From an uncultured Oscillospiraceae bacterium (GTDB taxonomy: Bacteria; Bacillota; Clostridia; Oscillospirales; Oscillospiraceae): DNA of 64,000 nucleotides. Under the pieces are notes generated by a model. It saw only the letters and a program-made list of their open reading frames with translations. It searched no databases and was not told where the DNA came from. Below, one piece after another: positions 1-64,000 of the stretch. The stretch is taken from positions 57,613 to 121,612 of the forward strand of contig CANQCS010000001.1 in the NCBI GenBank assembly GCA_947589745.1. The letters are read 5' to 3'. The number at the start of each line of letters is the position of its first letter. Position 1 is the first letter of the stretch. A program made the position numbers and the translations under genes.

Positions 1-824
1 AGGCGCTTGTCCCAGAGCCGCTCCATCAGCTCCTCCAGGTCCGCCAGCCCCTGGTAGCCCAGGCGGCGGATGGAGGAGTTGTTCTTGGTGCACTTGTCCA
101 CCGGGCGGCCGTTGACGGCGGTGCGGGCCTCGGCGATGGTGATGATCTTGTTCTCCCGGTCCACGTTGCACCACTTGAGGGCGCAGATCTCGCTGCGCCG
201 CAGCCCCAGGTACCCCGCCAGCTTCACCACCGGCTCCATGCTGGTGCCCGCCAGGATGGTGAACAGCTTGTTCATGGTCTCCGAGTCGTAGTAGTGGTGC
301 TTGGGCTGGCTGGAGGCGGGGGGCACCGCCTGCTCCGAGACGTTGCGCTCCACCAGGTCCCGGCGCTTGGCGCACTCCAGGGCGCAGTGCAGCACCCCCA
401 GGTGCTTCCGCACCGTGTTGGCGCAGAGGCCCTCCGCGCTCCGGGCGTTGAGGTAGCCCTGGATCTGTCCGGCGGTCAGCTCCCGCAGGCGGATGTGGCC
501 CAGGGCCGGGGCCAGGTGGTTGCGCACGATGGTGGTGTACCCGTGGATGGTGCTGGCGGTCCGGGAGGGCTGGACCACCTCCTCCAGCCAGTAGCGCAGC
601 CACTGGCCCAGGGTCAGCTCCTCCAGGCTTTTCCTGCCGCCGTCGCTCAGGACCCGCTTGGCGTTGTGGCTGTCCAGCGCCTGGATCGCCAGCTCCATGG
701 TGGGGTAGCACTTGGTCTTCCGCTTGGCCGGGCCTCCCTCCCGGGGACGGGTCCGGAACGTGACATAGAAGCAGCGGCGCTGGGTGTCGTAGGCGATGTT
801 GGGACGGATGGACTTTCTGGACAT
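1..824 (-). CDS. tyrosine-type site-specific integrase (N-terminal ~275 aa; C-terminal end lies beyond the window edge)
   Basis: My own minus-strand translation from ATG (complement of 822-824) gives MSRKSIRPNIAYDTQRRCFYVTF...LTLGQWLRYWLEEVVQPSRTASTIHGYTTIVRNHLAPALGHIRLRELTAGQIQGYL, a phage-integrase SAM-like core-binding domain. It continues ...KLAGYLGLRRSEICALKW, the first catalytic Arg box. It is absent from the ORF track because it is open at the window edge. Confidence 0.8.
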   Translation of the reverse strand, partial: MSRKSIRPNIAYDTQRRCFYVTFRTRPREGGPAKRKTKCYPTMELAIQALDSHNAKRVLSDGGRKSLEELTLGQWLRYWLEEVVQPSRTASTIHGYTTIVRNHLAPALGHIRLRELTAGQIQGYLNARSAEGLCANTVRKHLGVLHCALECAKRRDLVERNVSEQAVPPASSQPKHHYYDSETMNKLFTILAGTSMEPVVKLAGYLGLRRSEICALKWCNVDRENKIITIAEARTAVNGRPVDKCTKNNSSIRRLGYQGLADLEELMERLWDKR

Positions 825-965
825 GATCGGTTCCTCTCTTTCTATATTCGGCGGCATTCCGCGCCGCCGGTTTGAGGAATACCATATCCCATAATTGGTG
901 AACCTGCAAGTTCTATTCGTCATATCTGGAAGAAAAAGGTGAAAAAAGGAATTTTTCTCCACAAA

Positions 966-1010
966 ATGAGAAAAAATACGCTCCTATTCTCACTTTGAGA
1001 ATAGGAGCGT
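966..1010 (-). terminator. intrinsic terminator downstream of yqeC-yqeB
   Basis: 14-bp perfect stem ACGCTCCTATTCTC / GAGAATAGGAGCGT (978-1010) with a short loop. On the minus strand it is followed by a T-rich run (complement of 966-977), 28 nt after the yqeB stop. Confidence 0.7.
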
Positions 1011-1037
1011 ATCGCTATAAAATGCCGTCGCCGGGGA

Positions 1038-1868
1038 TCAGAAGAAGCTGTCCTCCCAGTCCGCGCCGGGGCTCTCCCGCAGCGCGCCGGAGAGGTTCAA
1101 AATCGCCTCCAGCACCCCGCCGCCCACGGCCAGGGCCTTGTCCGAGGCGCAGAGGCAGTGGTCCGGCTCGCAGCGGGGGTCCACATCGCCGCACTTCATG
1201 CCCCTGACCGCCGGGACCCCGTCGGCCAGCAGGCCCCGCAGGATGCCGCCGATGGTGCACACCATGGGCTGGCCGTCCACATACCCGGCCACGTCCCCGG
1301 GCTCCACCCGGTCGCCGATCTCCAGCGCCCCCTCAAAGGCCCCGTCCGCCGGGGCCCGCAGCACCCGCTCCCCGGCGTAGCCGCCGATGAGGCCGGGCAC
1401 GGCGGTGTTGGGCAGGGCGGGGCCGTCGTAGATGACCCGGCCCAGATAGTGGCCCCGCATGGTCTCCACCACGGCGTGGCAGTCCACCCCGGCGGTGAAG
1501 CCGGGGCCCACGGCAACCACCACTGGGGCCATGTCCGGGGAGGTGCCCAGGTTCCGCTTGGCCAGGATGGCGTCCACCACCGCGTCGGGCTCCAGCTCCC
1601 CGATGCACGTCCCCTCCGGGTCCACCAGCACCGGGACCACGCCCCGGCTCAGCAGGTCCGGGATCTCCTCCAGGTCCGCCAGCCGGGCGGTGACGCCCTC
1701 CACCTCTGTCTCCCCCAGCCGCACGGCCTCGGAGAAGCACACCGTCCGCCGGATGGACGTGGGCACGGGGATCTCGCAGAGGACCACCTCCATCCCGGCC
1801 CGGTACAGGCGCAGGGCCACGCCGGTGGCGATGTCCCCCGCGCCGCGGATCACGACAAGCATAACCAT
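1038..1868 (-). CDS. yqeB: selenium-dependent molybdenum hydroxylase system protein, short EF2563/YqeB family
   Basis: ORF 1038..2300 trimmed to the ATG at 1868 (MVMLVVIRGAGDIATGVALRLYRAGMEVV..., Rossmann-like N-terminus). The upstream part of the ORF is G/A/P/R-rich shadow sequence. Family recognised from memory (TIGR03309-like), and it sits next to yqeC and Mo hydroxylases. Confidence 0.75.
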   Translation of the reverse strand: MVMLVVIRGAGDIATGVALRLYRAGMEVVLCEIPVPTSIRRTVCFSEAVRLGETEVEGVTARLADLEEIPDLLSRGVVPVLVDPEGTCIGELEPDAVVDAILAKRNLGTSPDMAPVVVAVGPGFTAGVDCHAVVETMRGHYLGRVIYDGPALPNTAVPGLIGGYAGERVLRAPADGAFEGALEIGDRVEPGDVAGYVDGQPMVCTIGGILRGLLADGVPAVRGMKCGDVDPRCEPDHCLCASDKALAVGGGVLEAILNLSGALRESPGADWEDSFF

Positions 1869-2536
1869 TCCCCTTTCCGAAGCGCCCCGGCACAGACCGG
1901 ACAGGCCAGCCGCAGCGCCAATTCTTTTGCCAGCGCCATTTGTTGCTCCGTCTCCGCCTGGTTGACGAACACCACGTCCCCCAGGCCCTCGGCCCGGACG
2001 GCCAGGGCCGCCAGGGCGGGCGTCACCGGCTGGTCCATGTCCGCGCCGGTGAGTTGGCAGAAGCGCTCCGGGCGGTGGACCGCCTCCCGGACGGGCCGCC
2101 CGAAGCCGGAGGCCCCCAGCAGCAGCACCGTCCGCGCCGCCTCCGGCGGGATCACCGGCTCGTGGGCCAGGTGGGCCTTCAGGGGCAGCCCCTTGGAGCC
2201 GTCCGCCTCCGCCAGCACATAGTCCGCCAGCGCCGCCAGCCGCGCCATGGGCAGCTCCGGCAGGGCCAGCTTGCCGTGCTCCGCCGGGGTCCCGGCACAC
2301 ACGCAGCCGTGCCGCTCCAGCGCCCGGCGCAGCTCCGCCTCCGTGGGGCGGGCCAGCACCGGCAGATGGTCCGGCGGGAAGATGCGGGTGGTGGTGCAGC
2401 AGAGCACCGTCCCCCGCTGCCGGAGCTCCTCCGCCAGCGTGTACATGGCGGTGGTCTTGCCGCCGCCGCCGATGAGGGCGGTGACGCCGGGCCCCACGCC
2501 CAGCAGTTCATACAGCTTCACGGTCCCGCCCCCCAT
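1850..2536 (-). CDS. yqeC: selenium cofactor biosynthesis / hydroxylase accessory protein YqeC
   Basis: 228-aa ORF with P-loop LIGGGGKTTAMYTLA. Overall similarity to the YqeC family is from memory. Its 3' end overlaps the yqeB start by 19 nt, consistent with an operon. Confidence 0.75.
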   Translation of the reverse strand: MGGGTVKLYELLGVGPGVTALIGGGGKTTAMYTLAEELRQRGTVLCCTTTRIFPPDHLPVLARPTEAELRRALERHGCVCAGTPAEHGKLALPELPMARLAALADYVLAEADGSKGLPLKAHLAHEPVIPPEAARTVLLLGASGFGRPVREAVHRPERFCQLTGADMDQPVTPALAALAVRAEGLGDVVFVNQAETEQQMALAKELALRLACPVCAGALRKGEWLCLS

Positions 2537-2645
2537 TTCTGACTGCTCCCAGTATACCGCCGAAGGGCGGAACGGTCAAGACTTCCGTTGCATCCGGGGA
2601 AGAATTGTGGTATACTCATCCCATCTCAACCAAGGAGGCGCCTGT

Positions 2646-3179
2646 ATGGACCGTGCGCTGCTGGAGCGGCAGCTGAGCGAGCTGCCCCTCGTCCAATATG
2701 AGTTTTTCAAGACCGAGGAGCTGGTCTTCTCCGACCGGGTGCGGATGGTGTGTGAGTCCGACTGTCCCCAGTACGGCAAGAGCTGGGCCTGCCCGCCCGG
2801 CGTGGGCACCGTGGAGGAGTGCAGGGCCCGGTGCCTCAGCTACCCCAACGCCCTCCTGCTGGTGACCATGACGGAGGTGGCAGACATCGCGGACATCGAC
2901 GAGACCCTGGCCACCCGGGAGCCCCATGAGGAGATCACCCGGGAGGTGAACGCGCTGTTCCGCGCCCAGGGTGTGGAGACCTACGTCCTCTCCACAGAGT
3001 CCTGCGCCGTGTGCGAAAAATGCGCCTACCCGGACGGCCCCTGCCGCTGCCCGGAGAAAATGTTCCCCTGCGTGGAGAGCCACGGCATCGTCATTCTGGA
3101 GACCGGGGAGCGGTTCGGACTGCCCTTCCAGGCGGGCGGGAATATCGTCACCTGGTTCAGCCTGATCCTGTACCGGTAA
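2646..3179 (+). CDS. DUF2284-type predicted metal-binding protein
   Basis: ATG 2646 is preceded by AAGGAGG (2632-2638). The Cys-rich motifs CPQYGKSWACPP and CAVCEKCAYPDGPCRCPEKMFPC are typical of DUF2284. It is divergent from yqeC. Confidence 0.65.
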   Translation: MDRALLERQLSELPLVQYEFFKTEELVFSDRVRMVCESDCPQYGKSWACPPGVGTVEECRARCLSYPNALLLVTMTEVADIADIDETLATREPHEEITREVNALFRAQGVETYVLSTESCAVCEKCAYPDGPCRCPEKMFPCVESHGIVILETGERFGLPFQAGGNIVTWFSLILYR

Positions 3180-3319
3180 CATCATATAAAATGTAGAACC
3201 GCCGCGTCCTTATGGGGGGCGGCGGTTCTCTTGTTGCGGATTACTTGGTGCAGCGCTTGCCTTTTCTTTGGCGTTCCTGTATAATTGTGTCATCATACAT
3301 AGAAAGCGAGGCTTTCCCT

Positions 3320-4465
3320 ATGCTGCTGAAAAACGTTCTGCTCCACGACGCCATCCATCCCCAGCCCTACGCGGGCGGCATCCGAATTCAGGACGGACGC
3401 ATCGCCGCCATCGGCCCGGACCTGGTCCCCCTGCTGGGCGAGGAGACGGTAGACCTGGAGGGCCGCCCGGTCTATCCCGGCTTTGTGGACGCCCACAGCC
3501 ACCTGGGCCTGGACAACTACGGCGTGGGCTTCGAGGGCCACGACTACAACGAGATGGGCGACATGGTCGCCTGCCAGCTCCGGGGCATCGACAGCTTCAA
3601 CCCCCAGGACAAGGCCATCCCCATGGCTCTGGCCGGAGGCGTGACCACCGTGGGTGCGGGCCCCGGCAGCGCCAACGTGCTGGGCGGCACCTTCCTGGCG
3701 GTCAAGACCTACGGCCGGTGTGTGGACGACATGGCGGTGAAGGCCGAGGTGGCCATGAAGTGCGCCTTCGGCGAGAACCCCAAGCGCTGCTACCGGGACA
3801 AGGGCGACTCCGCCCGGATGACCACCGCCGCCAAGCTGCGGGAGATGCTGTTCAAGGCCCGGGAGTACCTGGCCAAAAAGGAGGCCGCCGGGGACGACCT
3901 GTCCAAGCGTCCCGGCTTCGACATGAAGCTGGAGGCCCTGATCCCCGTGCTGAAGGGCGAGATGCCCCTGAAGGCCCACGCCCACCGGGCGGACGACATC
4001 TGCACCGCCATCCGCATCGCCAGGGAGTTCGGCGTGAAGCTGACCCTGGAGCACTGCACCGAGGGGCACCTGATCGTGGACGAGCTGGTCCGGGCGGGCT
4101 GGCCCGTGGCCGTGGGGCCCACCCTCACCAACGCCAGTAAGTTCGAGCTGGTGAACAAGACCTTCACCACCCCCGGTATCCTGGCCGCGGCGGGCCTCCA
4201 GGTGAGCATCATCACCGACGCCCCGGTGATTCCCCAGCACTATCTGCCGCTGTGCGCGGGGCTGGCGGTGAAGGCGGGCATGGACCCCTTCGCGGCGCTC
4301 CAGGCCATCACCATCAATCCCGCCAGGCACCTGGGCATCGCGGACCGGGTGGGCTCCCTGGAGGTGGGCAAGGATGCCGACATCGTAGTGGCTGACGGCG
4401 ACCCCATGGTCAGCAGCACCCGCATCCTGGCCGTGTACCTGGACGGGAAGAAAGTGGTCGGATGA
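3320..4465 (+). CDS. amidohydrolase-superfamily metallohydrolase
   Basis: Internal ATG 3320 (MLLKNVLLHD...). N-terminal metal motif GFVDAHSHLG and C-terminal GSLEVGKDADIVV, both typical of amidohydrolase_1 enzymes. Substrate unknown. Confidence 0.75.
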   Translation: MLLKNVLLHDAIHPQPYAGGIRIQDGRIAAIGPDLVPLLGEETVDLEGRPVYPGFVDAHSHLGLDNYGVGFEGHDYNEMGDMVACQLRGIDSFNPQDKAIPMALAGGVTTVGAGPGSANVLGGTFLAVKTYGRCVDDMAVKAEVAMKCAFGENPKRCYRDKGDSARMTTAAKLREMLFKAREYLAKKEAAGDDLSKRPGFDMKLEALIPVLKGEMPLKAHAHRADDICTAIRIAREFGVKLTLEHCTEGHLIVDELVRAGWPVAVGPTLTNASKFELVNKTFTTPGILAAAGLQVSIITDAPVIPQHYLPLCAGLAVKAGMDPFAALQAITINPARHLGIADRVGSLEVGKDADIVVADGDPMVSSTRILAVYLDGKKVVG

Positions 4466-4702
4466 TACTTTTTCTTGAAAGAAAAAGTATCAAAAAGCAC
4501 TTTACGATCGCTCTCAGGGCGTTGCGATACCGGCGTTTCCCACACGGTGACGAAGCATACTTCTAGTGAGAGAAGCGTATCGAACAGAAAAACAGCGGTC
4601 GGGCAGAAGCCGCAAGGCTCCTGCCCGACTTTTTCAATAAAAGGGAAACAGCCGGAAAAATCCCGGCTGTTCCTCTTCTTCTCCATCAATCCGATTTTCC
4701 TA

Positions 4703-4876
4703 TTATTTCTTCAGGAAAAACCGCTTGATTTTCAGGGTGTTGGTGTCCTCACGGGTGGAGGGCCAGGGGCAGCGCGTCTCGGCGACGCGGCCGGTCTGGG
4801 CAAAGGGCTTCTCATTGTGGTTCACCAGCATGAAACCACAGGAATCCATATAACGATTGATCGAAACAATATTCAT
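4703..4876 (-). CDS. hypothetical small basic protein (57 aa)
   Basis: Below the ORF-track size cutoff. My translation is MNIVSINRYMDSCGFMLVNHNEKPFAQTGRVAETRCPWPSTREDTNTLKIKRFFLKK. AAAGGAG lies 8 nt upstream of the ATG, it has its own promoter (4936-4963), and a hairpin terminator (4646-4668 region) lies downstream. Confidence 0.5.
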   Translation of the reverse strand: MNIVSINRYMDSCGFMLVNHNEKPFAQTGRVAETRCPWPSTREDTNTLKIKRFFLKK

Positions 4877-4935
4877 GATATCGCGCTCCTTTGATCGGGC
4901 GGCGGGGCCGTCCGCTATCTTGTTTTATCGATATC

Positions 4936-4963
4936 ATTATATATGGATCCCAGATTCTGTAAA
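4936..4963 (-). promoter_or_regulatory. sigma-A-type promoter for the 57-aa ORF
   Basis: On the minus strand: TTTACA (complement of 4958-4963), a 16-nt spacer, then TATAAT (complement of 4936-4941). Confidence 0.55.
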
Positions 4964-4990
4964 CAGTCTTGCAGTCCAAAATTTTTCCGC

Positions 4991-5015
4991 AAAATTGTGC
5001 TTCCAGCACAATTTT
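4991..5015. terminator. AT-flanked perfect palindrome, probable bidirectional terminator after glnA
   Basis: AAAATTGTGCT-TCC-AGCACAATTTT, an 11-bp perfect inverted repeat with an A-tract and a T-tract, about 77 nt downstream of the glnA stop. Confidence 0.45.
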
Positions 5016-5091
5016 GATTCTCACCCGCCGGTCCGGCGGGACGGGCGCCGGGCTGCCGGGTCCTTTCACGGCAGTGAACCCGGCGGCGGGA

Positions 5092-6516
5092 TCACAGGGT
5101 GTAGTACCGCAGGAACTCGGCGGGATTGGGGAAGCGGGAGATCTCCTCCTCTTCCTTCCTCTTGAGCCGGATCCAGTTGCCGATCAGCTCCTCCGGGAAC
5201 ACGCCGCCGGCGGTGAGGTAGTCGTGGTCCCGCTCCAGCGCGTCCAGGGCCTCCCCCAGGGATTTGGGCAGGGCCTGGATGCGCTCCTTCTCCTCGTCGG
5301 TCAGGTTGAACAGGTTGAAGTCGTAAGGCCCCCAGCCGTTGGCGTGGGGGTCGATCCTGTTGAGGATGCCGTCCAGGCCTGCCATGAGGATGGCGGCGTA
5401 GGCGTAGTAGGGATTGCAGGTGGCGTCGGGGTTCCGCAGCTCGAACCGCTTCTGGGCCGGGGTCTTGGCGTAGGCCGGGATGCGGATGATGGAGGAGCGG
5501 TTGGCGGTGGCGTAGCCGATGGTCACCGGGGCCTCGAAGCCCGGCACCAGGCGCTTGAAGGAGTTGGTGGACGGGTTGGTGATGGCGCAGAGGGACCCGG
5601 CGTGCCGGAGCAGGCCGCCGATGAAGTACAGCGCCGTGTCCGACAGCTGGGAGTAGCCATTGGCGTCGTAGAACAGGGGCCGGCCGTCTTTCCACAGCCA
5701 GATGTGGACGTGCATCCCGCTGCCCGCCTCGCCGTGGAGGGGCTTGGGCATGAAGGTGGCGGTCTTGCCCGCCTGGGCGGCGGCGTTCTTGATGATGTAC
5801 TTGGTGACCATGGTTTTGTCGGCCATCTCGGTGAGGCTCTCCGGCTCCACCTCCACCTCCAGCTGGCCGGGGCCGCCCACCTCGTGGTGGTGGTACTTCA
5901 CCTTCACCCCCCAGTCCGCCATCTTCAGGCAGATGTCGTTGCGGATGTCGTAGGTGGTGTCCTGGGGCAGGGCGGCGTGGTAGCCGTCGTGGTGGGAGAT
6001 CTGGTAGCCGCTGCCGTTGCGGCCGGTGTTCCAGTCGGCCTCGGCGGCGTCCACCTGGAAGGAGGCGTGGTCCGGGGCGCACTCAAAGCTGGCCCTGTCG
6101 AAGACATAGAACTCGAACTCGGGCCCCACCACCATCCTGTCCGCCACGCCGGTCTCCCGCATATAGGCCTCGGCCCGCTCCGTAACGCTGCGGGCGTACT
6201 GGCCGAAGGGCCGGTTCTCCGGCTGGTCGATGACCAGCACGTCGCCGGTCATGGACAGGGTGGGCACGGCGGTGAAGGGGTCCAGGTGGGCGGTGGCGGG
6301 GTCGGGGACGAAGACCATGTCGCTCTTCTCCACCGAGGCGTAGCCGAAGTTGGAGCCGTCGAAGCCGATGCCGTAGCGCAGGGTGTCCTCGTTGAAGCGC
6401 TCGGCGGGGATGGTGATGTGGTGCCAGCGGCCGGTCAGGTCCACGGTCTTGAAGTCGATGAGCCGGACGTTGTTGGCCCGGCACAGGGTGCGGATCTCCT
6501 CGATCTGATTTGACAT
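5092..6516 (-). CDS. glnA: type I glutamine synthetase
   Basis: ORF 5092..6534 trimmed to ATG 6516 (MSNQIEEIRTLCRANNVRLIDFKTVDLTGRWHH...) with GGAGGA 7 nt upstream. Full-length GS-I signature regions are present (GPEFEFYVF, HHHEVGGPGQ.E, KPLHGEAGSGMHVH, NSFKRLVPGFEAP). Confidence 0.95.
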   Translation of the reverse strand: MSNQIEEIRTLCRANNVRLIDFKTVDLTGRWHHITIPAERFNEDTLRYGIGFDGSNFGYASVEKSDMVFVPDPATAHLDPFTAVPTLSMTGDVLVIDQPENRPFGQYARSVTERAEAYMRETGVADRMVVGPEFEFYVFDRASFECAPDHASFQVDAAEADWNTGRNGSGYQISHHDGYHAALPQDTTYDIRNDICLKMADWGVKVKYHHHEVGGPGQLEVEVEPESLTEMADKTMVTKYIIKNAAAQAGKTATFMPKPLHGEAGSGMHVHIWLWKDGRPLFYDANGYSQLSDTALYFIGGLLRHAGSLCAITNPSTNSFKRLVPGFEAPVTIGYATANRSSIIRIPAYAKTPAQKRFELRNPDATCNPYYAYAAILMAGLDGILNRIDPHANGWGPYDFNLFNLTDEEKERIQALPKSLGEALDALERDHDYLTAGGVFPEELIGNWIRLKRKEEEEISRFPNPAEFLRYYTL

Positions 6517-6590
6517 ATCGTTCCTCCATCTCATTAAATTTCTCCATCACGGGGGAGATCGTCCATCATCAATGCTCCCCCCTGCCTGTT

Positions 6591-6618
6591 ATTCTAGCAG
6601 AAACCTGGACAAATTCAA
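6591..6618 (-). promoter_or_regulatory. candidate glnA promoter
   Basis: Minus strand TTGAAT, 16-nt spacer, TAGAAT, with TGC directly upstream of the -10 (extended -10). About 70 nt upstream of the glnA ATG. Confidence 0.45.
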
Positions 6619-6847
6619 TTATGAGAAATGCTAAAGTTGCCATCAGTTTTTGTATCATTTGCCTGTTTGGCCCCGTGGGCCGGTGAAGTCCGCTGTCTCC
6701 TGGTTGGATATTCCAGCTACAAAATGGGCCAAAAATCCTTGCAATTTTGGGAGAAGTATTGTACACTATAACCTGTAAGGGTATACGTCCTTTTACGGGA
6801 CGTGTCGTGGCAACGAGAGACGTGGAACTGAACGAGAGGGGATCGAC

Positions 6848-9829
6848 ATGGTAACATTGACTGTCAACGGAGCACCGATTTCCGTGGAAAAAAATCAGAG
6901 CCTCCTGCGCTTTCTGCGGGATGGGCTGCATCTCACCTCCGCCAAGGACGGCTGCAGCGAGGGGGCCTGCGGCACCTGCACGGTGCTGGTCAACGGCAAG
7001 GCCACCCGCGCCTGCACGGTGAAGCTGAACGAATTGGAGGGCGCCTCCGTCCTCACCGTGGAGGGCATGACCGACTGGGAGAAAAAAGTCTATACATACG
7101 CCTTCGGCGAGGCCGGGGCGGTGCAGTGCGGGTTCTGCATCCCCGGCATGGTGATGTGCGCCAAGGGCCTGCTGGACGTGGTGCCGGACCCCACAGAGGA
7201 GCAGATCCGCCACGCCATCCGCCACAACATCTGCCGCTGCACCGGCTACGCCAAGATCGTGGCGGCCATCCGCCTGGCGGGACAGTACCTGCGGGAGGGC
7301 AGGCTGCCGGAGGAGAAGAAGGACTGGAAGATCGGGGAGAACGTCCACCGGGTGGACGTGGAGGAGAAGGTGCTGGGCACCGGGCAGTACCCCGACGACG
7401 TGTACGTGGACGGGATGCTCTACGCCTCCGCTGTCCGCAGCGCCCACCCCCGGGCCATCGTCAACGCCATCCACACCGAGGCGGCCCTGGCCGTGCCCGG
7501 GGTGGTGGGGGTGTTCACCGCCGCCGACATCCCCGGCAGCGTCAAGGTGGGCCACCTGGTCCAGGACTGGGACGCCATGATCCCCGTGGGCGGCATGACC
7601 CACTACCTGGGCGACGCCATCTGCATCGTGGCCGCCGAGACCCCGGAGGCCCTGGAGGAGGGAAAGAAGAAGGTCCGGGTGGAGTACGAGGTGCTCCAGC
7701 CGGTGAGGTCCCCCCAGGAGGCCATGCTCTTCGACGCGCCCCTGGTCCACCGCTCCGGGAACCTCTTTACCCACAAGCACATCCAGCGGGGCAACGCCCC
7801 CATGGCCATCGCCATGAGCAAGTACGTGCTGACCCGCTCCTTCTACACCCCCTACACCGAGCACGCTTTCCTGGAGCCGGAGTGCGCCGTGGCCTTCCCG
7901 GACGGGGACGGGGTCCTCATCTGGTCCACGGACCAGGGCGCCTACGACACCCAGCACGAGACGTGCCTCATGCTGGGCCTGCCGCCGGAGAAGGTGAAGG
8001 TGAAGAACCTGCTGGTGGGCGGCGGCTTCGGCGGCAAGGAGGACGTGACCGTCCAGCACCACGCGGCGCTGGTGGCCTACCTCACCAAGCGGCCGGTGAA
8101 GGTGAAGCTGAGCCGGGCGGAGAGCCTGCTGATCCACCCCAAGCGCCACCCCATGGAGATGGAGTTCTCCCTGGGCTGCGACGAGAACGGCAACATCCAG
8201 GGCGTGGCGGCCAACGTCGTCGCGGACACCGGGGCCTACGCCTCCCTGGGCGGCCCCGTGCTGGAGCGGGCCTGCACCCACGCCTCGGGGCCCTACCACT
8301 ACGAGAACTTCCAGGTGGACGGCTACGCCTACTACACCAACAATCCCCCCTCCGGGGCGTTCCGGGGGTTCGGGGTGACACAGACCTGCTTCTGCATCGA
8401 GTCCCTGCTGGACGAGATGGCGGATCTCATCGGCATCACCCCCTGGGAGATCCGCTACCGCAACGCCGTCCGCCCCGGCCAGGCCCTGCCCAACGGCCAG
8501 ATCACCGGGCCGGAGACCGGCCTGGTGGAGACTCTGGAGGCAGTGAAGGAAGAGTACGACAGGGCCATTGCCAACGGCGACCCGGTGGGCGTGGCCTGCG
8601 CCATGAAGAACGCCGGCGTGGGCGTGGGCATCCCCGACTGGGGCCGGTGCCGGCTGGCGGTGGAGGGCGGCAAGGTCCACATCTTCGCCGGGGCCTCCTG
8701 CATCGGCCAGGGGCTGGGCACGGTGCTGACCCAGCTGTGCTGCGAGCTGCTGGACCTCCCCGGGGAGGACGTGGTCTACGAGCGATCCAACACCTTCGAG
8801 GCGCCGGACTCCGGCACCACCTCCGGGTCCCGCCAGACCCTGGTCACCGGCGAGGCCTGCCGCCGGGCCTGCGGGAAGCTGAAGGAGGCCCTGGCGGGGA
8901 AGACCCTCGCCGAACTGAACGGAACGGACTACTATGGCGAATATCTGGCCAAGACCGACCCCCTGGGGGCCGACGTGCCCAACCCGGTGAGCCACGTGGC
9001 CTACGGCTACGCCACCCAGATGTGCATTCTGGATAAGGAGACCGGCAAGATCAAGAAGATGGTGGCCGCCCACGACGTGGGCAAGGCCATCAACCCCAGG
9101 TCCTGCGAGGGCCAGATCGAGGGCGGCGTGGTCATGGGCATGGGCTTCGCCCTCACCGAGCGCTACCAGGTGGAGGACTGCAAGCCCACCGCCAAGTACG
9201 GCTCCCTGGGCCTGTTCCGGGCCCCGGACGTGCCGGAGATCGTGCCCATCGTCATCGACAAGCCGGGCCTGGACGTGGCCTGCGGGGCCATCGGCATCGG
9301 GGAGATCACCTGCATCCCCACCGCCCCCGCCATCGCCGGGGCCTACCGCCGTTGGGACGGCAAGTACCGCCAGGTCCTGCCCCTGGAGGACACGCCCTAC
9401 AGCTACAAAAAGCCTGAACCGGTGGTGCTGAAGGCCCCCGGCAAGAAGCTGACGGTGCGGAAGGACCGGACCTGCATCGGCTGCCTGGAGTGCGTCCGGG
9501 CCTGCGCCCGCGCCTTCTACAAGGTGGACGACGCGGGGAAGGCGTGTCTCGCCATCGTGGAGAAAAAGGGCGAGCCCGCGCCGGCGGTGTGCATCCAGTG
9601 CGGCAAGTGCGCCAGGGTCTGCCCCTCCGGCGCCATCACCAAAAACATCAAGGGCGTCTACACCGTGGACCGGCGGAAGTGCACCAACTGCGGCGCCTGC
9701 CGGGAGGCCTGCCCCTTCCACATCATGGTGGACGGCGGGGCCGCCACCAGCAAGTGCATCGCCTGCGGCATCTGCGCCAAGGCCTGCCCCATGGACGTTC
9801 TCGCCGTGGCGGAGGGGCCCAAGGCCTGA
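6848..9829 (+). CDS. molybdopterin-dependent xanthine-dehydrogenase-family hydroxylase. Single polypeptide: N-terminal 2x[2Fe-2S], a Mo-cofactor domain and a C-terminal poly-ferredoxin (XdhD / selenium-dependent XDH-like)
   Basis: 993 aa. [2Fe-2S] motifs are CSEGACGTCTV and CGFCIPG...CRCTGY. The aldehyde-oxidase/XDH a/b hammerhead and MoCo-binding regions include GGGFGGKED. The C-terminus carries four Cys clusters: CIGCLECVRAC, CIQCGKCARVCP, CTNCGACREACP and CIACGICAKACP. No FAD domain is present. Confidence 0.85.
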   Translation: MVTLTVNGAPISVEKNQSLLRFLRDGLHLTSAKDGCSEGACGTCTVLVNGKATRACTVKLNELEGASVLTVEGMTDWEKKVYTYAFGEAGAVQCGFCIPGMVMCAKGLLDVVPDPTEEQIRHAIRHNICRCTGYAKIVAAIRLAGQYLREGRLPEEKKDWKIGENVHRVDVEEKVLGTGQYPDDVYVDGMLYASAVRSAHPRAIVNAIHTEAALAVPGVVGVFTAADIPGSVKVGHLVQDWDAMIPVGGMTHYLGDAICIVAAETPEALEEGKKKVRVEYEVLQPVRSPQEAMLFDAPLVHRSGNLFTHKHIQRGNAPMAIAMSKYVLTRSFYTPYTEHAFLEPECAVAFPDGDGVLIWSTDQGAYDTQHETCLMLGLPPEKVKVKNLLVGGGFGGKEDVTVQHHAALVAYLTKRPVKVKLSRAESLLIHPKRHPMEMEFSLGCDENGNIQGVAANVVADTGAYASLGGPVLERACTHASGPYHYENFQVDGYAYYTNNPPSGAFRGFGVTQTCFCIESLLDEMADLIGITPWEIRYRNAVRPGQALPNGQITGPETGLVETLEAVKEEYDRAIANGDPVGVACAMKNAGVGVGIPDWGRCRLAVEGGKVHIFAGASCIGQGLGTVLTQLCCELLDLPGEDVVYERSNTFEAPDSGTTSGSRQTLVTGEACRRACGKLKEALAGKTLAELNGTDYYGEYLAKTDPLGADVPNPVSHVAYGYATQMCILDKETGKIKKMVAAHDVGKAINPRSCEGQIEGGVVMGMGFALTERYQVEDCKPTAKYGSLGLFRAPDVPEIVPIVIDKPGLDVACGAIGIGEITCIPTAPAIAGAYRRWDGKYRQVLPLEDTPYSYKKPEPVVLKAPGKKLTVRKDRTCIGCLECVRACARAFYKVDDAGKACLAIVEKKGEPAPAVCIQCGKCARVCPSGAITKNIKGVYTVDRRKCTNCGACREACPFHIMVDGGAATSKCIACGICAKACPMDVLAVAEGPKA

Positions 9830-9964
9830 CCGATGGACAAAATTTTCAGGAAAGCGGGGAAAGGGCTGTACACCTGAAAATTTTTATGGTATACTAAATA
9901 AAATTTATGCCGGGACGGACCATCCAGCCCGCCCCGGCCATTTCAAAAAGGAGGCCGATGCCAT

Positions 9965-12283
9965 ATGAGCAGGAACATAGGCAAGAGTGTCGCCCGTGTG
10001 GACGCCTTTGACAAGGTGACCGGCCGGGCAAAATACACCGACGACCGGTGCGACAGGGGGGCACTGGTGGCGAGAGTCGTCCGGTCCACCATCGCCCACG
10101 GGTATGTCAAGAGCGTGGACGTGTCCCAGGCGGAGAAGATCCCCGGCGTGGTGAAGATCGTCACCTGCTTCGACGTGCCGGACATCAAGTTCCCCACCGC
10201 CGGACACCCCTGGTCTGTGGAGGAGGCCCACCAGGACGTGGCGGACCGCCGCCTGCTGAACCGGCACGTCCGGTACTGGGGGGACGACGTGGCCGCCGTG
10301 GTGGCCGAGGACGAGGTGGCCGCCGCCCAGGCAGCCCGGGCCATCAAGGTGGAGTACGAGACGCTGCCCTTTGTGCTGGACCCCATCGAGGCCATGCAGC
10401 CCGGCGCGCCGGTGCTCCACAAGGAGTACCCGGACAACGTGCTGAAGCACACCTCCAGCCGCAGCGGCGACTACGCCGCCGCCATTCAGGAGCCGGGGCT
10501 CATCTGCGTGGACAAGTGGTACGAGGTGCCCACGGTCCAGCACTGCCACATCGAGAACCACATCTGCTTCGCCTACGGCGAGAACGGGCGCATCGTGGTG
10601 GTGACCTCCACCCAGATCCCCCACATCGTCCGCCGCACGGTGGGACAGGCCCTGGGCATCCCCTGGGGCAACGTGCAGATCATCAAGCCCTACATCGGCG
10701 GCGGCTTCGGCAACAAGCAGGACACCCTGTACGAGCCCCTGTGCGCCTGGCTGTCCCTCCAGGTGGGCGGCCGCACGGTGAAGCTGGACATCCCCAGGGA
10801 GGACACCTTCGTCTCCAACCGGGTCCGCCACGCCCAGAAGATCCACATCATCTCCTGGGTCCGGCCCGACGGCACCTACGCCGCGCGGAAGCTGGAGCTC
10901 TACTCCAACCAGGGCGCCTACGCCTCCCACGGCCACTCCATCGCGGCCAAGGGTATGGGGGCCTTCCCCCAGATGTACCCCTGCCCCAACGTGGAGTGCG
11001 ACAGCTACACGGTGTACACCAACCGCTCCACCGCCGGGGCCATGCGGGGCTACGGCATCCCCCAGGTGATGTTCGCCTTTGAGTCCCACACCGAGGACGT
11101 GTGCCGCCGGCTGGGGATGGACTCCCTGGCCTTCCGCCGGAAGAACCTAATGCCCGTGGGGTATGTGGACAGCTTCTCCAAGAACGAGAACTACTTCGAC
11201 ACCTTCAACCAGTGCTTCGACAAGGCCATCGCCTACATGGACTACGAGCGCAAGCACAGGGAGTATGAGAACCAGACCGGCCCGGTGCGGAAGGGCATCG
11301 GCATCGCCCCCTTCTGGTACAACACCGCCGTGTGGCCCATCTCCCTGGAGCACTCCTCCTGCCGCATGGTGCTGAACCAGGACGGCTCCATCCAGCTCCA
11401 GGTGGGCGAGACGGAGATCGGCCAGGGCGCGGACACCGCCTACGCCCAGATGGCGGCGGACGTGATCGGCCTGAAGGACTACACCGACGTCCACGTCCAG
11501 TCCTGCCAGGACACCGACGTGACGCCCTTCGGCCTGGGGGCCTACGCCTCCCGGCAGACCTACACCGCCGGCTTCTCCATCCGGCAGACGGGCCTCATCC
11601 TGAAGGACAAGATCCTGGAGTACGCCAACGAGATGACACGGGTGGCCAAGTACGACCTGGATATCGTGGACAGCCAGATCGTCCGGGTCACCGACGGGCG
11701 GGTGCTGATGCCCCTGTCCCAGCTGGCCACGGAGGCGTTCTACAGCCTGACCCACAGCGTCCACATCACGGCGGAGAGTACCTACCAGATCAAGAACAAC
11801 GCCTACTCCTTCGGCTGCTGCTGCGCCGAGGTGGAGGTGGACATCCCCCTCTGCAAGGTGAAGGTCACCAAGATCATCAACGTCCACGACTGCGGCCGGC
11901 TCATCAACCCGGCCCTGGCGGCGGCCCAGGTCCACGGCGGCATGTCCATGGGCATCGGCTACGCCCTCAGCGAGCAGCTCCTGTTCGACCCCAAGACCGG
12001 CAGGCCCCTGAACAACAACCTGCTGGACTACAAGCTCTCCACCGTCATGGACCACCCCCATCTGGAGGCCCAGTTCGTGGAGAACTACGAGCCCACCAGC
12101 GCCTTCGGCACCAAGGCCCTGGGCGAGCCCCCGGCCTGCCCGGTGGCCCCGGCCATCCGCAACGCCATCCTCAACGCCACTGGCGTGGAGGTGGACCAGG
12201 CGCCCATGACGCCCCATGTGCTCTACCGCCGCTTCTGCGAGGAAGGGCTCATCCACGACAGCTGGAGAGAGGAGGAACAGTAA
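9965..12283 (+). CDS. xdhA: xanthine dehydrogenase molybdenum-binding subunit
   Basis: 772 aa, MSRNIGKSVARVDAFDKVTGRAKYTDD... The stretch SSTQIPHIVRRTVGQALGIPWGNVQIIKPYIGGGFGNKQD is nearly identical to the E. coli XdhA region as I recall it. Confidence 0.85.
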   Translation: MSRNIGKSVARVDAFDKVTGRAKYTDDRCDRGALVARVVRSTIAHGYVKSVDVSQAEKIPGVVKIVTCFDVPDIKFPTAGHPWSVEEAHQDVADRRLLNRHVRYWGDDVAAVVAEDEVAAAQAARAIKVEYETLPFVLDPIEAMQPGAPVLHKEYPDNVLKHTSSRSGDYAAAIQEPGLICVDKWYEVPTVQHCHIENHICFAYGENGRIVVVTSTQIPHIVRRTVGQALGIPWGNVQIIKPYIGGGFGNKQDTLYEPLCAWLSLQVGGRTVKLDIPREDTFVSNRVRHAQKIHIISWVRPDGTYAARKLELYSNQGAYASHGHSIAAKGMGAFPQMYPCPNVECDSYTVYTNRSTAGAMRGYGIPQVMFAFESHTEDVCRRLGMDSLAFRRKNLMPVGYVDSFSKNENYFDTFNQCFDKAIAYMDYERKHREYENQTGPVRKGIGIAPFWYNTAVWPISLEHSSCRMVLNQDGSIQLQVGETEIGQGADTAYAQMAADVIGLKDYTDVHVQSCQDTDVTPFGLGAYASRQTYTAGFSIRQTGLILKDKILEYANEMTRVAKYDLDIVDSQIVRVTDGRVLMPLSQLATEAFYSLTHSVHITAESTYQIKNNAYSFGCCCAEVEVDIPLCKVKVTKIINVHDCGRLINPALAAAQVHGGMSMGIGYALSEQLLFDPKTGRPLNNNLLDYKLSTVMDHPHLEAQFVENYEPTSAFGTKALGEPPACPVAPAIRNAILNATGVEVDQAPMTPHVLYRRFCEEGLIHDSWREEEQ

Positions 12284-12286
12284 GCC

Positions 12287-13174
12287 ATGTATGATATCAA
12301 GGCACTGTATGAGGCTGACAGCGTACAGGACGCCGTCCGGCTCCGGCTGGAGCACCCGGAGGCCCAGATCATCGCCGGGGGCAGCGACGTGCTGGTCCAG
12401 ATGCGGGAGGGCAAGCGGGCCGGCAAGGAGCTGATCTCCATCTACATGATCGACGCCCTGCGGGGCGTGACCATCGACGGGGAGGAGAACATCCGCATCG
12501 GCTCCCTCACCAGCTTCAGCCATATCACCAAAGACCCCATCATCCGGAAGTACATCAACGTCCTGGGGGAGGCCGTTGACATGGTGGGCGGCCCCCAGAT
12601 CCGGAACATCGGCACCATCGGCGGCAACACCTGCAACGGCGTCACCAGCGCCGACTCCGCCTCCACCCTCCACGCCTGGGAGGCCATCGTGGAGCTGACT
12701 GGCCAGAGCGGCACCCGGCGGGTGCCCATCAAGGACTTCTATCTCTCCGCCGGGAAGGTGGATATCCGCCCGGATGAGATCCAGACGGCCATCTTGATCC
12801 CCAAGGAGAGCTATGAGAACACATACGGCTACTACTTCAAGTACGCCATGCGCAACGCCATGGACATCGCCACCACCGGCTGCTCGGTCAACTGCCGCCT
12901 GTCGCCGGACAAGGGGACCTTTGAGCGGGTGCGCATTGCCTACGGCGTGGCGGGCCCGGTGCCCATGCGGGCGCCCAGGGCGGAGACCGCCGCCACCGGC
13001 CAGCCGGTGAGCAGAGCGACTGTTGAGAGGTTTGCTCTCACGGTGCTGGAGGATATCCACCCCAGAGACTCCTGGCGGGCGTCCAAGGCCCTGCGGCAGC
13101 ACATCGCGGTGGAGCTGGCGGACCGCTGCCTGACGGAAGCGGTGAAGCGGTGCGGAGGTGAGATCGATGGCTAA
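12287..13174 (+). CDS. xdhB: xanthine dehydrogenase FAD-binding subunit
   Basis: 295 aa, with IIAGGSDVLVQMREG (FAD_binding_5 motif). Starts 4 nt after the xdhA stop. Confidence 0.85.
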   Translation: MYDIKALYEADSVQDAVRLRLEHPEAQIIAGGSDVLVQMREGKRAGKELISIYMIDALRGVTIDGEENIRIGSLTSFSHITKDPIIRKYINVLGEAVDMVGGPQIRNIGTIGGNTCNGVTSADSASTLHAWEAIVELTGQSGTRRVPIKDFYLSAGKVDIRPDEIQTAILIPKESYENTYGYYFKYAMRNAMDIATTGCSVNCRLSPDKGTFERVRIAYGVAGPVPMRAPRAETAATGQPVSRATVERFALTVLEDIHPRDSWRASKALRQHIAVELADRCLTEAVKRCGGEIDG

Positions 13175-13667
13175 GCAGTTCAAGGAGGTTCACTTCAATC
13201 TGAACGGCCGGGACGTGACTACGGTGGTGGACGTCCGGGCGTCCCTGACGGACATGCTGCGGGGCGACTTCCGCATGACCAGCGTCAAAAAAGGCTGCGA
13301 GGTGGGCGAGTGCGGCGCCTGCACCGTCCTCATCGACGGCGAGGCGTTCAACAGCTGCATCTACCTGGCGGTGTGGGCCGAGGGCAAGCAGATTTTGACC
13401 CTGGAGGGTCTGATGGGACCCAACGGGGAGCTGAGCGACATTCAGAAGGCGTTCATCGACGAGACCGCCGTCCAGTGCGGATTCTGCACGCCGGGATTTA
13501 TTCTGACGGCCACAGAGATATTGAATGCCGGGGTGGAGTACACCGACGACGAGCTCAGGAAGCTGCTCTCCGGCCACCTGTGCCGCTGCACCGGGTACGA
13601 GAATATTTTCCGTGCCGTCAAAAAGACCATGTACCAAAGGCTGGGAAAACCCTGGCCGGAGGGATAA
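13167..13667 (+). CDS. xdhC: xanthine dehydrogenase [2Fe-2S] subunit
   Basis: ATG 13167 (MAKQFKEVHFNLNGRDV...) overlaps the xdhB stop, with GGAGGTGAG upstream. Motifs CEVGECGACTV and CGFCTPG...CRCTGY. Confidence 0.85.
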   Translation: MAKQFKEVHFNLNGRDVTTVVDVRASLTDMLRGDFRMTSVKKGCEVGECGACTVLIDGEAFNSCIYLAVWAEGKQILTLEGLMGPNGELSDIQKAFIDETAVQCGFCTPGFILTATEILNAGVEYTDDELRKLLSGHLCRCTGYENIFRAVKKTMYQRLGKPWPEG

Positions 13668-13668
13668 A

Positions 13669-13707
13669 AACAGGGAGGGGGGCGTGAGCCCCCCTTCCCC
13701 TGTTTTT
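13669..13707 (+). terminator. intrinsic terminator after xdhC
   Basis: AACAGGGAGGGGGG-CGTGA-GCCCCCCTTCCCCTGTT followed by TTTTT, starting 2 nt after the xdhC stop. Confidence 0.8.
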
Positions 13708-13753
13708 ATGGCTGCCGGCCAGCAGAAATGATTATCCCTATGGACAGGGGGAT

Positions 13754-14424
13754 GGGGGCCTCCGGCCCCCACCGGGTCTGATGGGCACCCCCAATGGGCG
13801 CACCCCTGGGTTACTTTTTGTGCAAACAAAAAGTAACCAAAAAATTGCTTAAGGGGCTGGGGCCCCTTAAGAATCCCCGGGGAGGACGGTTAAGGGCAGA
13901 TGGATGGTTGAACTAGGGGCCAGAGAAAGCTTTCATCGGGGGTGCTTGTTTATTTTTCCGTATTCTTACTGCTGGTTGCTCCGTTCGACTACGCAATTGA
14001 TGGCGCGGTTCTTGTCGAGTCCGTATACGGAAATCTGTCCTGTGCGTAGTGGAACGGAGCAGAACGCAGTCCGATGCGGACCGTATACGGAAATCTACCA
14101 ATTGCGTAGTGGAACGGAGCAACCAGCAGTAGGTCAACGGACAAACCGACCAACGCACCCAATGAGTCCGTGCACCAGCGCTTCAATCTCCTTGGGGACA
14201 TGCTCACTGTAGCCGCAACGCCTCATACACGGGAGCAAGAACGGTTTAGACAAAACCAGCCAAAGGGGGAGCGCAGAACGAAACAAAAATTAAGGAAAGA
14301 TTCTCAAGAAAACCATTCCTGGTTTTCTTGAGTGCACTTTTGGTTACTTTTCCTGCAAGGGAAAAGTAACCCCAGGGTGCACCCATCGAGGGTGCAGATC
14401 AAGTCCGGTGGGGGCGGAGCCCCC
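13754..14424 (+). repeat. interspersed noncoding element, copy A (MITE-like; hairpin-module inverted ends)
   Basis: Aligns end to end with 21497-22165 and with the reverse complement of 27512-28122. No shared reading frame. Ends are roughly 80-nt imperfect inverted repeats. Boundaries are approximate (+/-10 nt). Confidence 0.85.
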
Positions 14425-14499
14425 ATACTCCCATCTAGAGGAAAGGCGAATCTGCCTTGCAAGACTGCAGGAAAGCGGAGGAGGGGGCCGCCGGCCCCC

Positions 14500-15774
14500 T
14501 CAATATTTCCAATCCGCCGGGGCGGACGAATACCCATCCGCGGAGTCCACATTCACCCACTCATGGGTTGCCTCCAAATACTGCACCCCGCCCTGGGCGT
14601 AGACCCGCTCCCGGCCGTACTGGTCCGTCAGGACCACCACCTCCTGGTAGAGGGGGCCGTGCTCCAGCGTCGTCTCCGGCCGCTGGAAGTACGACCGCTC
14701 CGCGGGCGTACCGTTGAGGATGATGGTATCCGTGGCGGTCTCATACCATGTCACCAGCACCTGATCCTTGAAAAGCCCCATGCGGACCTGGGCGCCGTCC
14801 AGATCGATGAGCGGATCGATGAGCGCGCCGGAGAGATCGATGAAGTTGCCGCTCGCGTCCCTTATCCTGTACTCCATCTTTTCCGCCTTGAGCGTGTCGC
14901 CGGTGATGTCGGCAATGGACGCGCCGAAGGGGATGTGGATGAAGGGGAAGGAGCCCATGTAGAGCCCGGTCCACTGGTCCAGCAGCTGGGTCTGCCGCCG
15001 CCCGTCGGGGGTCAGGAGGGCGATGGAGAACTGAATGTCGTCGGTGAGGGGACAGTCCGCCTCCAGGGTGAAGGCGTGGCCCGGTCCCGGCGCCACCGGG
15101 AAGTCCTGGGTCTCGCCGTCGCTGACGACGGTGAAGACGGCGGTCATGCCGTCCTCGTAGGTCTTGGGCACCGCCCGGAGGGAGAAGGTGATGGTGTTTG
15201 CGGAGAGGTCCGTCTCCTTCTCCTCACAGCTCCAGTCCGCCAGCAGGGACGCCTGCTGCTCCAGGATGGACTGGACCTGGCCGGTGATGGACCCGATCTG
15301 GTTAGAGACGGAGGTCTGGAGGCCCATCATGGACGAGTTGAGGTTGGCATACTGCGACTGGAGATCCCCCAGCCGGTCGGAGAGGAACCCGAAGCCGAAG
15401 ACGATGGCCGCGCCGGCCAGCCCCGCCAGCACAAGGGGCCAGCGGCGGCGTCTGGGCGGGGCTGTAGGTTCCGGCGCTTCGGGCACGGGGATGGCCGCGA
15501 TGTAGCGGTCCGCGATCTCCTGGACCATCGTGAGCTGCTGCTCGGTCAGCTCACCGCTGTCCGCCGCGGCGGACTCCTCCTCTACTCCTAAAAGCCAACC
15601 AACGGGCACGGAGAAGAGCTTGCTCAAGTTCACCAGCTTGTCGATCTCGGGCAGGGTCTGGTCTGACTCCCATTTGTAGATGGCCTGGCGGGAGACCCCC
15701 AGGCGGTCGCCCAGGTTCTCCTGGCTCAGGCCCAATTCCTTGCGCTTCTGCGCGATGCGTTGTCCGACGGTCAT
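14500..15774 (-). CDS. membrane-anchored XRE-family transcriptional regulator with extracytoplasmic domain
   Basis: 424 aa. N-terminal HTH_3 (MTVGQRIAQKRKELGLSQENLGDRLGVSRQAIYKWESDQ), a Pro-rich linker, one TM segment (WPLVLAGLAGAAIVFGFGFL), then about 300 aa with no motif I recognise. Confidence 0.75.
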   Translation of the reverse strand: MTVGQRIAQKRKELGLSQENLGDRLGVSRQAIYKWESDQTLPEIDKLVNLSKLFSVPVGWLLGVEEESAAADSGELTEQQLTMVQEIADRYIAAIPVPEAPEPTAPPRRRRWPLVLAGLAGAAIVFGFGFLSDRLGDLQSQYANLNSSMMGLQTSVSNQIGSITGQVQSILEQQASLLADWSCEEKETDLSANTITFSLRAVPKTYEDGMTAVFTVVSDGETQDFPVAPGPGHAFTLEADCPLTDDIQFSIALLTPDGRRQTQLLDQWTGLYMGSFPFIHIPFGASIADITGDTLKAEKMEYRIRDASGNFIDLSGALIDPLIDLDGAQVRMGLFKDQVLVTWYETATDTIILNGTPAERSYFQRPETTLEHGPLYQEVVVLTDQYGRERVYAQGGVQYLEATHEWVNVDSADGYSSAPADWKY

Positions 15775-15960
15775 GTCTGCCGCCTCCTTTCAGTCCCCAC
15801 CATACCAGAAAAAGTGGGGAAGGACCACCAACCGGCGGGTCGTTTTTTGTCAACCGGGGGTTTACATCCCCGTTTTTCTTTAAAAAGTAGGGGCAGGCCG
15901 GAAAAATCCCCGCGTCCGGCCTGACGGCCGGCGCGGGGATCTTCGCGGTCAGGCAGCGGC

Positions 15961-16728
15961 TCAGGGCTGGACCCTGGGATTGTAGTACCGGCCGTTGTTC
16001 TCGCCGGCCTTCTTCCAGTGGATGGCCTCCGCGGGGCAGCGGTGCAGGCAGGCCAGACACCGCACGCACTGCTTTTTGGTCCACACCGGCTTGCCGTCGG
16101 TGATGGTGATGGCGGCGCAGGGGCACAGCTCCTGGCACAGCCCGCAGCTGATGCAGGCGTCCGTCACCACGAAGGGCTTGGTGGAGCGCCCGTGGGCGTA
16201 CAGGGGATAGAGCGACGCGGTCATGGCGCCGGGAGTCATGCCCTGGCAGCGGTTGTAGTCGCCGATGCCCTTGGAGCGGATGGCCCGGCTGGCCTCGTCG
16301 ATATACTCCTCGGCCTCGTCCAGCTTCCGGTCCATGGCCTCCCGGTCCGCCAGTTTGCCCAGGGGCACGTAGTTGTCCACCATGGGGACGCCGAACTGGG
16401 CCGAGAGGGTGACCCCCTTGGCCTTCAGCAGCTTGGCCATCTGACCCGCCGCGTCGCCGGTGCTGGCGCCGCAGGTGAGGACCAGGTACACGTACTGGTC
16501 CTTGTACCCCGTCAGGGTCAGCTTCTCCAGGAAGAAGTGCAGGATGCTGGGCAGGCCGAAGAAGTAGGTGGGCGACACGAAGCCGATGCGGCTCTCGTAG
16601 CTCACGTCATACTGGTAGCTGCGGCTGCGGATGGCGTCCCGCAGATAGACCAGGTGGTCGTCAGTGGCGGCGGCGATGCGCTCGGCCACGTATTTGCTGT
16701 TTCCTGTTGCGGAAAAATAAAAAATCAT
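15961..16728 (-). CDS. EFR1-family ferredoxin (flavodoxin-like domain plus 2x[4Fe-4S] domain)
   Basis: ORF trimmed to ATG 16728 (MIFYFSATGNSKYVAERIA, flavodoxin-like). C-terminal CISCGLCQELCP and CVRCLACLHRCP. Confidence 0.75.
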   Translation of the reverse strand: MIFYFSATGNSKYVAERIAAATDDHLVYLRDAIRSRSYQYDVSYESRIGFVSPTYFFGLPSILHFFLEKLTLTGYKDQYVYLVLTCGASTGDAAGQMAKLLKAKGVTLSAQFGVPMVDNYVPLGKLADREAMDRKLDEAEEYIDEASRAIRSKGIGDYNRCQGMTPGAMTASLYPLYAHGRSTKPFVVTDACISCGLCQELCPCAAITITDGKPVWTKKQCVRCLACLHRCPAEAIHWKKAGENNGRYYNPRVQP

Positions 16729-16844
16729 GTGCAGGTCCCCCCTCACGGCATCGTGGTACAGCTGTCATCATATATGACCATGGTTGGATTGTCCAGAAAA
16801 ATTTGCGATTTTACAGGAAATTGAAAAAGGAAATCACCGGCAGC

Positions 16845-17771
16845 TCACACGCCCCACAGGTTCTCCGGGTACAGGCCCTGCTCCGTCTTCTCCCGCAGAG
16901 CCCGGACCACCGTGGGTTTGTCCGCCTTGTAGGTGACGCCGAACCACTTGTCGGGGCTGTGCAGCATCCGCACCTGCGCCTTGCCCTCATTCAGGAGGGC
17001 GCTGACCACCAGGGGCAGGAAATACTCGCCCTTCTCCGGGTTCTCCGCCAGGGTCCTGTCCAGGAAGGCGGGGAACCGGGCCCACGCCTCGTCCACAAAG
17101 CTCCGCTGGAACCCCCAGAAGTTCATGGATACCGGCGTTCCGCCATCCAGCGGCTGCCAGGTCTGGCCGCCGTCGGTGCTGAAGCGGGCGCCGTCGCCGT
17201 CTTTCTCGATGCAGGTGCGCTCCACCACTTCCTTCAGGAAGCCGCCGCCGTCCACCTCGCACACGCCCCGGGCCACGCTGCCGTTTTCCGTGACGGTGTT
17301 GCCCACCCGGTAGCCCACCATGGCGTACTGATACTTCTCCGGTCCGTCGGCGTGGGCGGACAGGTAGTCGTACATGACCCGGAAGGCCTCCGGGCCGTAG
17401 TAGTCGTCGGCGTTGATGACCGCAAAGGGCCCCCGGATCAGGTCCCTGGCCGCCAACACCGCGTGGCTGGTGCCCCAGGGCTTCTTCCGGCCCTCCGGCA
17501 CGGCGTAGCCCTCCGGCAGGTCGTCCAGCTCCTGGTAGGCGTACTGCACCTGGATGCCCCGGCTGATGCGCTCACCCACCAGGGCCTTGAAGTCCGCCTC
17601 CAGCGCGTGCTTGATCACGAAGATCACGGACGCGAAGCCCGCCCGCCGGGCGTCATAGATCGAATAGTCAATGATGCTCTGTCCATGGCCGCCCACGCTG
17701 TCCATCTGCTTGAGCCCGCCGTACCGGCTGCCCATCCCGGCAGCCAACACCACCAAAACAGGTTTTGCCAT
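16845..17771 (-). CDS. sugar-phosphate nucleotidyltransferase family protein
   Basis: ORF trimmed to ATG 17771 (MAKPVLVVLAAGMGSRYGGLKQ, the NTP_transferase G-rich loop) with GGAGGAAAA upstream. Confidence 0.7.
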   Translation of the reverse strand: MAKPVLVVLAAGMGSRYGGLKQMDSVGGHGQSIIDYSIYDARRAGFASVIFVIKHALEADFKALVGERISRGIQVQYAYQELDDLPEGYAVPEGRKKPWGTSHAVLAARDLIRGPFAVINADDYYGPEAFRVMYDYLSAHADGPEKYQYAMVGYRVGNTVTENGSVARGVCEVDGGGFLKEVVERTCIEKDGDGARFSTDGGQTWQPLDGGTPVSMNFWGFQRSFVDEAWARFPAFLDRTLAENPEKGEYFLPLVVSALLNEGKAQVRMLHSPDKWFGVTYKADKPTVVRALREKTEQGLYPENLWGV

Positions 17772-17941
17772 CGTCGTTTTCCTCCGCTCGATATTCGCCG
17801 GGGAATGTCTCCAGCACTCCCCGGACACTACCAGAATATCACAAAAGTAAGAAAATGTAAACCGGAAATCAGGGGGCCGGACAAAAAGAGAGGCAGTCCC
17901 CAGCATAGGGGGCTGCCTCTCCCGTCCCGGTCCGTCAGGGG

Positions 17942-18484
17942 TCAGGATTCCATATGCTTGCCCAGGAAAGCAGCGATGGTCTGGGCCAGCTTGTACTCGG
18001 TCTCGCCGGTGACCTGGGGCTCGCCGTCCTCCACGAACAGCACCAGCCCCAGCACATCCCCCTCGGAGATGATGGGGGCGGCCACGGACACGCAGTATTT
18101 ATCGCCGGACTCGGTGACGAAGACGCGGCGCTCGTCACCGGCGTGCTGATAGATCTTGCGGTCCTCCATGATCTGCTCCAGCTGCTGGCTGAGGGGCTTG
18201 CCCAGCAGGTCCCGCTTGCCGCCGCCGGCTACGGCGATGACGGTGTCGCGGTCCGTGACGGCGGAGATGGCGCCGCAGCTCTTGGAGAGAGTCTCGCAGA
18301 ATTGGGCGGCAAAGTCGTCTAGGCCGCCAATGAGGGAATACTTCTTGAAGATGACTTCGCCGTCCCGGCTGGTGTAGATCTCCAGCGGGTCGCCCTCCCG
18401 GATACGCATGGTCCGCCGGATCTCCTTGGGGATCACCACCCGCCCCAGATCGTCGATACGGCGCACGATTCCAGTCGCTTTCAT
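17942..18484 (-). CDS. spoVT: stage V sporulation protein T (AbrB-family regulator)
   Basis: 180 aa. MKATGIVRRIDDLGRVVIPKEIRRTMRIREGDPLEIY is the SpoVT/AbrB swapped-hairpin N-terminus, followed by a GAF-like C-terminal domain of the right length. Confidence 0.9.
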   Translation of the reverse strand: MKATGIVRRIDDLGRVVIPKEIRRTMRIREGDPLEIYTSRDGEVIFKKYSLIGGLDDFAAQFCETLSKSCGAISAVTDRDTVIAVAGGGKRDLLGKPLSQQLEQIMEDRKIYQHAGDERRVFVTESGDKYCVSVAAPIISEGDVLGLVLFVEDGEPQVTGETEYKLAQTIAAFLGKHMES

Positions 18485-18641
18485 TTCTCCATTCCTCCTG
18501 TGTTTTTCTTGGAAAACATGGATAGTATCCGCAAATATTGGGAAGGTATGCGGAGAACTGGCTGGATTTGTTTGCCTGCCCGGTCTGGGGCGAAATCCGA
18601 TGGAGGAAAGCGCTTATCATACATGATTCGTTGCCGATATC

Positions 18642-18674
18642 AAAAAACTCCCGCCGAAAGGCGGGAGTTTTTTT
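18642..18674. terminator. bidirectional intrinsic terminator
   Basis: AAAAAA-CTCCCGCC-GAAA-GGCGGGAG-TTTTTTT, just downstream of the minus-strand ferredoxin gene. Confidence 0.8.
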
Positions 18675-18690
18675 GAGGGCTATGTAGGGA

Positions 18691-18861
18691 TTACTCAGCC
18701 TCAATGGCGTCGGCGGGGCAGTTGGCAGCGCAGGCGCCGCAGTCCACGCAGACATCGGGGTCGATAACGTACTGGGTATCGCCCTGGGAAATCGCCTCAA
18801 CGGGGCAGTTCTCAGCGCAGGTGCCGCAGCTGACGCAAGCGTCGGTGATCTTGTGAGCCAT
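18691..18861 (-). CDS. 2x[4Fe-4S] clostridial-type ferredoxin (56 aa)
   Basis: ORF trimmed to ATG 18861 (MAHKITDACVSCGTCAENCPVEAISQGDTQYVIDPDVCVDCGACAANCPADAIEAE). AGGAGG upstream. Confidence 0.9.
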   Translation of the reverse strand: MAHKITDACVSCGTCAENCPVEAISQGDTQYVIDPDVCVDCGACAANCPADAIEAE

Positions 18862-19013
18862 ATCTGTGTTACCTCCTAAAAGTTTGGTGCGTCTCCATTG
18901 TAACATGAACTGTAAAAAAAGCAAGGGGTAATTCTTGTCCTTGGGGGAGAAATGTGTAAAAAATCCCGCCGGGGGAATACTGGTGAGAGAAAACGCGTAA
19001 GGACGGTGGGACC

Positions 19014-21470
<2,457 letters not shown>

Positions 21471-21496
21471 AATATTCGTATATCGGACTGGGTGGT

Positions 21497-22165
21497 GAGG
21501 GGCTTCCAGCCCCTCGGGGGATGGTAGGGACCTTCGGTCCCTGCTGACCCTGGGTTACTTTTTGTGCAAACAAAAAGTAACCAAAAAGTTGCTTAAGGGG
21601 CTGGGGCCCCTTAAGAATCCCCGGGGAGAACGTTAAGGGCAGATGGATGTTGGGACTAGGGGCCAGGGAAAGCATTCATCGGGGGTGCTGTTTTGTTTTT
21701 CCGTATTCTTACTGCTGGTTGCTCCGTTCCACTACGCAATTGATGGATGGTTCTTGTCGGGCCGTATACGGAAATCTGTCCTGTACGTAGTGGAACGGAG
21801 CAGGACGCAGTACGTCCCAAACCGTATATGGAAATGTATCAATTGCGTAGTGGAACGGAGCAACCAGCAGTCGGACAACGTAAAAAACGACCAACGCACC
21901 CAATGGGTCCCTGCACCAGCGCTTCAATCCCCTTGGGGACATACTTCCTGTAGCCGCAACGCCTCATACACGGGAGCAAGAACAGTTTAGACCAAACCAA
22001 CCAAAGGGCGAGCGCAAAACCAAACAAAAAAATAAGGAAAGATTTTTAAGAAAACCATTCCTGGTTTTCTTAAATGCCCTTTTGGTCACTTTTCCGGCAA
22101 GGGAAAAGTGACCCAGGGGCGCATCCCTCGGGGTGCAGAGCAGACCTGGTGGGGGCGGAGCCCCC
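21497..22165 (+). repeat. interspersed noncoding element, copy B
   Basis: Same element as 13754-14424, in the same orientation. Starts about 26 nt after the clpC stop and ends about 35 nt before the next ATG. Confidence 0.85.
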
Positions 22166-22200
22166 TCCGCACATGACCGGAATAGAAAGGAGCGTTTTTT

Positions 22201-23955
22201 ATGGCATTCTCAGGAACCGACGCCGGAGGCTTCAAATGGGACGGTTTCGACAGCGGCGCCCCGTCGCAGCCGCAGCAGCCCCAGCAGCCGCCGCGCAAGC
22301 AGCCAAAGACCAGAAAGCCCCGGAAGGAAATCAAAAGCCCTGTGGCCAGAATCTTCATCAACCTGGCCGTCACCCTGGTGGTGGGCCTCGTCTACTTCTA
22401 TCTGGAGTTGCCCGCCATCACCATCAAGTCCCCCGACTTCTACGCCTTCGCCCTGCTGCTGTGCGCGGTGTACTGCATCTGCGCCGTCATCACCTCCGGC
22501 TTCCAGGGGCAGGGCCTTGGCCACTACTTCAAGTTCCTGCGGAAACAGTGCACCATCCCTTTCTTCCTGGCGGTGCTCCTGCTGGCCACCGCCCTGGTGG
22601 GCACTCTGGTGGGCTCTGTCATCTTCCGCGCCAAGAGCTACTCCCAGCTCCTGCCCTTTGAGCAGGGCGACTTCGCCGCCGAGGTGACGGAGATCTCCTA
22701 CAACCAGATCCCCATGCTGGACCGGGACTCCGCCGAGCGGCTGGGCGACCGGCAGCTGGGCCAGCTCAGCGATATGGTCAGCCAGTTTGAGGTGGTGGAC
22801 GACTACACCCAGATCAACTACAAGGGCCGCCCCGTCCGCATCGCCACCCTCATGTACGCCGACCTGGTCCGCTGGTTCACCAACCGCTCCAAGGGCCTGC
22901 CCGCCTATATCCTGGTGGATATGGTGACCCAGAGCGCCGAGCTGGTGCGCCTGCCCGAGGGACAGGGCATCAAGTACACCACCGCCGAGCACCTGGGCCG
23001 CAACCTCTACCGGCATCTGCGTTTCCACTACCCCACCTACATGTTCGCCCAGCCGGTGATGGAGATTAACGACGAGGGCACCCCCTTCTGGATCTGTCCC
23101 CGGGTGGTCCGGAGGATCGGCCTCTTCGGCGGCGTGGACGTCAGCGGCGCGGTGCTGGTCAACGCGATCACCGGCGAGTGCGAGTACTATGAGGAGGTCC
23201 CCTCCTGGGTGGACAACCTGTACTCCGCCAACCTCATCATCCAGCAGTACGACTACTACGGCATGTACCACAACGGTTTCATCAACTCCATCTTCGGCCA
23301 GCGGGACGTGACCGTCACCACCGACGGCTACAACTACATCGCCCTCAACGACGACGTGTACGTCTACACCGGCGTCACCTCCACCGGCGGCGACCAGTCC
23401 AACATCGGCTTCATCCTCACCAACCAGCGGACCAAGGAGACCCGCTTCTACACCTGCGCCGGCGCCACGGAGTACTCCGCTATGGCCAGCGCCAACGGCG
23501 AGCTCCAGAACCTCCGCTACAACGCCACCTTCCCCCTGCTGCTGAACGTGGGCGGCCAGCCCACCTACTTCATGGCCATGAAGGACGCCGCCGAGCTGGT
23601 GAAGAAGTACGCCATGGTCAACGTCCAGCAGTACACCATCGTGGCCACCGGCGACACCGTGGCCGAGTGCGAGCAGAACTATCTGGCCATGCTCGGCCAG
23701 CACGGCATCGTGGACGGCAGCGCCGGGCTCTCCGGCACCGAGACCATCGACGGCGCGGTGTCCGATATCCGCTCCGCTGTGCTGAACGGCAACAGCTGGT
23801 ACTATATCAAGCTCATCGGCGGCGACGTGTACTACACCATCAGCGCCTCCGATGCGCCCCTGGCGGTCATCCTCAGCGAGGGCGACCAGGTCACCGTCAC
23901 CTACCAGCCCGGCGAGGGCAGCATCCTCACGGCGGTGGACGTGACGTTGCGGTAA
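22201..23955 (+). CDS. hypothetical polytopic membrane protein with large extracytoplasmic domain
   Basis: 584 aa, with AAAGGAG upstream. It has a Q/P-rich N-terminus, about 4 predicted TM helices (INLAVTLVVGLVYFYL, FALLLCAVYCICAVI, IPFFLAVLLLATALVGTLVGSVIF), then about 430 aa of soluble domain. No family recognised. Confidence 0.6.
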   Translation: MAFSGTDAGGFKWDGFDSGAPSQPQQPQQPPRKQPKTRKPRKEIKSPVARIFINLAVTLVVGLVYFYLELPAITIKSPDFYAFALLLCAVYCICAVITSGFQGQGLGHYFKFLRKQCTIPFFLAVLLLATALVGTLVGSVIFRAKSYSQLLPFEQGDFAAEVTEISYNQIPMLDRDSAERLGDRQLGQLSDMVSQFEVVDDYTQINYKGRPVRIATLMYADLVRWFTNRSKGLPAYILVDMVTQSAELVRLPEGQGIKYTTAEHLGRNLYRHLRFHYPTYMFAQPVMEINDEGTPFWICPRVVRRIGLFGGVDVSGAVLVNAITGECEYYEEVPSWVDNLYSANLIIQQYDYYGMYHNGFINSIFGQRDVTVTTDGYNYIALNDDVYVYTGVTSTGGDQSNIGFILTNQRTKETRFYTCAGATEYSAMASANGELQNLRYNATFPLLLNVGGQPTYFMAMKDAAELVKKYAMVNVQQYTIVATGDTVAECEQNYLAMLGQHGIVDGSAGLSGTETIDGAVSDIRSAVLNGNSWYYIKLIGGDVYYTISASDAPLAVILSEGDQVTVTYQPGEGSILTAVDVTLR

Positions 23956-24029
23956 TGCGGTAGTACTGTCATATAGGCGTTTTCTTTGCCGGGCTTGATG
24001 TAAAAGCCGGATCATGGAGGGAATACGGT

Positions 24030-24755
24030 ATGAAGAATAGAAAGAAACTCTTGATCCCCGCCTGCGTCGCGGTGGTCATCGCCTGCGCCATTGGTGCGTT
24101 CCTCCTGACGCGAGACAGCAACTCCGGATCTGCTGTGCTGGAGGGGTTCGTGGACAACGGGCTGGGGGAACTCTATTCCCAGGGCGTACCGGTGGACGAG
24201 ATGGATCTCCTCACCTTTGGCAAGTATTTCGGCAAGATGTATCCCCTTCCCGACGACGGCCTGCGCTATGTGAAGACCGTCGCCCTGCCCTGCGATGTGC
24301 ATTACTATGCCCACCCGGGGGATTGGTGGCCAGTGTTGACGCTGAAAAAGGGCCAGGAGGTCTATGTGCTGTCGGCCAACGGCTGGCTGGATGATTTCGT
24401 CGATAACTATGATGTCGGCTACGGCCCCAGGTGCTGGCCGGACTATCGGAAGGGATGGCGGTACGGGCAGCCCTTCGCCACAGATGACAGCCATGTGGAC
24501 GCCTGGTTCAGCGAAGATCCCGCTCCGAAGTATTATGTGAAGACCGAGGAGCTGGAGGCGGTGGTGGGCGCGTTCTATGACGTGAACGAGGAGATCGTCC
24601 TGAAGAAGACCGAATGGTTCGACATGCTCTCTAAAGATTTCGCGGAGTGCCCCTATGAGGAGCCCTCACGGGAGCGGTTCGTGTGGTGTGTCACGCGCTA
24701 TATCGACGAGCGCTTGTTCCAGGGGGGCGCGTTCTGCTCGAAGGATATGTCGTGA
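24030..24755 (+). CDS. hypothetical signal-anchored protein
   Basis: 241 aa, GGAGGG upstream, N-terminal anchor MKNRKKLLIPACVAVVIACAIGAFLL. W/Y/D-rich body with no recognisable motif. Confidence 0.55.
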   Translation: MKNRKKLLIPACVAVVIACAIGAFLLTRDSNSGSAVLEGFVDNGLGELYSQGVPVDEMDLLTFGKYFGKMYPLPDDGLRYVKTVALPCDVHYYAHPGDWWPVLTLKKGQEVYVLSANGWLDDFVDNYDVGYGPRCWPDYRKGWRYGQPFATDDSHVDAWFSEDPAPKYYVKTEELEAVVGAFYDVNEEIVLKKTEWFDMLSKDFAECPYEEPSRERFVWCVTRYIDERLFQGGAFCSKDMS

Positions 24756-24951
24756 TCCCAGGAAAAAATATTTGTTTTGGCAGTTGGTCGTCCAGCAACT
24801 CCACCCTGTCTAACAGTACACAATGCCCCCGGCCGGATGGCCGGGGGCGTCAGAAGAAAGTCTCATTTGGTTTTGTGGGGACGGCATGACCTCGGTCATG
24901 CCGTCCCTTTTGCGCTTGATGGGCTGTAATCCCCGAAATACAGGGATGCCC

Positions 24952-25494
24952 TCAGATGTTTGCGTTGATCACTTTTACGATCTCAGCGATCTCTATATCG
25001 CCATCCACCAGTATTTCAACGATAGGCGCATATCCGCCCTCGTTGGCGCTGTTCGCCCAATAAATTTCGGCCATTCGCAGGTCCTCTTCCTCCCATATCG
25101 TCCCATCAAAGCATTTACTGGCGTCGCCTATAAAACAGTTTCCGCTGGTCTTTATTTTCGCGATTGCATAGGTCGGACGGCCAAGGCGGACAAAATACTC
25201 GCCCCAGCGCTCGGCCTCCTCATATGTTCGTGAAACATATAGTGAGGCCAGGCGGGAGGGATATTGGGGATACTTCTCTTTTCTGATTTTCTCCAGCGCC
25301 AATTCCCTGAGAGCGACATGTACCTCATGGCTCAAGTCCGCGCCCGCATATTTTTCAGGGTTCAGGTAGATATCCTGTACCACGTACAGCTGGGCATATA
25401 CACGCTGGTAGACTCCGTTGGGGTGCTCACTGTCCAAAATGATATGTTCGCCCTTACGTTTGGGAGTATCAGAGATGACATGATAATAATACAT
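24952..25494 (-). CDS. DUF2441-like hypothetical protein
   Basis: ORF 24952..25506 starts at GTG in the track. I prefer ATG 25494 (MYYYHVISDTPKRKGEHIILD...). Low GC. Last gene of a three-gene minus-strand operon. Family name is from memory and tentative. Confidence 0.55.
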   Translation of the reverse strand: MYYYHVISDTPKRKGEHIILDSEHPNGVYQRVYAQLYVVQDIYLNPEKYAGADLSHEVHVALRELALEKIRKEKYPQYPSRLASLYVSRTYEEAERWGEYFVRLGRPTYAIAKIKTSGNCFIGDASKCFDGTIWEEEDLRMAEIYWANSANEGGYAPIVEILVDGDIEIAEIVKVINANI

Positions 25495-25502
25495 TTTCCC
25501 TC

Positions 25503-25802
25503 TCACAAATGAAATTGAGCGTTGTTTCTCTTCAAAAAGTTGATATCGTTCCCATATTCCTGGGCAAGTCCGGGATCGTTTTGCAGGAACCGGTCATACT
25601 CCGTAGGATCGATCCTTGAAATCTTTACTCTTTCATAGATCGACAGGTTCCATGTATGCTTACATTTTTTGCATCTGAATATAAGCCACACGTCGATCAG
25701 GTTTCCGTTGGCGTTTACTCTGAACTTCCCGGAGTTGATAAATTCCTGTTTCTTCCCACATTTCCCGCAGCGGCGATATACTCTCATAGGGCCCGCACTC
25801 AT
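25503..25802 (-). CDS. DUF1062-like zinc-ribbon protein
   Basis: 99 aa. Two CxxC pairs (RCGKCGKK ... RCKKCKH). The start overlaps the upstream stop in an ATGA arrangement. Family name is from memory and tentative. Confidence 0.55.
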   Translation of the reverse strand: MSAGPMRVYRRCGKCGKKQEFINSGKFRVNANGNLIDVWLIFRCKKCKHTWNLSIYERVKISRIDPTEYDRFLQNDPGLAQEYGNDINFLKRNNAQFHL

Positions 25803-26083
25803 AGGCTCTCTGCGCTACCGGCGTGTGCCGCGGCTCTCAAAATCCTCTGGATGCTCTTTTCGGAAAGGGAATACTCATCCGCAAGGGCTTTTACGCAAAC
25901 GCCGCTGATATGCTTCAGGTAAATTTCGGCATTTCTGCTTTGGTAATATTGCCGTGTCTTTGTCTGGCTGCCCCAGCTCTTTTTCTCCTTACATGGGATG
26001 TATATGCTCCTTCCGCTCACATACTGCTGGATCGCCTTTATCAATTCTTCGGGCAGGATATCCTCTGCTCTGACATAGCTCAT
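25799..26083 (-). CDS. CD3324-family / Mor-like small HTH protein
   Basis: 94 aa. MSYVRAEDILPEELIKAIQQYVSGRSIYIPCKEKKSWGSQTKTRQYYQSRNAEIY...SIQRIL resembles the CD3324 family consensus as I remember it. Confidence 0.6.
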   Translation of the reverse strand: MSYVRAEDILPEELIKAIQQYVSGRSIYIPCKEKKSWGSQTKTRQYYQSRNAEIYLKHISGVCVKALADEYSLSEKSIQRILRAAAHAGSAESL

Positions 26084-26343
26084 GTGATCCTCCTCTTTCA
26101 GCGGGGGTTCATCTGAGCTTAATTGGTTTTTATTTTAAGCTCAGACTACTGAGCCATCACATATTTCCGCATAAACTGTCTCCTTTCGGCTTTTTCCGTT
26201 ATTGTAAATTCTTCTGTGCAAAATTGCAACCTTGTCCTTATTTGCAAAAGAAGATGTTCCACTCCCGGCAAATAGCCATGGGCCCTTTGCTGCGCGATCT
26301 GTGCGGGCAAGAGGCAGTTTTCCTGCAAAAAATATGTATCCCC

Positions 26344-26372
26344 TTGACAAATCCCGATTTTTCGGCTATACT
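26344..26372 (+). promoter_or_regulatory. sigma-A promoter of the T-box leader
   Basis: TTGACA (26344-26349), 17-nt spacer, TATACT (26367-26372). Confidence 0.75.
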
Positions 26373-26375
26373 CCG

Positions 26376-26657
26376 TCTGTCAACGCAATGACGGGAAGAA
26401 GTAACGGCAACGGTCCTGCCAAGAGAGTCCCCGGCTGGTGGAAGGGGGAGAGGGCCCTGCCGCGAATACATCCCCGAGCAGCGGACCGAACCCGAGAGGC
26501 AGTAGGCTCCGCCGGGCGCGCCCGATACAGCGCGAGAGTCCCCCGGCGGGGACTTGCTGAGGCCGTCCCCGCGAGGGGCCGGCGAACCAGAGGTGGTACC
26601 GCGAAGCATCGCCCTCTGTCCATTGCGCTCGGTCGAGCGGAGGACAGGGGGTGTTTT
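26376..26657 (+). promoter_or_regulatory. T-box riboswitch leader, tyrosine specifier (UAC)
   Basis: Stem I elements: GGGAAGAAGUAACGG (GA/K-turn plus AGUA), AGAGAGU...CUGGUGGAA, and specifier loop GCGAA-UAC-A (UAC at 26467-26469). The conserved T-box sequence is AGAGGUGGUACCGCG (26590-26603). UGGU would pair with an A73 discriminator, as in tRNA-Tyr. The terminator CCCTCTGTCC...GGACAGGGGG plus TGTTTTT ends at 26657. Confidence 0.85.
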
Positions 26658-26658
26658 T

Positions 26659-27504
26659 ATGCAGCGGCAAAGGGTTCTCACGGCGGAGCAGCGGGGGACG
26701 CTGTTCGTGTTTCTGGCCGCTGTACTGTACGGCATCGGCGGGCTGTGTACCAAGGTGATCCCCTGGAACGGCCTGAGCATCAACAGCGCCCGGACCATCG
26801 TCTCCGCGCTGGTGATCGGGAGCTACCTGGTGGTGACCCACCACCCGCCGCGGATGAACCGCTGGATCGCCTTGGGAGCGGTGAGCGTCACGGTGACCCA
26901 TGTGCTGTTCACGGTGGCCAACAAGCTGACCACGGCGGCCAACACGGTGGTGCTCCAGTTCACGGCTCCCATCTTCGTGATGCTGCTGTCCATCCTCTTC
27001 TGGCACCGGAAGCCGAAGAAGCTGGACCTCGTCGCCTGCGCGCTGGTGCTGGCGGGGGTGGTGTGCTGCTTCGTGGACAGTCTGGGCGGCGGGAGTCTGC
27101 TGGGCGACGCCCTGGCGCTGATCTCCGGGCTGTCCTATGCGGGGGTGTTCCTTTTGAACGACCTGCCGGACGCGGACCCCATCAGCTCGGTGTTCTGGAG
27201 CAACCTGCTGAGCGTGGTGATCGGGTTTCCGTTCCTGGTGCGGGAGACGGAGTTCACCGCCGTGGCCATCACCAGCGTGGTGATCCTGGGGGCGTTCCAG
27301 GTGGGCGTGGCGTACATTTTAATGTGCATCGGTCTGCGCACCACCCCGGCGGTAACAGCCAGCCTCATTTCCGGCATCGAGCCGGTGCTGAACCCGATTC
27401 TGGTCGCCGTTTTTTATCACGAAACGGTGACTCCGCTGGCCGTTGTCGGAGCAATTATCGTCATTGGCTCCGTGGTGGGGTATAATATTCTTCGTGGAAA
27501 ATAG
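26659..27504 (+). CDS. EamA/DMT-superfamily permease
   Basis: ORF trimmed to ATG 26659, immediately after the T-box terminator (MQRQRVLTAEQRGTLFVFLAAVLYGIGGL...). About 10 TM helices in two EamA-like halves. Confidence 0.8.
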   Translation: MQRQRVLTAEQRGTLFVFLAAVLYGIGGLCTKVIPWNGLSINSARTIVSALVIGSYLVVTHHPPRMNRWIALGAVSVTVTHVLFTVANKLTTAANTVVLQFTAPIFVMLLSILFWHRKPKKLDLVACALVLAGVVCCFVDSLGGGSLLGDALALISGLSYAGVFLLNDLPDADPISSVFWSNLLSVVIGFPFLVRETEFTAVAITSVVILGAFQVGVAYILMCIGLRTTPAVTASLISGIEPVLNPILVAVFYHETVTPLAVVGAIIVIGSVVGYNILRGK

Positions 27505-27511
27505 GGGGTGT

Positions 27512-28122
27512 GGGGGCTCCGCCCCCACCGGGTCTGATGGGCACCCCCGATGGGTGCACCCCCTGGGTTACTTTTCCCTTGCAGGAAAAGTAACCAAAAG
27601 TGCACTCAAGAAAACCAGGAATGGTTTTCTTGAGAATCTTTCCTTAATTTTTTGTTTGGTTTTGCGCTCGCCCTGTGGTTGGTTTGGTCTAAAACGGGCC
27701 AGGGTCCGTGTATGGGGCGTTGCGGCTATGGTGAGTATGTCCCCAAGGAGAGTGAAGCGCTGGGGCGGGGGCGCATTAGGTGCGTTGGTCGTTTTTGTTG
27801 TCCGACTGCGTTCTGCTCCGTTCCACTACGCAAAAGACAGATCTCCGTCTGCGGCCCGAATAGAACCGCGCCATCAATTGCGTAGTGGAACGGAGCAACC
27901 AGTAGTCGGAATACGAAAAAACAATGAGGCACCCCCGATGAAAGCTTTCCCTGGCCCCTAGTCCCAACATCCATCTGCCCTTAACGTCATCCCCGGGGAT
28001 TCTTAAGGGGCCCCAGCCCCTTAAGCAATTTTTTGGTTACTTTTTGTTTGCACAAAAAGTAACCCAGGGTGCGCAGGGACCGGCAGGTCCCTACCAAGCC
28101 CGCCCAGGGGCCGGAGGCCCCT
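27512..28122 (-). repeat. interspersed noncoding element, copy C (inverted; lacks one ~60-nt internal unit)
   Basis: Its reverse complement aligns with copies A and B. It lies 7 nt after the EamA stop and 40 nt before the tyrS ATG. Confidence 0.85.
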
Positions 28123-28162
28123 TAGAACCATCTATCAAGTTAGTAAGGAGAAACGATCTACT

Positions 28163-29389
28163 ATGCAAATGTATGAAGAATTAGTGGCCCGGGGCCTGAT
28201 CGCCCAGGTGACCAACGAGGACGAGATCAGGGCCATGATCAACGCCGGCAAGGCGACGTTTTATATCGGCTTCGACTGTACCGCCGACAGCCTGACGGCG
28301 GGCCACTTTATGGCCCTGACGTTCATGCGCCGCCTCCAGCAGGCCGGGAACCGGCCTATCGCCCTCATCGGCGGCGGCACCACCATGATCGGCGACCCCT
28401 CCGGGCGCTCCGATATGCGCAAGATGCTCACCAAGGAGGACATCGACCACAACGCCGCCTGCTTTAAGCGGCAGATGGAGCGGTTCATCGACTTCGGCGA
28501 GGGCAAGGCCATGATGATCAACAACGCCGACTGGCTTCTGAACCTCAACTATGTGGACCTGCTGCGGGAGGTGGGCGCCTGCTTCTCCGTCAACAATATG
28601 CTCCGGGCCGAGTGCTACAAGCAGCGGATGGAGAAGGGCCTCTCCTTCCTGGAGTTCAACTACATGATCATGCAGTCCTACGACTTCTACTACCTGTTCC
28701 AGCACTACGGCTGCAATATGCAGTTCGGCGGCAACGACCAGTGGAGCAATATGCTGGGCGGCACCGAGCTCATCCGCCGCAAGCTGGGCAAGGACGCCCA
28801 CGCCATGACCATCACCCTCCTCACCGACTCCAACGGCAACAAGATGGGCAAGACCGCCGGCAACGCCGTCTGGCTGGACCCCAACAAGACCAGCCCCTAC
28901 GACTTCTACCAGTACTGGCGGAACGTGGACGACGCCGACGTGATGAAGTGCATCCGGATGCTGACCTTCCTGCCCCTGGAGCAGATCGAGGAGATGGACA
29001 AGTGGGAGGGCAGCGGCCTCAATAAGGCCAAGGAGATCCTGGCCTGGGAGCTGACCAACCTGGTCCACGGGCAGGAGGAGGCCGACAAGGCCCGCGCCGC
29101 CGCCCGCGCCCTCTTCGGCGGCGGAGGCGACAAGAGCGAGATGCCCTCCACCACCCTCAGCGGCGCCAACTTCACCGACGGCCAGATCGGCGTCATGGAC
29201 CTGCTGGTGGCCTGCTCCCTCGCGGCCTCCAAGGGCGAGGCCCGGCGGCTGGTCCAGCAGGGCGGCGTCAGCGTGGACGACCGGAAGGTGGCCTCCATCG
29301 ACGAGAGGTTTGCCCAGGAGCGGTTCCAGGGCGAGGGTATCATCATTAAGAAGGGCAAGAAAGTCTTTCACCGGGCGGTGCTGGGCTGA
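28163..29389 (+). CDS. tyrS: tyrosine--tRNA ligase
   Basis: 408 aa. Class I motifs (GFDCTADSLTAGHF as the HIGH region, KMGKTAG as KMSKS) and a C-terminal S4 domain. Confidence 0.95.
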   Translation: MQMYEELVARGLIAQVTNEDEIRAMINAGKATFYIGFDCTADSLTAGHFMALTFMRRLQQAGNRPIALIGGGTTMIGDPSGRSDMRKMLTKEDIDHNAACFKRQMERFIDFGEGKAMMINNADWLLNLNYVDLLREVGACFSVNNMLRAECYKQRMEKGLSFLEFNYMIMQSYDFYYLFQHYGCNMQFGGNDQWSNMLGGTELIRRKLGKDAHAMTITLLTDSNGNKMGKTAGNAVWLDPNKTSPYDFYQYWRNVDDADVMKCIRMLTFLPLEQIEEMDKWEGSGLNKAKEILAWELTNLVHGQEEADKARAAARALFGGGGDKSEMPSTTLSGANFTDGQIGVMDLLVACSLAASKGEARRLVQQGGVSVDDRKVASIDERFAQERFQGEGIIIKKGKKVFHRAVLG

Positions 29390-29540
29390 GCGCTTGCGGA
29401 GAGAAGCGTTCCCCGCCATACGGCTGAAGTGCCAGCGGGTGCGGCGGTCCATATGGTTTGCTCCGCTCGATGATGGCTCCGTCTTTGCCGGGGCCGCCGC
29501 CTTTGCGGAAAGATGAGCGGAAGAAATTTTTCCGCCGCCC

Positions 29541-29569
29541 TTGCCTCGGGGGAACGAGTGTGCTATACT
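29541..29569 (+). promoter_or_regulatory. candidate pgi promoter
   Basis: TTGCCT, 17-nt spacer, TATACT, with TGC just upstream of the -10. Confidence 0.5.
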
Positions 29570-29621
29570 CTCATCCAGAGAAACCCAAAAATTTTACCGC
29601 TGGAAGGAGAATATATCCATT

Positions 29622-30944
29622 ATGATCTCTGTTGATCTCAAGAGCAGCTCTACCCAGGTGGACAAGTACGCCCCCGCCCTGGCCCAAGCCCACACCTGGC
29701 TCCAGGAGGCCACCGGCCGCGGCAACGACTTTGTGGGCTGGGTGAACCTGCCCAGGGACTACGACAAGGCCGAGTATGCCCGCATCCAGGCCGCCGCCAA
29801 GAAAATCCAGGCCGACAGCAAGGCCCTGGTGGTCATCGGCATCGGCGGCAGCTACCTGGGCGCCCGGGCCGTCATCGAGCTGCTGTGCTCCAACAACTAC
29901 AACCTGAAGAAGAAGGACACCCCCAACATCTATTTCGCCGGAAACGGCCTCTCCGCCGACAGTATGCAGGAGATCATGGACCTGATCGGTGACGACGACT
30001 TCTCCGTCAACGTCATCTCCAAGTCCGGCACCACCACCGAGCCCGCCGTGGCCTTCCGCTTCTTCAAGGCCATGCTGGAGAAGAAGTACGGCAAGGCGGA
30101 GGCCGCCAAGCGCATCTACGCCACCACCGACAAGGCCCGGGGCGCCCTCAAGTCCCTGGCCAACGCCGAGGGCTACGACACCTATGTGGTGCCCGACGAC
30201 GTGGGCGGACGCTACAGCGTGCTCACCGCCGTGGGCCTGCTGCCCATCGCCGTGGCGGGGGTGGACCTGGACCAGCTGATGCAGGGCGCCGCCGACATGA
30301 TGGAGACCTGCCGCGTGCCCGGTCTGGACAAGAACCCCGCCTGGCAGTACGCCGCCGCCCGCAACGACCTGTACGCCCAGGGCAAGGTGGTCGAGATCCT
30401 GGCCGGTTACGAGCCCCGGTTCCGCTTCTTCGCCGAGTGGTGGAAGCAGCTCTACGGCGAGAGCGAGGGCAAGGAGAACAAGGGCCTGATGCCCGCCAGC
30501 GTGGAGTTCACCGCCGACCTCCACTCCATGGGCCAGTATATCCAGCAGGGCCTGCGCACCATCTTCGAGACGGTGGTCCGCTTCGGTCCCTCCAAGGCCC
30601 AGCTCTGCGTGCCCTATGACGAGGCCGACGGCGACGGGCTCAACTTCCTGGCCGGGAAGGATATGGACTATATCGCCACCCAGGCCATGGACGGCACCCT
30701 CCTGGCCCACGTGGAGGGCGGCGTGCCCAACCTGATCGTCCGGGCGGGCCAGATCAATGCCTACACCTGCGGCGAGCTGATTTACTTCTTCGAGTACGCC
30801 TGCGGCCTCAGCGGCTATGTGCTGGGTGTCAATCCCTTCGATCAGCCCGGCGTGGAGGCGTACAAGAAGAATATGTTCGCCCTCCTGAACAAGCCCGGTT
30901 ATGAGGACAAGGGTGCGGAGCTCCGCGCCAAGCTGGGTAAGTAA
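29622..30944 (+). CDS. pgi: glucose-6-phosphate isomerase
   Basis: ORF trimmed to ATG 29622 (GGAAGGAGA upstream). Motifs [12 protein letters not shown] and SKSGTTTEP. About 440 aa, the Firmicute-type PGI length. Confidence 0.9.
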
Positions 30945-30968
30945 ACAGCAAATTTTTCCGGTAAACTG

Positions 30969-31004
30969 GTCCGGGCCACCGCGTCAGCGGTGGCCCGGAC
31001 TTTT
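30969..31004. terminator. intrinsic terminator between convergent pgi and the anti-sigma gene
   Basis: GTCCGGGCCACCGC-GTCA-GCGGTGGCCCGGAC followed by TTTT. Confidence 0.8.
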
Positions 31005-31016
31005 CTTATGCAAGTA

Positions 31017-32333
31017 TTATTTTTTGGTATCTTCTTCTGCGTAATATGCTTTCAAAGCCGCGTCCGCCTCCCGGACACGCTCCACGAGGCCGTCTTCACG
31101 GATATCGTCCCAGAGGAAGTCATCCACGGCGACAGAACCCTCCGGCCGGGACCAATCCTCTGCCCTGGGATACTCCAGGGTGAAGTTCACGCAGTAGAAG
31201 GGCGCGCCGCCCTCCAACATGGCCGCTTTCAGCTCCAGCAGCAGCTCGGAGGCCCGCTCCGGGCTCACGTCATCGCTTGCGGCGCAGACCACCACCCGCC
31301 CGGCCCGGGCCCCCAGGGCCGGGATGTCGTAGACCTTGTCCAGCTCCAGCTCCTCCCTGGGGATGGCCCAGGCGTCGTCGGCGGGGACGCCGCTGCCCGT
31401 GATCACCAGGTCCCCGAAGGCGATGGTATCCACCCAGGGCAGAGCGTCCAGCACCCGGTCCGTCAGCGCCCGGTACTCCTCGTTCAGCCGCCGGGCGGTG
31501 TTCTCCCGCCCGGCCACCTGGCTGTCGTACCGGTCGTTGACCACCGCTCCGGTCCAGCTCTGGTCCAGGGTGAAGGCACTGTCGGCGCTGGAGGGGGACA
31601 CGATCCTGGCGTAGTAGCACGTCATCTTGAAGCTGTAGTCCACCCGCTCCACGCAGAAGTCCGTGTCCGGGTAGTGCTCCGCCAGATACGCCTCGGCGCT
31701 CCGGCGGCAGAGGAAGTGGGACACCGGGTTGCCCACCAGCTCATTGGCGAACCATCCCACCCCGGCCAGCAGGGCCAGGGCCAGCAACAGGGCGGCGATC
31801 TTCAATGCTCTTTTCCGTTTCATCTCAGTCCCTCTCCTCAGCGCAAAGTGCAGCAGTCCCGCGATGAGGACGCCCACCAGGGCCAGCAGACAGTAGATGG
31901 CCGTCCACAGCACCAGGGAGTACCCGTCCAGCACCTCGCCCCCCAGCCCCAGCAGGTTGGTGGCCGTATGGGTCACCAGCAGCAGCGCCGGCACCAGATA
32001 CGCGGCCCGCCACCGGAACACGCCGTACCCCAGCGCCCCCACCGCCGGCATGATGAGGCTGTTGTAGAAGATGTGGCTCCCCGCCGTCAGGCTCAGGCCG
32101 AAGACCATGCCGAACATCAGCAGCATGGCGAACAGCATCCTGACCTTTTTCCGCAGCTTTCGGAACGCCGCCTCGTCATCCGCCGCCGGAGGCACCTCCC
32201 CGGCGTACAGCGCCCGGCAGGCCGGGCAGGTCTCCACATGCCGCACCACCGCCTCCCGGCTCTCCTCGCTGGCGATGCCGTCCAGGACCAGGGGGATCAG
32301 GTCCCGGCACAGCCCGCAGGTGATCTCATTCAT
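31017..32333 (-). CDS. zf-HC2 anti-sigma factor, polytopic, with extracytoplasmic domain
   Basis: 438 aa. N-terminal CGLCRDLIPL...HVETCPAC (H-x3-C-x2-C), several TM helices, and a C-terminal soluble domain of about 230 aa. Overlaps the sigma gene stop by 8 nt. Confidence 0.75.
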   Translation of the reverse strand: MNEITCGLCRDLIPLVLDGIASEESREAVVRHVETCPACRALYAGEVPPAADDEAAFRKLRKKVRMLFAMLLMFGMVFGLSLTAGSHIFYNSLIMPAVGALGYGVFRWRAAYLVPALLLVTHTATNLLGLGGEVLDGYSLVLWTAIYCLLALVGVLIAGLLHFALRRGTEMKRKRALKIAALLLALALLAGVGWFANELVGNPVSHFLCRRSAEAYLAEHYPDTDFCVERVDYSFKMTCYYARIVSPSSADSAFTLDQSWTGAVVNDRYDSQVAGRENTARRLNEEYRALTDRVLDALPWVDTIAFGDLVITGSGVPADDAWAIPREELELDKVYDIPALGARAGRVVVCAASDDVSPERASELLLELKAAMLEGGAPFYCVNFTLEYPRAEDWSRPEGSVAVDDFLWDDIREDGLVERVREADAALKAYYAEEDTKK

Positions 32334-32829
32334 CCAGCAGTCCCTCCTTCTTCAAAATGCCCCGGATCTTCGCTTTGGCCCGGAAGTCGATGACCCGGGC
32401 GGAGCTCTCCGAGATGCCCAGCCGAGTCCCGATCTCGTAGAAGGACCAGCCCTCCAGCCGCATCCGCACGACGCTCCTCGTCCGCTCCGGCTCCGCGTCC
32501 AGCAGAGCGTAGATGCGGTCTGCCAGCTCCCGGTCCAGGTACCGGGCCTCCGCCGTCTTTTCGCCGCTCTCCAGGAAGTCCTGGAGGGCCTCCGCCTCCA
32601 CCTCCCGCTTCTTCCGCCGCAGATAGGCGAACCACCTCCGGCGGGCGATGGTGAAGAGCCAGGTCTTCACATCCGACTCCCCCCGGAACGAGGCGATGGA
32701 CCGCACCGCCTCCAGGAACACCTCCGAGGCCAGGTCCTCCGAGAGGGGGGCGTCCCGGCTGAGGCTGTATAAATAGGCATAGACGTCCCGGTAGTAGCGG
32801 GTGAAGATTTCCCTTAACAGCTCCTGCAT
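32326..32829 (-). CDS. ECF-type sigma-70 family RNA polymerase sigma factor
   Basis: 167 aa. Region 2 (DLASEVFLEAVRSIASFRGESDVKTWLFTIARRRWFAYLRR) and region 4 HTH (SFYEIGTRLGISESSARVIDFRAKAKI). Confidence 0.85.
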   Translation of the reverse strand: MQELLREIFTRYYRDVYAYLYSLSRDAPLSEDLASEVFLEAVRSIASFRGESDVKTWLFTIARRRWFAYLRRKKREVEAEALQDFLESGEKTAEARYLDRELADRIYALLDAEPERTRSVVRMRLEGWSFYEIGTRLGISESSARVIDFRAKAKIRGILKKEGLLDE

Positions 32830-32911
32830 GCCCTCCCCCCTTTCACCCTATTAGTTGCCGGATTTTTGGTTTTGTTACAGAGGAAATTATTTCAGGGAGA
32901 AAAATCATCTG

Positions 32912-32944
32912 TAAAAAACAGGACGGGGCTCTGCTCCCGTCCTG
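32912..32944 (-). terminator. intrinsic terminator after the ComM/YifB gene
   Basis: CAGGACGGG-N8-CCCGTCCTG, with a T-run on the minus strand (complement of AAAAAA at 32913-32918). Confidence 0.7.
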
Positions 32945-32962
32945 CCGGTGCGGAGGTTTCTG

Positions 32963-34480
32963 TCATCTCCGCAGGATATCCGTATTGCGATACTGCACCG
33001 CCTCCGCCAGGTGGGCCGGGGTGATCTTCTCCTCCCCCTCCAGGTCGGCGATGGTCCGGGCCACCCGCAGGATGCGGTCGTGGCTCCGGGCGGTGAGGCC
33101 CATGCGGTCAAAGGCCGCCTTCAGGATCCGCTCCCCGGCGTCGTCCAGGCGGCAGTACTGGCCCACCATGGCTGGAGTCATGTTGGCGTTGCAGGCCACC
33201 TCCGTCCCCTGAAAGCGCTCCGCCTGCCGCCTGCGGGCGGCGTCCACACGGGCCTTCACCGCGGAGGAGGGCTCCGGCGTCTCCCGGCGGCGCATGGCCT
33301 CAAACTCCACCGACGGCACCTCCACGTGGAGGTCCATCCGGTCCAGCAGGGGCCCGGAGATGCGGCTCACATATTTCTCCACCATGGCGTCGGTGCAGGT
33401 GCACCGGCCCGAGGGGTGGCCCCGCCAGCCGCAGCGGCAGGGGTTCATGGCCGCCACCAGCATGAACCGGCTGGGCAGGCGGACGGTGCCGGCGGTGCGG
33501 GTGATGGTGACCTCCCCGTCCTCGATGGGCTGGCGCAACACCTCCATCACGTCCTTGTGGAACTCCGGCAGCTCGTCCAGGAACAGCACGCCGTTGTGGG
33601 CCAGGGAGATCTCGCCGGGCCTGGGGAAGGCCCCGCCGCCGGCCAGGGCCACGGCGGAGACGGTGTGGTGGGGACTGCGGAAGGGCCGCCGTTGCAGCAG
33701 CGGGTGCCGCCGGTCGGTGAGGCCCGCCACGGACCAGATCTCCGTGGCCTCCAGCGCCTCCTGCCGCGTCATGTCCGGCAGGATGGAGGGCAGGCGGCGG
33801 GCCAGCATGGACTTGCCCGCGCCGGGGGAGCCGATGAGAAGGATGTTGTGGCCACCGGCGGCGGCGATCTCCAGGGCCCGCTTCACGTTCTCCTGGCCCA
33901 TCACCTCGGAGAAGTCGGGGCCCGCCTCCCCGCCGCCCTCCGGCGTCCACACCGGGGCGGGGGCCATGGGCCGGCGGCCCCTCAGGTGCTCCAGCAGGGC
34001 GGACACGTCCGCCACCGCGTAGACCGTGAGGCCGTCGGCCAGGGTGGCCTCGGCGGCGTTCTCCGCCGGGACGTACAGTTCCTTGATCCCCGCCCGGGCG
34101 GCGGCCATGGCCATGGGCAGCACGCCGGTGACGGGCCGCAGATTCCCGCCCAGGCTCAGCTCCCCCAGGAACGCCGCATCCTCCGCCGGGGGATCGATGT
34201 CCCCCTGGGCCGCCAGGATGCCCAGCAGGATGGGCAGGTCGTAGACCGTGCCCTCCTTCCGCAGGGCCGCCGGGGCCAGGTTGATGGTGATGCGGGAGAC
34301 GGGAAACTTGGCGTCACAGGCCTTGATGGCGGAGCGGACCCGCTCCCGGGACTCCTTTACCGCCGCGTCGGGCAGGCCCACCACGTCGAAGGCGGGCAGC
34401 CCTCCGGACAGGGCGCACTCCACCGCCACCTCGTAGCCGCGTATCCCCTGGAGCCCCAGGGAGCGGATGGTCACCACCAT
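32963..34480 (-). CDS. YifB/ComM-family Mg-chelatase-like AAA+ ATPase
   Basis: 505 aa. N-terminal ChlI/Lon-like domain, Walker A LLIGSPGAGKSML, and C-terminal Mg_chelatase_C (TARSHDRILRVARTIADLEG). Confidence 0.9.
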   Translation of the reverse strand: MVVTIRSLGLQGIRGYEVAVECALSGGLPAFDVVGLPDAAVKESRERVRSAIKACDAKFPVSRITINLAPAALRKEGTVYDLPILLGILAAQGDIDPPAEDAAFLGELSLGGNLRPVTGVLPMAMAAARAGIKELYVPAENAAEATLADGLTVYAVADVSALLEHLRGRRPMAPAPVWTPEGGGEAGPDFSEVMGQENVKRALEIAAAGGHNILLIGSPGAGKSMLARRLPSILPDMTRQEALEATEIWSVAGLTDRRHPLLQRRPFRSPHHTVSAVALAGGGAFPRPGEISLAHNGVLFLDELPEFHKDVMEVLRQPIEDGEVTITRTAGTVRLPSRFMLVAAMNPCRCGWRGHPSGRCTCTDAMVEKYVSRISGPLLDRMDLHVEVPSVEFEAMRRRETPEPSSAVKARVDAARRRQAERFQGTEVACNANMTPAMVGQYCRLDDAGERILKAAFDRMGLTARSHDRILRVARTIADLEGEEKITPAHLAEAVQYRNTDILRR

Positions 34481-34744
34481 GAAAGATCCCTCCCTCTTCC
34501 GCCTAAAAGCGGAAGTTATATAATTACAATTCTATTATAGCATTAGAGGGCGCCTATTCCATTTGCAAAAATCGACAAAAATACCCGCCCATTTTCTGCC
34601 AAACCAGAGAAAAAGAAAATTTTCTTAAAATTGGGGCCAAGAGAACATTTACAGCGGGGAAAAATCGTGTTATCATAAACACTGTATGAGCACCACTATG
34701 TTTTCATACTATGGCAGTATCAAAATATTCAGGAGGAGCTATTT

Positions 34745-37700
34745 ATGGCAAGAAAGTTTAAGTCCATGGACGGCAACAACGCGGCGGCGCACGTTTCCTA
34801 CGCGTTCTCCGAGGTTGCGGCGATCTACCCGATCACCCCGTCCAGCCCCATGGCCGACCTGGTCGACCAGTGGTCCGCCAACGGACTGAAGAACATCTTC
34901 GGCACCCAGGTCAAGGTGGTCGAGATGCAGTCCGAGGCCGGCGCCGCCGGCGCGGTCCACGGCTCTCTGGGCGCAGGCGCGCTCACCAGCACCTACACCG
35001 CCTCCCAGGGCCTGCTGCTGATGATCCCCAACATGTACAAGATCGCGGCCGAGCAGCTGCCCACCGTCTTCCACGTCTCCGCCCGTACCGTCTCCACCCA
35101 CGCCCTGAACATCTTCGGCGACCACTCCGACGTCATGGCCTGCCGCCAGACCGGCTTCGCCATGCTGGCTGAGGGCAGTGTGCAGGAGGTCATGGACCTC
35201 TCCCCCGTGGCCCATCTGGCCGCCATCAGCGGCAAGGTGCCCTTCATCAACTTCTTCGACGGCTTCCGGACCTCCCACGAGATCCAGAAGGTGGCTGTGT
35301 GGGACTATGAGGATCTGAAGGACATGTGCGACATGGAGGCCGTTGAGGAGTTCCGTAAGCACGCCCTGAATCCTGAGCACCCCGCCACCCGCGGCAGCCA
35401 TGAGAACGGCGATATCTTCTTCCAGCACCGCGAGGCCTGCAACAAGTATTACGATGCCCTTCCCGCTGTCGTTGAGAAGTACATGGACAAGATCAACGAG
35501 AAGATCGGCACCGACTATAAGCTGTTCAACTACTACGGCGCTCCCGACGCTGACCGCGTCATCATCGCCATGGGCTCCATCTGCGACGTGGCCGAGGAAG
35601 TCATCGACTACCTGAACGCCCACGGCGAGAAGGTGGGCCTGGTGAAGGTCCGCCTGTACCGCCCGTTCGCGGCTGACCGTCTCATCGCCGCCATCCCCGC
35701 CACCGCCAAGAAGATCGCCGTTCTGGACCGCACCAAGGAGCCCGGCGCCCAGGGCGAGCCTCTCTATCTGGATGTGGTCACCGCTCTGGCCAACGCCGGT
35801 ATGTCCGACGTCAAGGTCATCGGCGGCCGCTACGGCCTGGGCAGCAAGGACACCCCGCCGTCCAGCGTGTTCGCTGTCTACACCGAGTTGGCTCTGGATA
35901 ACCCCCGCCGCCAGTTCACCATCGGCATCGTGGACGACGTCACCGGCCTCAGCCTGCCGGAGGTCCCCGCTCCCAACACCGCCGCGGAAGGCACCATCGA
36001 GTGCAAGTTCTGGGGTCTCGGCGGCGACGGCACCGTGGGCGCCAACAAGAACTCCACCAAGATCATCGGCGACCACACCGACAAGTACATCCAGGCCTAC
36101 TTCCAGTACGACTCCAAGAAGACCGGCGGCGTGACCATCAGCCACCTGCGCTTCGGCGACAAGCCCATCAAGAGCCCGTACTACATCAACAAGGCCGACT
36201 TCGTGGCCTGCCACGTGCCCGCCTACATCATCAAGGGCTTCCCCATGGTCCGCGACGTGAAGGACGGCGGCGTGTTCCTCATCAACTGCCAGTGGAACGA
36301 CGAGGAGCTGGATAAGCACATGCCCGCCGTGGCCAAGCGCTACATCGCCGAGCACAACATCCAGGTCTACACCATCAACGCCATCGACCTGGCCATCGAG
36401 ATCGGCATGGGCAAGCGCACCAACACCATCCTCCAGTCCGCTTTCTTCACCCTGGCCAAGGTCATGCCCGAGGAGGACGCCATCCGCTACATGAAGGAGG
36501 CCGCCAAGAAGTCCTACTCCAAGAAGGGCATGGACATCGTGGAGATGAACTACAAGGCCATCGACGCCGGCGCCACCGCCTTCAAGAAGTTCGACGTGCC
36601 CGCCTCCTGGGCCACCGCCGAGGATAAGAAGGTCGAGGTCCAGCGCACCGGCAAGCCCGAGCTGGTCACCATGGTCAGCGAGATCCTTGACCCCGTGGGC
36701 CGCATGGACGGCGACAGCCTGCCCGTGTCCGCCTTCATGAACCACGTGGACGGCCAGTTCGAGCTGGGCGCCAGCGCCTATGAGAAGCGCGGCGTGGCCG
36801 TGTCCGTCCCCACCTGGGATCCCACCAAGTGCATCCAGTGCAACAACTGCGCCTATGTCTGCCCCCACGCCACCATCCGCGCCTATGCCCTGACCGAGGA
36901 CGAGGTCAAGAACGCCCCCGAGGGCCTGAAGACCGCCCCCATCAAGGCCGGCAAGGGCAAGGGCGTCTACACCTACGCCATCGGCGTCAGCCCGCTGGAC
37001 TGCATGGGCTGCGGCGTCTGCGTGGAGCAGTGCCTGGCCAAGGATAAGGCCATCAAGATGGTGCCCCAGGAGGGCGAGGCCCAGCAGGCCAAGGTCTGGG
37101 ATTACCTGGTGCAGACCGCTCCCAAGGCCGACGTCCAGGACAACACCGTCAAGGGCAGCCAGTTCAAGCAGCCCTACCTCCAGTTCTCCGGCTCCTGCGC
37201 CGGCTGCGCCGAGACCAGCTATGCCCGTCTCGTCACCCAGCTCTTCGGCGACCATATGTACATCTCCAACGCCACCGGCTGCTCCTCCATCTGGGGCGGT
37301 CCCGCCGCCACCAGCCCCTACTGCACCAACAGCGAGGGCAAGGGTCCCGCGTGGTGCAACTCCCTCTTCGAGGATAACGCGGAGCACGGCCTCGGCATGT
37401 ACATCGGCCAGAAGGCTCTCCGCAACGCCCTGGCTGAGAAGACCAAGGCCCTCATCGCCATCGACTGGACCGTTCCCGAGCTGAAGGCCGCCGCCCAGGC
37501 TTGGCTGGACACCATGGACGACGGCGAGGCCAACCAGGCCGCCACCAAGGCCTACATCGCCGCCCTGGAGGACGGTGTGTGCGACGGCTGCCAGTGCGAC
37601 GCCTGCAAGCTGGCCCGTGAGATCCTGGCCCAGAAGGAGTACCTGAACAAGAAGTCCGTGTGGATCTTCGGCGGCGACGGCTGGGCCTACGACATCGGCT

Positions 37701-38305
37701 ACGGCGGTCTGGACCACGTCCTGGCCTCCGGCGAGGATGTCAACGTCTTCGTCTTCGACACCGAGGTGTATTCCAACACCGGCGGTCAGGCCTCCAAGGC
37801 CTCCAACATCGGCCAGGTGGCCCAGTTCGCCGCCGCCGGTAAGGAGATGAAGAAGAAGAGCCTCAGCGAGATCGCCATGCAGTACGGCTACGTCTACGTG
37901 GCGCAGGTGGCCATGGGCGCCAACACCGCGCAGACCATCAAGGCCATCGCCGAGGCCGAGGCCTATCACGGCCCGTCCCTGATCATCGGCTACGCCCCCT
38001 GCGAGATGCACAGCATCAAGGGCGGCATGCTCAACTGCCAGAAGGAAATGAAGAAGGCCGTGGAGTGCGGCTACTGGAACCTGTTCCGCTTCAATCCCGC
38101 CCTGGCTGCCGAGGGCAAGAACCCCTTCACCCTGGACAGCAAGGCGCCCGCCGGCGGCTATCAGGAGTTCCTGCTCAACGAGGCCCGTTATGCCCGCCTG
38201 ACCCGCGAGTTCCCCGAGCGCGCCGAGGTCCTGTTCGCCAAGAACGAGGCTGCTGCCAAGGAGCGCTATGAGCACCTGGTCAAGCTCATTGAGCTCTATA
38301 AGTAA
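34745..38305 (+). CDS. nifJ: pyruvate:ferredoxin (flavodoxin) oxidoreductase
   Basis: 1186 aa. MARKFKSMDGNNAAAHVSYAFSEVAAIYPITPSS, ferredoxin insert CIQCNNCAYVCP / CMGCGVCVEQC, and TPP motif GGDGWAYDIGYGGLDHV. Confidence 0.95.
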   Translation: MARKFKSMDGNNAAAHVSYAFSEVAAIYPITPSSPMADLVDQWSANGLKNIFGTQVKVVEMQSEAGAAGAVHGSLGAGALTSTYTASQGLLLMIPNMYKIAAEQLPTVFHVSARTVSTHALNIFGDHSDVMACRQTGFAMLAEGSVQEVMDLSPVAHLAAISGKVPFINFFDGFRTSHEIQKVAVWDYEDLKDMCDMEAVEEFRKHALNPEHPATRGSHENGDIFFQHREACNKYYDALPAVVEKYMDKINEKIGTDYKLFNYYGAPDADRVIIAMGSICDVAEEVIDYLNAHGEKVGLVKVRLYRPFAADRLIAAIPATAKKIAVLDRTKEPGAQGEPLYLDVVTALANAGMSDVKVIGGRYGLGSKDTPPSSVFAVYTELALDNPRRQFTIGIVDDVTGLSLPEVPAPNTAAEGTIECKFWGLGGDGTVGANKNSTKIIGDHTDKYIQAYFQYDSKKTGGVTISHLRFGDKPIKSPYYINKADFVACHVPAYIIKGFPMVRDVKDGGVFLINCQWNDEELDKHMPAVAKRYIAEHNIQVYTINAIDLAIEIGMGKRTNTILQSAFFTLAKVMPEEDAIRYMKEAAKKSYSKKGMDIVEMNYKAIDAGATAFKKFDVPASWATAEDKKVEVQRTGKPELVTMVSEILDPVGRMDGDSLPVSAFMNHVDGQFELGASAYEKRGVAVSVPTWDPTKCIQCNNCAYVCPHATIRAYALTEDEVKNAPEGLKTAPIKAGKGKGVYTYAIGVSPLDCMGCGVCVEQCLAKDKAIKMVPQEGEAQQAKVWDYLVQTAPKADVQDNTVKGSQFKQPYLQFSGSCAGCAETSYARLVTQLFGDHMYISNATGCSSIWGGPAATSPYCTNSEGKGPAWCNSLFEDNAEHGLGMYIGQKALRNALAEKTKALIAIDWTVPELKAAAQAWLDTMDDGEANQAATKAYIAALEDGVCDGCQCDACKLAREILAQKEYLNKKSVWIFGGDGWAYDIGYGGLDHVLASGEDVNVFVFDTEVYSNTGGQASKASNIGQVAQFAAAGKEMKKKSLSEIAMQYGYVYVAQVAMGANTAQTIKAIAEAEAYHGPSLIIGYAPCEMHSIKGGMLNCQKEMKKAVECGYWNLFRFNPALAAEGKNPFTLDSKAPAGGYQEFLLNEARYARLTREFPERAEVLFAKNEAAAKERYEHLVKLIELYK

Positions 38306-38328
38306 GCGAATTATCTGACGATACCCTT

Positions 38329-38364
38329 GAAGGGCCCGGACTTTCGTCCGGGCCCTTCTTTTTC
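38329..38364 (+). terminator. intrinsic terminator after nifJ
   Basis: GAAGGGCCCGGA-CTTTCG-TCCGGGCCCTTC followed by TTTTT. Confidence 0.85.
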
Positions 38365-38494
38365 GTATAAGTGCCATTGCCGATGGAGTCGTTGCCTCCC
38401 TTTCTCTACTATCCCGAGCAGTTGCGCCCAGCCTGTGGGACTATAAGCTTGCACTTGATAGAGCAAAGTGGGAATCCGGTTTTCAAAAACAGTC

Positions 38495-38523
38495 TTGACA
38501 GAAGAAGTTAGCGGTAGTAAACT
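38495..38523 (+). promoter_or_regulatory. candidate promoter upstream of the BAAT-hydrolase/HMA genes
   Basis: TTGACA, 17-nt spacer, TAAACT. It overlaps the first of three GTTAG-N6-CTAAC-like inverted repeats. Confidence 0.45.
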
Positions 38524-38737
38524 GAATCTATCTCAAATGTTAGCTGTTGCTAACTTTTTTGTAGATAGGAATAGAGCCCTTGATGAAAGGTAGCCGTATC
38601 GTGTTGGGCAAAGCGGCGGCAAGCCGCATCAGGATATAAATGCCGGCAGTGCCGCTTGTGGAGTGACATTGCTTAAGGGCGATGGTTAGATACTACTAAC
38701 TTTCGATGAACATACAAGGGATGGAGAATCGGAAACC

Positions 38738-39652
38738 ATGAAATCAAACGCAGAACGTGCGCGGGAACGGTTGACTTTGACGCCGGCGGTCGAGTTTACA
38801 CTGGAGAAGGACGGCTTCATCGGCGCGCTGTACAGGCCGGAACGAGACGAATATCCTGGAAAAGCCGTCATCATGTTCGGCGGCAGCGACGGGATCTACG
38901 ACCTCACGAAGCTGGTTGCGGAGCAGTATGTAAAACGGGGAATGACGGTTCTTGCGCTGGCCTATTGGAATGAACCCGGTCTGCCGGACCGATTTGAAAA
39001 AGTCCCGGTGGATGCGGTGGAAAAAGCGGCGCTTTGGCTCCGGGAGCATGGGTACGGGAAAGTGGGGCTGTGGGGCATTTCCATGGGCGCGGAGCTGGCG
39101 CTGCTGGCCGGAAGCCTGATGCCGGGGTTGATCTCCTGCGTGACGGCGGTGTGCCCGACGAACATCTGCGGGCAGGGTTTTGTGAAGAAAAAGGGCATTA
39201 TGCCGCTGGAATGTTCCTCATTCAGCTGGCGGGGTGAGGAACTGCCCTGGGCGAGGCTGAAGTTCTCCAGGGCCGCCATTCTTCGGGACAGCCTGCGGGA
39301 AAAGGGAATATGCCTGCGCTCCTGCTATGAGGACGCGGTGCTCCACGCAACCGAGGAGGCGCAGATCAAGGTGGAGAACATCAGCGGCCCGGTGCTGCTG
39401 CTCTACCCGGAGCACGATGGCATGTGGCCCTCTGAGCTGTCGGCGGAAAGGATCAGGCTGCGGCTGAAGGCAAAGAACTTCGCCCATCCCTGTCAGTGCG
39501 TCAGCTACCAATATGCCAGCCATATGCTGGTCCCGGTAAAGTCCCGGTCTACGGTCATGTTTCGGGTAGAGCGGAAATACCCGGAGCAGTGCTGGGAGAG
39601 CGACATGGACGCCTTTGAAAAGACGCTGAAATTTTGGAAAGAGGCTTGGTGA
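38738..39652 (+). CDS. alpha/beta hydrolase, BAAT/acyl-CoA thioester hydrolase C-terminal-domain family
   Basis: 304 aa with nucleophile elbow GISMGAE. The overall pattern resembles dienelactone-hydrolase/BAAT_C proteins. Confidence 0.6.
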   Translation: MKSNAERARERLTLTPAVEFTLEKDGFIGALYRPERDEYPGKAVIMFGGSDGIYDLTKLVAEQYVKRGMTVLALAYWNEPGLPDRFEKVPVDAVEKAALWLREHGYGKVGLWGISMGAELALLAGSLMPGLISCVTAVCPTNICGQGFVKKKGIMPLECSSFSWRGEELPWARLKFSRAAILRDSLREKGICLRSCYEDAVLHATEEAQIKVENISGPVLLLYPEHDGMWPSELSAERIRLRLKAKNFAHPCQCVSYQYASHMLVPVKSRSTVMFRVERKYPEQCWESDMDAFEKTLKFWKEAW

Positions 39653-39664
39653 AAGGAGAAAACC

Positions 39665-39919
39665 ATGGAAAAAATCACAGTGAAAATCGACGGCATGATG
39701 TGCGGGATGTGCGAGTCCCACATCAACGACGCCATCCGCCGGGCGTTCCCGGTGAAGAAAGTCACATCCTCCCACAAAAAGGGCGAGGCGGAGATCCTGA
39801 CGGAGGACCCCATTGACGAGGCCGCCCTCCGCTCGGCCATCGGCGCCACGGGATACCGGGTGCTGTCCGTGGAGAGCGGGCCCTATGAGAAAAAAGGACT
39901 GTTCGGTTTTCTGAGATAG
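39665..39919 (+). CDS. heavy-metal-associated (HMA) domain protein
   Basis: 84 aa. MEKITVKIDGMMCGMCESHINDAI carries the GMxCxxC metal-binding loop. AAAGGAGAAAACC upstream. Confidence 0.8.
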   Translation: MEKITVKIDGMMCGMCESHINDAIRRAFPVKKVTSSHKKGEAEILTEDPIDEAALRSAIGATGYRVLSVESGPYEKKGLFGFLR

Positions 39920-40210
39920 GATCGAAGCGGGAGGTGACAAGGCTATGATGACCGGCAAGCGGGTCCTGGGGCTGGCTCCGCTGACGCTGTTTCTCTGTCC
40001 AAGCTTCGTGAGCCTCCCGGCGGCCGTTATTTGACGAGGATATCCTGCAGCCCGTCCGCCAATTCAGCCGGGGTTTCCCTGCATCTGTATTTTATCCGTC
40101 TCGATTTTCTTTACGGATGCGCCAAAAGGGGGTTTCTGTGTTATCATCCATTTAAGAGCTTAAACAGGTGATTGGGAACAGCTATGGAAATCTGGAAGGA
40201 GAAAAACGCC

Positions 40211-40936
40211 ATGCCCTTTATTCAGGCAGTGATGCCGCAGTTCCGGGACGCGGATGAGGACGGCCTCATCGGGATCCGCGGCTGTATGCGGGCTTTCCAG
40301 GATATCCACACATGGTATATGCACTCGGTCAACAAGGGCAACGACGTTCTGCCGGAAACATACGGGGCCGTCTGGGTCTATACACGCTATCAGATCCATC
40401 TGGAGCGGAAGCTGGACTATTCCGGTCCGGCGGCCCTGACCGCGTGGATCGAGCCGCAGAAGTCGTCGATCCGCGTCCTGGCCAATATGGAGATCCGCCA
40501 GAACGGTGTGCTCATGGCGCAGGGCCGGCTGGAGAGCTGCGTCGTCAGCCTGGAGAAGCGGATGCCTCTCCGCCTGCAGGCGGTGGATTTTCCTTCGGAT
40601 ATGGCGGAAGATATCCCCCACGGCATCCCGGAGTTCCGCAAGCTGAGGAAGGACGCGGAGGGGATGCAGACGCGATACTTTCGGGCCGTCCGGGTCTCCG
40701 ATCTGGACAAGAGCCGGCACATGACCAATCTCCGCTATATCGAGATGTTCCAGGACGCCTACGACAGCGCCTTCTGGGAGGCGTTCCAGCCAAAGGAAAT
40801 GGAGATCCGCTTCCTGTCCCAGTGCGTGGAGGGGGAGCACCTCACGGTCAGGAGCCGGGAGGAGGAGAACGCCGTCTATCTTGCCGCGCTGCATGAGGAC
40901 GAGACGGTGGCCTCCGTGGCGGTGTTCGCGCGGTGA
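40211..40936 (+). CDS. acyl-ACP thioesterase-family protein
   Basis: ORF 40172..40936. I prefer ATG 40211 because GGAAGGAGA lies 8 nt upstream. It has a double hot-dog length and a DLDKSRHMTNLRYIEMF motif resembling the D-x-N-x-H-V-N-N region of the family. Confidence 0.6.
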   Translation: MPFIQAVMPQFRDADEDGLIGIRGCMRAFQDIHTWYMHSVNKGNDVLPETYGAVWVYTRYQIHLERKLDYSGPAALTAWIEPQKSSIRVLANMEIRQNGVLMAQGRLESCVVSLEKRMPLRLQAVDFPSDMAEDIPHGIPEFRKLRKDAEGMQTRYFRAVRVSDLDKSRHMTNLRYIEMFQDAYDSAFWEAFQPKEMEIRFLSQCVEGEHLTVRSREEENAVYLAALHEDETVASVAVFAR

Positions 40937-41430
40937 GGCGCTGTCATATATCGCGATCTGGCCATGATGCCCGAGCCGGGTGTCATGGTGGGCTGGAACA
41001 GCCCCGTTGCTATTGTAATGACTTTGTTAGGTGTGCTCTTATATCCAAATGACAACTTCCAGATTGCAGAAAGTTTTTCGGCGCACACGGTGGCGCGAAA
41101 TTCTGTGAGGCTTTTGGGACGCACCGAAGCGCTTCCGCCCCCCTTGGGACGGGGGCGCTTCCCTGTTTTTAGCAGGCACAGTCCGGAGATAACGGACCTG
41201 CGGCGGCCTGTCAGACTGCACAAAATTGTTTGCTCCGGTTGTAAAAATTTTTCACTCCGTGCTTTTGCCAGCAGGGGATGCCGCAGATTGTGCCGTTGGG
41301 CAAAACAACAGCGGAAGCGGCCGCTTACTGCGATTTGTTCGTTGATATTGACACATTTGTCTGTAATATGCACACAAAACAATAATTGTTTGGCTGTCAA
41401 AAAAATTTTTAGGTTTTTTCAGAAAAGCTA

Positions 41431-41459
41431 TTTACAATTTGTTCATAAGGTGCTAGAAT
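41431..41459 (+). promoter_or_regulatory. candidate promoter of the SSS transporter gene
   Basis: TTTACA, 17-nt spacer, TAGAAT, with TGC upstream (extended -10). About 80 nt upstream of the ATG. Confidence 0.5.
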
Positions 41460-41542
41460 ATACATATCTTTTTGGTTTCGACGTTTCAGACCGGGAGAAG
41501 GGCGAAACCAGGAAGAATATTTCATTTTCGGAGGTACCGATT

Positions 41543-42976
41543 ATGCAACTTCAGATCGTCCCCCTGGTCATCGTCGTGGCCTACCTGGTCGGTATGCTGG
41601 TCGTCGGCTTCATCGTCGGCAAGCTGAAGATCAAGGACAGCCAGGACTACATGCTGGCCGGCCGGAGAATGGGCCTCTTTATGGTGGCTTTCTCCCTCTC
41701 CGCCAACAACATCGGCGGCGGCTGCACCACCGGCCTCGCCCAGAAAGCTTTCGGCTCCTGGGGCATGAGCGCCATCTGGTACGTGCTGGCCGCGTCCATC
41801 GCCATGATCCCCCTGGCATACTTTGCCCCCAAGATCCGCAAGACCATGGCCGTCACCATTCCTGAGGTGGTGGGCCGCCGCTTCGGCAAGGCTTCCTCCA
41901 CCTTCACGGCCATCCTGAGCATCCTGTCCCTGTTCTGCCTGACCTCCTCCCAGATCGCCGCCTCCGGCACCGTGGTGGCCACCCTGACGGGCATCCCCAC
42001 CAACGTGGCCCTGGTGATCGCCGGACTGGTCATCATCCTCTACACCACCTTCGGCGGCATGATCGCCGACCAGATCTCCGACCTGGTCCAGTTCATCATC
42101 ATCCTGGTGGGTCTCGCCATCGCCACGCCCTTTGTCATCAACGGCTGCGGCGGCTGGGAGGCCATCTCCGCCAAGCTGCCCCCGGTGCAGCTGAGCTTCA
42201 CCAAGATCGGCTGGGTCACCATCATCGGCTACATCTTCAACTACTTCTGCACCTTCCTGGCCGGCCCCGAGATGGTCTCCCGCTTCGAGACCGCCAAGGA
42301 CGAGAAGACCGCCCAGAACGCCTCCTGGCTGTCCGCCATCCTCATGGCCGCCATGTCCGTCTTCCCCACCCTGCTGGGCCTGGCCGCCCTGGCTGTCCAG
42401 GACACCATCCCCAACCTGGCTGAGAACGGCAGCAACGCCATGATGGCCGTCACCAGCGCCCACGCCCCCGGCGTCATCGTGGGCCTGATCTCCGCCGCCA
42501 TCATCTGCGCCACCATGTCCTCCGCCGACTCCAACCTGCTGTGCATGTCCACCATGGTCATCAACGACCTGTACCTGGGCCTGGGCGGCAAGAAGAACCT
42601 GACGGAGAAGCAGATCGTGTTCGCCACCCGTGCCTGCAACGTCGGGGCGGCCGTCATCGCCATGCTGATCTCCATGCTGGGAGTGCCCATCACCACCATG
42701 AACACCTTCGCTTTCGGCATCCGCTGCGCCGGTCCCTTCGCCGCCTACGGCCTGGGCCTGGCCGTGCCCAAGGCCACCAAGAACTCCGGCATCATCTCCC
42801 TGGTGGCCGGTACCATCGGCTTTATCTTCTGGCAGTACCTCAACGGCGGCGACTTCTACCTGGGCATCCTGCCCGTGGTGTTCGGCTGCGCCGTCAGCGT
42901 CGTGGTCTTCTTCGCGGTCAACGCCATCGAGTGGAAGCGCGGCGTGGCTGCGGCTCCCTCCGCTTACATTGACTAA
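41543..42976 (+). CDS. sodium:solute symporter (SSS) family transporter
   Basis: ORF trimmed to ATG 41543 (GGAGGT upstream). 477 aa, about 13 TM helices, and an MLAGRRMGLFMVAFSLSANNIGGG motif typical of the SSS family. Confidence 0.8.
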   Translation: MQLQIVPLVIVVAYLVGMLVVGFIVGKLKIKDSQDYMLAGRRMGLFMVAFSLSANNIGGGCTTGLAQKAFGSWGMSAIWYVLAASIAMIPLAYFAPKIRKTMAVTIPEVVGRRFGKASSTFTAILSILSLFCLTSSQIAASGTVVATLTGIPTNVALVIAGLVIILYTTFGGMIADQISDLVQFIIILVGLAIATPFVINGCGGWEAISAKLPPVQLSFTKIGWVTIIGYIFNYFCTFLAGPEMVSRFETAKDEKTAQNASWLSAILMAAMSVFPTLLGLAALAVQDTIPNLAENGSNAMMAVTSAHAPGVIVGLISAAIICATMSSADSNLLCMSTMVINDLYLGLGGKKNLTEKQIVFATRACNVGAAVIAMLISMLGVPITTMNTFAFGIRCAGPFAAYGLGLAVPKATKNSGIISLVAGTIGFIFWQYLNGGDFYLGILPVVFGCAVSVVVFFAVNAIEWKRGVAAAPSAYID

Positions 42977-43106
42977 CACGCAAACCTGATACAAAACACA
43001 TTCGTACAGCAAGGGGCTGTCCCGCGAGCGCGGGGCAGCCCCTTATTTTGCAAGTAGGGAAAGGGCGGCGCCTGTCCGGGCACCACCCTTTCCGCTTTTC
43101 CCGCCG

Positions 43107-44300
43107 TCACTGGCAGGCCAAGGTATCCTGATAGAACTGGTCCATCTCCTCCCGCGTGGGGAAGACGGCAATATACATCTGGTCGCCCATGGCCCCGGCC
43201 AGCACCTGGGGGATGCGGCCCACCAGCTTCATCCGGGCGCCGTACTTGCGCATGATGTCCTCATGGCTGTTGACGAACTTCTTGCCGTCCCGGCGGCCCA
43301 GGTAGGCGCAGAAGTAGTGGTCCTTCTCCGGGGTGCTGGTCTTGTCAAAGGCGATCATGTCCGCCCAGACCTTGTACACGTTGGTGCCGTGGGCGTAGTC
43401 GATCATGTCCGGGGTGTAGCCGCCGCTGGGGCGCATGTTGACCTCCAGGCCCACTAAGTCTCCCTTTTTGCCCAGCCCAGCCTGGTCTTGAGTGAGGCGG
43501 AAGAACTCAAAGTGGATGAACCGGCTCTTCACGCCGAAGGCCTTGGCGGTGGCCCGGCCCGCAGCCCGGGTATCCTCCGGCAGGTCCCGGAGGATGTAGT
43601 AGATGGAGTTGTCCGCGTCGTTGACGATGTCCATGATGGACATGGGGGTCACGTTGCCCGCCTCGAACATGGGCTCGCCCTTGGAGTCATATATGGCGTC
43701 GTAGGAGTTCACCTCCGCGTGGACGAACTCCTCCATGATATAGCTGATCTTGGGGCTGCGCTTGGCCAGGAACTGGACCAGGTCCTCCTCCGTCTTCAGA
43801 GCGTGGGTGTCGGAGGCCCCCACGCCGTTGTCCGGCTTCACCACCACGGGGTAGCCCACCTCCGCGATGAACGCACTGCAGTCCTCCAGGCCCTCCACGA
43901 TGTGGTACCGCGCCGTGGGGACCCCGGCCCTCCGGTAGAACTCCTTCATCCGGGATTTCAGCTTGATAGGGGGCATGTCCGACTCCTGGAAGCCGGAGGT
44001 GATGTGGAAGGCGGTGCGGAGTTTGGCGTCCCGCTCCAGCCAGTACTCGTTGTTGGACTCCAGCCAGTCGATGGGGCCGTGCTTAAAGATGAGGAACGCC
44101 ACGGCCCGGTACACCGCGTCGTAGTTCTCCAGGTTGTCCACCTTGTAATACTCGGTCAGGTTCTCCTTCAGCCCGGCGCTGAGCCGGTCGTAGGGCTCGT
44201 CGCCGATGCCCAGCACATTCATGCCGTTGGCCTTCAGCTCCCGGCAGAAGAGCCAGTAGTTGGCGGGGAAATTGGGGGAGATAAAAATAAAGTTTTTCAT
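43107..44300 (-). CDS. ATP-grasp domain protein (carboxylate-amine/thiol ligase-like)
   Basis: 397 aa, MKNFIFISPNFPANYW..., with an ATP-grasp core (GYPVVVKPDNGVGASDTH ... EFVHAEVNSYDAIYD ... LEVNMRPSGG). Confidence 0.7.
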   Translation of the reverse strand: MKNFIFISPNFPANYWLFCRELKANGMNVLGIGDEPYDRLSAGLKENLTEYYKVDNLENYDAVYRAVAFLIFKHGPIDWLESNNEYWLERDAKLRTAFHITSGFQESDMPPIKLKSRMKEFYRRAGVPTARYHIVEGLEDCSAFIAEVGYPVVVKPDNGVGASDTHALKTEEDLVQFLAKRSPKISYIMEEFVHAEVNSYDAIYDSKGEPMFEAGNVTPMSIMDIVNDADNSIYYILRDLPEDTRAAGRATAKAFGVKSRFIHFEFFRLTQDQAGLGKKGDLVGLEVNMRPSGGYTPDMIDYAHGTNVYKVWADMIAFDKTSTPEKDHYFCAYLGRRDGKKFVNSHEDIMRKYGARMKLVGRIPQVLAGAMGDQMYIAVFPTREEMDQFYQDTLACQ

Positions 44301-44351
44301 GGCGCGCCTCGATCCTTTCCTCTATGTAGCGTCTTTTTCTGCGGGCGGAGG

Positions 44352-45116
44352 TCAGCCCTCGTAGAGCAGCGTGTTCAGGAAGAACGGGATCTGCCGCTCC
44401 CAGCTGGCCTCGCAGTGCTCGCCCCCGGGGACGATGCGGGCGGTGAGCCACACGCCCCGCTCCAGCAGCAGGGACGACACCTGGCCGAACCGCTTCGCTA
44501 TACCGCCGGTGCGGTCCATCTCGCGGGAGCCGTAGTCCATGTACAGCACCGTGCCCCGCTCCAGCGGCGCAGTACGGAGCAGCCGGTCCAGCTCCTCCGG
44601 GGCCACGTAGAAGGAAGGCGACAGGGCCGCCGCCCGGGAGAAGACGCGGTTGTAGGCCGTGACGCCGTACAGGCTCATGAGCCCGCCCATGGAGCTGCCG
44701 GCCAGGAAGGTGTGCCTGCGGTCCGGCAGGGTGGGGTAGTGGCGGTCGATATAGGGCTTGAAGGTGTGGATGAACCACTCCATGGTGTCCCGGCCCCGGC
44801 CCACGAGGGTGCCAAACTCCGGGGCGTGGAACGTAAAGGGCGAATACTCCGAGAGACGGGCGCCGTTGGGGCCGTGGTTACACTCCACGGCGGCCACGAT
44901 GAGGGGCATCTCCGTCTCCTCCAGGTACTCCTTCATGCCCCAGCTCTTGCCGTAGGTGGCGTCGGCGTCGAAGAAGACGTTGTGCCCGTCGAACATATAC
45001 AGCACCGGGAACCGGGCGTCCGGGTCCTTCTCCGCCTGGGCGGGGAGGTAGACATAGGCGTTCCGGACAGCGTCGCCGGTGAGCTTCGGGAGGGTGACCT
45101 CCCATTTGATGACCAA
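44352..45116 (-). CDS. esterase-family alpha/beta hydrolase (PF00756-like)
   Basis: ORF 44352..45125 starts at GTG in the track. I prefer TTG at 45116 because AAGGAG lies 8 nt upstream of it. Nucleophile elbow GSSMGG and FPVLYMFDGHN, typical of putative esterases. Confidence 0.7.
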   Translation of the reverse strand: MVIKWEVTLPKLTGDAVRNAYVYLPAQAEKDPDARFPVLYMFDGHNVFFDADATYGKSWGMKEYLEETEMPLIVAAVECNHGPNGARLSEYSPFTFHAPEFGTLVGRGRDTMEWFIHTFKPYIDRHYPTLPDRRHTFLAGSSMGGLMSLYGVTAYNRVFSRAAALSPSFYVAPEELDRLLRTAPLERGTVLYMDYGSREMDRTGGIAKRFGQVSSLLLERGVWLTARIVPGGEHCEASWERQIPFFLNTLLYEG

Positions 45117-45425
45117 TTGGATCACTCCTTATGATGGATGCGTGCTGCCGCATACGATCCTCATACTTTTTCTTTCAAGAAAACGTACCGGCGTTGAGTA
45201 GTGTAGCACGGCGCGGGGCAAATTGCAAGGGGGAGTGACGCGGCGGCGGGAGAGCTGCTTTTTGGACGGCCCTCTCTTTCCGGCGGATGTGCCGTTATTG
45301 TCTTCCGCCTTTTACCGTTTATTCTCCGGCGGGGCATGGAAAAATTTTTGAAAAAGAGTGTATAACCCGGCGCGGAGCGGGCACAATAAGAGCATACCGC
45401 TTTTGGAAAGGAGGACTTCACGAGT

Positions 45426-45545
45426 ATGAAGAACAACCAGAGCAGCAATCAGAGCAGCAGCAACAGCAACCGGAACCAGAACGGCAGCCAGAATCAGAGC
45501 AGCAGCAATCAGAACCAGAACAACAACAGCAGCAACCAGCGCTGA
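45426..45545 (+). CDS. hypothetical 39-aa N/Q/S-rich peptide
   Basis: AAGGAGG lies 11 nt upstream of the ATG. Translation MKNNQSSNQSSSNSNRNQNGSQNQSSSNQNQNNNSSNQR. Followed by two hairpins (45554-45618). Confidence 0.45.
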   Translation: MKNNQSSNQSSSNSNRNQNGSQNQSSSNQNQNNNSSNQR

Positions 45546-45553
45546 GGATAGAG

Positions 45554-45618
45554 CTGAGGGCCGCCGGCGGTGATGCCGGCGGCCCTCAGGCTGTCAAAAA
45601 AGGCCAGAGGCCTTTTTT
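45554..45618. terminator. tandem hairpins between the convergent small ORF and the purine permease gene
   Basis: CTGAGGGCCGCCGGC-N6-GCCGGCGGCCCTCAG, then AAAAAAGGCC-AGAG-GGCCTTTTTT (bidirectional). Confidence 0.7.
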
Positions 45619-45844
45619 GATAAAAGGATTCGCTGCGCTACGCGCCTCACTTGAGCGCCAAGGGCGCACAAGTTCGACGCACGCTCCGCGCAAAGTGTTT
45701 TTTCCGACGTACACACCGCCGGAAAAAACGATTACATTCTATTTCGCGCCTGCGGGCGCGAAACTCTGCGAGGCTTTTTCACACTGAAAGGCTCCCCGGC
45801 GAACCGGGGAGCCTTCTTTGTATTAGGCGTGGAGACTTGTCAGA

Positions 45845-47185
45845 TCAGAGGTAAGTCAGCGCGAACATAGCCGCAAAGGCCACGGACAGGACATAGATCA
45901 GGACGGGGACTTCCTTGGCCTTGCCCCGGGCAATCTTGATGAGGGAGTAGGAGATAAAGCCAAAGCCGATGCCGTCGCCGATGGAGTAGGCGAAAGGCAT
46001 GATGACGATGGTCAGGAAGCAGGGAATGGCCATCTCCAGGTCGTTCCAGGCGATGTCCGCCGCGCCCTTGAGCATGAACACGCCCACGATGATGAGGGCG
46101 GGAGCGGTGGCGGCGGAGGGGACCATGCCGGCCACGGGGGCGAAGAAGCAGCTCAGCGCGAAGAGGATCGCAACCACCAGGGAGCTGAGACCCGTCCGGG
46201 CGCCCTCGGCGATACCGGTGGAGGACTCCACGAAAGTGGTGACGGTGGAGGTGCCGAAGATGGCGCCGGTGCAGGTGGCGATGGCGTCGGCGATGAGGGC
46301 CCGGTCGCCGCCGGGGAGGTTGCCCCTGCGGTCCAGCATCCCGGCGGAGCGGGCGGTGCCGATGAGGGTGCCCACGGTGTCGAAGCAGTCGCAGATGAAG
46401 AAGGTGATCACCGCTGTGAAGAAGGCGATGAAGCCTCCCTGGACCTCAAAGATACCCTTGAAGGTGAGCTTGCCGAAAGTCTCGCCCAGCACGGAGAAGC
46501 TGACGGGGTCGGGGTTGTACTTGGTCAGCCCCATGGGGACGCCGATGATGGTGGTGATGATGATGCCGATGAAGATGGCGCCCTTGACCTTGTAGCACAG
46601 CAGGATGGCCGTGATGATGAGGCCGATGAGGGCCAGCAGGGCGGGACCGTGGAGGATGTTGCCCATGTCGGAGTAGTCGGTGCTCACCACGTTGCCCAGC
46701 TCGTCATAGCCGTTGCCAAAGAGGGTGACGATATCGGCGTTCAGCATACCGATGAAAGTGATGAAGAGGCCGATACCGGCGGAGATGGCCGCCTTCAAAT
46801 CCGCGGGGATGGAGGCGATGATCTTGCTGCGCAGGGGCGAGAGGGTGACAGCCAGGAACAGGAGGCCGCTGACCAGCACCACCGCCAGGCCCTGCTGCCA
46901 GGTGTACCCCATGCCGAAGCAGAGGGTGTAGGTGAAGAATGCGTTGAGGCCCATGCCGGGGGCCTGTGCGAAGGGGACGTTGGCCAGCATGGCGGTGAGG
47001 AAGCAGCCCAGCGCCGCCGAGAGGCAGGTGGCCAGCATGACGGCGTGCCAGTTCATGCCGGCCTGGCTCAGGTAGTTGGGGTTGACGAAGATGATGTAGG
47101 CCATCGAGAAAAAGGTCACGATGCCTCCCGTGATCTCCGCCCGGAACGAACTGCCGCGCTCCGAGATTTTGAAGAACTTGTCCAT
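45845..47185 (-). CDS. NCS2/AzgA-family purine (guanine/hypoxanthine/adenine) permease
   Basis: ORF trimmed to ATG 47185 (GAGGAGGAGA upstream). MDKFFKISERGSSFRAEITGGIVTFFSMAYIIFVNP closely resembles the PbuG/PbuO N-termini. Confidence 0.85.
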   Translation of the reverse strand: MDKFFKISERGSSFRAEITGGIVTFFSMAYIIFVNPNYLSQAGMNWHAVMLATCLSAALGCFLTAMLANVPFAQAPGMGLNAFFTYTLCFGMGYTWQQGLAVVLVSGLLFLAVTLSPLRSKIIASIPADLKAAISAGIGLFITFIGMLNADIVTLFGNGYDELGNVVSTDYSDMGNILHGPALLALIGLIITAILLCYKVKGAIFIGIIITTIIGVPMGLTKYNPDPVSFSVLGETFGKLTFKGIFEVQGGFIAFFTAVITFFICDCFDTVGTLIGTARSAGMLDRRGNLPGGDRALIADAIATCTGAIFGTSTVTTFVESSTGIAEGARTGLSSLVVAILFALSCFFAPVAGMVPSAATAPALIIVGVFMLKGAADIAWNDLEMAIPCFLTIVIMPFAYSIGDGIGFGFISYSLIKIARGKAKEVPVLIYVLSVAFAAMFALTYL

Positions 47186-47438
47186 ATTTCTCCTCCTCAA
47201 ACGATAACGTAGGGAACGGAACGCTCCCCCTATGATATGCCCATTATACAATGAATTTCTCCAAAAAGGAAGAGCGGTCTGCAAAATCCCTGATTTTTTG
47301 TTGTCCTCTCTAAAAATTTATCAAATTTTTCAGCGATATTCCCACAAATCCCTGCCGGGCACAAAGAAATTGGTCCCCTGTCCCGCGGCGTTTTCGCCCG
47401 CTCCGGACTGTTTTCCGGAAATTGCTGCCATATCCTTC

Positions 47439-47485
47439 TTGACAACGAGCACACGGTGTGCTATTCTTTCAGCACATCGTGTGCT
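47439..47485 (+). promoter_or_regulatory. tetR promoter with two 15-bp palindromic operators
   Basis: TTGACA (47439-47444), 17-nt spacer, TATTCT (47462-47467). AGCACACGGTGTGCT (47448-47462) overlaps the spacer and -10. AGCACATCGTGTGCT (47471-47485) lies between the -10 and the RBS. Confidence 0.65.
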
Positions 47486-47501
47486 GAGGAGGCGTAGGCG
47501 T

Positions 47502-48101
47502 ATGGCGGGGGAGGTACCGCTTATCCACGACGAGATGAGCGGGAGGATCATCGAGGAGGCCACCAGGCTGGCACTGCGCGAGGGGGCCGGGGAGGTCTCC
47601 GTGCGGAAGATCATCCGGGCGCTGGGCGTGACGAACCGGGTCTTCTACAACCGTTTCCACAACGTGGAGGAGGTCCTCAGCCTCGTCTATCAGGACATGA
47701 CCGTGCAAATGCGCCAGAGCATCCTGGATCATTTTGACCCGGAGGGCGATTTTTTCGGGCAGATCACGGAGATCGCCGCCGAGACGCTGCGGCTCTCCTA
47801 CCGGCTCAAGCTGGGCATGAATCAGTATGTCTTTACCCAGGACAGCGTCTCCCCAGAGAACTACCTATGGTGGCGGGAGCGCATTCGGGAGTTTATCGAG
47901 CTCGGCAAGAAAAAGGGGCTGGCCAGGCCCAATCTGGACTGCGGCGCCATGAGCTACGCGATCTGGTGCTTCATCCGTGGCTACAACACCGACGCCCTGG
48001 CCCGGGGGATCCCCGAGGAGGAGGCTGTTGACGGCTTTCGCTATTCTTTCGGTGTGCTTCTGGACGGGATGAAGGTTGGAAAAAGCAAAGGCAAAGAATG
48101 A
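47502..48101 (+). CDS. TetR/AcrR-family transcriptional regulator
   Basis: ORF trimmed to ATG 47502 (GAGGAGG upstream). N-terminal HTH RIIEEATRLALREGAGEVSVRKIIRALGVTNRVFYNRF. Confidence 0.85.
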   Translation: MAGEVPLIHDEMSGRIIEEATRLALREGAGEVSVRKIIRALGVTNRVFYNRFHNVEEVLSLVYQDMTVQMRQSILDHFDPEGDFFGQITEIAAETLRLSYRLKLGMNQYVFTQDSVSPENYLWWRERIREFIELGKKKGLARPNLDCGAMSYAIWCFIRGYNTDALARGIPEEEAVDGFRYSFGVLLDGMKVGKSKGKE

Positions 48102-48137
48102 TACGCCGCCGGGCGGCGTATTGTTTTCGATATTTTC

Positions 48138-48152
48138 AGCACACAGTGTGCT
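48138..48152. promoter_or_regulatory. third copy of the AGCACA-N3-TGTGCT operator
   Basis: AGCACACAGTGTGCT, 21 nt upstream of the degV ATG, in the tetR-degV intergenic gap. Confidence 0.6.
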
Positions 48153-48172
48153 ATAACTGTAAGGAGGACATT

Positions 48173-49036
48173 ATGTCAGTCAAAATCATCACCGACTCCG
48201 CGTCGGACATCACACAAAAGCAGGCGGCAGAGCTGAGGATCGAGGTCATCCCTCTGACCACGGTATTCGGCAGCACGGAGTATCTGGACGGGGTGACGCT
48301 CACAAACAGGGAGTTCTTTGAGAAGCTCATCGAGACGGACGAGCTGCCCCACACCAGCCAGCTCACCATGTTCCAGTATGAGGAGGTATTCCGGCGGGCC
48401 GTCTTAGAGGAGGACGACGCCCTGTATATCGCCCTCTCCTCCAAGCTCTCCGGCTCCTGCGGCGGAGCGGTCGCCGCGGCGGCGGAGTTCGGCGGGAAGG
48501 TCACCGTTGTGGACAGCGAAAATGTGTGCATCGGGCAGCAGCTCCTGGTGCTGTACGCCGTGCGGCTCCGGGACCGGGGGCTGGGCACCGCCGAGATCGC
48601 CCGGGAGCTGGAGGCGCGGCGCGGCGATGTCCGGGTGCTGGCGCTGCTGGACACCCTGGAATACCTCAAAAAGGGCGGCCGAATCTCCCCTACGGTGGCC
48701 TTTGCGGGAGAGATCCTGTCCATCAAGCCGGTGGTGGCCGTGGAGAATGGGGAGGTCGTCCTGATCGGCAAGGCCAGGGGATCGAAAAACGGCAACAATC
48801 TGCTGATGCGCTTCGTGGAAAAGAGCGGCGGGATCGATTTTACGATGCCCTACACCCTGGCCTACAGCGGCCTTGACGACACGCTGCTTCGGAAGTACAT
48901 CCGCGACAGCGAGGTGCTGTACAAGGGCCGCACGGAGGAGCTGCCCGTCTGCGCTATCGGCAGCACCATCGGGACCCACGTTGGACCGGGGGCGGTGGCC
49001 GTGGCTTTCTTCGGCGGGGAGGACAGGACGAAATGA
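48173..49036 (+). CDS. DegV-family fatty-acid-binding protein
   Basis: ORF trimmed to ATG 48173 (AAGGAGG upstream). MSVKIITDSASDI... and ...GTHVGPGAVAVAFF are typical DegV termini. Confidence 0.85.
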   Translation: MSVKIITDSASDITQKQAAELRIEVIPLTTVFGSTEYLDGVTLTNREFFEKLIETDELPHTSQLTMFQYEEVFRRAVLEEDDALYIALSSKLSGSCGGAVAAAAEFGGKVTVVDSENVCIGQQLLVLYAVRLRDRGLGTAEIARELEARRGDVRVLALLDTLEYLKKGGRISPTVAFAGEILSIKPVVAVENGEVVLIGKARGSKNGNNLLMRFVEKSGGIDFTMPYTLAYSGLDDTLLRKYIRDSEVLYKGRTEELPVCAIGSTIGTHVGPGAVAVAFFGGEDRTK

Positions 49037-51609
49037 ACACGGTCATTCGGCTGGGATGCCGGACCTATCAGTTCTGCTTCAGGCTGGCCATCCCGGTACT
49101 GCCCTACCGGGACCCGGAGATCGTGAGGAGCGTTCGCGAGGTGCCGGGAAAGCTGACCGCGCGGAAGGTCAAAAGCGTCCTCATCGTCACCGACGCCGGG
49201 GTAAAGAGCGCGGGACTGCTGGAGCCGCTGGAGCGGGCGCTCCAGGGCGCCGGTATCGCGTACAGCGTCTTTGACCGCACCGTGGCCAACCCCACGGTAC
49301 AGAACGTGGAGGAGGCCCGGGCGCTCTATCTGGAGAGGGGCTGTCAGGCCCTCATCGGCTTCGGCGGCGGCTCATCCATCGACTGCGCCAAGGCGGTGGG
49401 GGCCAGGATCGCTCGCCCCCGCAAGCCGGTGAGCAAAATGCGGGGGATCTTGCAGGTCCTGCGTCCCATCCCCTACCTTGTCGCCATCCCCACCACGGCG
49501 GGGACCGGCAGCGAGGTGACCCTGGCCGCCGTGATCACCGACCCCGTCACGGGCCACAAGTTCCCGGTCAACGACTTCCCCCTCATCCCCAAGCTGGCGG
49601 TGCTGGACCCGGAGAACACAAAGAGCCTCCCCAAGCACCTGGTGGCCACCACCGGCATGGATGCCCTGACCCACGCGGTGGAGGCCTACATCGGCGGGTC
49701 CACCACAAAGGGGACCCGCGCCGATGCGCTCGAGGCCGTGAGGCTCATATTTGCGAACCTGGAACAGTCATACACCCAGGGGGACGAGGCGTCCCGGCGC
49801 AATATGCTCACCGCCGCTTTCCTGGCGGGGCGGGCCTTCTCCAAGTCGTATGTGGGCTATATCCACGCTGCGGCCCACTCCCTGGGCGGGGCGTACAACA
49901 TCCCCCACGGGCTGGCCAACGCGGTACTGATGCCCATTGTCCTGGAGTATTACGGCGCGGCGGCCCACAGGAAGCTCCACGAGCTGGCGGTCGCCGCCGG
50001 GATCGCGGCGGCGGACGCGGACGGTGAGGCAGCCGGACGGTTTATTGCCGAGATCAGGGCCATGAACCGGCGTATGGGTATCCCGGAGACGCTGGAGGGG
50101 ATACGGGCGGAAGACGTACCGAGGCTTTCCAGACACGCCGCCCGGGAGGCCAACCCGCTCTACCCAGTGCCGGTGCTGATGGACGCCGCCGAACTTGAAA
50201 AGATTTATTACAAGGTCATGGACAGGGGGGATAACATGGATATTGAGGCGATCCTGGAGAAGCAGCGGGCGTTTTTCGCCTCCGGGGCCACCCTGCCGGT
50301 GGAGTACCGAATCGCCGCGCTCAAACGGCTGCGGGAGGCTGTGAAGCGGCATGAGAAGGATGTCGCCGGCGCGCTGAAAGAGGACCTGGGCAAGAGCGAC
50401 TACGAGGGGTTCATGTGCGAGTCGGGGCTGGCGCTGACGGAGATCACCTGGATGATCGGCCATGCCCGCTCCCTGAGCCGGGAGAAGACTGTCGCCACGC
50501 CTCTGGCGCAGTTTGCCTCCCGAAGCTATGTAAAGCCGGTGCCCTATGGGAACGTGCTCATTATGAGCCCCTGGAACTACCCCTTCCTGCTGACCATTGA
50601 TCCCTTGGCCGATGCCATCGCCGCGGGAAATACGGCGGTGCTGAAGCCCAGCGCCTACTCTCCGGCCACCAGCCGCGTGGTGGCGGAGCTGGTCAGCGAG
50701 TGCTTCCCGCCGGAGTACGTTGCCGTGGTCACCGGGGGCCGGAAGGAAAACGCCAAGCTGCTGGAGCAGAAGTTTGACATGGTGTTCTTTACAGGCAGTC
50801 AGGCGGTGGGACGGGAGGTCCTGCGGCACTGCGCCGAACGGCTGACGCCGGCGGTCCTGGAGCTGGGCGGGAAAAGCCCCTGCATCGTGGACGCCACGGC
50901 GGATATCAGGCTGGCGGCAAGGCGCATCGTCTTTGGGAAATATCTGAACTGCGGCCAGACCTGCGTGGCGCCGGATTACATCCTCTGCGACAGGGGCGTC
51001 AAGGACAGACTGGTTAGCGCGATAAAGGCGGAGATCGTCCGGCAGTACGGGGAGGACCCGCTGTCGAACCCCGATTACGGGCGCATTGTGAACAGGAAGC
51101 ACTTTGACAGGCTCCTCGGCCTCATCGAGCCTGAAAAAGTCGTCCACGGCGGCCAGAGCAGCCCGGACACGCTCCAAATCGCCCCAACGGTCCTGGACAA
51201 CGTCACCTGGGACGACCCCGTGATGGGAGAGGAAATTTTCGGGCCGCTGCTCCCTGTGCTCACCTTCGACAACTTTGGGGACGTATTCTCCCTTCTCCGG
51301 GACCGGCAGAAGCCTCTGGCGCTCTACATTTTCTCAAAGGACAGAGCGCATATCAGCGCCGTCACCGCCCGCATCCCCTGCGGCGGCGGGTGCGTCAACG
51401 ACACGGTGATCCATCTGGCCACCAGCGCCATGCCCTTCGGCGGCATGGGTGAGAGCGGCATGGGCGCTTACCACGGGGTGCGTGGCTTCGAGGCGTTCTC
51501 CCACCGCAAGTCCATCGTGGACAAGAAGACCTGGATCGACCTCCCCATGCGCTACCAGCCCTACGCCCGGAAGCTCTACGGGCCGCTGCTGCGGATATTC
51601 CTGAGATAA
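49033..51609 (+). CDS. fusion protein: N-terminal iron-containing alcohol dehydrogenase plus C-terminal class-3-like aldehyde dehydrogenase
   Basis: 858 aa in one frame with no stop. The Fe-ADH part (GFGGGSSIDCAKAV, PTTAGTGSEVT, metal-binding H residues in HAVEAY / HAAAHSLGG) covers aa 1 to about 395. The ALDH part starts at MDIEAILEKQRAFFASG (internal ATG 50236) and contains ELGGKSP and the catalytic NCGQTCVAPDY. The start overlaps the degV stop (ATGA). Confidence 0.8.
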   Translation: MNTVIRLGCRTYQFCFRLAIPVLPYRDPEIVRSVREVPGKLTARKVKSVLIVTDAGVKSAGLLEPLERALQGAGIAYSVFDRTVANPTVQNVEEARALYLERGCQALIGFGGGSSIDCAKAVGARIARPRKPVSKMRGILQVLRPIPYLVAIPTTAGTGSEVTLAAVITDPVTGHKFPVNDFPLIPKLAVLDPENTKSLPKHLVATTGMDALTHAVEAYIGGSTTKGTRADALEAVRLIFANLEQSYTQGDEASRRNMLTAAFLAGRAFSKSYVGYIHAAAHSLGGAYNIPHGLANAVLMPIVLEYYGAAAHRKLHELAVAAGIAAADADGEAAGRFIAEIRAMNRRMGIPETLEGIRAEDVPRLSRHAAREANPLYPVPVLMDAAELEKIYYKVMDRGDNMDIEAILEKQRAFFASGATLPVEYRIAALKRLREAVKRHEKDVAGALKEDLGKSDYEGFMCESGLALTEITWMIGHARSLSREKTVATPLAQFASRSYVKPVPYGNVLIMSPWNYPFLLTIDPLADAIAAGNTAVLKPSAYSPATSRVVAELVSECFPPEYVAVVTGGRKENAKLLEQKFDMVFFTGSQAVGREVLRHCAERLTPAVLELGGKSPCIVDATADIRLAARRIVFGKYLNCGQTCVAPDYILCDRGVKDRLVSAIKAEIVRQYGEDPLSNPDYGRIVNRKHFDRLLGLIEPEKVVHGGQSSPDTLQIAPTVLDNVTWDDPVMGEEIFGPLLPVLTFDNFGDVFSLLRDRQKPLALYIFSKDRAHISAVTARIPCGGGCVNDTVIHLATSAMPFGGMGESGMGAYHGVRGFEAFSHRKSIVDKKTWIDLPMRYQPYARKLYGPLLRIFLR

Positions 51610-51762
51610 AGGCGGAGTGCGGAACGATACCTCTTCTTTGGGGAAACGTATCAGTCCCTTTCCCCCAAAAAAGCACGGCCTTTTTCCAAATAGGCCGTGC
51701 TTTTTTGACGGAAGTGTGCTATGCTGTGGTCATCAGACTGATTATAGCAAGGAGACTGCTTT

Positions 51763-54174
51763 ATGAAAAAATGGACCCGGGCCCTCTATCAGCCCAATCT
51801 TCCTTTGACACCCGGCGGCTTTGTCACCGCCTCCCCCGCCCACGCCGCCCTGTCCCACTGGGCCGCGCGGGAGGGCATGGTGCTCCTGAAAAACGACCGC
51901 TCCCTCCTGCCCCTGGACCCCGCCGCCCCCGTGGCCCTCTTCGGCAAGGGCAGCTTCGACTACGTGAAGGGAGGCGGCGGCAGCGGCGACGTGACCGTGG
52001 CCTACACCCGCAATCTGTACGACGGACTGAAGGCGGAGGGGGTGCCCCTCTGTGAGAGCCTGTGCGGCTACTACCGGGACTATGTCTCCCGGCGGTATGC
52101 CGCCGGGGACGTCCCCGGCCTCATGGCCGAGCCGGAGCTGCCGGAGGCGCTGCTGCGGGAGGCACGGGCCTTCTCGGACACCGCTGTGATCGTCCTCAGC
52201 CGCTTCTCCGGGGAGGGCTGGGACCGGTCGGACGCGGTGTACGTGGAGCCGGGCAATCCCTGGGCCAGCGAGTCGGACCTGCCCCGGGCCGCAGCCAAGA
52301 TCTTCGGCCGCAGCGACTTCTACCGCACCGCCGCCGAGGCGGCGCTGGTAGAGCAGGTCTGCGCCTCCTTTGACCGGGTGGTGCTTGTGCTGAATGTAGG
52401 CGGCGTGGTGGACGTGTCCTGGTTCCGGGACGACAGCCGTATCGGCGCGGCTCTGCTGGCCTATCAGGGCGGCATGGAGGGCGGCTGCGCGGCGGCGGAG
52501 CTGCTCACCGGCAGGGCGACGCCCTGCGGCAAGCTGCCGGATACCTTTGCCCGGGACCTGGGCGACTACCCCTCCACGGCGCATTTCCACGACTCGCCCT
52601 GGTATGTGGACTACACCGAGGACGTGTACATGGGGTACCGGTACTTTGAGACCCTGCCCGGTGCGGCGGAGAAGGTGTGCTACCCCTTCGGCTTCGGCCT
52701 CTCCTACACCACGTTCGCGCTGGAGGTGCTGTCCACCGGGGCGGAGGACGGGACAGTCCGGGTCAACGTCCGTGTGACCAACACCGGGAGATACTCCGGC
52801 AAAGAGGTGGTGCAGCTCTACTATGAGGCCCCCTGGGGACTGCTGCAAAAGCCCCGCCGCATTCTGGGCGCATTCCGGAAGACCCGCCTGCTGGCGCCGG
52901 GGGAGAGCGAGACGCTGGAGCTTCAGTTCCCCGTGGCAGCTATGGCCAGCTTCGACGACCTGGGCAAGGTTCGGAAGTCCGCCTGGGTGCTGGAGAAGGG
53001 GCGGTACGCCCTATACCTGGGCACATCTGTCCGGGACGCCGCCGGACTGGACTTCGCCTATGAGCAGGCGGAGACGGAGGTGGTCTCCCAGCTCAGCGAA
53101 AAGCTGGCTCCGTCTCAACTGGAAAAGCGCCTGTTGGCGGACGGCACCTATGAGTCCCTGCCCGCCGCCGAGCCGGTGGACCCCAACGCCAACGCCCTGC
53201 CCCGGCTGGCTCCCGGCACCGAGGAGGCCGTCATTCCCGCTGTCCGGGGCCGGGAGCGGTACCGGATGGACCAGACCTACGCCGAGGGGGCCAAGCCCCT
53301 TCAGGCCGTGGCGGACGGGGAGATCACGCTGGATGACTTCCTCGCCCAGCTCGGCGACGCGGATCTCATCCACCTCCTAGGCGGCCAGCCCAACACCTCT
53401 GTCTCCAACACCTTCGGCATGGGCAACCTGCCGGAGTACGGCGTCCCCACCATCACCACCGCCGACGGCCCCGCGGGACTGCGGCTGGCCCCGGAGACGG
53501 GGCTCACCGCCACCGCCTGGCCCTGTGCCACCCTTCTGGCCGCCTCCTGGGACGGGGACCTGGCCGCCCAGGTGGGCGCTGCCGCCGCGGGGGAGGTGAA
53601 GGAGAACAACATCTCCGTCTGGCTGGCCCCGGCGGTGAACCTCCACCGCAGCCCCCTCTGCGGCCGGAACTTCGAGTACTGGTCTGAGGACCCGCTGCTC
53701 ACCGGCAAGCTGGCCGCCGCGATGGTCCGGGGCGTCCAATCGCAGAACGTGGCCGCCACGGTGAAGCACTTCGCCTGCAACGATAAGGAGACGAACCGCA
53801 AGCACTCCGACTCCCGCCTCAGCCAGCGGGCTCTGCGGGAGCTGTACCTGCGGGCCTTTGAGATCATCGTCAGGGAGGCCCAGCCCTGGGCGGTCATGAG
53901 CTCCTACAACATCATCAACGGCCGCCGGGCCTCCGAGAGCCGGGAGCTGCTGACGGACATCCTCCGGGGCGAGTGGGGCTACGAGGGCATGGTGATGACC
54001 GACTGGTGGAACCGGGCGGAGCACTACAAGGAGATCCTGGCGGGGAACGACCTGAAAATGGCCTGCGGCTACCCGGAGCGGGTGGAGGCGGCCATGGCGC
54101 TGGGGCTTGTGACCCGGGAGGACCTGGAGACCTGCGCCCGCCGGGTGCTGGAGCTGATCCTGAAGATCGACTGA
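51763..54174 (+). CDS. glycoside hydrolase family 3 beta-glucosidase/xylosidase-like, permuted domain order
   Basis: 803 aa. The GH3 C-terminal-type domain comes first (VLLKNDRSLLPL, GGGGSGDV, PFGFGLSYTTF), then an Fn3-like region (VTNTGRYSGKEVVQLYY). The catalytic (N-terminal-type) domain is last (KHFACNDKETNR, GYEGMVMTDW). Confidence 0.85.
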   Translation: MKKWTRALYQPNLPLTPGGFVTASPAHAALSHWAAREGMVLLKNDRSLLPLDPAAPVALFGKGSFDYVKGGGGSGDVTVAYTRNLYDGLKAEGVPLCESLCGYYRDYVSRRYAAGDVPGLMAEPELPEALLREARAFSDTAVIVLSRFSGEGWDRSDAVYVEPGNPWASESDLPRAAAKIFGRSDFYRTAAEAALVEQVCASFDRVVLVLNVGGVVDVSWFRDDSRIGAALLAYQGGMEGGCAAAELLTGRATPCGKLPDTFARDLGDYPSTAHFHDSPWYVDYTEDVYMGYRYFETLPGAAEKVCYPFGFGLSYTTFALEVLSTGAEDGTVRVNVRVTNTGRYSGKEVVQLYYEAPWGLLQKPRRILGAFRKTRLLAPGESETLELQFPVAAMASFDDLGKVRKSAWVLEKGRYALYLGTSVRDAAGLDFAYEQAETEVVSQLSEKLAPSQLEKRLLADGTYESLPAAEPVDPNANALPRLAPGTEEAVIPAVRGRERYRMDQTYAEGAKPLQAVADGEITLDDFLAQLGDADLIHLLGGQPNTSVSNTFGMGNLPEYGVPTITTADGPAGLRLAPETGLTATAWPCATLLAASWDGDLAAQVGAAAAGEVKENNISVWLAPAVNLHRSPLCGRNFEYWSEDPLLTGKLAAAMVRGVQSQNVAATVKHFACNDKETNRKHSDSRLSQRALRELYLRAFEIIVREAQPWAVMSSYNIINGRRASESRELLTDILRGEWGYEGMVMTDWWNRAEHYKEILAGNDLKMACGYPERVEAAMALGLVTREDLETCARRVLELILKID

Positions 54175-54195
54175 GGCTTTTTCTGGAGAGGAAAA

Positions 54196-54561
54196 GTGTC
54201 AAAAAGGACTTTAATGCCGCTGCCAAAGCGTTGCAATTCCTATATTTTTGGCACGGTGACGATATATGGTTCTAATTGGAGAATAATATCAAAGCACAAT
54301 TCCGAAAAAGGACGCAAAGCGAATAAGGATAAACGCGCGGAAAGGCGGCTGCACGCGATAGAATTGCGGGCATCGGGAAAAAGTGCGGCGGAACTGGCAA
54401 AAGCGACAGGTTTCCATCCGGCCTATATCACGCAGCTGTCGGCCAAATACCACAAAGGCGGGATCGAGGCGATAGCAGGAACCACTATGACGGGATACGT
54501 GAAAGCGGTGGGGCACAGGATAGGGGGAAGCCAGATCTACTGTGTGCTGAAAATCGCATAA
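54196..54561 (+). pseudogene. orphan HTH fragment resembling the N-terminus of an IS630-like transposase
   Basis: 121-aa ORF. AIELRASGKSAAELAKATGFHPAYITQLSAKYHKGGIEAIAG looks like a transposase winged-HTH, but no DDE domain follows. Lower GC than the flanks. Confidence 0.4.
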
Positions 54562-54653
54562 CTGGCGGAAAGTCATGCCGCGGAGCAAACACCCGCAGAA
54601 ACAAACCGCGATTTATCAGGACGAAATGCGCAGAGAGGCTCAAGCGCAAACGG

Positions 54654-55407
54654 ATGCGGCCAGAGATGCGACTGAGAGCGGAAGACGAGCAGCGGCATCC
54701 CATGACGCGAACAGGCAGGAGCAGCATTTTCTCTGGCTTGGTATACTGCGGCGACTGCGGCGCGAAGATGCAGTGCGGCTCGTCCGACAATGGCGACCCC
54801 AGGCAGGACTTTTTCGATTGTGCTGTCCACCGCAAGCACAAGGAGAAATGCCCCGCGCACTTTATGCGGGCATCGGTGTTGGAACGGGTAGTCCTGAAGC
54901 ACGTCCAGGCGGCCACGGATCACATCCTGCGCTATGAAGATCATTTCAGGGCGCACATGGAGGACCAAATGCGGCTGGAGACGGGTGAGCAGGTCCGGGT
55001 CCGCAAGAAAAAGCTGGAACGGGGTGAAAAGCGTATCGCGGAACTGAAACGGCTCTTCATGAAAATCTACGAGGATAACGCCTGCGGACGGTTGAGCGAC
55101 AAGCGGTTCGATATGCTGAACCAGAACTTCGAGGCCGGGCAGAAGGCGCTTAAGGCGGAGGCCGCCATCCTACAGCATGAGATCGAGGTACAGGAACGAC
55201 AGGATGAGAACATTGAAAAGTTCATCCAGAAAGCCCTGTGGGATAGATACCCTCGACGGGTACGCCCTGCATGAGCTGGTGTCCGCAGTCTATGTGGACG
55301 CGCCTGACAAAAGCATCGGCAAGCGGCGTCAGCATATCCACATCAAGTATGACGGGCTGGGCTTCATCCCGCTGGATGAACTGATGAAGGAAAGGGAAAC
55401 GGCGTGA
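54654..55407 (+). pseudogene. C-terminal remnant of a large serine recombinase (TnpX/TndX-like; zinc-ribbon plus DUF4368), frameshifted
   Basis: ORF 54654..55274 contains FSGLVYCGDCGAKMQ (recombinase zinc ribbon) and IAELKRLFMKIYEDNACGRLSDKRFDMLNQNFEA (DUF4368-like coiled coil). The expected C-terminal end (LHELVSAVYVDAPDKSIGKRRQHIHIKYDGLGFIP) continues in another frame (55177..55407). No N-terminal resolvase catalytic domain is present. Confidence 0.65.
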
Positions 55408-55508
55408 CCGAAGAGGCCACGCCGTCCCTCTAAAAACCCTCGTTTTTAACCAGTTTGAAGTTTTACTGTTTACGGATATCCCGCAGTCCGCCGCCGGGCA
55501 CATTTTCG

Positions 55509-58500
55509 TCAGGAGTCCGCGCCGCTGTCCGTCCACAGCCAGGAGAAGTTATCCCCCAGCAGCGCCCGCAGGTCCGCCACGCTTTGCAGCGTCTGGTTGG
55601 CGTAGCCGCTGCCGTATTCCGCCAGATACGCCGCCAGCGCGTCGTAGAGCGCCCGGGCGTCCGCCCGGGACCGGGCCGCCAGGATATCCCCCAGTCCCGC
55701 CAGCTCCTCCGCCGGCCGGCCTATCATATAATCCGGCAGCAGGTAGTCGTGGGTCCGCCCCTCCGTCAGGTCGAACAGTTCCACCAGCTGGGAGAGGGTG
55801 GCCCGCTCCAGGGAGTTCTCCACGCCCACGGACAGCGTCCACCCCGGCAGATTCACCGAGGCCCCGCCGGTGCCCATGTCCCGCAGAACCCAGTCCCCGG
55901 CGTCGTTTTTCTGCACCAGGCACTCCCGGCCCCAGCCGTAGTACCCGTCCCACTGTCCCCCTTCGACGGGGCCGCTGAGGCCGGAGCCTGTCTCCCACCA
56001 GCCTCTGGCCTCGCTGCTGATGTCGTCGTCGGTCGGCTGGAGGTAGAAATGAATGTTGGCGCAGAACTGCTCCGGCTGGCCGTAGTACCGGTCGAACACC
56101 TCCGCCGCCGACACCTGGAAATCCGCGGGCTTCCACGCCACCCAGTCCGGCAGCGCCATGACCCGCCGGGCGATGTCCCCGGCCAGCGCCCGGCAGGCGG
56201 CGTCCATGTCCAGGCTGCCGTCCACGCTGCCGCCGTAGAACACGCCATCGTCGACGGCCTCCTCGGCCATCCGCCGCAGGCGGACGCTGCCGCCGTCGAA
56301 CACGTCGCCCGGGTTGGTGATGTGGAAGTACCGGGTGTTGTCCCCGTCGGTGACGGCGGCCAGCTCGTCGGCGGTGCGGCAGCGGATGGAGCGGATGCCG
56401 TCGGTGATCTCGAACACCGTCCCCGGGTAGGATGCCGCCGACCAGTCTGCCGCCGTGACCTCCGTTACCTGCCCGTCCGTCATGGTGGAGGCGATGTTCC
56501 ACACGGCGTCGCCGCTGTACTCCCAGACCTGGTCGCCCTCGGTCACCCGGAGGGTGAAGTCCCGGGTGTCCGTGATGGCGGCGTAGATGTGGTTCACATA
56601 GGCCAGGGGCGTGGTGTCCGCCCGGTACGCCGCCTCCAGGAGCGCCTCATAGAGACTGGGCTGGCCGTCGCCGGTGATTTTGGCCCGGCAGTACCACCAG
56701 GTCTCCCCGTCCTCGGTCAGGGCCAGAAGGCCGCTGCTCTCCTGGCAGAGGAACAACTGGGCGTCGCCGTTGGAAATGGTCAGGGACTTGCCGCCGCCGG
56801 CCTTGTTCCACTCCGCCTCCGTAGCCGCCTCCCAGGTGTAGGTCTGGTGGATCAGGTGGCCCACGTCGCAGACGGTCCCGCCGTTTTCCGGGGTGAGGCG
56901 CATCTCCGCCCCCTGCCCGGTCCGCCCGTTGTAGAGCCGGACGGTAAAATACTGGCCGTCCGTGAGCCGGAGCAGCAGCTCCTGGGCGCAGGTGTAGGGC
57001 TCGGCGGCGAATTTTTCCTCCGTGAAGATGGGTTCCACCCCGGCCACCTCCCGGAGCAGGGCGTCCCACTTCCCCCACCATTGCTCCGCCTCCGCGCCGG
57101 TGAGGTACCGCTCCGGCACCACGCTTCCGTCCCCGTCCACGCTGACCACCAGCACAGGATTCAGCAGACCGCTAATGTCCTCCCGTATCCAAGGGCGTCC
57201 GATCAGCGTGATCGTCTGGCCGTCCACGTCGATGTCGATGGTCCCGTCCCAGGGCTGGTCCGGGTACAGGCAGTAGTAGATACTATATGCCAGATAGGTC
57301 CTGCCCCCGCTGGTCAGGCGTTCGCTGCTGATGGTATTGACCCTCACCGACCGGTTCACCACCTGTCCGGCACCCAGGGCGTCCACGGCCCCGGCGATCC
57401 GGTCGACCCACTCCCAGGCCAGATCTTCCACGGCGGTGTACAGGTCGTTGGTGAAGCTGACCACCTTCCCGTCCCGGATGGTCAAAGTGCCTACGCCGCT
57501 TCCGTCCCAACCGCTGTTATCCACCTCCAGCCGGAGGGTGTCCCCGTCCCTGGTGCCGCCGGAGACTTTCAACATGGAGTTGTAGTTGGTATCCCCGTGG
57601 GTCAGATACACCGCGTCATACCCGTCCAGCGTGTCGAACTCCGCCAGGCCGCTGGCAAAGTCCTCCGACGTGTAGCCGGTGTGTTCCTCCAGATACGCCT
57701 CCACGTCCGCCCTGTCTATGGTGAAAGAGGGGCACTCCTGGTTGCCGTAAATGGCCGCCTCCGCTTCCGTCAGCTCCCGGCTGATGCCGGCCCCGTTGTA
57801 GAGCAGTCCCTCGACGCTGAACCGCCGCACGTCGCTGTACATGTGGGTCACGAACCCGTTCCACTCCAAGCTCTCCAGCCGCTCCTGCCACTGGGCGATC
57901 TCCTCGTCCGTCAGGGTTTCCACGTCCACGCCGCTGTCCAGCCCCGCCGTGTCCCCCTGCCCCCTGGTGAAGCCGAAGGCGCAGGCCCCCAGCAGCGTGG
58001 CCGCCAGCACCACCGCCAGCGCCGCCCAGCCGAATTTCCGCCCCCGCTGTCCCAGCAGGTTTTTGAAGCGATGCCGCATGACCCTGGCCCCGCCGTAGAA
58101 GTGGGTGGACAGCACCGCCCGGTCCAGGCCCTTCTGCCGATGGACGGAGGCCAGCAGCGTCTCGCAGTAGGCCTGCCGGGTGGCCTCGTCCGTCCCGGCC
58201 ACCGCCGCCTCGTCGCAGAGCAGCTCCAGGGTTTCCCCGGCCTCCCGCCGCAGCAGCCACACCAGGGGATTGAACCAGTGGAGGGCGTTGGCGGCCAGCA
58301 CCGCCAGCTTGTACCACAGGTCCCGCCGCCGGTAGTGGGTCAGCTCGTGGCGGAGGATGAAGGCCAGCTCGCGCCCGCTGTACCCCGTCTCCGGCAGCAG
58401 CAGGCAGGGGCGGAGCAGCCCCACCACCATGGGGGAGTCCACGGCGGCGGTCACCCGCAGCCGGGGCGAGCCGTTCAAGTGCAGCTCCTGCCGGACTCGG

Positions 58501-59018
58501 TTATAGACCTCCACCGTCTCCTGTTCCGCCGGGACGCTCCACCGCCGGGCCTTGCGGCTGAACCACACGGTCCCCGCCAGATGGTACAGGGCGAACGCCG
58601 CCGCTCCCACCAGCCACAGCGCAGGCAGCAGCGTATCCAGCGGCAGGGTCCGCACCGGCGACTGGATCATCACCGCTTGGCCGGGCAGCTCCGCCTGCGC
58701 CTGGTCCCGGTCTGTCTCCGCCGGGACGGTCGCCAGCTGGTCCCGCCACGGCCCCGGCCGCAGGGCCAGTCCGGCCCTTCCGCCCACAGCCAGCTCCATC
58801 TCCGGCACCTCCACGGTGACCAGGGGCTCCGCCCGCTCCGGCAGTAGCCGGTCCCACTGTACCGGCGACAGCAGCAACGCCAAAGACAATGCCAGCCACA
58901 CCCAGTACCGCCACCGGGGGCTGTACCGTCGGTCCAGCGCCGGCTTCAGCGCCGCCACCAGCAGGGTCACCGCCCCCGCCACGGCGCTCCACTTCAGCAC
59001 ACACAGAAACACATCCAT
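55509..59018 (-). CDS. BlaR1/MecR1-like M56-family membrane metalloprotease sensor with a very large C-terminal extracytoplasmic region
   Basis: 1169 aa. The N-terminal ~330 aa have TM helices and the zinc motif ILRHELTHYRRRD. Another TM follows (FGWAALAVVLAATLLGACAF), then about 800 aa of unassigned soluble sequence. The ATG directly abuts the blaI-like stop (TAAATG). Confidence 0.8.
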   Translation of the reverse strand: MDVFLCVLKWSAVAGAVTLLVAALKPALDRRYSPRWRYWVWLALSLALLLSPVQWDRLLPERAEPLVTVEVPEMELAVGGRAGLALRPGPWRDQLATVPAETDRDQAQAELPGQAVMIQSPVRTLPLDTLLPALWLVGAAAFALYHLAGTVWFSRKARRWSVPAEQETVEVYNRVRQELHLNGSPRLRVTAAVDSPMVVGLLRPCLLLPETGYSGRELAFILRHELTHYRRRDLWYKLAVLAANALHWFNPLVWLLRREAGETLELLCDEAAVAGTDEATRQAYCETLLASVHRQKGLDRAVLSTHFYGGARVMRHRFKNLLGQRGRKFGWAALAVVLAATLLGACAFGFTRGQGDTAGLDSGVDVETLTDEEIAQWQERLESLEWNGFVTHMYSDVRRFSVEGLLYNGAGISRELTEAEAAIYGNQECPSFTIDRADVEAYLEEHTGYTSEDFASGLAEFDTLDGYDAVYLTHGDTNYNSMLKVSGGTRDGDTLRLEVDNSGWDGSGVGTLTIRDGKVVSFTNDLYTAVEDLAWEWVDRIAGAVDALGAGQVVNRSVRVNTISSERLTSGGRTYLAYSIYYCLYPDQPWDGTIDIDVDGQTITLIGRPWIREDISGLLNPVLVVSVDGDGSVVPERYLTGAEAEQWWGKWDALLREVAGVEPIFTEEKFAAEPYTCAQELLLRLTDGQYFTVRLYNGRTGQGAEMRLTPENGGTVCDVGHLIHQTYTWEAATEAEWNKAGGGKSLTISNGDAQLFLCQESSGLLALTEDGETWWYCRAKITGDGQPSLYEALLEAAYRADTTPLAYVNHIYAAITDTRDFTLRVTEGDQVWEYSGDAVWNIASTMTDGQVTEVTAADWSAASYPGTVFEITDGIRSIRCRTADELAAVTDGDNTRYFHITNPGDVFDGGSVRLRRMAEEAVDDGVFYGGSVDGSLDMDAACRALAGDIARRVMALPDWVAWKPADFQVSAAEVFDRYYGQPEQFCANIHFYLQPTDDDISSEARGWWETGSGLSGPVEGGQWDGYYGWGRECLVQKNDAGDWVLRDMGTGGASVNLPGWTLSVGVENSLERATLSQLVELFDLTEGRTHDYLLPDYMIGRPAEELAGLGDILAARSRADARALYDALAAYLAEYGSGYANQTLQSVADLRALLGDNFSWLWTDSGADS

Positions 59019-59390
59019 TTATTTCCCCTCCAGTTCGTCCAGGTAGTCCCGCAGATCGTCCAGGTCCTCTTTGCGGATGCTCTTCCCGTCGTACAGCGCG
59101 GCCACCAGCCCCTTGAAGCTGCCGCCAAACAGACGGTCCAGCACCCCCCGGCTCTCCGCCGCCATGTACTCCCGGCGCTGGATGACAGGCCGGTACAGGT
59201 TGCTCCGCCCCTGCTTCTCACAGGCCAGGAACCCCTTGTCCACCAGCCGGTTCAGACTGGTGACCACCGCCGGCAGGGCCCAGTTCCGGCTGGGCCGCAG
59301 CTTCTCGCAGACGTACACCGACGTCACCGCCTCCCCGGCGTTCCACACCGCCAGCATGATCTCCAGCTCCGCATCCCCCAGGCGCTTCAT
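59019..59390 (-). CDS. BlaI/MecI/CopY-family transcriptional repressor
   Basis: The track ORF starts at TTG 59399. I prefer ATG 59390 (AAGGAG 9 nt upstream). MKRLGDAELEIMLAVWNAGEAVTSVYVCEKL...NLYRPVIQRREY is a winged-helix penicillinase-repressor fold. Confidence 0.85.
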   Translation of the reverse strand: MKRLGDAELEIMLAVWNAGEAVTSVYVCEKLRPSRNWALPAVVTSLNRLVDKGFLACEKQGRSNLYRPVIQRREYMAAESRGVLDRLFGGSFKGLVAALYDGKSIRKEDLDDLRDYLDELEGK

Positions 59391-59416
59391 ATGCCTCAAC
59401 TCCTTATTTTATGTTA

Positions 59417-59452
59417 TACAATTGTATAAGTTAACTTTATTATACAACTGTA
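59417..59452. promoter_or_regulatory. two TACA-N2-TGTA boxes (BlaI/CopY-type operators)
   Basis: TACAATTGTA (59417-59426) and TACAACTGTA (59443-59452), in the AT-rich region directly upstream of the blaI-like gene. Confidence 0.65.
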
Positions 59453-59568
59453 TAACAAAAAAGCAAGTTACAATGCGGTTACAAAGCGCCGCGTCCCGCC
59501 GGGTCTGCCGCCAGCGCAGAAAACCTCAAAATATAAAAAATTTTACTAAATAATTTTACTACTTTGCC

Positions 59569-59597
59569 TTGACATTTGAACTTTTATCGAGTATACT
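59569..59597 (+). promoter_or_regulatory. sigma-A promoter of the infC-rpmI-rplT operon
   Basis: TTGACA (59569-59574), 17-nt spacer, TATACT (59592-59597). Confidence 0.75.
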
Positions 59598-59599
59598 AT

Positions 59600-59732
59600 T
59601 CCCGCAAAACAAAGCAGGCAGGAAGCATCCGCCTCACCCCCAGCCATGCGAAGGGGTCAACAGGGAATCCGGCGGGCCGTCAGAGCAGGCGCGCGGAATC
59701 TGTGCGGGTGCTGACAGCATCCGCGTTTTTTT
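59600..59732 (+). promoter_or_regulatory. structured 5' leader ending in a terminator-like hairpin (position expected for the L20 leader)
   Basis: About 180-nt leader between the promoter and infC. An imperfect stem GCGGAATCTGT...ACAGCATCCGC (59693-59724) is followed by GTTTTTTT. The L20-leader assignment rests on position only; I did not verify the motif. Confidence 0.4.
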
Positions 59733-59779
59733 GTTGTATTGCGTGTGATAGGATCAATACAGTAAGGAGGTGCTTCGGT

Positions 59780-60295
59780 ATTAGCATTGCAATGCATCAA
59801 CTCAATGAGGAAATTCGAGACAAGGAACTGCGCCTGATCGGCAGCGGCGGCGAGCAGCTGGGGATCATGTCCGCATCCGAGGCTCTGCGCATCGCCGAGG
59901 AGAAGGGGCTGGATCTGGTGAAGATCTCCCCCCAGGCCAATCCGCCGGTGTGCAAGCTGATGGACTACGGCAAGTACCGGTTCGAGCAGGGCAAACGTGA
60001 GAAGGAGGCCCGCAGGAACCAGCACATTGTGGAGATCAAGGAGATCCGCATGTCCCCCGGCATCGATGTGGGCGACTTCAACGTGAAGCTGAAGAACGCG
60101 CAGAAGTTCCTGTCCGAGGGCAACCGGGTGAAGGTCTCCGTCCGCTTCCGCGGCCGCGAGATGGCCCACACCGACCTCGGGAAGAAGCTCCTGGATCAGT
60201 TTGCAGAGCAGTGCGCCGGCGCCGCTAACGTTGACAAGGGAGCCAAACTGGAGGGCCGGAACATGTCCATGTTCCTCTCTCCCAAGAAACAGTGA
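59780..60295 (+). CDS. infC: translation initiation factor IF-3
   Basis: The conserved IF-3 sequence begins at ...HQLNEEIRDKELRLIGSGGEQLGIMS. AAGGAGG (59764-59770) lies 9 nt upstream of ATT 59780, and AUU starts are classical for infC. The alternative start is ATG 59792. Confidence 0.85.
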   Translation: MSIAMHQLNEEIRDKELRLIGSGGEQLGIMSASEALRIAEEKGLDLVKISPQANPPVCKLMDYGKYRFEQGKREKEARRNQHIVEIKEIRMSPGIDVGDFNVKLKNAQKFLSEGNRVKVSVRFRGREMAHTDLGKKLLDQFAEQCAGAANVDKGAKLEGRNMSMFLSPKKQ

Positions 60296-60394
60296 CCGAC
60301 GCCCCGGAGGCGATCCCGGGAGCGGGAGTAAGTTCTTTGTGGGATACCCGAGCCGGACGGGGAGGGTATCAAAATACGGAAGGAGTTTTCAATT

Positions 60395-60592
60395 ATGCCG
60401 AAACTGAAGAGCCACAGCGGCGCCAAGAAAAGATTCAACCTGACGAAGACCGGCAAGGTCAAGCGGGCCAAGGCCTTTAAGAGCCACATCCTCACCAAGA
60501 AGGATACCAAGCGTACCCGTCGTCTGCGCGCGGGCGGCTATGCTGACGAGACCAACGTGTCCGCCATCCGCAAGATGATCCCCTACAAGTAA
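60395..60592 (+). CDS. rpmI: 50S ribosomal protein L35
   Basis: 65 aa, [36 protein letters not shown]. Confidence 0.95.
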
Positions 60593-60630
60593 GAACAAAC
60601 GATACGCGTTAGAAATAGGAGGCTTTTAAA

Positions 60631-60981
60631 ATGGCTAGAGTCAAAGGCGCGATGATGACGCGCAAGAGAAGAAATAAGGTCCTGAAGATGGCCAAGGGCT
60701 ATTGGGGCGCCAAGAGCAAGCACTTCAAGATGGCCAATCAGCAGGTCATGAAGTCCCTGACCTACGCTTACGTGGGCCGCCGCCTGAAGAAGCGGGATTT
60801 CCGCCGCCTGTGGATCACCCGCATCAGCGCCGCCTGCAAGATGAACGGGGTCAACTACTCCACCTTCATCCACGGCCTGAAGGCCGCCGGCGTGTCCCTG
60901 GACCGCAAGATGCTCTCCGAGCTGGCCGTCAGCAACCCCGCCGCCTTCACCCAGCTGGTGGAGATGGCGAAGAAAGCCTGA
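60631..60981 (+). CDS. rplT: 50S ribosomal protein L20
   Basis: 116 aa, [30 protein letters not shown]... Confidence 0.95.
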
Positions 60982-61006
60982 AACCGATAATAGATAAATC
61001 AGAAAT

Positions 61007-61041
61007 AAATCCGTGGCCTTGCGGCCACGGATTTGTTTTTT
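61007..61041. terminator. intrinsic terminator between convergent rplT and trmB
   Basis: AAATCCGTGGCC-TTGC-GGCCACGGATTT followed by GTTTTTT. Confidence 0.85.
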
Positions 61042-61055
61042 CCATTCACGTCGGA

Positions 61056-61739
61056 TCACTTCTCCGCGGTGGGGACCCCGGCGGGGAACATCTCCGCCCG
61101 GGGCAGCTTCACCCCCACACACCGGTGGATGGGGACGCCCTCGGCGTAGAACCGCTCCTCGTAGTCGGTCATCACCCCCTGGGGGCCCTGGGCGTGGAGG
61201 TCGTCGGTGACCTCCTGCAGCGCATACCCCGCCTTGGGGAATTCCCTGACGGAGAAGGTGAAGAGCGGCGTGTTGTCCGTCTTGAACTCCACCCGGCCTC
61301 CGTCCTTCAGCACCCGGCGGTACAGCTCCAGAAACCCACGGTGGGTCAGGCGGCGCTTAGCGTGGGGATTCCGGGGCCAGGGGTCGCAGAAGTTGATGTA
61401 GAGAAGGTCCACCTCGTCCGCCGCAAAATACTCCGGCAGCAGCAGCGCGTCCCCCTCCATGAAGAAAACGTTCTTCAGTCCCAGCTCCGCCGCCCGCTCC
61501 ATGGCCACCACCAGCGCGTCGGCCACCTTTTCAATGGCGATCAGGAGGCAGTCCGGGTTCTCTCTGGCGGTCTCGGCAGTAAAGCGGCCCTTGCCGCAGC
61601 CTAGCTCCACCCGGACCTCCCGGGCCTCCGGCATCAGCGTCTCCCGCCACTTCCCCCGCAGGGCAACGCCGTCCCGGACCTGGACGGCGGCACATCGCTC
61701 CAGCCGGGGAATCAGATTCTTTTTCTTCCGCATCCGCAT
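61056..61739 (-). CDS. trmB: tRNA (guanine46-N7)-methyltransferase
   Basis: 227 aa. MRMRKKKNLIPRLERC..., SAM motif VELGCGKGRF, and INFCDPWPRNPHAKRRL. Confidence 0.9.
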   Translation of the reverse strand: MRMRKKKNLIPRLERCAAVQVRDGVALRGKWRETLMPEAREVRVELGCGKGRFTAETARENPDCLLIAIEKVADALVVAMERAAELGLKNVFFMEGDALLLPEYFAADEVDLLYINFCDPWPRNPHAKRRLTHRGFLELYRRVLKDGGRVEFKTDNTPLFTFSVREFPKAGYALQEVTDDLHAQGPQGVMTDYEERFYAEGVPIHRCVGVKLPRAEMFPAGVPTAEK

Positions 61740-62055
61740 AGGATCGTCCCTCCCGTTTCATTCGGACCGATTGTAACATGGCGGAGGGAAAAAGGCAAGG
61801 ATATCTTCTGCGGAACGTCTCGGGCATGACGGGACGGCGGCGGAAAAATTTTCTGTCAAAAAAATCGGGCCCCAAGGGAACCCGGGACGGACAGATCGCG
61901 TCTAGTAAAATGCCGGAAGTCCCTGACCCGTGGAAACTGATACCGCATTGATACTTTTTGTTCACGAACTGTTCATAATTAGATAGTATGATATTTTTGT
62001 TCCAGGGGTTTCCGGCGGGACGAGGATTTGGATCAACTGAAAGGAGAAAATTGAA

Positions 62056-64000
62056 ATGAAACAGAAACGGTGGACCCGGCAGTGGCTGTCGGTCCTGATG
62101 GCTCTTGCCATCCTATGCAGCCTGGCCGCGCCGGCAGCAGCGCAGGGAACAGAGGCAAGGTACGATTACTACATTGCCCCCGGTGAAACGATCACGGTCA
62201 GTCTGGATACCCAGTATTACCAATCCGTCGAATGGGTGAGCTCAAGCAATCATATCAGTGTGTCCGGAAATAACACCATTGCCTCCGTCACGGCCCTTGC
62301 TACCGCCACGCCCGGCGAGGTGGCAACGGTCACGGCCTACAGTCAGTATAGCGGCTTCCTCCAGCAGGGAGGGATCATCAAGCAGTTCACCATCTGCGTG
62401 GTTTCTGACAAGGGCACTTACTCGAAACTGTCCAAGTCCAGCCTGGAGATGAACATTCGTGCCACGCAGTACCTTGAGGTCGTTCCCCAGTCGGACAATG
62501 ATATCATCACGAAGGTTACCTGGACGAGCAGCGCGGAAGATGTTGTCAGTGTGATCCCCGACCGTACCTCCGCCACCCTTACCGCTTTGAGTGCCGGTAC
62601 GGCGCGGGTGGACGCGATCGTGCTTATGCGCAGCGGGATGGTTGACCGCCTCAGTTGCCTCGTGACGGTCAGCCAGTCGGTATCCACGACAAATTACGGC
62701 GCCTCGATTTTCCCCAGTACCGTGACGCTGAACAGCACGAATGGATACGGTGCAACCGTCCAGTTCTCCCCGGATCCCGCCCTTCAAAACCAAGGGTACT
62801 ATTTTGGCGAGATTGAATGGAAGAACGATAATAATAACCTTGTAACGGTAACAAAGGATCCCTATCAGCCGTTTTTTGCCTATATTTCGGGAAGTCCGAC
62901 CAAGTTTGGCACAGTTACCATCCGGGCCGAATACACGTATTATTATGACGCAGAAAAGCAGCGGCCTGCCGATACTGCGGTGGCCTACTGCACCGTAACG
63001 GTGGGCAACAGGATCAGCGTGGAAGCGACCGCCACCATGGGGGAGAACCTGTATCTGAGTGATGCGTATACCTTTGACCGCAGCTCGGTCGCCAATCAGA
63101 TCAACAGCGCTATGCAGCAGTACGTAGATGAAAACGGCTCCCGCGACAGCCTCCTCTATGTGGAATTCAAGAACGTGATTTCTACCGCAGGATCTCTTTA
63201 TGCACGGCAGGGAGTGCAGTATTACAATGATTCTTTCTCCGTACAAAGCAATCAGCAGCTGTCTGCCGTGTATTTCACACCCACTGCCACCGGGACTGCC
63301 GAATTTGAGTTTACAGCCACCGGTATCAATAGAACCTCCTACGCGGGTGTGCTCTCTATCACAGTATTGGAAAAGCCCTCGCCCGATATCCTGTACACCC
63401 CGGCCCGGGGACAAAGCCAGACGCTGGACGTCAAGGATTTCAACAATTTCTGGCACAAGACCCACCCCAACGGTGACCTCTCCTATGTGAGCTTCGGCAG
63501 CGCGATCAGCGGTGCCAATGTGGGCAGCCTGTACTACAGCAATACCGCCATCACCGGCAGCAATGCCGATCTGACCTTCTCCGCGTCGTCCATCGGGACG
63601 GGCTACCACATCAGCGATGTGTCCTTTATCCCGACCCGTTCCAGCAGCGGCTACGCCACCGGCACACTGGTGATCCCCTTCACCGCTACCGGTACCGCGA
63701 ACACAGGCGCGACTCCCGTGACCCAGCGGGGCTACCTGTATATCACAGTCCCCTCCGGCACCGTGTCCGCCATCCGCTATTCCGCCACCACGACGGCCCT
63801 GGTTTCCAGCGACTTCACCACGGTGTACCGCTCGGCGGTCGGCGCCTCCTCGGCGAACGCCAATATGTACATCCAGTTCCTGGACCTGCCGTCCAGCGGC
63901 GCGCTGTATCTCAACTACAGCGGGACCGCCTCCACCCGCGTCCTGCTGACCGCCAACAACGTGGGGTCCTATCAGTTCTACAACACGGCCCGCACCACCA
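62056..64000 (+). CDS. large secreted/cell-surface protein with Ig-like (Big_2-type) repeats, 3' end beyond the window
   Basis: My own translation from ATG 62056 (AAGGAG at 62041) gives the signal peptide MKQKRWTRQWLSVLMALAILCSLAAPAAAQG, then repeats such as VTWTSSAEDVVSVIPDRTSATLTALSAGTARVDAIV. The frame is open to the window end. Not in the ORF track because it has no stop in the window. Confidence 0.7.
   Translation, partial: MKQKRWTRQWLSVLMALAILCSLAAPAAAQGTEARYDYYIAPGETITVSLDTQYYQSVEWVSSSNHISVSGNNTIASVTALATATPGEVATVTAYSQYSGFLQQGGIIKQFTICVVSDKGTYSKLSKSSLEMNIRATQYLEVVPQSDNDIITKVTWTSSAEDVVSVIPDRTSATLTALSAGTARVDAIVLMRSGMVDRLSCLVTVSQSVSTTNYGASIFPSTVTLNSTNGYGATVQFSPDPALQNQGYYFGEIEWKNDNNNLVTVTKDPYQPFFAYISGSPTKFGTVTIRAEYTYYYDAEKQRPADTAVAYCTVTVGNRISVEATATMGENLYLSDAYTFDRSSVANQINSAMQQYVDENGSRDSLLYVEFKNVISTAGSLYARQGVQYYNDSFSVQSNQQLSAVYFTPTATGTAEFEFTATGINRTSYAGVLSITVLEKPSPDILYTPARGQSQTLDVKDFNNFWHKTHPNGDLSYVSFGSAISGANVGSLYYSNTAITGSNADLTFSASSIGTGYHISDVSFIPTRSSSGYATGTLVIPFTATGTANTGATPVTQRGYLYITVPSGTVSAIRYSATTTALVSSDFTTVYRSAVGASSANANMYIQFLDLPSSGALYLNYSGTASTRVLLTANNVGSYQFYNTARTT

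Follow-up and report, generated by a model that had tools for sequence, protein, structure and literature searches.

The window, by which we mean the whole 64,000-nt stretch of DNA analysed here, contains three similar segments of 619 to 700 nt that lie between genes and carry hairpins towards their ends. The question raised by this locus is whether these segments are copies of a mobile element, a structured RNA encoded three times, or the relics of a local duplication.

Three intergenic copies of a non-coding element

The copies, c1 (13741-14435, plus strand, 695 nt), c2 (21483-22182, plus strand, 700 nt) and c3 (27504-28122, inverted on the minus strand, 619 nt), lie where a sequence-only reading of the region had placed them, with ends that we moved slightly outward; their boundaries are the points at which similarity between copies ceases and were chosen after inspection of the sequences. 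All three can be aligned end to end with MAFFT, as that reading had proposed; averaged over alignment columns, flanks included, their identity is 87%, and their local pairwise identities of 88-89% bear out the 85-90% that had been judged by eye. A repeat search also recovered c1 and c2 as direct repeats of each other and c3 as an inverted repeat of both. The smaller size of c3 is due to the absence of one of two 60-nt internal tandem units. The copies have a GC content of 0.53-0.56 versus 0.63-0.70 in the flanking genes, in line with the lower GC content that had been noticed, and the intergenic position of each copy just 3' of a gene (xdh, clpC and EamA) was likewise as described. c1 is situated between the terminator of the gene for the xdh 2Fe-2S subunit and an HTH gene in convergent orientation, whose 3' end faces the copy. 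c2 fills the spacer between clpC and a 584-aa CvpA-like gene, starting 12 nt past the clpC stop codon and ending 18 nt before the ATG. c3 adjoins the stop codon of the EamA gene and ends ~40 nt before tyrS, which starts at 28163; as the first base of c3 completes the EamA stop codon TAG, the TA at this junction is part of that codon.

Conservation among the copies is at the level of nucleotides and not of protein, as had been claimed. Every frame of every copy contains at least two stop codons, and substitutions counted by codon position are without 3-nt periodicity (24/33/30, 28/26/33 and 29/24/25). Indels between copies are of 1-2 nt, the 60-nt unit being the one exception. A six-frame translation of the element consensus had no match among 5.8 billion proteins. 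Rfam 15 yielded no match in the window at the gathering score, which agrees with the failure of the earlier reading to place the element in a familiar Rfam family, and only noise for c1 at E ≤ 10. When Rfam was run on the related phage modules described below, there was no match to the module; the sole real matches, to hammerhead II and TwoAYGGAY, were in unrelated proteobacterial prophage contigs. Searching PLSDB plasmids and INPHARED phages with c1 by blastn in distant mode returned nothing, a full-text literature search for the element motifs and for phage MITEs in Clostridia found nothing relevant, and scans of genome and metagenome contigs with the central palindrome as the pattern found only contig L001, discussed below, and a chance match (L002).

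A promoter scan of c1, c2 and c3 detected no sigma-70-type promoter inside any copy, and candidate internal sigma-70 or ECF promoters were dismissed on account of wrong spacing and the outcome of the scan. Several other identities were considered and set aside: a T-box leader for tyrS is absent, the 'spacers' between the repeats of a would-be CRISPR-like array are themselves repeated, and the sole support for ssoA-like or Frpo-like single-strand origins or promoters was a loose TAGCG resemblance.

Each copy resembles an inverted dimer bounded by hairpin modules

Comparison of each copy with its own reverse complement indicates that it is a head-to-head, or inverted, dimer of one ~300-nt unit. 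The left half and the reverse complement of the right half are 72-76% identical, with half-versus-half alignment scores of 29-94 versus shuffle means of 5.5-7.9 (sd 3.4-3.8). Single strands of the element fold far better than shuffled sequences, with z values of -10.8 and -12.5 for the two strands, and a strong fold is what any palindrome is expected to show, whether it is ever RNA or not.

Read outward, each end begins with a purine-rich GGAWKTC box, followed by a hairpin (hpA), a linker of 4-6 nt, and TTTTGG leading into a second hairpin (hpB); beyond this lie one or two GC-rich hairpins, and the end closes with a G-rich terminus. The left end module of c1 (13809-13871, minus strand) consists of hpA at 13848-13871 (CTTAAGGGGC/GCCCCTTAAG), then CAATTTTTTGG, then hpB at 13809-13838, and scores 48 bits with R1, a covariance model of hpB; its hpA and T run together score as terminator-like on the minus strand. 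The right end module of c1 (14303-14371, plus strand) comprises hpA' at 14303-14332, TGCACTTTTGG, and hpB' at 14342-14371 with a GCAA loop, and scores 53.8 bits with R1. At the far left of c1 lies the outermost GC hairpin, GGGGGCCTCCGGCCCCC (13754-13770), whose inverted partner GGGGGCGGAGCCCCC is found at 14410-14424. The interior of c1 is occupied by a long central palindrome (13933-14165) with two 67-nt arms, 13933-13999 and 14099-14165, that are 79% complementary; the 24-nt motif TTGCTCCGTTCNACTACGCAATTG is present in each arm, in direct or reverse-complement form. The centre includes direct units, two of which lie 60 nt apart in c1, at 14037-14085 and 14097-14145, and the number of these units varies within the family, being two in c1 and c2 and one in c3 and in the related copies on contigs L001 and L017.

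The corresponding modules were located in the other copies. The right end module of c2 (22045-22113, plus strand) has compensated stems, TTTAAG..CTTAAA in hpA' and GGTCAC..GTGACC in hpB'. In the inverted c3, the right end module lies at 27566-27634 on the minus strand, and on the plus strand of the window, positions 27605-27634, the reverse complement of its hpA' with a T-rich tail, score as a terminator-like site just after EamA. The left end module of c3 (28002-28064, plus strand) runs outward toward tyrS, with hpA and its T run at 28002-28025 scoring as terminator-like on the plus strand, followed by hpB at 28035-28064. The minus strand of the element has two hairpin-plus-T-run sites that score as terminator-like.

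The hairpin GGTTACTTTT..AAAAGTAACC has five exact matches in the window versus 0.00 expected, and a sixth instance, in c2, is a compensated variant; the right-end hairpin occurs exactly three times. Within the 64-kb window the hairpin modules are confined to the three copies. R1 gives six matches in these copies and also recognizes both ends of a related element on contig L157. One solitary hpB-like hairpin, at 4461-4497, is matched by R1 as well.

The termini had been described as stacks of short palindromes that together make imperfect inverted repeats of ~80 nt, and our measurements for c1, terminal inverted repeats of ~75-90 nt that are ~80% complementary, agree with this. The two ends of c2 and of c3 have unlike second hairpins, but hp1, hpB and the linkers are inverted, and the extreme 10-15 nt of the element are only loosely inverted.

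Empty and occupied sites point to insertion, probably at TA

The spacer between clpC and the CvpA-like gene, whose product has many homologues, is 64 nt long in contig L015 (GCA_021768185.1, 79% protein identity) versus 730 nt in the window. In L157, from a relative with 77% protein identity, the same spacer measures 659 nt and holds a different family member of ~520 nt, with outward-facing end modules and an interior unrelated to that of the window element. Comparison of these loci indicates that the element is an insertion into intergenic DNA.

Four ENA samples yielded contigs of the same species (L003, L013, L014 and L017) that end or start inside the element. The end of L003 is identical to the right end of c1, while L013, L014 and L017 begin inside c2, and breaks at such positions are as expected of a multi-copy repeat; the family would in this way explain why contigs in short-read MAGs of these organisms break repeatedly. 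The L017 copy at the c2 locus has a single 60-nt unit. Over its final 135 nt it agrees with c2 at 99% identity, whereas the remainder, at ~89-94% identity to c1 and c2, corresponds to none of the copies, a mosaic that may have arisen either by recombination between copies or by chimeric assembly.

A fourth close copy was identified in L001, a rabbit-gut Clostridia MAG. At 86-91% identity to the window copies it is as near to them as they are to each other, and it is cut off inside the right hairpin hpA', beside a serine recombinase whose C-terminus lies at the end of the contig. In all, only 4-5 close copies are documented. Involvement of a large serine recombinase was considered and rejected, its only traces being an unrelated insertion beside the L001 copy and, in the window, a pseudogene at a distance of 27 kb.

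A dead local duplication, which the sequence-only reading had named as the alternative, would mean that an intergenic stretch was copied three times within 15 kb by segmental duplication and has been immobile and functionless. The presence of all three window copies within 14.4 kb would suit such a history, but we regard it as highly improbable: the copies share no flanking DNA, one of them is inverted, and the changes in their stems are compensated. It is moreover contradicted by the L001 copy, which sits in an unrelated context in another genome, and by the family members in phages and in the related species represented by L157.

A TA dinucleotide is present at all six window junctions, at 13739-13740 and 14436-14437 for c1, 21481-21482 and 22183-22184 for c2, and 27502-27503 and 28123-28124 for c3. 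The reconstructed targets all read TA|GA, namely CCC-TA-GAGG, GTA-TA-GAAA and AAA-TA-GAAC (CCCTAGAGG, GTATAGAAA and AAATAGAAC), and TA|GA is also found at the intact end of the L001 copy. TA accounts for 2.4% of the dinucleotides in the window and is commoner in these AT-richer spacers. A TA target-site duplication is likely, and we grade it no higher because 2 bp is short, because TA is commoner in the spacers, and because the boundaries were set after inspection. The junctions of the window copies have no 5-bp duplication, and the phage members L036 and L051, described below, do not have TA at both ends.

Related modules in gut phages

Phage members of the family were found by scanning IMG/VR with an hpB hairpin pattern, and INPHARED was scanned with a phage member. 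At least 15 high-GC contigs of gut phages proved to have a three-hairpin module, which may be single, arrayed in tandem or paired in inverted orientation and which often precedes the major capsid gene. The end modules of the window element are part of this wider conserved module, and diverged relatives of the element occur in gut phages and in a related bacterium.

Complete elements of ~470 nt with both modules are carried by L036 and L060, and L051 has kept 24-nt inverted termini 382 nt apart. In L018 an inverted pair with a 44-nt TIR, its members ~430 nt apart, lies between terL and a virion protein gene, while in L028, a phage related to L018, the module occupies another gap, between the virion protein gene and the capsid gene; in both phages the modules lie upstream of head genes in sense orientation. 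Single modules were found in L037, L043, L040, L057, L044 and L050, direct or tandem modules in L054 and MT837065, and single, direct or tandem modules in L028 and L156. In a group of phages with a phrog_1357 capsid gene, a module occupies the same place each time, in sense orientation and with 250-320 nt between it and the capsid ATG downstream, and this sense module has kept its stems while the opposite module has decayed. The subfamilies have only the modules in common, their interiors not being conserved.

A module common to phage late regions and chromosomal intergenic sites offers a handle on DNA traffic between phages and their hosts, and phages may themselves carry the element family from host to host.

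Stem covariation and a possible role as RNA

Among the hpB instances, 95.3% of cells are paired, versus 38-63% in slid controls, 6/13 pairs change on both sides, and 46 cells are compensated versus 13.3 ± 3.0 in shuffles (0/500 reach the observed value), figures that include a selection bias, since the instances had been pre-filtered by whether four positions paired. Outside this filter were the three pairs nearest the loop, which covary strongly (GC 12, CG 7, UA 4; CG 9, UA 7, GC 4). In hpA, each of the 14 variants has a stem of 8-13 bp with Watson-Crick pairs throughout; positions 1-3 show three pair types, and 0 of ~130 pairs are G·U. Compared with c1 and c3, c2 has at least four pairs in which a change on one side is fully compensated on the other: two are in hpA' and one each in hp1 and hpB'.

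Such strong covariation of stems across diverged phages would be expected if the three-hairpin end module were a functional RNA element, such as an mRNA leader or a processing, stabilising, termination or antitermination signal. The window element would then be an inverted pair of cis-RNA cassettes, or a long structured RNA made from one strand, and its copies would persist because the RNA serves the adjacent genes. Retention of the sense module upstream of the major capsid gene, while its antisense partner decays, looks like selection for a function in cis and not just for binding by a transposase, and the modules of L018 and L028, in sense orientation upstream of head genes, are in keeping with this. 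In the window, c2 and c3 each place an outward-facing module just upstream of a gene, also in sense orientation. Further points in favour are the stable tetraloops of the window element, two GCAA and a UUCG/UCCG that share one strand, and, in hpB, the absence of A·C cells from the outer 12 pairs together with the restriction of all G·U cells to the outward strand.

The pattern of G·U pairs is nevertheless at odds with this explanation. In Clostridia-type members the G·U cells of hpB are confined to terminal or loop-closing pairs, its internal U·G belong to proteobacterial prophage-end sequences whose homology is uncertain, and hpA, with none at all, differs from typical RNA families; the near absence of G·U is a better fit to a DNA palindrome than to a typical RNA. 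The lack of promoter-like sites in the copies and of an Rfam match, the interiors that are not conserved between subfamilies, and the partial selection of the hpB set for pairing also count against it, as does c1, which lies between convergent genes with neither module in sense orientation to a gene. We therefore consider an RNA function for the module unlikely. The sequence-only reading had offered two identities, a MITE-like element or an unrecognised structured-RNA gene: the empty site, the TA flanks, the copy elsewhere and the inverted repeats speak for the former, while the absence of a promoter, the unconserved interior and the almost complete lack of G·U speak against a discrete RNA gene.

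A bolder idea, which we offer tentatively and would grant a minor chance, is that the module is an undescribed functional nucleic-acid element of gut Clostridia phages, either a cis-RNA in the leaders of late capsid mRNAs or a single-strand DNA signal, which would be mobile as inverted pairs, seed chromosomes, and rewire termination or leaders at tyrS and at the gene downstream of clpC. If the module does work as RNA, it would constitute a new cis-regulatory motif of phage capsid operons.

Comparison with known mobile repeats and a putative trans-acting enzyme

With a probability of roughly 0.6, we favour the interpretation that the copies belong to a new family of large, palindromic, MITE-like mobile repeats that are non-autonomous and non-coding, probably target TA, would be moved in trans, and are common to Oscillospiraceae-like bacteria and their phages. 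In common with MITEs, the element is small and without a transposase ORF, has terminal inverted repeats, and is present in several copies with insertion polymorphism. The absence of a transposase from the window and of any match to an autonomous partner with these ends, the weak 2-bp TA, the phage members without TA at both ends, the loose termini, the sense module retained upstream of phage capsid genes and the small number of close copies were counted against a MITE-like assignment.

Precomputed Pfam matches for the genes between 14.5 and 27.5 kb include no transposase, RT or integrase domain, and a Pfam scan of 20 further ORFs of the window found none either; both show only metabolic and housekeeping genes, in agreement with the earlier statement that no such gene is adjacent. 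The exception is a decayed large serine recombinase pseudogene at 54.3-55.4 kb, 27 kb away and with no visible link to the element. We propose that an enzyme encoded elsewhere moved the element in trans. A duplication of TA would suggest a DDE transposase that targets TA, of the IS630/Tc1-mariner type, and such an enzyme may recognise the hairpin-forming ends. Similarity to MITEs of the IS630/Tc1-mariner group extends to the TIRs, the TA flanks with an NTAG-like target, the lack of coding capacity and the insertion polymorphism; unlike those MITEs, the window element has GC-rich and loosely inverted termini, is at the upper limit of MITE size, and has phage relatives without TA flanks. No IS630-family partner with matching ends was found in the 64-kb window or in genome and metagenome contigs scanned with the interior motif.

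The modularity of the family invites a different explanation, in which it is a REP/BIME-like or REPIN-like mosaic that spread without target duplication, either through an HUH enzyme of the RAYT or IS200/IS605 type or through recombination or template switching, the TA flanks being coincidental. Modules that occur singly, in tandem, or as direct or inverted dimers in variable combinations would be natural under such a process, as would the varying number of internal units, the mosaic of variants in L017 and the phage members that have no clear TA duplications. GTAG/TAGCG motifs adjoin the hairpins, and, read on one strand, hpB has the same loop at either end, GCAA in the window element and AACAGC in L036. 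No Y1/HUH gene, however, is present in the window or in the loci examined, TA occurs at six of the six junctions with TA|GA targets, and the ends are true inverted repeats including the non-palindromic linkers TTTTGG/CCAAAA, unlike those of IS200/IS605 elements. Weighing these points, we hold such a mosaic to be distinctly improbable. A decayed IS200 was likewise rejected, as no Y1-like frame was present.

To return to the favoured MITE-like interpretation, the element resembles Correia elements, BOX, BIME and IS630-type MITEs in kind and matches none of them in sequence. From each of these it also departs in at least one defining trait, which it lacks or shows with less than certainty: a secure target duplication and an autonomous partner. 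The Correia elements of Neisseria (CREE/NEMIS) are 100-155 bp long with 26-bp TIRs and are present in hundreds of copies; they are non-coding and intergenic, apparently duplicate TA, form hairpins when transcribed and can provide terminator-like signals, and are not known to have a cognate transposase. The window element is likewise non-coding, bounded by inverted repeats, flanked by TA, located between and near genes, and furnished with terminator-like hairpins, but it differs in its size of 620-700 bp, in its composite ends of ~100-150 nt with three to four hairpins, in its internal tandem unit, in its few copies and in its phage relatives.

BOX in Streptococcus pneumoniae and BIME/REP in Enterobacteria are built from modular hairpin boxes of variable number and orientation, the boxB of BOX varying in copy number. 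BOX and REP units are much shorter, and REPs are tied to RAYT transposases and are without TA flanks. The window family shares with BOX and BIME its modular, intergenic, non-coding character and conserved stems, and its 60-nt unit varies as boxB does, whereas it has no sequence similarity to them and is common to bacteria and their phages. PATEs and REPINs of the IS200/IS605 type also have hairpins just inside their ends, a long overall palindrome and intergenic positions near terminators; they have no true TIRs and no target duplication, and insert beside a specific tetra- or pentanucleotide, in contrast to the window element with its TA flanks and its ends that are inverted down to the asymmetric linkers. 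Tn3-family TIMEs, with 38-bp GGGG...ACGYTAAG repeats and a 5-bp duplication, were rejected as a possible identity; the only resemblances, seen by eye in c2 (GGGTCTGA, AGTGGAACG and ACGTTAAG), are scattered, not contiguous, and unconserved in c1.

As a repeat family of high-GC gut Clostridia (Oscillospiraceae-like) and their phages that has so far been uncatalogued, the element should aid annotation of these genomes.

Predicted effects on neighbouring genes

Once inserted, the element would act as a passive structural cassette, and the terminator-like hairpins directly upstream of tyrS and of the gene downstream of clpC predict effects on expression. At c3, read-through from EamA should be kept from tyrS by the two terminator-like sites that the element has on its minus strand. 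At the clpC locus, c2 would become part of the leader of the CvpA-like gene.

The clpC-to-cvpA-like spacer and the region around c3

Comparison of three related genomes revealed that the spacer between clpC and the cvpA-like gene exists in three states. The spacer is empty and 64 nt long in GCA_021768185.1 (L015:9937-10000), holds a window-type element in the window (21471-22200), and is occupied in the related genome L157 by a ~520-nt member of a different subfamily (L157:9342-10000). The occurrence of these three states suggests that the spacer is either a preferred target or the site of an old insertion that has since been lost from one lineage.

Between the second and third window copies of the element (c2 and c3), a small gene cluster on the minus strand (24952-26083), with matches to DUF2441 and DUF1062 plus a weak Mor-like one, may be foreign in origin. 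The end of c3 is separated from the tyrS start codon (ATG at 28163) by only ~40 nt (28123-28162), and a T-box leader is absent at tyrS, where Rfam gave no match.

Serine recombinases

A decayed large serine recombinase is located at 54300-55410 of the window, where an ORF at 54654-55274 carries a Zn_ribbon_recom domain and is followed downstream, in a different frame, by a DUF4368-like tail; HTH-like fragments precede the ORF. The third-codon-position GC content of this recombinase is lower than that of the adjacent genes, and the locus is probably what is left of a Tn4451/Tn5397-type element. In the rabbit-gut Clostridia MAG L001, the contig end carries the C-terminus of a DUF4368 recombinase, beside which lies an element copy truncated within hpA', the right-end hpA (L001:1-215). 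In the same MAG, a gene for a 482-aa serine recombinase interrupts a Sigma70_r2 sigma-factor gene at position 1198 (L001:881-2651), an insertion that is a skin-like intervening element.

Related hairpins and repeats

A solitary A/U-rich hairpin resembling hpB of the element's end module, GATACTTTTTCTTGAAAGAAAAAGTATC and then AAAAAG, overlaps the amidohydrolase gene at its stop codon (window 4461-4497), and a near-identical motif is found after csrA in L157 (20006-20042). At both loci an intrinsic terminator lies ~100-170 nt beyond the hairpin. The arrangement may represent a small transcription unit, or the hairpin may be related to the module.

Gut phage contigs contain the module two or three times, directly repeated or in tandem (L054:1-2400; MT837065.1:7650-8290), with the copies flanking the major capsid gene or making up a ~487-nt repeat. 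A second GC-rich hairpin repeat, GGGGCGGACAGAG..GTCCGCCCCTACG, which occurs several times in L037:7520-8080 and also in L054, L036, and L051, is unrelated to the module and lies in the same phage intergenic regions.

The ends of proteobacterial P2-like prophages, whose hpB-like hairpins are of uncertain homology to the module, carry three type II hammerhead ribozymes and one TwoAYGGAY RNA (L032:555-625, 1722-1792, and 9605-9668; L041:4323-4394). An hpB/hpC-like hairpin pair at the prophage/host junction follows the TwoAYGGAY RNA at a distance of ~65 nt.
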